Source of the DNA: an uncultured Clostridia bacterium | GTDB lineage: Bacteria; Bacillota; Clostridia; TANB77; CAG-508 | Assembly: GCA_944386645.1 (NCBI GenBank) | Contig: CALXBW010000001.1 | Location: forward strand, 8,947 to 72,946 | Direction: 5' to 3' | DNA length: 64,000 bases | Part shown: piece by piece, positions 1 through 64,000 of the stretch | Numbering within the stretch: the first letter of the stretch is position 1 | How the letters are laid out: each line of letters opens with the position of its first letter | The notes under the pieces: model-generated | Database searches by the model: none | What the model was told of the DNA's origin: nothing | Seen by the model: the letters and a program-made list of their open reading frames with translations, nothing else | Translations under genes and position numbers: made by a program

Positions 1-30
1 TCAAACATAAATACTTTTAATTATACAAGT

Positions 31-411
31 ATGCCACATAAATATGAAAATGAATATTTATATACATTTTTAATTTCACTATATCAAAGAATTTATTTAA
101 AGAATTTGTCCTTTAAATTTAGAAATATAGATAAATTACCCAAATATAGAAAAGATTTAAATCAATTTATAAAAAATATATGGTCAATAGAAATGACAAA
201 AGATGAAACAGGAACTTTACTCTACAATAATTGGAGACAAACTTTAGAAGTTGAAAATATATATTTAGAAGTAATGAATGTGTATGATAGGAAAACGAAA
301 CAAGAAGAAGAAGAAAAAAATAAGAAAGTTAATAAAGTACTTTGGATTATTGTTGTAATATGTTTAATAATAAATTTGATAGATTTTGCAATATTAATGT
401 CAATAAAGTAA
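31..411 (+). CDS. hypothetical protein with C-terminal TM helix; frame is open back to position 1, so it may be the 3' part of a longer gene starting outside the window
   Basis: ORF track 126 aa. No stop in this frame between positions 1 and 31. No recognisable domain. Confidence 0.3.
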   Translation: MPHKYENEYLYTFLISLYQRIYLKNLSFKFRNIDKLPKYRKDLNQFIKNIWSIEMTKDETGTLLYNNWRQTLEVENIYLEVMNVYDRKTKQEEEEKNKKVNKVLWIIVVICLIINLIDFAILMSIK

Positions 412-448
412 TAAAATTTATATTGTAATACTAGACAAGCAGAGTAAT

Positions 449-474
449 GTAGGGACGAACAGTGTTCGCCCGCC
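449..474. repeat. palindromic motif GTAGGGACGAACAGTGTTCGCCCGCC (family P, copy 1), ~50 nt upstream of acpS
   Basis: Near-identical copies at 2272-2296 and 13209-13238. Core is GAACA-G-TGTTC flanked by GGG/CCC. Confidence 0.5.
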
Positions 475-521
475 ATTCGAAGAAAAATACATAATATAAT
501 TAACAAAATAAGGAGAGAATA

Positions 522-896
522 ATGAATATAGCATGTGGAACAGATATTATAGAAATAGAAAGAATAAAAAAATCAATTGAATCTACGAATGGGAGATTTG
601 TAAAAGAAATATATACAGAAAAAGAAATAGAATATTGTGAAAGTAAGAGAAGACAAAAATATCAACATTATGCTGCAAGGTTTTCTGCAAAAGAAGCCGT
701 TTTTAAAGCATTAAGTGTTATTTTAGAAGATAAGTACAGCTTATCTTGGTTAGATGTGGAAATAATAAATGACAAAAATGGAAGACCTTGTATAAATTTT
801 ATTAATAAAAAATTTGATAAACTAATATCTATTGATATTAGTTTATCGCATTGCAAAGAATATGCTATTGCATATGTGGTTATGTCATATAAGTAA
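522..896 (+). CDS. acpS: holo-[acyl-carrier-protein] synthase (4'-phosphopantetheinyl transferase)
   Basis: 124 aa. N-terminal GTDIIEIERI motif typical of AcpS. RBS aaggaga upstream. Confidence 0.85.
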   Translation: MNIACGTDIIEIERIKKSIESTNGRFVKEIYTEKEIEYCESKRRQKYQHYAARFSAKEAVFKALSVILEDKYSLSWLDVEIINDKNGRPCINFINKKFDKLISIDISLSHCKEYAIAYVVMSYK

Positions 897-916
897 AATA
901 TAGGAGATATAGATAT

Positions 917-1684
917 ATGAATTTTTTTGATACACATGCTCATTATAATGATGAAAAGTTTGAAGAAGATAGAAATATCATAATAAGAGAAATAAAAGAA
1001 AATAATATAAAATATGTAACTGTAGTAGGATATAATATTGAATCATCTATAAAAGCAATAGAAATAGCGAATAAATATGATAATATATATGCAACAGTTG
1101 GAATTTCACCAAATGATTTAGATAGTCAAATAGATTTAGAAAAAATAGAAAGTTTAGCACAAGATAAAAAAGTTGTTGCAATAGGAGAAATTGGATTAGA
1201 CTATTATTGGAATAAAGAAAATAAAGATTTACAAAAAGATATATTTGTAAAACAGATAGAAATAGCCAATAAAATGGATTTACCTATTTCAATACACACA
1301 AGAGAAGCGGTATATGATACTTTAGAAGTATTAAAAAATAGGATAAAAGTTAAAAATAGTGGTATATTCCATTGTTGCCCATTAAATATAGAATTAATAA
1401 AAGAAGCTGTAAAATTAGGATTTTATATATCTTTTTCAGGAAATGTTACATTCAAGAATTCTAAAAATGCAAATAAATGTATAGAAGCAGTTCCAATAGA
1501 TAAATTATTAATAGAAACAGATAGTCCATATATGACACCAGAACCTTATAGAGGAAAGAGGAATAATTCTATATATGTAAAATTAGTAGCACAAAAAATA
1601 GCTGAAGTAAGAAATATGGAGCTAGAAGATATTGCTAAAATTACATTAGAGAATGCAAAAAGAGTTTATAAAATAGTAGATTAG
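917..1684 (+). CDS. TatD-family metal-dependent hydrolase/DNase
   Basis: 255 aa. N-terminal FDTHAHY motif and size typical of TatD/YabD. RBS taggaga. Confidence 0.85.
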   Translation: MNFFDTHAHYNDEKFEEDRNIIIREIKENNIKYVTVVGYNIESSIKAIEIANKYDNIYATVGISPNDLDSQIDLEKIESLAQDKKVVAIGEIGLDYYWNKENKDLQKDIFVKQIEIANKMDLPISIHTREAVYDTLEVLKNRIKVKNSGIFHCCPLNIELIKEAVKLGFYISFSGNVTFKNSKNANKCIEAVPIDKLLIETDSPYMTPEPYRGKRNNSIYVKLVAQKIAEVRNMELEDIAKITLENAKRVYKIVD

Positions 1685-1714
1685 TACATTTTATGGATAC
1701 TCTTAGTTTACTTG

Positions 1715-1833
1715 AAAAAAAATCTAATGTACTTTTTATTTGTAACTCCCAGCATCGCACAGTCTGTAAAACAGACTATAAGCTTGCTGGTTCCCACGAA
1801 TTGTTACTATATAAAAAGTACATTAGATTTTTT
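1715..1833 (+). repeat. 66-nt conserved core (1742-1807, GTAACTCCCAGC...CGAATTGTTAC) sitting at the apex of a perfect ~22-bp AT-rich inverted repeat; family R copy 1, directly 3' of tatD
   Basis: Core is >90% identical to 3225-3290 and to the reverse complement of 5463-5559. Flanking arms aaaaaatctaatgtactttttat / ataaaaagtacattagatttttt are perfectly complementary and unique to this copy. Confidence 0.6.
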
Positions 1834-1923
1834 CTACATATATCCATGTAATACATTATGTACATTAATGATATTAAAAGAATAAAATATAATGAGGTAT
1901 CAAAAAATAAAGGAAGTGATTAC

Positions 1924-2175
1924 ATGGAAATAACAGTAGCTGTTGTAATAATGGCTATTACGCTAGTTGCAGGACAGATAACTAAATTAACAAAATTAGA
2001 TAATAAATGGATACCATTGCAAAACTTAATAATAGCAATAGTTTCAAGTATTGTTTGTATAATATTTAAAGTACAAAATATGGATGTTTTAGAAACAATA
2101 ATAACATGTATATTTGGTTCGATGTCTGCAGGTGGAATATCTGATATGAAAAATATTATAAATAAAGAAAAGTAG
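1924..2175 (+). CDS. small two-TM membrane protein, holin-like
   Basis: ORF track gives 1858 as start, but the RBS aaaggaagtga precedes the ATG at 1924. Product is 84 aa with two hydrophobic segments and a charged C-terminus. Confidence 0.35.
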   Translation: MEITVAVVIMAITLVAGQITKLTKLDNKWIPLQNLIIAIVSSIVCIIFKVQNMDVLETIITCIFGSMSAGGISDMKNIINKEK

Positions 2176-2271
2176 TGTCAATCAATAATCATATTTTTTA
2201 ATTATTGGAGAAATGTAATATTTAATAATAGAGAGTATTTATATATTTTAGTAAACTTTAATAATAGGATT

Positions 2272-2296
2272 GTAGGGGAGAACAGTGTTCGCCCGT
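2272..2296. repeat. palindromic motif GTAGGGGAGAACAGTGTTCGCCCG (family P, copy 2), ~135 nt upstream of the gene at 2430
   Basis: Same core as 449-474 and 13209-13238. Confidence 0.5.
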
Positions 2297-2429
2297 TTCT
2301 GATAAAATACCTAATGACAAGGTTACACATGTTGAATATTATGTAAAATAGTGATAAAATAAAAGTATACTGATTTATATTTTTACTCAGCCACAAATGT
2401 GGCTAATAACAAAAGAAAGGGTGTCAATA

Positions 2430-3116
2430 ATGACAAACGAAAAAAACAAAAGAAGATTTATGTCAAACTACCAGGGAGAAATGTCTAAGGACGGTACTCC
2501 ACGGTACTATACTAATGAGCAGGTAGAAGAGGAAAATAAAAAGAAAGGAGGTAATGCTTATCAAAGCATACTAGTTTTAATACTAGTAGGGTTATTTATT
2601 TTTGGTTTGCCTTCTTTAATTGGAGGATATCATTTAGGGCAAAAAAATATGAAAGACAGACTGGATAAAAAAGTTGTTCAGACTGAGCAGGTTGCTCAGC
2701 AAAAAGAACAAGTTGCAGAGAAAAAGCAGCAAGATGCTGCGGACAAAGATGCTAGAAATAGCATTTTGCTGGCAACACTTGCAAAACAAGATGAGGAAAT
2801 ATTTAAGCTAAAGCAATATAAATTTATTGAAGAGGCTAATAATAATCCTCAAATTGTAATATACTTTAATGCAAAAGATTCATTAAAGTATGCAGAAAAA
2901 ATATTTAAAGATAGTGGTTTTAACACCAAGATCTTTGAACAAGATGAAGTTGCAGCATATGTAGAAAAACTACAATCCACTGCTACTTCAAATACAACTA
3001 CAAAAAAATCTGCTGCTGATATAAAATCATCAAGGTTTGCTTTGGTTGTATCATCTGGTGATTTGACTTATGTTAAATTAAACCAAAATATCAAAGAATG
3101 TTTACTTGTTGAGTAA
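2430..3116 (+). CDS. bitopic membrane protein (short cytoplasmic N-terminus, one TM, Gln/Lys-rich extracellular domain); atypical codon usage
   Basis: ORF 2397-3116; the RBS aaagggtg supports the ATG at 2430. Locally higher GC and use of CTG/CAG/GCG/CGG codons that the neighbours avoid. Confidence 0.5.
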   Translation: MTNEKNKRRFMSNYQGEMSKDGTPRYYTNEQVEEENKKKGGNAYQSILVLILVGLFIFGLPSLIGGYHLGQKNMKDRLDKKVVQTEQVAQQKEQVAEKKQQDAADKDARNSILLATLAKQDEEIFKLKQYKFIEEANNNPQIVIYFNAKDSLKYAEKIFKDSGFNTKIFEQDEVAAYVEKLQSTATSNTTTKKSAADIKSSRFALVVSSGDLTYVKLNQNIKECLLVE

Positions 3117-3198
3117 ATGTTAAAAAATAAGGAAATGGGTATTGTACCCATTTCCTTATTTTGGAGTAAATATTAATAAGTTATTCACATTTATATCA

Positions 3199-3316
3199 AG
3201 AAAAAACTAATATATTTTTTATTTGTAACTCCCAGCTTCACACAGTCTGTAAAACAGACTGTAAGCTTGCTGGTCCCCACGAATTGTTACTTCATAAAAA
3301 ATATATTAGTTTTTTC
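3199..3316 (+). repeat. family R copy 2: 66-nt core (3225-3290) at the apex of a different perfect AT-rich inverted repeat, 3' of the gene ending at 3116
   Basis: Arms gaaaaaactaatatattttttat / ataaaaaatatattagttttttc. Core differs from copy 1 at ~5 positions. Confidence 0.6.
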
Positions 3317-3440
3317 TTGATAACAAAGTAAAAAAATTATGTCTGCTTTACAAAAAATGCTAAATATAGTAAAATATTAGTGCAATTATAGAATATAACT
3401 ATATTTTATGAGCTATAAAATATGAATAGAGGTAACATCT

Positions 3441-4769
3441 ATGGCAAACTTAAAAATAAAAGAACTTACAAAAGAAAATGAGGAAAAATACTTAGATAAA
3501 GTTGCACAGCTAGAAAAAATAGTGTTAGCAGCAATGGAGAAGGATGGAAAAATAGGACAATTATTTATTACTGGAAAAGAGGACATATCTGAATATGTAC
3601 ATTCAAAACAAAACACTGTAATGATAGCAGTAGATAGTAATGAAAATGTTCAATCTGCAACATACATTACACAAGGACAAAAGGCTTTCACATATAATGA
3701 TATTACAAAATATTTTAAGTATGGGGAGGGGTATAAGAAGTATGTGAAATCTTTATATGCTAATGAAAATGAATATAAGAATGATATGCTTGAGGTATAT
3801 AAAGTAAAACTAAAAGCATATAAATATGCTAAAGGAAAAATATTAAATGAACATCCAGAGTTTTCAAATGATATTTTAAGTTTTCTAGAGCATGAATTAA
3901 AAGAAGAAAATAATCATTTTCATGAAAAAAGTATACTTAGAGAAGATTTTAATAAGTATATGTCAGAGTATATAGAGAATATGCAAGAATCAAGTATAAA
4001 GGAGAAATACGAAAAATTTTATTGGACAAATGCAGAAGATATATCAAAAGAATTTGGAAAAACAATAGATATAAATAAAATAAAAAACAGTGATATAAAA
4101 GAATATGAGAAATCTATGAAATTACAAGAGGAATATGAATATAATAAAATATTACAAAATTCTAAAATAGTAATTCATGAAAAACCAGAATTTGAAATAG
4201 AAAAATACTATAATGCAAATACACAAAATGCAGTAGAAATAGACACATATATTACAAATCCAAATGCAAGACATGCAGGATTAGCAAGAATTCTAGTATA
4301 TGAAGGAATAAAAAAACAAATGAAAAAGCATTTCAACAATGATGCTAGTAAAGAAATTTATTTATGTTCAACTCTACATAGAGAAAATTTATCTTCTAAA
4401 TATGTATCTGAATTTTTCGGCTTAAAAGATAGTCTATATGTAAAAAGAAGAGATGGAAGAGATAGAGAAGTACATATATGTAAAATAGAAAGACAAAATG
4501 TAGATGAATATTTAAACAAAATACAAGATAAACTTATTGTATTATACAATTATAATCCAGAAAATAAGAAGATTTCACAAGAAAGAAAAGAAGACATAAT
4601 AAAAGAGCAAATAGAATATGAGAAAAATGAATTAAAAAGAATACAAGGATATTCGAAGAATACAAATAATAAATACTTTGGAAATATCAAAGATACAGAA
4701 AGTAAAATTAGAAAGATAAATAGATTAAATAATATGTTAAATAAAAATAAAGAGGAGTTGGAAAGATAA
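3441..4769 (+). CDS. hypothetical protein with GNAT-acetyltransferase-like N- and central motifs (…NARHAGLARIL…) and a Lys/Glu-rich coiled-coil C-terminus
   Basis: 442 aa. RBS agaggtaa. An R-x-x-G-x-A motif resembling GNAT motif A. Stop overlaps the start of the next gene. Confidence 0.45.
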   Translation: MANLKIKELTKENEEKYLDKVAQLEKIVLAAMEKDGKIGQLFITGKEDISEYVHSKQNTVMIAVDSNENVQSATYITQGQKAFTYNDITKYFKYGEGYKKYVKSLYANENEYKNDMLEVYKVKLKAYKYAKGKILNEHPEFSNDILSFLEHELKEENNHFHEKSILREDFNKYMSEYIENMQESSIKEKYEKFYWTNAEDISKEFGKTIDINKIKNSDIKEYEKSMKLQEEYEYNKILQNSKIVIHEKPEFEIEKYYNANTQNAVEIDTYITNPNARHAGLARILVYEGIKKQMKKHFNNDASKEIYLCSTLHRENLSSKYVSEFFGLKDSLYVKRRDGRDREVHICKIERQNVDEYLNKIQDKLIVLYNYNPENKKISQERKEDIIKEQIEYEKNELKRIQGYSKNTNNKYFGNIKDTESKIRKINRLNNMLNKNKEELER

Positions 4770-5372
4770 ATGGAAGAAAAAAGCGAATACATATGGCCTA
4801 TAGAGCCAAAATATAAAGTTGCAGAACATGATAAATATGGTATAAGAAAAAATCATTATGTGTTATTTAAAGAAAGACAACATTCTGGTTTTGATATAAC
4901 AGCAGATATTGGAACAAAAGTACATCCTATATCAGAAGGAGTTGTATTATTAGCTGAGTTCGATGGTACTACAACAGAAGGATATGATGCTTTTAATGAT
5001 GGCTATGGAAATAAAGTAGAAATATTAAACGATGATGGAAGAAGAGTTGTATATGGACATTTAAGGGAGTTCTATGTAAAACCAGGAGATAGAGTAACAA
5101 AAGATACTGTAATAGGAATAACAGGAACAAGTGGAGGATCAAGAGTACCACATTTACACTTGGAAATTCGAAAAAGTAATACAGAAGAAACAGGACTTAA
5201 ATATACAATAAATCCATTAGATTTATTACCAAAAATAGATTTAAATAAATTAGATAAAGAATTTAAAGAAGAACCATATGCTAGTTTATGGAAAATCCTC
5301 GTTTCAGATAACCCATGGGGATTTACAAAAGCAGATATACCATACTCTGAGGATAAAAACATAATAAGATAA
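4770..5372 (+). CDS. M23-family (LytM/lysostaphin-like) metallopeptidase, no signal peptide
   Basis: HSGFDI (HxGxD), GYGNKVEI…YGHL and PHLHLE (HxH) motifs. Translationally coupled to the upstream gene. Confidence 0.8.
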   Translation: MEEKSEYIWPIEPKYKVAEHDKYGIRKNHYVLFKERQHSGFDITADIGTKVHPISEGVVLLAEFDGTTTEGYDAFNDGYGNKVEILNDDGRRVVYGHLREFYVKPGDRVTKDTVIGITGTSGGSRVPHLHLEIRKSNTEETGLKYTINPLDLLPKIDLNKLDKEFKEEPYASLWKILVSDNPWGFTKADIPYSEDKNIIR

Positions 5373-5437
5373 AAAGAATCTCACTATGAGATTCTTTTTA
5401 TCTTATTATGTTTTTAATTAGTTTCAAAATATTATGG

Positions 5438-5585
5438 AAAAATCAAATGTAATTTTTGTGCAGTAACAATTCGTGGGGACCAGCAAGCTTACAGTCTGTT
5501 ATAAAAAATATTTAAATTATTTAGTATTATTTTACAGACTGTGCGCTACTGGGAGTTACAAATAAAAATTCACATTTGATTTTTG
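5438..5585 (-). repeat. family R copy 3 (inverted orientation): core 5463-5559 with its central hairpin loop expanded by ~35 nt of AT-rich sequence, again inside a locus-specific inverted repeat
   Basis: Reverse complement matches the cores of copies 1 and 2. Arms aaaaatcaaatgtaattttt / aaaaattcacatttgattttt. Sits between the convergent M23 and htpX genes. Confidence 0.6.
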
Positions 5586-5596
5586 TTAAGAGACGT

Positions 5597-6490
5597 TTAT
5601 TTAATATTTCTTAAAGCTTCTATTCTAGCTTCAATTGGAGGGTGTGTTGAGAACCAATCTGTTTTTCTCTTTTTACCCTCTTTATTTTTAAATGGATTAG
5701 CAATATACATATGTGAAGTAGATTCATTTGCATATTGTAATTCATTTGTATCTTGACTTATTTTTTCAAGAGCTGATATCAATCCTTGAGGATTTCTTGT
5801 GAATTCTACAGCAGTTGCGTCTGCTAAAAATTCTCTTCTTCTTGAAATTGCAAGTTGAATTAATTTTGAAAATATAGGTGATAATACTAAAAGAACTAAT
5901 CCAATAATCATAATTATAGGATTACTATTTCTATTGTCTTCTTTTTCACCAACACCCCAAAATAATGCTCTTGAACATAAATCTGCTAACATTACTACAA
6001 GTCCTACCATAACTGTAACAACAGCTGATAAGCGTATATCATAATTTTTTATATGTGCAAGTTCATGAGCTACAACGCCTTCAAGTTCGTAATAATCTAA
6101 TTTTTCTAAAAGTCCAGTTGTAACACATATAACAGAATGTTTAGGATTTCTACCAGTTGCAAAAGCATTTTCTTGCTCAGAATCCATAACATATAGTTTT
6201 GGTTTATCTTCCATACCTGCTGCAACAATTAAAGAATCTAAAATATTAACTAGTTTTTTATCTTCTTCAGGTGTTGCTGGTCTTGCATGATTCATAGATA
6301 AAATTATTTTATCTGAATTATAGTAAGATGCCCAAGCAGAAATTATTGAAAAAGCAAGAGCAATTATGATTGAATATGGCCCAAAATCAAAATAAGTACA
6401 AATATAATATATAATTAAAGTAATTACTATTATAAATATAGATACAATTAAGCCTGTTTTCATTTTATTTTTCTTAATATCTTCAAACAT
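5597..6490 (-). CDS. htpX: zinc metalloprotease HtpX (M48 family)
   Basis: 297 aa. HELAHIKNYD (HEXXH) motif, N-terminal TM helices, C-terminal HtpX-like region. Confidence 0.85.
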   Translation of the reverse strand: MFEDIKKNKMKTGLIVSIFIIVITLIIYYICTYFDFGPYSIIIALAFSIISAWASYYNSDKIILSMNHARPATPEEDKKLVNILDSLIVAAGMEDKPKLYVMDSEQENAFATGRNPKHSVICVTTGLLEKLDYYELEGVVAHELAHIKNYDIRLSAVVTVMVGLVVMLADLCSRALFWGVGEKEDNRNSNPIIMIIGLVLLVLSPIFSKLIQLAISRRREFLADATAVEFTRNPQGLISALEKISQDTNELQYANESTSHMYIANPFKNKEGKKRKTDWFSTHPPIEARIEALRNIK

Positions 6491-6516
6491 ATTTATACCT
6501 CTTACTTAAAAATAGA

Positions 6517-7074
6517 TTAACTATTAAAATCTACTTTTATATTCTTTTTAATTTCTTCGTTTTCTACTTCAAATAATTCTTTAGGTTTAAATTTGAACAT
6601 TGATGCAATAATATTTGTTGGAACTGTTTCTAATTTTGTATTATATATTGTTACACTGTCATTATAAAATTGTCTTGAAAAAGAAATTTTATTTTCTGTG
6701 TTTCTTAATTCTTCTTGTAATTCTGAAAAGTTTTGGCTTGCTTTTAAATCTGGATAACCTTCTGCAACAGCCATAATACTTTTTAATGATTCGCTTAATT
6801 TATTATCTAAATTTGCTTTTTCACCAACTGTAGTTGCATCTGCCCATGAATTTCTTAATTCTGTAACTTTAGTTAAAACATCTCTTTCATGTTGCATATA
6901 TCCTTTTACAGTTTCTATAAGATTTGGAATTAAATCAAATCTTCTTTGTAATTGTACATCAATTTGAGCCCATGCATTTTCTACTTTTTGTCTTGCTTGA
7001 ACTAAACCATTGTACAAAGCTATAAGAACAACAACTAAAATTACAATAATTGCAATTATAATTAATGCTGTCAT
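6517..7074 (-). CDS. lemA: LemA-family membrane protein
   Basis: 185 aa. N-terminal TM followed by the conserved LemA region ([20 protein letters not shown]…); the adjacent htpX gene is a frequent LemA neighbour in Firmicutes. Confidence 0.85.
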
Positions 7075-7271
7075 ATTATTCCTCCTTATTATTTATTTCA
7101 AGTATTATAATAACATATTTTATTTAATTCTACAATAAATATGTGTACTTTTTGTGTTTTTTTAATTATCAAGTTGTAAATAAGGGTAACAGTTCATTAT
7201 ATATTGAAAAAAAATGCTATAAATGGTATAATTAAATAGGAATATTTTAATTATAGAAAGACGGTGAATTT

Positions 7272-8114
7272 ATGGATAAAAGATATTATATATATTTAGC
7301 AATAGTTATTATTTGTATTATAGCTATTGGAATAGGTGTTTATGCGCAAATATTTTATCCAAATTCTGAAAATGATGCTTTAATGATTGGAAAAGACAAT
7401 AGTGCTATAATACAAGCAAATGAAGCAGAAGAGCAAGCAAAGAATAAATTTAATACAATGTTTACAAATACATTAGAATATACTACTCAGAATATAGCTA
7501 ATAAAGCAGTAAGAAGATATGCAAATAAAGATTTAGTTTATACATCAAACCAATATATAAAAGAGGAAAAAGATAAATATGAGTTAAATGTAAATATTCC
7601 ATATTTAAATATAGTAAGTGATAATGCAGATAAAATAAATACACAAATAGAGCAGATTTTTGTTAGTAAATTATCTCAAATAGTTTCAGCACAACAAATC
7701 GATTATACAATTTATAACATTGACTATGTTGCTTATGTAAATTCTAATATAATTTCATTAGCTATAAAAGCAACTTTAAAAGAAGGAAATAATCCTCAAA
7801 GAGTGATAATTACTACATATAATTATAATACAGATAATGGAAATATAGTTGCATTAGATGAATTGTTAAGTTTAAAGCAAATTAATAAAACATCATTACA
7901 AAGTAAGATAAACAAAGAGATAGAAGAAAAAAGTAAAAATTCAGAAGATTTAAGCAATATAGGATATTCAGTTTATAAAAGAAATCCAGATGATAATATG
8001 TATAAAATAGAAAATACAAGTACATATTTTTTAGCTGACAATGGATACATATATATTGTATATCCATATGGTAATAATAATAATACTAGTGAATATGATT
8101 TAATAGTATGCTAG
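7272..8114 (+). CDS. membrane-anchored protein, RsiV-like DUF4163/DUF3298 extracellular domains (putative)
   Basis: 280 aa. N-terminal TM. Central and C-terminal segments resemble the DUF4163/DUF3298 architecture. Confidence 0.45.
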   Translation: MDKRYYIYLAIVIICIIAIGIGVYAQIFYPNSENDALMIGKDNSAIIQANEAEEQAKNKFNTMFTNTLEYTTQNIANKAVRRYANKDLVYTSNQYIKEEKDKYELNVNIPYLNIVSDNADKINTQIEQIFVSKLSQIVSAQQIDYTIYNIDYVAYVNSNIISLAIKATLKEGNNPQRVIITTYNYNTDNGNIVALDELLSLKQINKTSLQSKINKEIEEKSKNSEDLSNIGYSVYKRNPDDNMYKIENTSTYFLADNGYIYIVYPYGNNNNTSEYDLIVC

Positions 8115-8152
8115 AAAATAAAATTAAATATTACTATGTAATATATTTATAT

Positions 8153-8186
8153 AAAAAAACACAGACTACAAAAAGTCTGTGTTTTA
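8153..8186. terminator. bidirectional rho-independent terminator between the 7272 gene (+) and htrA (-)
   Basis: Hairpin cacagact-acaaaa-agtctgtg flanked by an A-run on one side and a T-run on the other. Confidence 0.5.
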
Positions 8187-8345
8187 AAATAAAAAGGGGA
8201 TGTTTTTTATTTTAAATACCAATTTTAATTGGTTCTTTTATATAATACAAATAAATTATGTTCATTTTGTGAATTTAATGTGATAAAAACGAAAAAAATT
8301 AGATTATCAAATATTTTATTTAATAATCTAATTTTTTGATTTTAA

Positions 8346-9557
8346 CTAAGGTTGTTCAGCCAAAGTTAAAGATAATTCCATTTCCTGCCCATCTCTAATA
8401 ATTTTTAAAGTAATAGTATCACCTATATTATGTTTGAATTTAATTTCATTTAATTCATCCATATTTTTAACATCTTGACCATCAATTTGAATTATGACAT
8501 CACCTATTTTGAAGCCAGCTTTTTCAGCAGGAGAGAAATTTTCTACAGATTGTACATAAATACCTTGAGGTATATTATAATACTTTGATTTTTGCTCATC
8601 AACATCAATACCTGTTAAACCAATATAAGGTCTTTTAACTTTGTTGTATTGTATCAATTGAGAATAAATATCTTTTACAGAATTAATAGGAATTGCAAAT
8701 CCCATTCCTTCTACACCTGTTGCAGATAATTTTAAAGTATTAATACCTATAACTTGACCTTGACTGTTTACTAATGCTCCACCACTATTACCAGAGTTTA
8801 TTGCTGCATCTGTTTGAATATAAGTACCAGTTTTTCCATCAGAATCTGTAAGCTCTCTATTTATAGCACTTATATTACCACATGTTATACTGCTTTGCAT
8901 TCCAAGAGGATTACCAACAGCCATTGCAAATGCACCAACTTGAACTGAGTCTGAATCTCCAAGTTCAGCTGGAGTTAAACCAGTTTTATCAATTTTAATT
9001 ACAGCGATATCTGTTAATTCATCTTGACCTACTATTGTAGCAGGGTATGCAGTTGAATCATTATATAAATATACATTTATTTGAGTAGCTTGTGTAATTT
9101 GGTAAAATGAATTTTCAGAAGATGAACTAACAACATGATTATTTGTTAATATATAACCATCTTCACTAATAATAATTCCTGAACCACTAGCTTCTGCTGA
9201 ACCACTTTGACCAAATATAGAATTTACAGAATATTTTATTTCTATTCCTACAATTGAAGGTAAAATTTTATTTGCTACACTAATAGATGTATCTTCATAA
9301 TTTGAAAGAGAAACTAAATTTAAATTTGGATCAGAAGTTGAGCTAGAATTTGTACCTGCATTAGCAGTTGTAGCTACCTCTGTTTTAAATAAATTTTCTC
9401 TAATTTGTGGAACACCAAAACATGTTCCAACAACTAATACGGCTCCTATAACACCAGATAAAAATGGAATTGCTACACTATGTCCAAAAGATGTTTGCCT
9501 TTTTTCTTCTTTATAAAAATTATCTACTTTTCTATAAGATTTATCATTATCACTCAT
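8346..9557 (-). CDS. htrA: HtrA/DegP-family trypsin-like serine protease with C-terminal PDZ domain, N-terminal membrane anchor
   Basis: 403 aa. Motifs TNNHVV (His), TDAAINSGNSGGALVN (Ser) and a PDZ-like C-terminus. Confidence 0.85.
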   Translation of the reverse strand: MSDNDKSYRKVDNFYKEEKRQTSFGHSVAIPFLSGVIGAVLVVGTCFGVPQIRENLFKTEVATTANAGTNSSSTSDPNLNLVSLSNYEDTSISVANKILPSIVGIEIKYSVNSIFGQSGSAEASGSGIIISEDGYILTNNHVVSSSSENSFYQITQATQINVYLYNDSTAYPATIVGQDELTDIAVIKIDKTGLTPAELGDSDSVQVGAFAMAVGNPLGMQSSITCGNISAINRELTDSDGKTGTYIQTDAAINSGNSGGALVNSQGQVIGINTLKLSATGVEGMGFAIPINSVKDIYSQLIQYNKVKRPYIGLTGIDVDEQKSKYYNIPQGIYVQSVENFSPAEKAGFKIGDVIIQIDGQDVKNMDELNEIKFKHNIGDTITLKIIRDGQEMELSLTLAEQP

Positions 9558-18878: not shown

Positions 18879-21800
18879 ATGTATAAAAAATTAATTAGTA
18901 TATGTATAACTATGGGAGTTTTGTTTGTATTAATTGCTAATTATACATTTGCCACTACTAGTAGTGTTGAATCAGACTCAACTATAACAAGCTCAACAAT
19001 TTCTGGAGATGATACAAATATTATAACTTCTATTGAAGGAGGAGGAGCGTTTGAGAATGAGGAAACAAAAGATATATATACTAAATTTGGAGAAGCTTTA
19101 GCAAATGGAATAGAATCAGTAAAAAATGAAACAACAAGTTATTCAGAAGAAACAATAGATAAAACAATAAACACTATATATGATGAAGTGGTAAGAGACT
19201 ATGAAAGAATAAGTGGAAAAAAATTAACAGAAAAAGAACAAGAGGATATAATAGAGGTTAGAGAAGAAAAAAGAAAAGAGTTAAAAGAATTAGCAAAAAA
19301 TAAAATTGAAGAGATTATAAAAAAATGGAATAGCGAATTTGGAGATACATACGAAAATAATGCAAATAATATAACAGAATGGGCAAAAAATAAAGTTGGG
19401 ACGACAATAGAAGATGGAGTTGATAAATTACTACAGATAGCTATTAAAGATCCTTTAAATAAACAATTGGATAATTTATTTGGAATGAGTGAAGATAATT
19501 CATTAGGAAATATTTTCAAAACTACTTTAAACAAGTATTTTGATTATAAAACGCAAGATGATAGAAATAGATATATAAATATTTTAAGAAGTGAAGCAGG
19601 TCTTCCAGAATTAACAGAAGAAATAGAAAAGCAAGATTTTGATTGGGCATATGAAGCTTCAAAAGCTGCATTAACTGAGGTAAATAAATTAGCATATGAA
19701 TTAGGAGATAAATTAGAAGAAGAAATTGAACATATATTAGGTGGAGATTTTGGAGCAGCTATAGGTGATTATTGTGGAGCTTTAATTGATCAAACTATAA
19801 AAGAACAGTTTGAAAGATGGGCAAGTATGTTGCAAGAAGCAATGACAGGAAGTAAATTTACTCAAGAACAAATTGATGAAGCAATTAAAGAGCTACAGAA
19901 AGGTACAGATCAAATAGCTGGAAAGGCTAAAGAAGATTTAGAAAAAGAGGCAATAGAATATTTAGAAAAAGCAAAAGAAGATGCAATAAATAAGCAATTT
20001 TCACAAATAAGAGATGAAGCATTAGAAAAACTTGCAGAAGATATGGGAAAAGTAGCAGAAGGATTTGTAGATGATTTATTTTCTAAATTAGATTCACAGC
20101 TAGATGTTTTTTCTGGAGATTTTGGAAAAATTGCTAATTCATTTATTAGTGGATTAGTAAAACAAGTAAAAAATTGGGCTGGAGATAATATAAAAAATGC
20201 TGTTACTACATATTTAAATAATTGGTTTTTTGATAAAGATGGAGAAATAAAATTTGATAGTTTAAAAATAAATTGGACAATGGCATTAGTAGATACATTA
20301 CTTGGAAAAATTACAGATGAAAACTTATCACAATTAATAGATATTGCAATAAAAGAATGGAAAAAACCAGGAGGAACAGTAGGAGGACCAATTGCTTTTG
20401 AAGAATATGATAAATTATACTATATGTTAATGATAAAAGGATCAACATTATTACCATCAAGAAATAATATAAGTGGGGTATCAAGTAGTCTTAAGGCTGT
20501 AACTGGTATAGCACCAGATCAATTTTCTTCAAGAACAGATTCAATGATGAGATATCGTGCGGCTTGGGAAGAAATTATTACTGATGCTCAAGCTACAAGC
20601 AAAATTGGCCATTTTACGTCATCAGGGTATGATATAGTTCCATGGGTAACTCCAGGAGATTCACTTAATACAACAGCAATATTAACTCCTGCATGGACAA
20701 CAGTTGCAGGAGGACCAGTTCCATATTTAAGTGATGCTGCATATGTAATGTGCGAAATGGATAAAAATACAAGTTCAGATTCTTATGTCCAAAGAGCTTT
20801 ATCATATACTAGTATATACACGGGCACTAAATTTAATTTAGACTATAAGGCAGCAAATTTATATGCAGAGGCAGCAGGTTTTGCTACATTTACAGCAAAT
20901 GCTGCATCGCGTGGTGGTTATGGTAATGCAATAAAAGATTTAACAGATGTTGCAACAGGTAGATATAATAGACAATCAAAAGTTTATATACTTGGACCTT
21001 TTAAAGTAGATTATATAAGAGATTTTGCATACACAGCAAGAGGAAAGGCAGAGTTTGGACTTATGGTAGATATGAATATATATGATCAAAACGGAAATGT
21101 TATACCAAAAAATTATTGGAGTTATATATATTCAGATGATACAAAACAAGAAAGAAGAAGCATGGATGAAGATTATCGTTTTCCATATCCAGGAGAAGAC
21201 TTTTATATAGCATTATATAATTATGGTTCAAATGGAATAACATCAATTAGTAATATACAACTTACTTATAGAGAAATGCAAGTTTTAGTAAAATTTCAAA
21301 TGTTAAGGGGATTATATACTACTTATAGTACATGGTTTGATACAGTAATACCTCATTTTGAAATGGGAGCGCCAACATTTACAGAACATAATATAACAGC
21401 TGTACCAATTCCAAGAGAGATGGGACCATTTGCAATATCTGTAAATATGGCTCATAAATATTATTTAACACATACTCAAACAATAACTTTACATAAAAAA
21501 AGTGCGGTAGGAGCTTATGAGACAGCAGAATTTACTACAACAAGTAGTACATCTATTAGTGGATTTAATATGATATCTTCAGTATATGGTGGAGCAGAAA
21601 ATAGTGAATTAATGGAATCTATAAAATCTGTATTAGGTGAAACTGGAAATTATGTAGGAATGTATTCATCTACAGGGTCAAAATTCTTTGATTCTATATC
21701 ACAAGTATATAACATTTATAATGATGCAGAAAATGAAACACCATTACTTGATTCATTAAAAGCTGTACTTGCTACATATGGAAAAAATGATTGGGCTAAA

Positions 21801-24800
21801 ATATTAGATTTAGTAGGAACTGTTACAAATGAAGATAAAACTGATTTTGAAAAAATAGTTGCTGTTTCTAATTATTTTGTGAAATCAGATTCAATGAGAA
21901 AAGTAATTGAACTTGGTGCTATGATTTATCAGATGGATCAAGGAAAGATGAGCCAAATTGAAGGATTAAAATATGTTGCAAAAGAAATGGGCTTAAATAC
22001 AGATATAGTAAATACAATAGATGCAGTAGATCTAATAGTTAAGTCTCAAGATATGGATAAAGAAGTTGTAAAGATAATATGTGACCCTAATAGTTCGGCT
22101 AGTCAAGTAAAAGAAAATTTACAGAAATATATTTATGGAAAAGACGATTTAACAGAAGAGGAGAAGAAAAATCTATATGATACTAGCACAAAAGCAGCGA
22201 ATACTATTGAAAATTCACCATATGTAAAAGATATAAAGGATTTATATGGAAAAATTACTAATGTTGATGAAAAAGAAGTAGAGGAGCAATTAAAAGATGT
22301 ATTAGAAGCTGCTCAAAATAGAGATAAAATAGAAAATAATAAAGAAGGAAATATACAAGTAGAAGAAAAAACAAAAAGTGCTGAATTAAGTGCATCAGAG
22401 GATGATACTGGACTTACAATAGAAGAAGCTTTTAGAATATTTGACAATTTATATTCAAATAGTAGAGATAAAGATACTGTATTTAATACTCTTATATCTG
22501 CATATGAAAAATATGATAAAGGAGAAAGTTATGAAGATGCAGTACTTGAAGCATATAAAGAAAATCCAACTGCAGCAACAAGAGCAGTAAGTCAATTTTT
22601 AGATTTAATACCACATATGACAGAAAATGAATTAAAAAGTTTAACAACAGTAATAACAAAAGCATCAGATATAGAAGAATTGACAGATGTATTTAATACA
22701 TATAAACAAAGACAAGATTTATTAACAGATGAAGAAAAGAAAGAAATGGAACAACGTGCATTTGAAGAAACATTAGAAGAGGCAGCAACATTAAATGATG
22801 ATACTATTTATACTGAATATAATCCAAAATTTACAATAACAAATGTAGAAAGACCAACACAAGTATATTGGGCAAATGATGATGAAGTAGGTTTAACAAT
22901 AGGTATTGCAGGAGTTGTATGGAAAGATGCACATGGTGGATTAGAAAATAATTATGATGGTATAAGAGGAGCAAATGCAAATGGAGAATTAGAAACTGGT
23001 ATAGAAGGTGTTAAAATAACATTAATAGACAAAGAAACAAATGAGATAGGAAAATATTATGATTCAAGAAATAATTTAGTAGATGCAATAACATATACAG
23101 ATGAAGGTGGATATTATCATATAGAAAGAATACCTGTTGGAGAATACGATGTAGAATTTGAATATGATGGACAAACATATAAAACTACAGAATACATGGC
23201 AGGAGGAAATGTTGCAGATTATTTAATGAATCCAGATCAAGAAAAATATTATAATAATTCAAAAGCAGCAGAAGATCCAAATGAAAGAATTGAATTTAAT
23301 AATAAATTCTTTGAAATTTCTAATGGAGTTGCAGTAGGAAGAGATGGAACAAAAACACCTTTAACATATGAAAAAACAGGAGGAGTATCTAAACTTGTAA
23401 CATTAGATTCAGCTGGACATGTATTACCACAATTTGCAATGCATGCAAGAACTTCTACAAATGGTTTAACATATCCATTGGATGATAATTTTACAATAGG
23501 AGAAAATGAGGATACTTTAATATTAGAAGGAAATCAATATACTTTCTATAATACGGGTGAATATATGTATCATATAAATTTAGGATTAATAGAAAGATCA
23601 AAAATTGATTTAGCAACAACACAAGATGTTTATAATGTTGTAACAACAGTAAATCAAAAACAAGAAACATATAAGTATAATGCTAGAGGAATTTTAGCAA
23701 TATATGATGCAAGATTAAAAGAAACAGATTCTTATAAAAATGTAAGCTATAATAGAGAATTATATAAAGCTGATTATGAGTATAGAATAAGTGACTATAA
23801 ATTTAATGATTTAAACAAATTAGATAGAAATGGTGATGATAAATCAGCTGAGATAGAAAAAATACAAGCCGTAAAAACAGAAGATTCAGAAGAAAAAGTA
23901 TTTGTAACATATAAAATAACAATAAAGAATCAATCTATATTACAAGTAGCAACAATAAATGAATTAGTTGATTATTTTGATCCAACATATAGATTAATTC
24001 AGGAAGATTACTATTTAGATATACAAAATGATGAAGGAGTTCCAATAAATACAAGAGTTGCAACACAGTCATATTATGAAACAAGTAGTGGATTTACGCA
24101 GAGAATAAAGTGGACTGAAACAGGCAAGATGGGAACAGATTATTATCCTGGATTAAATACAGTATATACAACAGATTTACAAAATTACATGTTAAAAGCA
24201 GGAGAAGAAATACATGTATATATGACATTTGAAGTAGAAAAAGATAATAATTCAGCATTATATCTTGGACAAAAACAAAATATAGTTGAAATAAGTAATT
24301 ATTCATCATTTGAAATAGGAACAGTAGATAAAACATTTAACGAGGGACTAATAGATAAAGATTCTGAGCCAGGAAATACAAATCCATATGCAATAAATGA
24401 ATATGAAGATGATACAGATGCAGCACCATTATTAAACTTAAAATTATATGAAACAGACGGAAGAACAATGGATGGATATGTATGGGATGATGATAGAACT
24501 AAATTATTAAAAACAGGTCAATTAGTTGGAGATGGATTAAGACAAGAAAGTGAAGATTTACTAAATGGTGTAAGAGTACAATTAATTGAAAAAATAGATA
24601 ATCAAGACAATGGTGAAGAATATGAATATGTATGGAAAGAAATGTATACAGGTGATGATATATTTAGTTATGTAGTTAATACAGGAGGTAGTACAACATT
24701 TGGTGGAGAAGTTTCAGAAGATGGAAGTATAATATCAGATACTCAAATGGGTGCTGTAGCAAGAGGACAATATAAATTTAACAATTATATCGCAGGAAAC

Positions 24801-26414
24801 TTTATTGTAAGATTTATATATGGTGATACTGAAAGAACATATTTAAATGATACAGAAGTACCTTATACAGGTGAATATGCTGGAATTGGAGATAACCCAG
24901 TATCATATAATGGACAAGATTATAAATCAACTGCATATCAAGAAGGACAAAATCTATATCAAGAATGGTACAATCTTAGTGATACAAGGCAAAATAATAA
25001 ATTAATGTCAGATGCAAAAGATGATGAAACAAGAAGAAAGAAAGTTATAGAATTTTCATCAACAATACAAAATGATAAGGCAGAAATATTAGCATCATTT
25101 GATACAAGAAATGACAAAGGATATTATGATCCGGTAAAACATCAAGCTTTAAGAGATAATACATGGATGTTTGCAGATACTGCAAGATTTAATGTAAAGG
25201 TTGAATATAATACAGATATTGAAAACGGTTTAGAGCCACCAACATATCGTATAAAAAATGTAGACTTTGGAGTAGAGCAAAGACCTGAAACAAAAATAGA
25301 ACTTAATAAAGAAATAATAGGAATAAAAATAACTCTTGCAAGTGGAGATGTAATAATAGATACAGCAAATGGTATTAATAAAAATGTTAACTGGATTAAT
25401 AAGCAAAAAACTGGTGTAGAAGGATATGAATATAAAAGAGATACATTTAAATATAGATATACACAAGGCACAGTTCATATCTATATGGATGAAGAAGTTT
25501 TACAAGGTGCAAATATTCAAATTGATTATAGAATAACAATTACTAATAATAGTCAAATTGATTATACTGGAGATGGAGATTTAGGATTAGCATATTATAC
25601 TGGCCAATCATATGATTCAGATAAGATTGTTACTACAACTGTAGATAAAATCATAGACTATGTAGATAATAGTTTAGTATTTAAGGAATCTGATAATGGA
25701 TATAATGGATGGAAACTAATAGAAACAATGCCAGAGTTTATGACAGATGACTATAAAGAAAAACTAGAAGAAGCAGAAAAAGAAAAACAGGAGCAAGAAG
25801 AGCAAGCATATGGAAACTTTATTGAACAGCAAATGAGTAAATATGGTGAAGATTATGTTGTAGAGCATTTAGATGAATTTGAGAAACAGTATTATGAAAT
25901 GAAAGAAAAACAAGAAGAAGAATTAGGAGAAGAAAATACCAAATTAAGTAATACAGAAATATTAAATTGTATGAAAGCAATAGGATATTTGAATCCAGAT
26001 TTATCAATTGTAAAAACAAAATCAGGAAGAACTGAAAATCAACCAATAACACAAGTAATTGTTACAAAAAATACTGAAAAAACGGCATTAAAACCTGGAG
26101 AAAATACAACAGTAGATTTAGTATTATCTAAAACTTTATCACCACAAGATGAAGCAGATACATTGACATATCAAAATATAGCAGAAATATTACAACTAAG
26201 TAATACAGTAGGAAGAAGAGATATGGATGCTTTAGCTGGAAATCAAGATCCAAATGGAGAGCCAGCAGAATATGATTCAGACTTTACTGAAAAAGTTATA
26301 ATTACACCTCCAACAGGTGAAAATAGAGCATATTATTTTGTACTTGGAACAGTAGTTTTAATAATATTAATAGGTGGAATTATACTTATAAAAAGAAAAG
26401 TTTTGAACAAATAA
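18879..26414 (+). CDS. giant secreted surface protein, B-type (2511 aa): signal peptide, ~500-aa charged helical extension, TQXA-like head (VQRA; head Cys not conserved), a second ~500-aa helical insert, SdrD-B/CnaB-type repeats, C-terminal …ITPPTGEN + TM + KRK tail
   Basis: RBS taggaggtgg. Homologous to D and G across the head (…ILGPFKVDYIRDF…, …DEDYRFPYPGEDFYIALYN…) and across the C-terminal third. Confidence 0.8.
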   Translation: MYKKLISICITMGVLFVLIANYTFATTSSVESDSTITSSTISGDDTNIITSIEGGGAFENEETKDIYTKFGEALANGIESVKNETTSYSEETIDKTINTIYDEVVRDYERISGKKLTEKEQEDIIEVREEKRKELKELAKNKIEEIIKKWNSEFGDTYENNANNITEWAKNKVGTTIEDGVDKLLQIAIKDPLNKQLDNLFGMSEDNSLGNIFKTTLNKYFDYKTQDDRNRYINILRSEAGLPELTEEIEKQDFDWAYEASKAALTEVNKLAYELGDKLEEEIEHILGGDFGAAIGDYCGALIDQTIKEQFERWASMLQEAMTGSKFTQEQIDEAIKELQKGTDQIAGKAKEDLEKEAIEYLEKAKEDAINKQFSQIRDEALEKLAEDMGKVAEGFVDDLFSKLDSQLDVFSGDFGKIANSFISGLVKQVKNWAGDNIKNAVTTYLNNWFFDKDGEIKFDSLKINWTMALVDTLLGKITDENLSQLIDIAIKEWKKPGGTVGGPIAFEEYDKLYYMLMIKGSTLLPSRNNISGVSSSLKAVTGIAPDQFSSRTDSMMRYRAAWEEIITDAQATSKIGHFTSSGYDIVPWVTPGDSLNTTAILTPAWTTVAGGPVPYLSDAAYVMCEMDKNTSSDSYVQRALSYTSIYTGTKFNLDYKAANLYAEAAGFATFTANAASRGGYGNAIKDLTDVATGRYNRQSKVYILGPFKVDYIRDFAYTARGKAEFGLMVDMNIYDQNGNVIPKNYWSYIYSDDTKQERRSMDEDYRFPYPGEDFYIALYNYGSNGITSISNIQLTYREMQVLVKFQMLRGLYTTYSTWFDTVIPHFEMGAPTFTEHNITAVPIPREMGPFAISVNMAHKYYLTHTQTITLHKKSAVGAYETAEFTTTSSTSISGFNMISSVYGGAENSELMESIKSVLGETGNYVGMYSSTGSKFFDSISQVYNIYNDAENETPLLDSLKAVLATYGKNDWAKILDLVGTVTNEDKTDFEKIVAVSNYFVKSDSMRKVIELGAMIYQMDQGKMSQIEGLKYVAKEMGLNTDIVNTIDAVDLIVKSQDMDKEVVKIICDPNSSASQVKENLQKYIYGKDDLTEEEKKNLYDTSTKAANTIENSPYVKDIKDLYGKITNVDEKEVEEQLKDVLEAAQNRDKIENNKEGNIQVEEKTKSAELSASEDDTGLTIEEAFRIFDNLYSNSRDKDTVFNTLISAYEKYDKGESYEDAVLEAYKENPTAATRAVSQFLDLIPHMTENELKSLTTVITKASDIEELTDVFNTYKQRQDLLTDEEKKEMEQRAFEETLEEAATLNDDTIYTEYNPKFTITNVERPTQVYWANDDEVGLTIGIAGVVWKDAHGGLENNYDGIRGANANGELETGIEGVKITLIDKETNEIGKYYDSRNNLVDAITYTDEGGYYHIERIPVGEYDVEFEYDGQTYKTTEYMAGGNVADYLMNPDQEKYYNNSKAAEDPNERIEFNNKFFEISNGVAVGRDGTKTPLTYEKTGGVSKLVTLDSAGHVLPQFAMHARTSTNGLTYPLDDNFTIGENEDTLILEGNQYTFYNTGEYMYHINLGLIERSKIDLATTQDVYNVVTTVNQKQETYKYNARGILAIYDARLKETDSYKNVSYNRELYKADYEYRISDYKFNDLNKLDRNGDDKSAEIEKIQAVKTEDSEEKVFVTYKITIKNQSILQVATINELVDYFDPTYRLIQEDYYLDIQNDEGVPINTRVATQSYYETSSGFTQRIKWTETGKMGTDYYPGLNTVYTTDLQNYMLKAGEEIHVYMTFEVEKDNNSALYLGQKQNIVEISNYSSFEIGTVDKTFNEGLIDKDSEPGNTNPYAINEYEDDTDAAPLLNLKLYETDGRTMDGYVWDDDRTKLLKTGQLVGDGLRQESEDLLNGVRVQLIEKIDNQDNGEEYEYVWKEMYTGDDIFSYVVNTGGSTTFGGEVSEDGSIISDTQMGAVARGQYKFNNYIAGNFIVRFIYGDTERTYLNDTEVPYTGEYAGIGDNPVSYNGQDYKSTAYQEGQNLYQEWYNLSDTRQNNKLMSDAKDDETRRKKVIEFSSTIQNDKAEILASFDTRNDKGYYDPVKHQALRDNTWMFADTARFNVKVEYNTDIENGLEPPTYRIKNVDFGVEQRPETKIELNKEIIGIKITLASGDVIIDTANGINKNVNWINKQKTGVEGYEYKRDTFKYRYTQGTVHIYMDEEVLQGANIQIDYRITITNNSQIDYTGDGDLGLAYYTGQSYDSDKIVTTTVDKIIDYVDNSLVFKESDNGYNGWKLIETMPEFMTDDYKEKLEEAEKEKQEQEEQAYGNFIEQQMSKYGEDYVVEHLDEFEKQYYEMKEKQEEELGEENTKLSNTEILNCMKAIGYLNPDLSIVKTKSGRTENQPITQVIVTKNTEKTALKPGENTTVDLVLSKTLSPQDEADTLTYQNIAEILQLSNTVGRRDMDALAGNQDPNGEPAEYDSDFTEKVIITPPTGENRAYYFVLGTVVLIILIGGIILIKRKVLNK

Positions 26415-26581
26415 ATTTTGCATAACTATGGAGGTTGAAATGTAAATTTCGACTTCCATAGATGCACATATTATTATTAAAAAGTAAATATAAAATGAAT
26501 TCTGAATTTTTTAATTAATCATAAAATTAATGCATAAAATACAGTAAAGTTTTAAGCTAAGATAGTTAGGAGGAGAAGTTT

Positions 26582-29500
26582 ATGCTAAAGGGGAGAAATT
26601 TAAAATCTAAATACAAATTATTAGAAAAAATATTAGTAGTGTTAATAATAGTATCATTAACATTCACTAATTTACTAATTGTAGGAAATGCTTTAATATC
26701 ATATGCAATTGATAGTAATTTAGATTCACAAAATGAAAGTACTACAAATGAAAATGTTAAATTTGATACATTTTTTAATGAAGGTAATGGTAAAACACAT
26801 TATCTTGTTTATGATGTGAATAATGCTGAGAAACAAATGTATATAAATTTATCTATAAAAGAAGGTTATTTAAAAGATTCAGTTATTGAATTTAATGATA
26901 TGAATTATAATATTTCAAATATTATTGATGAAAATGGAATTGTGCAAGGTGCAACTAATAATAAATTAACATTAAGACAAATAGATACAAATACAAATGC
27001 AAATTTAATATTATCTATAAATGATGTTATTGAAGATAAAATGGAAAAAGATAATTTAGATAAGAATATAAAAGTAAAATTAAAAGGAACATATGTAGAT
27101 AATAAAGGTGAAGAAAAGAATATAGAAAAAGAAATATTATTAAATATAAAATTAACAGGAAAGTATGAAATAGAATTAAAACAAATTGCAAATTCATATT
27201 TATTATTTAATGATAATAATGAAACAAAAGCATTAATAAGTATTAATTTAGAAGCGGGATTAAAAGAAACAGAAAATAAATTACCTATTAAAGAAACAAA
27301 ATTAGAGATAGAAGTACCAAAGTTAAATGGAATAGAACCAGAAGATGCAAGAGTTTTAACTAGAGGTACACAAGCTACAAATGGAAAAACAATAGAAGAA
27401 ATAAAACAAGAAGAAAATATAACAAATTATGATAAACAAAACAGTATATTAACAATTGAAACTGAAAATAATGAAGATGAAGGTAAGGTATGGAATGGTA
27501 AAGGAATAGATGAATATGTAATTACATACATATATCCAATAGAAGCAATAAGCAAAGATTTAGAAAATATTTTGACTTCAAAAATAAAGGCAGAAATGGA
27601 ATTTTATGATGGAAATAAGATACAAGGTGAAACACAAGGAAATATTTTATTAAAAGAGCAATTTGGACAGATGTTAACATTAAAATTAAATACAAAGGAA
27701 AATAAGATAAATAAAGGTAAAATGTATGCAAATTCACAAAGAGAAGAAAAAGAATATGAAACAGTTTATAATATGGAAGTAAAAGCGAATATTGAAGAAA
27801 AAGATTTAATAGATGGAATAAGAATAAGTGATTTAGGTGAAAGTTTTGAAGATAAAAATGGAAACAAATATGCAACATCAATAGGAGATCAAACTTATAC
27901 ATATTATAAAAAAATAAAAATAAGTAAGGCAAATTTTGAAGAAGTATTAGGGTTAGATGGAAAAATAATAATATATGATGGAAATGGAAATATATTAGGA
28001 GAAATTAATAAAAATTCAAAAGTAGAAGATGAAAAATATGTATTAGAAGGATTAGCAGAAAACGTAGGACATATAACTCTAGAAACTACAAAGCCAGAAA
28101 AAGAAGGAACAATAAGTATAGAATATGAAAAAGCAATAAGAAAAGATTTGACTTATACCAAAGAACAATTAGAAAATTTCGTAAAATTTAATGTAAGTGC
28201 AAACATTGTGGAAAAACAAGGAGAAAATTATATTCAAATTGAAAATAAAACAAGTGATATAGAATTAGAAGAAACAAATACAAAAGCAAATATAGAAATA
28301 GGAAAAGAAACATTATCTACAATAGTGAATAATGAAAACGTAGAGATAAAAATAGAATTAGATAACAATAGAGAAAATACTGACCTTTATATAAATCCAG
28401 TATTTAGAATAGAATTACCAGAATATATAGAAGATATAAATGTAAAAGAAGCAAATGTATTATTTGATGATAATTTAAAAATAAGTGGAATACAAAAATA
28501 TAATGATAATGGTAAAATAATATTAGAAATATCGTTAGAAGGTGTTCAAGATGGATTTAGTAGTGGAACATTTACAAATGGAACAAATATAGTATTAAAC
28601 ACAGATATAAAAGCCAAATTATTAACACCAAATAAAACAGAAGAAATAAAATTATATTATTATAATCCAAATGCAATAAGTTATGAACAAACAAGTCAAA
28701 TGTGGAATCAAGAATTGGGAACAAGTCAGACAGAAGTTGGATTTTCTGCGCCAGTAGGAATGCTTGCAGTAAATAATATAACAAATTATGAAGACACAGG
28801 AAAAAGTATAATGTCAGTAGAACAAGGCAAGATGGAAGATATTATAGAAATTTTTGCAAAAGAAAAGATTGCAAAAATGAATATGATGATTGTAAATAAT
28901 ACAGGCAATGATTGTAATAATATATTTGCAATAGGTAGAATTCCTTTTAAAGGAAATAAGACTATAGAAAGTAAAACTGATTTAAAAACAACAATTGATG
29001 CATATATGCAAGGACCTATAACAATAAAAAATAATATAGAAGGAGTAAAAATATATTATTCAGAAAATGGAGAAGCAACAGAGGATTTAAATAATATAGA
29101 AAATGCATGGCAAGAAAGTCCTACAGATTTTACAAAAGTAAAATCATATATGATTGTTTTAGATAATTATATAATGAAAGCCGGAGAGATGATTGAATTA
29201 TCATATGATTTTAAGATACCTGCAAATCTTGAACATGAAAATAATATATATGGGGCTTTTGCTGTAGAATATGTAGAAAATTCATCTGTAGGTGTAAAAC
29301 AATTAACTAAAGAAGCAGATACTGTAGGTTTAACAACAGGAGAGGGACCAAAGCTAAAAATAGAACAAGAAATATCAGTTGGAGAAGGACAACCAATACA
29401 AGAAGGACAAATTGTTAAATATACTATAAATATAACCAATACAGGAACAAATATTGCAGAAGATATAGTTGTAAAAGATTATATTCCAGATTATACAAAA

Positions 29501-41300: not shown

Positions 41301-43368
41301 GAAACATACATATAGAGAATTAGAAAAATATGATGAAATAGGAAGAGAAATAGAATACAGTATAATAGAAACAGAGAAAAATCCAGGAGATTTAGAATAT
41401 TATGAAGAACCAGAAATAGGAGGAACAAATGATATAATAGTAACAAATAAATACAAACTAAAAGAAACAGCATTAAAGAGTGATATAACAAAAGAAACAG
41501 AAACAGTAATAACAGCATCAAATCAAGAAGTACCATATACAATACATTATGAAGCAGAAATAGATGAGTACATAGGAGATGCGATAGTAACAATAGTAGA
41601 TGAGCTACCATATAAGATAGATGAAGAAAAGTCAAGCCTAGATGGAGGAGTATACAACGAAGAGTTACAAACAATAACATGGACAAAAGAATTAGGACAT
41701 ATAAATACAGACACATCAGAAGAAGCATATAAAGTAGATATAACAAAAAATATAGTACTAGTATACAAAGACTTAGATGTAACAGAAAGTATGGTAACAA
41801 ACAAAGTAAAAGGAACAGTGGAATTATATGAAACAGAAGAGAAAAACACAGTAGAAACAGAAGAAAACACACAAGTGGAAGTAGAAGGAACAGTAGTAGT
41901 AAAATATGTGGAAAAAGAAACAGGAAAAGAGCTAGAAACTGCGGATGAAATGACAGGAATAGTAGGAGAAGAATATATAACCTTAGCAAAAGATATAGAA
42001 GGATATAGCTTAGTAGGAGATACAGAAAATACAAGAGGAGAATATAAAGAAGGAACAATAGAAGTAATATACTACTACGAAAAGACACCAGCAAAAGTAA
42101 TCATAAAATACCAAGATGAGGAAGGTAATGACTTAATACCAGAAAGAGTAGTAGAAGGATATGTAAGCCAAGAATATGAGACAAAAGCAGAAGAAATAGA
42201 AGAATATGAACTAAAAGAAGTAATAGGCCAAGAAAAAGGAGAAATGACTAAAGATGATATAGTAATAATATATGTATACAAAAAGAAAGAAGCAGGAGGA
42301 GTAATAGTACATTACATAGATAAAGAAACAGGAGAAAAACTAGCAGAAGATGAAGTAATAGAAGGAAACATAGGAGAAGAATATAAAACAGAAAGAAAAG
42401 TAATAGAAAATTATCAAAAAGCAGAACCAGAACCAACAAACAAAGAAGGAACAATGGCAGAAGAAACAATAGAAGTAACATATTATTATGAAAGAATCTC
42501 AAGTGGAAAAATAACAGTAAAATATGTAGATAAAGAAACAAAAGAAGAAATAACATATGAAGATGATACAGGAGAAGAAAAGACATATGGATATGTAATA
42601 AAAGGATATATAGGAGAAGAATATAAAACAGAAGAAAAAGAAATACCATATTACAAGATAGTAGAAAACATGTTACCAATAAATAGAGAAGGAATATTAA
42701 GTCAAAATGATGAAACAGTAACATACTATTATGAAAAGATGAGCTTCAACATGGAAATAAGTAAGAAGGTAAAGACAGTAACAATAAAAGGAGAAGAAAA
42801 AGAAGTAAGTAATGGAAGCTTAACCAAAGTAGAAATACATAGAAAAGAAATAACAACAACCCCAGTAGAAATAAGATATGTAATAACAGTAAGCAACACT
42901 GGAGAAATAGACGGAAAAGGAGAAGTAATAGAGAAAATACCAGAAGGATTTGAAGTATCAAGCAATAATCCAAGTGAATGGGTAATTAATGTAGATGGAA
43001 CAATGAAATATGCAGTAGAATTAAAGGCAGGAGAGAGTAAAGACATAGAAGTAGTATTAAAATGGCAAGCAAGTGAAACAAACTTTGGAGAGAAAAAGAA
43101 CATTGCATTAATAGATAATACAGAAAATCCGGCAGGATTTGATGAAGAAAATGCAGAAGACAACAAAGCAGAAGCAACAGTAATAGTAACAGTAGCAACA
43201 GGAAAAGAAGTATCAATATTAATAATAGTATTAGGATTTATAGCATCAGCAGGAAGCTTAATATTACTATATGAGTATGAGCTATACAGGAAAGAGAGAA
43301 ATCAACCAGTTAGAATGGTAAAACTAGGAGGTAAAAATGTAGTAATTAAGAAAGAAGTACAGAAATAA
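38350..43368 (+). CDS. giant secreted surface protein, A-type head with divergent body (1672 aa): signal-anchor, head homologous to A/C/F, DUF11-like and CnaB domains, four MucBP-like repeats (…VKYVDKETGE…YYYEK), C-terminal …VTVATGK + TM + charged tail
   Basis: ORF track start is GTG 38341; the RBS aaggggtg supports ATG 38350. Head alignments: FDAYF…GYLK…, …YILYIELSYPLEAYNS… vs A …YLITYTYPESAYKS…. Confidence 0.8.
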   Translation: MENFNNKERKNLFKRVEKMKKMQKGKNANVKSKSIQKLVMMSAVLVLIIMLILMVFRQNAIIISRQNPEYYRAMTYDEVQPGDEATNSEYVQFDAYFLKDINSDGNADKVRGTCNEIGTSDDLWMELKVDRNGYLKDAKITINSKQTNENGNFYFATEIAADSQIKNNYISTNTREIEFNTLENGTQITLSGKVNSSIDAEYHYKWDTAIRTENDYSKINSIVLTGTHVEELADGSTKETKIEKRVEFQVDWYGTLDIELLSSNNQTNDADIILDKEQGLLNIKFNVNLLDTKTSSSQLLFKTGHIEGILPEINGYSPTDIRLVNDHYGSTISYDEHTRKFTIEGNDFDDNDYQYILYIELSYPLEAYNSENDSEKSIEIPVKGWIEGYNNPNDEFQKIYKSNEVDTTLTIKLMREVIVPSINCIVGDDLNIYKYNVGSNYIVSKEKPARIYNGISETETEDYYRVQWTVSFSRNNGYLQNGVILKESKEGDKSDEFIKSDKSTDSMENVTTNVGIYLHDNLNIILGENGWIKVYNDDEIGGEPIVTFTKENWSQYNSEENMYKYAEPVKHIRIETSAIDTSSFGSSTKFLYVYNIKELDDSYITTKYETKEEFDNLKEIKSYVYLYTQTSVGEKEAIAYYIADYIYPITGVGMDLDDNRLYYDKAIVSTQQERDMKIRIGIPENNNGIDYDSDNRKFLSKWVDGEYLIKLPKDIIDLKINSITPDKENIQITSYETYEEEGNIYIKIKTKNETPENYQGKMTYKDTEVIYYYKLKESSITSTIEKTATANKVETQEDGTKIPVLTNERGQVTYNIKYNAEVNDYIGKVKIIVTDTLPAAIDETSSDLAGGIYDAEERTITWEEEVNVDTYTNGKYTHNFNKVVKLVYVDQDVTEDLVNTVNGETKIYYPDNYPEKGGEEVKTDEDEGTATVKQEYKVDKNVEKIWEDNNNSKGKRASSVMIELTADGEVVENSQVELNSRNGWKHTYRELEKYDEIGREIEYSIIETEKNPGDLEYYEEPEIGGTNDIIVTNKYKLKETALKSDITKETETVITASNQEVPYTIHYEAEIDEYIGDAIVTIVDELPYKIDEEKSSLDGGVYNEELQTITWTKELGHINTDTSEEAYKVDITKNIVLVYKDLDVTESMVTNKVKGTVELYETEEKNTVETEENTQVEVEGTVVVKYVEKETGKELETADEMTGIVGEEYITLAKDIEGYSLVGDTENTRGEYKEGTIEVIYYYEKTPAKVIIKYQDEEGNDLIPERVVEGYVSQEYETKAEEIEEYELKEVIGQEKGEMTKDDIVIIYVYKKKEAGGVIVHYIDKETGEKLAEDEVIEGNIGEEYKTERKVIENYQKAEPEPTNKEGTMAEETIEVTYYYERISSGKITVKYVDKETKEEITYEDDTGEEKTYGYVIKGYIGEEYKTEEKEIPYYKIVENMLPINREGILSQNDETVTYYYEKMSFNMEISKKVKTVTIKGEEKEVSNGSLTKVEIHRKEITTTPVEIRYVITVSNTGEIDGKGEVIEKIPEGFEVSSNNPSEWVINVDGTMKYAVELKAGESKDIEVVLKWQASETNFGEKKNIALIDNTENPAGFDEENAEDNKAEATVIVTVATGKEVSILIIVLGFIASAGSLILLYEYELYRKERNQPVRMVKLGGKNVVIKKEVQK

Positions 43369-43473
43369 AATAGTATACAATTACTAAAAAAGTAATAAAA
43401 AATTGGATTTGACATATAATAAAATATGCTTTATAATAAATATAGCATATGCAATAAAGTACGTAATAGTAAT

Positions 43474-43513
43474 AAAAAAAGACTAGGTTTGTGCAGAACC
43501 TAGTCTTTTTTTT
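43474..43513 (+). terminator. rho-independent terminator after adhesin E
   Basis: aaaaaagactaggtt-tgtgcaga-acctagtctttttttt. Confidence 0.6.
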
Positions 43514-43725
43514 AGTCTTGGTTATCTGTAATAATCAGATAAAGAATAACTAAGACTAATATTTTTATTTAAAGTACGCAATAGTTTCACCCCTTTCTTC
43601 TTTTCAGAAAAAAGACTAATTTATTATATTTAAATTGTGTCAAAATGTCAATAAAACTATTTTTTTAAATTATAAAATATTATCAATTTTCTTACTTACT
43701 CAATAAATTTAATTCTTAACTATTA

Positions 43726-43792
43726 GCCATTCACTATTCACTCTTCATTATTAACTATTAATTATTAATTGCAACCAAAGGTTGCAATTAAG
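43726..43792. repeat. junction motif J copy 3: agccattcactattcactcttcattatt…aatt + hairpin GCAACC-AAA-GGTTGC, upstream of adhesin F
   Basis: See 36661-36706. The 13 nt after it (tcaaacataaata, 43795-43807) also match positions 1-13 of the window. Confidence 0.4.
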
Positions 43793-43963
43793 GCTTCAAA
43801 CATAAATATTACAAAAATGTAACAAAAATAATACAAAAATTACATAATTTATTACAAAACAGTGGAAATATACCAAAAAATGTGAGATAATATAATAGTA
43901 GTGTAGTTTACAATATAATAAAAGTAATAATTATAAATTAATATAAATATAGGAGGAATAATT

Positions 43964-46900
43964 ATGCTTAGTAATAATAATTTACATAAGTCAAAGTTAA
44001 TAAATACAATATTAGTAATTGTAATAATATTGTCATTAACATTGACTAATTTCATTGTAGTAGGAAATGCTTTAATTTCATATGCAATGGATTCGAATTT
44101 AAATTCACAAAATGATAGCACAACAAATAAGAATGTTAAATTTAATACATTTTTTGATGAAGGTAATGGAAACACACATTATCTTGTTTATGATGTAAAT
44201 GGAACAGAGAAACAAATGTATATAAATTTATCTGTAGATGAAGGATATTTAAAAGATGCTACTATTGAATTTAAAGATATGAATTATGCAATTTCAAATA
44301 TTACAGATGAATCTGGTCTTGTGCAAGAAAACAAAAATAATACTTTAGTACTAAGACAAATAAATGCAAATACAAATGCAAGCTTAACATTATCTATAAA
44401 TGGAAATTTATCAGATAGAATGGAATTAAATAACTTAGATAAAAATAGTACTGTATTATTAAAAGGAACTTATGTAGATAATGAAGGTGAAGAAAAAAAT
44501 ATAGAAAAAGAAATTGTTGTAAATGTAAAATTAACAGGAGAATATGAAGCACAGTTAAGTCAACAACCTAATTCATATGTGATATTTAATGACGGCAATA
44601 GTGAAAAAGCTTTGGTAAGTGTTAAAGTTATGTCTGATTTAAAAGAGACAGAAAATAAATTACCTATTAAAGATTCAAAATTAGAAATAGAAGTACCAAA
44701 GTTAAATGGAATACAGCCAGAAGATGTTAGAGTGTTGGCTAATAGTACAGAATCTACAAATGGTAAAACTATAGAAGAAATAAAACAGGAAGATAATAAT
44801 ACAAATTTTGATAAGGAAAATGCTATATTAACAATAGAAACTGAAAACAAAGAAGAAGATGGTAAGGTATGGAATGGCAAAGGGACTGACGAATATATAA
44901 TTACATACATATATCCAATAGAAGCAATAGATGAAAGTGGAGAAAATACATTAACATCAACAATAAAGGCAGAAATGGAAATGTATAATGGAGATAAAAT
45001 ACAAGGGCAGACACAAGGAAACATTTTATTAAGAGAACAATTTGGACAAATGGTATCATTAACATTAGGTACTTTAGAGAGTAATATAAATAAAGGAAAG
45101 ATGTATGCAAATTCACAAAGAGAAGAAAAAGAATATGAAACAATATATAATATGGAAATAAAAGCAAATATTGAAGAAAAGAATTTTATAGATGGAATAA
45201 GAATAAGTGATTTAGGAGAAAGTTTTGAAGATATAAATGGAAATAAATATGCTACAACAATAGGAGATCAAACATATACATATTATAAAAAAATAAAAGT
45301 AAGTAAAACAAATTTTGAAGAAGTTCTGGGGATAGATGGAAAAATAACAATATATGATGAAAATGGAAATATATTAGGAGAAATAAATAAAGATACAAAG
45401 CTAGAAAATGAAAGATATGTATTCGAAGGCTTAGCAGAAAATGTGGGACATATAACATTAGAAACAACAAAACCAGTAAAAGAAGGAACAATAAGTATAG
45501 AATACGAAAAAGCAATAAGAAAAGATTTACCATATTCAAAAGAACAATTAAGAAATTTTGTAAAATTTAGTGTAAGTGCAAATATTGTAGAAAAACAAGG
45601 TGAAAATTATGTTCAAGTTGAAAATGAATCAAGCAGTATAAAATTAGAAGAAACAAATACAAAGGCAAATATTCAAATAAACAAAGATACATTATCAACA
45701 ATAGTAAATAATGAAAATGTAGAAATAAAAATAGAATTAGATAATAATAGAGAAAATACAGACCTTTATATAAATCCAGTATTTAGAATAGAACTACCAG
45801 AATATATAGAAGATATAAATGTAAAAGAAGCAAATGTTTTATTTGATGATAATTTAAAAATAGTAGGAATACAAAAATATAATGATAATGGAAGAATATT
45901 ATTAGAAATAGCATTAGAGGGTGTACAAGATGGATTTAGTAATGGAACATTCACAAATGGAACAAACATAGTTTTAAATACTGATATAAAAGCAAAGTTA
46001 TTAACACCAAATAAAACAGAAGAAGTAAAATTATATTACTATAATTCAAATGCTATAAGTTATGAAGAAACAACACAAATGTGGAATCAAGAATTAGGAA
46101 CAAGTCAGACAGAAATAGAATTTTCAGCACCAGTAGGAATGCTTGCAGTAAACAGTATAACAAATTATGAAGATACAGGAAAAAGTATAATTTCAGTAGA
46201 ACAAGGTAAAGTGGAAGATAAGATAGAAATTTATGATGAAGCAAAGATAGCAAAAATGAATATGATGATTATAAACAATACTGAAAATACAGCTAACAAT
46301 ATAATTGCAATAGGAAGAATACCTTTTAAAGGCAATAAAACTATAGAAAGTAATACTGATTTAGGAACAACTATAGATACTATTCTAAGGAGTCAAATTA
46401 CTACAGTTGGAAATAGTATAGAAGGAATGAAGATATATTATTCAGAAAATGGTGATGCAACAGAGGATTTAAGTAATGTACAAAATGGATGGCAAGAAAA
46501 TCCTACAGATTTTACAAAAATAAAATCATATATGATTGTTTTAGAAAATTATGAAATGAAAGCAGGAGAAATGATTGAATTGTCATATGATTTTGAAATA
46601 CCTGCAAATCTAGAACATGAAAATAGTTTATATGGAACTTTTGAAGTAAAATGTACAGAAAATTCAAGCGTTGGTGCTAATAATGTAGTAAGTGAGGCAG
46701 ATATAGTTGGTTTAACAACAGGTGAAGGTCCAAAAATAAATGTAGAACAAAAAATATCAGTAGGTGAAGGACAACCTATTCAAGAAGGACAAATTATAAA
46801 ATATACAATAAATATAACTAATACAGGAAAAAATCAAGTAGAAGATGTATATGTAAAAGATTATATTCCAGACTTTACTAGATATGCTGTATATCAAGAA

Positions 46901-49222
46901 GGTTCAGGAAGTTATGGTGAAGTACAAAGTGGATATACTTATCCAGAAACAAAAGTAGAAAATGGAAAAAATTATATAGACTGGAATATAGAAAAAATTG
47001 AAGTTGGTCAAACTGTAACACAAGAATTTGAATTACTAGTTGAAAAATTACCAACGTTACAAAGATATTATGAAGATAATTTACAAAACTTTGGTAAAGC
47101 ACCAGGATATTCTTTAATACAAGAAAATGGAGAATATTATCTATGTGAAGTTGATGCAGATGCTAATATTGTTAATTCAGAAAAAGTAACTGAAGTGCCA
47201 GGGACAACTGCAGTTAACACTATTGAATTGACTGCAAAAGATTTAGCAAAAGAGTTAACAAATTCTAATGAGGGAAATAAGATTGAGAAATCATATTTTG
47301 ATATAAATGAAAGAACAAATATAGATAAGAATACACTTGTTAAAGAAGGAGAAGAATTAATTTATACTATAGATATTAAAAATACAAGTGAAGATGTAGA
47401 AAATAATGTAGTTGCACAAAAGGTTTTACCAGATGGAACAGAATACAAAGAGGCATATATACAAGAATATAATGAACAATCACAAGCATGGGAAAATAGA
47501 ATAAGTGCAGAATATAATGCAAGTACAGGAAGAATAGTATGGAATTTAGGTACAATAAATAGTCAAGAATCAAAAAGAATTAGATTAGTTGTTACAGCAG
47601 CAAAATTACCAGATGGAACATCTTATAAAGATATAATAACAACTACTACAGTTTATGCAGATGGTATAAGTAATCATGTTTCAGAAGAAACAATAAATAC
47701 TGTAGCAAAACCTGTTATTGAAACAAATATATCAAGCGATATTTCAAAAGAATATATGGCAGAAGGAGATAGAATTACATATACAATAACAGTAAAAAAT
47801 ACAGGTAGATTAGATGCAGGAAATTTAAAAATAGAAGATATTTTACCTGATGATTTAAGATTTATCAGTGGCTCATATGAAATTAATAATGGACAAAATG
47901 GAAATTTAAATGAGTATAATAACAAAGTTGAATTATATGCTAATATTTTAGCTGGAGGAGAAATAAATTTAACAATAGTAGCAGAAGCTAAGAATTTACC
48001 AAATGACGTAGATGAAAGACAAATAGTAAATTATGCAACAGTATCAGGTGATAATTTTGAAACAGTAAAAACAGCAGAATTAACAAATATCATAGAACAG
48101 TCAGCAACATTACCAAATCCACCAGATGAGTCTGGAACTGGTGATAATCAAAATGGTAATTTAGGCGGAGATAATCAAGATGGAACATCGGTAACAGATA
48201 AAAAATATAGAATAAGAGGAACTGTTTGGGTAGATGCTAACGAAAATGGAACAAGAGAAAATACAGAAGAAGTATTAGGTGGAGTAACAGTAATGTTAGT
48301 AGATGCAAATACAGGTAATATATTACAAGATGAGAATGGTAATATAAGAAGAATAATAACTGCAAATGATGGAACATATGTATTTGATAACTTAGATACA
48401 GGAAATTATATGGTTGTATTCCAATATGATACTAATATTTATGGATTGACAGATTATAATAAAACAGGAGTAAATGAAGGACAAAATTCAGATGTTATTG
48501 AAAGTACCATGACAGAAAATGGAGAGACTAAGACAATTGCGGTAACAAATGCAATAAGAATAACAGATAGTAGTTATGCTAATATAGATATGGGACTAGT
48601 ATATAAAAATAAGTTCGATTTAAAAATAGATAAATATGTAACAAAGATAACTGTTCAAAACAAAGATGGAGTGAAAACATATAATTATAATAATAGTAAA
48701 TTAGCAAAAGTTGATATAACAGCAAAGAAAATAGCAGGATCAACTGTAATTATCGAATATGGAATAAAGGTAACAAATGAAGGAAATACAGAAGGATATG
48801 CAAAAAACATTGTAGACTATAAACCAACCGATTTAGAGTTTAAAGCAGATTTAAACCCAACATGGTATGCAGGAAATGATGGAAATGTATATAGTAACGA
48901 ATTAGCAAATACAGTAATAAAACCAGGAGAAACTAAAGAAATAAAATTAGTATTAACAAAAGAAATGACAGAAACAAATGCAGGTGTATCAAATAATAGA
49001 ACAGAAATATATGAAGACTATAATGATTATGGAATGAAAGATTTAGATTCAATAGTAAAAAATAATGCACAAGGTGAGGATGACTTAAGTAGTGCAGACG
49101 TAATTATAACAGTATCAACAGGAGGAGCTGTGGCATATACATGTGGAACAATAATTGTTTTATTACTAATGTTAGCAACATTATATATAATAAGAAAGAA
49201 AACTGCGAGATATTATAATTAA
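43964..49222 (+). CDS. giant secreted surface protein, A-type paralog (1752 aa), C-terminal …ITVSTGG + TM + RKK tail
   Basis: RBS ataggaggaat. Near-colinear with C (26582). Confidence 0.8.
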   Translation: MLSNNNLHKSKLINTILVIVIILSLTLTNFIVVGNALISYAMDSNLNSQNDSTTNKNVKFNTFFDEGNGNTHYLVYDVNGTEKQMYINLSVDEGYLKDATIEFKDMNYAISNITDESGLVQENKNNTLVLRQINANTNASLTLSINGNLSDRMELNNLDKNSTVLLKGTYVDNEGEEKNIEKEIVVNVKLTGEYEAQLSQQPNSYVIFNDGNSEKALVSVKVMSDLKETENKLPIKDSKLEIEVPKLNGIQPEDVRVLANSTESTNGKTIEEIKQEDNNTNFDKENAILTIETENKEEDGKVWNGKGTDEYIITYIYPIEAIDESGENTLTSTIKAEMEMYNGDKIQGQTQGNILLREQFGQMVSLTLGTLESNINKGKMYANSQREEKEYETIYNMEIKANIEEKNFIDGIRISDLGESFEDINGNKYATTIGDQTYTYYKKIKVSKTNFEEVLGIDGKITIYDENGNILGEINKDTKLENERYVFEGLAENVGHITLETTKPVKEGTISIEYEKAIRKDLPYSKEQLRNFVKFSVSANIVEKQGENYVQVENESSSIKLEETNTKANIQINKDTLSTIVNNENVEIKIELDNNRENTDLYINPVFRIELPEYIEDINVKEANVLFDDNLKIVGIQKYNDNGRILLEIALEGVQDGFSNGTFTNGTNIVLNTDIKAKLLTPNKTEEVKLYYYNSNAISYEETTQMWNQELGTSQTEIEFSAPVGMLAVNSITNYEDTGKSIISVEQGKVEDKIEIYDEAKIAKMNMMIINNTENTANNIIAIGRIPFKGNKTIESNTDLGTTIDTILRSQITTVGNSIEGMKIYYSENGDATEDLSNVQNGWQENPTDFTKIKSYMIVLENYEMKAGEMIELSYDFEIPANLEHENSLYGTFEVKCTENSSVGANNVVSEADIVGLTTGEGPKINVEQKISVGEGQPIQEGQIIKYTINITNTGKNQVEDVYVKDYIPDFTRYAVYQEGSGSYGEVQSGYTYPETKVENGKNYIDWNIEKIEVGQTVTQEFELLVEKLPTLQRYYEDNLQNFGKAPGYSLIQENGEYYLCEVDADANIVNSEKVTEVPGTTAVNTIELTAKDLAKELTNSNEGNKIEKSYFDINERTNIDKNTLVKEGEELIYTIDIKNTSEDVENNVVAQKVLPDGTEYKEAYIQEYNEQSQAWENRISAEYNASTGRIVWNLGTINSQESKRIRLVVTAAKLPDGTSYKDIITTTTVYADGISNHVSEETINTVAKPVIETNISSDISKEYMAEGDRITYTITVKNTGRLDAGNLKIEDILPDDLRFISGSYEINNGQNGNLNEYNNKVELYANILAGGEINLTIVAEAKNLPNDVDERQIVNYATVSGDNFETVKTAELTNIIEQSATLPNPPDESGTGDNQNGNLGGDNQDGTSVTDKKYRIRGTVWVDANENGTRENTEEVLGGVTVMLVDANTGNILQDENGNIRRIITANDGTYVFDNLDTGNYMVVFQYDTNIYGLTDYNKTGVNEGQNSDVIESTMTENGETKTIAVTNAIRITDSSYANIDMGLVYKNKFDLKIDKYVTKITVQNKDGVKTYNYNNSKLAKVDITAKKIAGSTVIIEYGIKVTNEGNTEGYAKNIVDYKPTDLEFKADLNPTWYAGNDGNVYSNELANTVIKPGETKEIKLVLTKEMTETNAGVSNNRTEIYEDYNDYGMKDLDSIVKNNAQGEDDLSSADVIITVSTGGAVAYTCGTIIVLLLMLATLYIIRKKTARYYN

Positions 49223-49238
49223 GGGAGGTGGAAATAGT

Positions 49239-52200
49239 ATGAAAAAGAAGATATCAATAGTAGTAATTGCTATTGTAGTTATAGGAATTGTTTTAGCAGT
49301 TAATATGAATAAAAGTGAGGCTTTGGAAGAAGAAGTGCTAGATCCAGGATATGTCCAAAAAGATTTAACATCTACTAGTGTAGCAGAAAGCAATACATTA
49401 AATGGTAGAGAATTTACACAAGGTGGGTATTTATCTTTTGAAGAATACAATCAAACAAAAGAAGCTTTTTGTAAGGAACATGGACAACGTCTAACAGGTG
49501 AAGAAAATACTAGAGTTCAAATAGGCAGTATAGATCAAAAAGTAATTGATCCACAACAAGGACAAACAATAAGATTAGATGGAGATCCAGGAACAAGTGG
49601 AACAAAAAGTGAATCCCTTGCAAAATATACTAGTGTTATTAGAAAAAAAGCTGGTGTAGATAGTGATTGGGCAATGGCATATGTAATGGAAAAGTTTCCT
49701 AATAATATAGATCATCTAAATGGTGAGACACAAAATGCTATGTGGGGAACTTTAGGACAAGCACAGTTTAATGAATTAGCAGAAGAAGCAATGGCTTTTC
49801 AAGAATATAAACAAAGAGTGCAAAATTCAGGAGGATTTAAAGGACAATATAAAATAGATTTAAGTACAGTATCATTTGATGAAACAGCTGATGAAATTAT
49901 AGTAGGACCATTATCTGTAAAATATGAAAGAGGTTTCGCAAAAATAGGAAGTAGACCAAAGGTAGATTTTGGTGGTATTAAAGAGATAAAATTATATGAT
50001 CAAGATGGTAGAGAAATAGATAAAAGTATATGGAAAATAACTTATGATGCAGAACATAAAAATACAAGAAAAGAAAGATTAGCAGGTGACGAAGATTATG
50101 GTACAACTGGTAGTGAATTTTTCAACTATCCATATAGTGGTGAGGAGTTTAATATAGTATTAAATGGAACTAAGTGTAAAGAATATGGAATAACTAAAAT
50201 TACTAGAGCAGATGTGATTTTATATGATACTAATATTGTGGCAGATTATCAAGATATGTCTGGTGTTTATAAAGATGTGTACTGGGATGTACAATATGAT
50301 TCTTCAATATGCCATCCACAAACAGAGTATGATCCAATTACAGGAACTAATAGAGTAATACCATGTGAACACGGATATACTTCTTCACATGAGGTAAGAA
50401 CAAATTATAGAATAGTAGCCAATGTTACAGAATTATCACCACAGAAAATTATGATGGTTCTTAAGGTAGAAAAAACAGTAGATACTGGTATTCTTGAACT
50501 TACACCAGAACCACCAAGATATACAACACCAATAACACCATTGCCAGCTATTCCAACTATTATAAGTTGGCCAGGATATCCAAGTTATCCAAATTTCCCA
50601 TGTTACCCAGATTGGCCAGACTGGCCAGATTATCCAGATTGGCCTGATTGGCCAGACGAACCTGAGGAACCAGATATAAGTTTAACAATTAAATTATCAG
50701 GTGTTGTTTGGGAAGATACTCAAACTGGAAAAGAAAGTGAATATGATGGAATGATTGGCAATCAAAACGATGGAACCCCAGAAAAGGGTGTACCTAATGT
50801 AAAAGTTACATTGTATAAAGCTGGAACAAAAGAACTTGCAGAGGCTAAAGAAAATCCAGTATATACTAATGAAGATGGTGAATATTATTTTACAAGAGTT
50901 CCTATGGGAAAATATGAAGTAGAGTTTGAATATGATGGTATGACATATACAACTACAAAAGCTTTTGCAAATGGAAGTGTAGAAGATTATAAAAATAATC
51001 CAGATGATACAAAATATGTTGTAGATTCTAAAACAGAAGAAACACAAGAGGCCAGAACAACATTTAATAATAAATTCTATGAGATAAGTGGAGATACTAC
51101 TACAGCTACTACTTCAGGAAAGAGTTACGGCTCAGCAAGAGATGCAAATGGAAATAAAACAGCAGACTTAGAATATATAACAGAAAATGGAGTTTCTAAA
51201 TTAGTAACAACAGATACAAATGGTTATGTAAAACCAGAATTTGCAATAACAGCATCAACTGCTACAATGGATTTAGCATATCCATTTAAAGAAAGATATA
51301 CAAATAATGAAGAAGATAAACTTATTGATAATAATGTTTATGAAGCAAATTACAAATATATGAATTATATAAACTTGGGATTAAAGAGAAGACCAGAAGC
51401 AGATTTAGCAGTTTCTAAAGATGTAAGTACAGCTACTTTAACTATCAATAAAAAAGAAATGACTTATAAATATAATTCTAGAGCTGGATTAGATGGTTTT
51501 GATATAACTGTTAAAACTTCTCCAAGTTATAATAATACTTACTATAATAGAGAAATATATAAATCAGATTATAATTACAGAATTGATGATTATAAAAATA
51601 ATACATTAAATGTTTCAGGAGCAGAGTTGAAGGGAACAAAGACAGAAGAGCAAGAGTTAAAAACATTTGTAACATATAAGATGACAATAAGAAATCAAAG
51701 TGGAATACCTGCTACAGTTGTTAATGAATTGGTTGATTATTATGATAATACATATAATTTAGTATCAGAAGATGTTCATATGGATATACAAAATGCAGAT
51801 GGAGTTGAAGAAAAAGGTAAATTAGTTGCAAGAAAATCATATTATGAAACAACAAATGGACAATCAGGAACAATAAATTGGAGTGATACAGGAAAATATC
51901 AAACTGATACAGATAAGGCAGGGACAGAATTAAATGTGATGTACACAACAGACTTAAAAGATGTTGTATTACAATCTGGTGAAGATATGTACATATATGT
52001 TACTTTTGAAGTAAATAAAGATGCAAATAGAGCAATAATGTTAGGCGAAAAGAGTAACTTTATTGAAATAAATAGCTTCTCAACTTTTGAAAGTGGCTCA
52101 GGAAAGAATACACCAACAGGACAAGTAGATAGAGATTCAGCACCAGGAAATTTAAATCCTTATGATACAGCTACAATAGAAGACGATTCTGATTCAGCAC

Positions 52201-64000: not shown

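Follow-up and report, generated by a model that had tools for sequence, protein, structure and literature searches.

A probable MITE-like or REP-like family of non-coding palindromic repeats in uncultured gut Clostridia

The short repeats of bacterial genomes that come closest to the sequence described here belong to several groups. Correia is found in Neisseria, RUP and SPRITE in Streptococcus pneumoniae, ERIC in Enterobacteria and bcr1 in the Bacillus cereus group. REPs are imperfect palindromes of 20-40 nt with a conserved 5' GTAG tetranucleotide. Integron attC sites, which lie 3' of genes, are imperfect palindromes of 60-140 nt with a variable centre, conserved unpaired bases and AAC/GTT symmetry. 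An intrinsic terminator consists of a short G+C-rich stem and a small loop followed by a U-tract. Prokaryotic MITEs are intergenic, and inversion (Correia), nesting (BOX, RUP, SPRITE) and terminator-like folds are on record among them (PMC10969869); Clostridium genomes carry stem-loop repeat families (PMC2267715). The three copies analysed here are likely to belong to a family of interspersed palindromes without coding capacity, MITE-like or REP-like in character, that had not been described before. The kind as such is already known.

The window, that is, the whole 64,000-nt stretch of DNA that was analysed, contains a 66-nt core three times, at 1742-1807 (+), 3225-3290 (+) and 5463-5559 (-), as the original prediction had it. 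The 29-nt 3' half of the core occurs three times where no occurrence is expected by chance, and the cores are more than 90% identical to one another, as claimed, provided that the loop is excluded. The GTAAC/GTTAC inverted repeat and the CAGTCTG...CAGACTG hairpin previously noticed are both present in the core. Long AT-rich hairpins enclose all three cores:

1717-1833, + strand: copy 1, whole hairpin; the covariance model matches 1712-1837 with 131 bits.
1742-1807, + strand: 66-nt core of copy 1, read from the sequence, its helices backed by covariation in 31 family members.
1742-1746/1803-1807, + strand: helix P1 of the copy 1 core.
1749-1754/1785-1790, + strand: helix P2 of the copy 1 core.
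1759-1767/1771-1779, + strand: helix P3 of the copy 1 core.
1791-1802, + strand: conserved 12-nt bulge of the copy 1 core, TTCCCACGAATT.
3195-3321, + strand: copy 2, whole hairpin (core 3225-3290); the covariance model matches 3195-3320 with 135 bits.
5438-5584, - strand: copy 3, whole hairpin (core 5463-5559); the covariance model matches 5438-5582 with 98.5 bits.

Each whole element folds into a long rod, with z-scores of -7 to -12. Copy 1 begins 33 nt past the tatD stop codon, in the same orientation as tatD; its arms are perfect over 23 bp (1717-1739/1811-1833) and its fold energy is -45.6 kcal/mol (z -11.3). The closing stem of copy 2 is also perfect, over 28-29 bp. Perfect arms had been claimed for every copy, which holds for these two but not for copy 3, whose arms contain one bulge and one mismatch. 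Copy 3, which begins 13 nt past the htpX stop codon and is oriented like htpX, represents a long-loop subfamily: its AT-rich apical loop (~5501-5531) is larger by ~31 nt than in the other two copies, where an expansion of ~35 nt was first estimated. In the window copies a T-run follows each long stem. The genes upstream of copies 2 and 3 have terminators of their own (3122-3160 and 5354-5416), which adjoin the elements and are separate from them; the former, belonging to ORF 2397-3116, ends 35 nt before copy 2. A scan for consensus Rho-independent terminators did not call the elements and called a separate hairpin at 5362-5408. Among the labels originally attached to neighbouring genes, M23 was confirmed by comparison with Pfam. 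'GNAT' is unsupported, ORF 3441-4769 having no Pfam match, and 'holin-like' falls below threshold, ORF 1924-2175 scoring 23.8 bits against Phage_holin_5_2, for which the cut-off is 29.2.

About 60 further copies turned up in gut metagenomes and in MAGs of uncultured Clostridia. One exact pattern in the 3' half yielded 32 true copies in species-representative genomes, and gut metagenomes contributed about 27 more. A search of other genomes for the copy number of the core, as had been proposed, showed it to be multi-copy: one exact pattern gave at least 13 copies at 12 loci on 9 contigs in the MAG BRZ_HH__bin29, and at least 11 copies on 11 contigs in MGBC143692. A profile search over the collected loci, same-species strains included, produced 86 matches. 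The hosts are uncultured low-GC gut Clostridia and the family is probably chromosomal; the phage, plasmid and viral collections searched contain no member. Copies are dispersed and form no arrays, most 8-kb loci holding a single one, and 35 of the 35 copies examined are intergenic. The original prediction that the repeat always lies 3' of genes is true of the window copies, all three of which point the same way as the gene immediately upstream, but not of the family, where divergent genes flank 3 of 34 copies. Between co-directional genes (n = 25), 19 copies are in the sense and 6 in the antisense orientation.

An element is about 115-150 bp long. Its arms, which are long, AT-rich, terminally inverted and 20-30 bp in length, run from an A-tract through 8-12 variable bases to TTTTTAT and surround a core of 66-72 nt that is asymmetric and conserved; 665 of the 694 pairs counted in stems are Watson-Crick. 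Folded on one strand, the core is a rod with helices P1 (GTAAC/GTTAC), P2 (CCAGC/GCTGG) and P3 (CAGTCTG/CAGACTG), in which a 12-nt bulge (TCCCCNCGAATT) is invariant and the apical loop variable. A CUCCCA segment is as invariant as the unpaired bulge, while the stems covary. Conservation peaks in the asymmetric internal core and is lowest in the outer arms. The apical loop comes in classes of about 4, 10 and 35 nt, plus forms that nest another repeat, which bears out the suggestion that it tolerates insertions; in L013 and L146-150 a second repeat is inserted within P3. Coding capacity is absent, since only spurious ORFs of at most 57 aa cross the elements.

The flanks had been thought completely different in each copy. 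On the contrary, the arms are homologous from copy to copy: those of all three window copies fit the consensus AAAAA-N-TAAT-N-TA-TTTTTAT, the differences being compensated substitutions, and copies 1 and 2 show 85% identity in their left arms. In BRZ_HH__bin29, four loci with unrelated flanks (L002, L009, L017 and L031) have the arm variant TTAAATATA(A)C in common, and five copies share a T·G arm mismatch. Because the window arms align and arm variants recur at unrelated loci, the arms belong to the element; the recurrence of identical variants there, the T·G mismatch included, implies that both arms were copied together with the core. The palindrome reaches 4-10 bp past the shared arm in 5 of 15 evaluable copies (null about 1%), an extension that longer arms in some subfamilies explain only partly. 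Inverted repeats are nested around the element at the L127 locus and in the long form of MGBC143692, which is a mosaic of different inverted units.

Strain comparisons show gains and losses of the element among close relatives. All same-species strains (L036-L042) have copy 1, and the outgroup L146-150 has it in degenerate form; L143, which belongs to the in-group, lacks it through a precise deletion between a pair of 7-bp direct repeats, GTACATT. With copy 1 shared by L036-42 and the outgroup, the phylogeny identifies the single-arm allele of L143 as a loss. The copy 2 site is filled in the window and in L037, carries the right arm alone in L036 and L038-L041 and the left arm alone in L143, so that single-arm alleles occur in both orientations. 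In the outgroup L146 this site has neither arm nor palindrome, which contradicts the idea, originally to be checked in strains lacking the insert, that the arms were there first. Copy 3 has orthologues in L003 and L143-L150 and therefore predates the species split. At another site L023 is filled, L079 is empty (TAA-AAGGAG) and L098 retains a single arm; the comparison of L023 with L079, which is one between species, permits a target duplication of TAA or TATAA. Direct repeats of at least 4 nt at the stem ends are not above the null and there is a slight excess of 2-3-nt repeats, the ends themselves being uncertain in AT-rich sequence. Two of three polymorphisms are best read as losses, and the loci compared included no de novo insertion whose two junctions could be matched at strain-level identity. 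Slippage between short direct repeats, or between an element's A-tracts or its T-tracts, reduces elements to a single arm. Elements also flip in place and receive nested insertions of another repeat: in L134 the element is inverted relative to L127, L088 and L104, with flanks otherwise identical. The tatD-htpX interval, which holds the three copies, is hypervariable among strains, which differ by an IS66 insertion, an IS91-type Y2 transposase with an integrase, a gene for a 107-aa nucleotidyltransferase and a deletion. The nearby insertions of IS66 and IS91 type are unrelated to the repeat, and none of the strain-specific insertions in the interval abuts an element.

Small non-coding units, terminal inverted repeats, dispersed copies and presence/absence polymorphism are attributes that the family shares with MITEs. 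Correia, RUP, SPRITE, ERIC and bcr1 are like it in their size of 100-200 bp, their lack of coding capacity, their tens of copies per genome, their intergenic location, often by gene ends, and the terminal inverted repeats that fold the whole unit into a long stem-loop. Single traits of these families recur here as well, namely size subclasses through internal insertions (ERIC), in-place inversion (Correia), nesting of elements (BOX, RUP, SPRITE) and a terminator-like fold (SPRITE). By contrast, the present family has no sequence similarity to any of the MITE families named, resides in different hosts (uncultured gut Clostridia) and is without detected target-site duplication or parent IS at the loci examined; with a highly conserved core and poorly conserved outer arms, it is the reverse of a typical TIR-defined MITE. 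REP/BIME sequences (RAYT, Y1/HUH) and the end hairpins of IS200/IS605 are, like these elements, extragenic palindromes whose hairpins are kept by compensatory change, and the mosaic of inverted units in BIMEs resembles the MGBC143692 long form. By analogy, structure-specific, strand-asymmetric recognition may be plausible here too, and the orientation bias with respect to gene, hence replication, direction would fit a single-strand mechanism. The elements differ from REPs in their length (115-150 nt), their three-stem core and their lack of a conserved GTAG, and no RAYT or Y1 gene is on record in the 8-20-kb pieces around the copies. Clop-1, Clot-1 and Bcr1 (Petrillo et al. 2008, PMC2267715), likened here by description and not by sequence, are of the same general class of intergenic stem-loop repeats; they are found in Clostridium/Bacillus genomes, whereas the present hosts are uncultured MAG lineages and not C. 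perfringens or C. tetani. Integron attC sites are alike in their imperfect palindrome, unpaired conserved bases and AAC/GTT symmetry, but the arrangement is opposite, the conserved part being internal and the variable part outside. Their R''/R' boxes are not matched, TTGTAAC and GTTACT(T/G/A)C lying inside a further 20-30-bp stem, and neither tandem arrays nor intI occur in the loci examined.

Taken as a whole, the element is probably an ordinary kind of 'junk-like' bacterial mobile repeat, and neither a new RNA gene nor a hunter of terminator loops. The original description of a small non-autonomous mobile element is supported insofar as the repeat is small, multi-copy and non-autonomous. In none of the loci examined was there an autonomous element or a transposase with the same ends, or a gene flanked by the two element halves. 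An enzyme acting in trans and recognising the asymmetric core in its folded state would spread the copies, with a logic like that of a single-strand hairpin-specific or TIR-binding transposase. In a transcribed copy, the long stem between A-run and T-run may serve as a bidirectional terminator or as a hairpin protecting the 3' end, which would explain both why elements are tolerated just downstream of genes and their moderate sense bias. The family is unstable and probably terminator-like when transcribed.

Whether pairing is maintained in DNA or in RNA was addressed by measuring covariation on 31 family members (1237 cells) against 500 shuffles. Paired cells made up 92%, versus 82% in the shuffles, and 115 cells, versus 33, were changed on both sides; none of the 500 shuffles reached the observed pairing and double-change values, and pairing fell to 35-48% when the 3' partners were shifted. 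The signature of strand-specific RNA pairing (G·U tolerated, A·C not) was absent from these 1237 cells, 14 of which were G·U and 16 A·C. Columns 44/86, 45/85 and 55/75 had 23 AU/UA cells (24 double changes) and no GU cells, and GC-to-AU switches took place without G·U intermediates. Since G·U is as rare as A·C despite strong covariation, pairing is kept as Watson-Crick DNA symmetry. The constraint thus probably acts on DNA, either because the DNA forms hairpins or cruciforms or because the two arms evolve in concert, and not on an RNA fold.

The alternative is a structured non-coding RNA or a cis-acting 3'-UTR element, be it a terminator, a transcript stabiliser or a protein-binding RNA, with the bulge as functional site and a closing stem free to vary. 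The invariance of the bulge and of the CUCCCA segment amid covarying stems, the very stable folds and the sense orientation relative to the upstream gene (3 of 3 window copies, 19 of 25 co-directional pairs) would all suit such an RNA, and Petrillo et al. see many intergenic stem-loop repeat families as acting as RNA (PMC2267715). This part of the original prediction is weakly supported: compensatory change strongly conserves the pairing, but G·U does not exceed A·C, stems with perfect Watson-Crick pairing over 20-30 bp are what DNA palindromes typically show, and the reverse strand folds equally well or better. Moreover, there are antisense copies, copies between divergent genes and one in-place inversion, and strains have lost the element with no visible replacement. 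No known RNA family was matched: Rfam covariance models gave no hits over the whole window at gathering scores and, at E up to 10 over 1650-5650, only chance miRNA-type hairpin matches far below thresholds. An RNA function is improbable.

It is also conceivable, though unlikely, that the invariant core (P1-P3 and the 12-nt bulge) is recognised, as a folded single strand, by a hairpin-specific transposase or recombinase of HUH/Y1 or attC-type logic, and that fold-back templating during replication or transposition of the element keeps, and even extends, the arms as perfect palindromes. Such a process would explain the Watson-Crick compensation without G·U, the palindromes that enter locus-specific sequence and the one-arm 'empty' alleles.

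Quite unlikely is a 66-nt core that moves alone, entering the loops of pre-existing AT-rich terminator-like hairpins or, in a variant, creating its arms as insertion copies the flanking target in inverted form. The single arm kept in 'empty' alleles speaks for it, as do a repeat with the same arm style round an unrelated core (37987-38084), the inverted repeats nested around the L127 element and in the MGBC143692 long form, and the run of the palindrome into locus-specific sequence in 5 of 15 evaluable copies. Yet the outgroup has neither arm nor hairpin at the copy 2 site, the two orientations of single-arm alleles at that site are exactly what A-tract or T-tract slippage predicts, and the phylogeny shows the single-arm allele of copy 1 to be a loss. 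Arms travel, identical variants with the T·G mismatch among them being found at unrelated loci, and the genes' terminators beside copies 2 and 3 are separate. The proposed targeting of terminator-hairpin loops is therefore unsupported. Very improbable is an attC- or dif-type recombination site bounding exchangeable gene cassettes, for which the AAC...GTT symmetry of GTAAC/GTTAC, the unpaired bases of the hairpin and the hypervariable tatD-htpX interval may speak, but against which stand single, dispersed copies, RYYYAAC/GTTRRRY boxes that are unmatched (TTGTAAC/GTTACTN), strain-specific insertions that do not abut elements, no integrase consistently adjoining elements across the loci examined and, among the loci compared, no cassette gain or loss with junctions exactly at GTAAC/GTTAC.

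The window holds a second hairpin repeat, at 37987-38084, with arms of similar style (AAAAATTAATATATTATTTTT / AAAAATAATACATTAATTTTT; 21 nt, 95% complementary) and an unrelated 56-nt core. The covariance model matches it weakly on both strands (30 and 27 bits). This repeat is outside the core family, the likeness being architectural only, and it has a homologue in L025, at 1981-2100.

The repeat consists of a 66-nt core enclosed by long outer inverted repeats (the arms, which form the closing stem), and its three copies in the window are the following:

1717-1833, forward strand: copy 1, core at 1742-1807
3195-3321, forward strand: copy 2, core at 3225-3290
5438-5584, reverse strand: copy 3, core at 5463-5559, reverse-complemented

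The cores were read in the sequence exactly where the original prediction had placed them, and they are real, far beyond chance: the 64 kb contain exactly three occurrences of the 29-nt 3' half, where chance predicts none. Alignment of the three copies agrees with the claimed identity of >90% among the cores, and the apical loop of copy 3 is indeed enlarged, by about 31 AT-rich nucleotides. By contrast, the flanks, which had been described as completely different in each copy, align to a common consensus (A-run, TAAT-N-TA, TTTTTAT, from the three window copies), the left arms of copies 1 and 2 being 85% identical. The arms of the three copies differ by substitutions for which the partner arm compensates. 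The flanking inverted repeats are perfect, as predicted, in copy 1 (23 bp) and copy 2 (28-29 bp), but not in copy 3, which displays a bulge and a mismatch. Each whole element folds into a single long rod (-41 to -52 kcal/mol, z -7 to -12 versus shuffles), and the opposite strand folds equally well. A covariance model of 31 members matches the window at these three copies only. ORFs of 52-57 aa were found in the element, but no small ORF is conserved across it.

In one of the two readings of the original prediction, the core inserts into pre-existing palindromes, in which case the arms would belong to the target. Other strains and species were retrieved via the flanking TatD protein, yielding an in-group (the window and retrieved loci L036-L042 and L143, flank identity 92-100%) and an outgroup (L146-L150, 87-91%). 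At the copy 2 site, the full element is present in the window and in L037. The right arm only, A7-TATATTAG-T6, is found in L036 and L038-L041, and the left arm only, A7-CTAATATA-T6, the reverse complement of the right-arm remnant, in L143, while arm-like sequence is wholly absent from outgroup locus L146. Since each arm is laid out as an A-run, N8 and a T-run, slippage between A-runs would leave the right arm and slippage between T-runs the left arm; both predicted products occur at this site. At the copy 1 site, the window and L036-42 carry the element, and the outgroup has a degenerate version that contains a nested repeat. L143 lacks it, the missing stretch lying precisely between a GTACATT repeat of the left flank and another of the right arm, and by phylogeny this absence is a loss. 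A cross-species site is filled in L023, truly empty in L079 (TAA-AAGGAG) and reduced to a single arm in L098, L089 and L131. Moreover, the same arm variant recurs at four unrelated loci of one genome (L002, L009, L017, L031) and a T·G arm mismatch is identical in five copies, which indicates that both arms were copied along with the core during spread. An outgroup devoid of the arm, arm variants that travel with the core and losses that leave a single arm together amount to the outcome that the original prediction itself had named as refuting insertion into pre-existing palindromes. The whole hairpin is the unit of the element, a non-coding palindromic repeat that is dispersed and unstable, with gains and losses between strains. 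It also provides a clean natural example of long-hairpin decay, in which A-tract or T-tract slippage leaves a single arm in either orientation. Two further protein look-ups revealed no extra polymorphic insertions in other strains, only assembly gaps at elements.

The other reading originally proposed was a structured RNA, and the rod does covary. It comprises four helices: the closing stem, P1 (GTAAC/GTTAC, invariant), P2 (CCAGC/GCTGG, CCAAC/GTTGG, CCACC/GGCGG or CCAAT/ATTGG) and P3 (CAGTCTG, CAGACTG, CCAGCTG, CCGTCTG, CAAGCTG or CCATCTG, the partner strand matching each). Covariation was quantified on set A5, which contains 31 unmodified short-loop members.

Table. Pairing and covariation in set A5.
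Standard-pair cells: observed 92%; shuffled 82%
Pairs changed on both sides: observed 21; shuffled 14
Cells changed on both sides: observed 115; shuffled 33

None of 500 shuffles attained the observed values, and pairing fell to 35-48% when the 3' partners were shifted by 1-3 columns. Palindromic symmetry can mimic RNA covariation, however, and comparing G·U with A·C tells the two apart, an A·C mismatch on one strand being a G·U pair on the opposite strand. In the stem alignment, G·U and A·C account for 14 and 16 of 1237 cells, respectively, and G·U intermediates are essentially absent from GC-to-AU switches. Stem pairing is thus Watson-Crick symmetric, with an RNA signature on neither strand, and the pairing constraint bears on DNA: the stems are held complementary at that level, either by hairpin/cruciform formation or by concerted evolution of both arms. 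Such an element is liable to misannotation as an sRNA or a terminator. Two parts are asymmetric and invariant, namely GTAACTCCCA and the 12-nt bulge TCCCCNCGAATT; they lend the element its polarity and look like a candidate recognition surface. Conservation is highest in this internal asymmetric core and falls outward, an unusual feature.

A genome scan with pattern CTGGNNCCCACGAATTGTTAC, using one genome per species, returned 35 loci, 32 of which are true copies hosted by uncultured Clostridia MAGs; BRZ_HH__bin29 carries 13 copies in 12 loci and the mouse-gut MAG MGBC143692 carries 11. A first gut-metagenome scan, with the CCCACG variant, gave no matches. A gapped-pattern metagenome scan gave 100 loci, about 27 of them true members with the CCCCCCGAATTGTTAC variant (CCCCCCG) and the rest chance matches, for example in a conserved ABC-type gene. 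A profile search of the loci gathered by then, same-species strains included, produced 86 hits. Family members were not found in phage, plasmid and viral collections, the 13 viral hits to gapped patterns all being chance matches in coding DNA, and a full-text search of the paper library consulted did not find the core 15-mer. All 35 copies examined for genomic position are intergenic: between co-directional genes, 19 are in sense and 6 in antisense orientation, while 6 lie between convergent and 3 between divergent genes. The core falls into three size classes, which result from apical loop length.

Table. Size classes of the core.
Short: apical loop ~4 nt; core 66
Middle: apical loop ~10 nt; core 70-73
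Long: apical loop ~35 nt; core 94-99

These classes, together with a nested repeat of ~150 nt in P3 (L013, L146-150), bear out the proposal that the apical loop tolerates insertions. The nested sequence represents a third repeat family, ending in ...ATTATTCATTGCGACTGAAAGTCGCA (L013 4594-4730, L146-L150 ~10850-10985), at least the terminal part of which is also present in the window at ~37700-37730.

The element undergoes further rearrangements. At one human-gut locus, L134 has the element and its spacers in the opposite orientation within an outer inverted repeat of 22 bp, the flanks being otherwise identical to those of L127, L088 and L104. In a long subfamily of MGBC143692 (L001, L010, L018, L019, L024, L029, L032), the arms continue outward through a spacer into an outer inverted unit, TTGCCAGARGGGACGGACCTTTTTGGCAAT, itself a small hairpin, which yields a BIME-like mosaic of ~260 nt; a solitary outer unit lies in L010 near 5750. 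No 'empty' paired palindrome TTTTGGCAA/TTGCCAAAA (the MGBC143692 outer inverted repeat) was found without a core, and the isolated single matches that this short pattern has at other places look fortuitous. The palindrome runs 4-10 bp beyond the shared arm in 5 of 15 evaluable copies, versus ~1% under the null; longer arms in some subfamilies account for part of this overrun, and growth by template switching may contribute. In scaffolds of other strains, runs of N fall at or near the elements and the neighbouring variable segment (L150 ~12190-12290, L173, L174 ~1370-1470); elements appear to break short-read assemblies. Elements are also markers of places prone to deletion, inversion and changes in gene content.

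Several known kinds of sequence were rejected: a CRISPR or tandem array (copies are dispersed), a DNA uptake sequence (copy number far too low), REP (wrong size, no GTAG), an attC site (boxes unmatched, no arrays), and a self-cleaving ribozyme, riboswitch or T-box (no Rfam match, wrong position). An Rfam family is likewise excluded, the whole window having no match at the gathering score and the surroundings of the copies nothing meaningful at E up to 10. The small non-autonomous repeat initially envisaged is supported, the family being multi-copy, dispersed and non-coding. Four MITE traits are present: small non-coding size, terminal inverted repeats, dispersed multi-copy occurrence and presence/absence polymorphism. 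Correia, RUP, SPRITE, ERIC and bcr1-type MITEs (traits from PMC10969869) are alike in size, hairpin-forming inverted repeats, intergenic dispersal, internal size variants, inversion, nesting and terminator-like fold. The element also resembles, by description, families of stem-loop repeats that have been catalogued in the genomes of Clostridium and Bacillus (PMC2267715). The family is newly found, but its kind is already known. It constitutes a useful marker for poorly known uncultured low-GC gut Clostridia (mouse, human and other animal samples).

Among the loci examined, no transposase is consistently near elements, and no two element halves flank a gene, the mark of an autonomous element; L013b (nested repeat) and L020 (truncated copy) were excluded as autonomous forms. 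No target-site duplication signal was detectable, element ends being uncertain in AT-rich sequence. The element is probably mobilised in trans by a putative enzyme reading the folded asymmetric core. The sense bias may reflect the replication-strand preference of a single-strand mechanism or, equally, selection on transcripts. A Y1/HUH, DDE or tyrosine/serine recombinase gene whose flanks carried GTAACTCCCAG...GAATTGTTAC or the arm consensus would be the mobilising enzyme. There is a minority chance that the element reports an undiscovered hairpin-specific mobilisation system, which would be a new class only if a dedicated hairpin-specific enzyme turned up. Once transcribed, the long stem between A-run and T-run is predicted to act as a bidirectional terminator-like or 3'-end-protecting hairpin; a terminator-like role would fit the tolerance of elements 13-35 nt behind stop codons. 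A consensus terminator scan left the elements themselves uncalled, and copies 2 and 3 adjoin separate conventional terminators (3122-3160, 5354-5416).

The second of these, directly after the M23 peptidase gene and separate from copy 3, which lies 22 nt further on, is a perfect 30-bp AT-rich palindrome whose loop spans 3 nt; it was called as a bidirectional terminator and yields spurious miRNA-type Rfam hits. Another hairpin repeat (37987-38084) has arms in the family style (A-run, TTAATATAT, T-run) around an unrelated 56-nt core, TCGGTCTCACATGCTTCGAGCG..., and a homologue with compensated changes in L025 (1981-2100). The motif GTAGGG(A/G)(C/A)GAACAGTGTTCGCCCG, at 419-472 and 2242-2295, upstream of acpS and of ORF 2397-3116, has no Rfam match. 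It contains the palindrome CGAACA-G-TGTTCG, one base short of the Gram-positive LexA (Cheo) box, and looks like a candidate operator or leader. The tatD-htpX interval (1684-5597) is hypervariable relative to L040/L042/L172, L143, L147-149 and L041, the differences including an IS66 insertion, an IS91-type Y2 transposase with a tyrosine integrase, a 560-bp deletion and a gene for a 107-aa nucleotidyltransferase, which sits at the copy 2 site on the opposite strand. Finally, seven very large co-directional ORFs (1,532-2,511 aa) occupy 13570-53837; they are probably surface adhesins, since CLIPPER and SdrD_B-type domains occur in strain homologues of the first two. L143 has a sortase and a SpaA-domain protein in place of part of this region.
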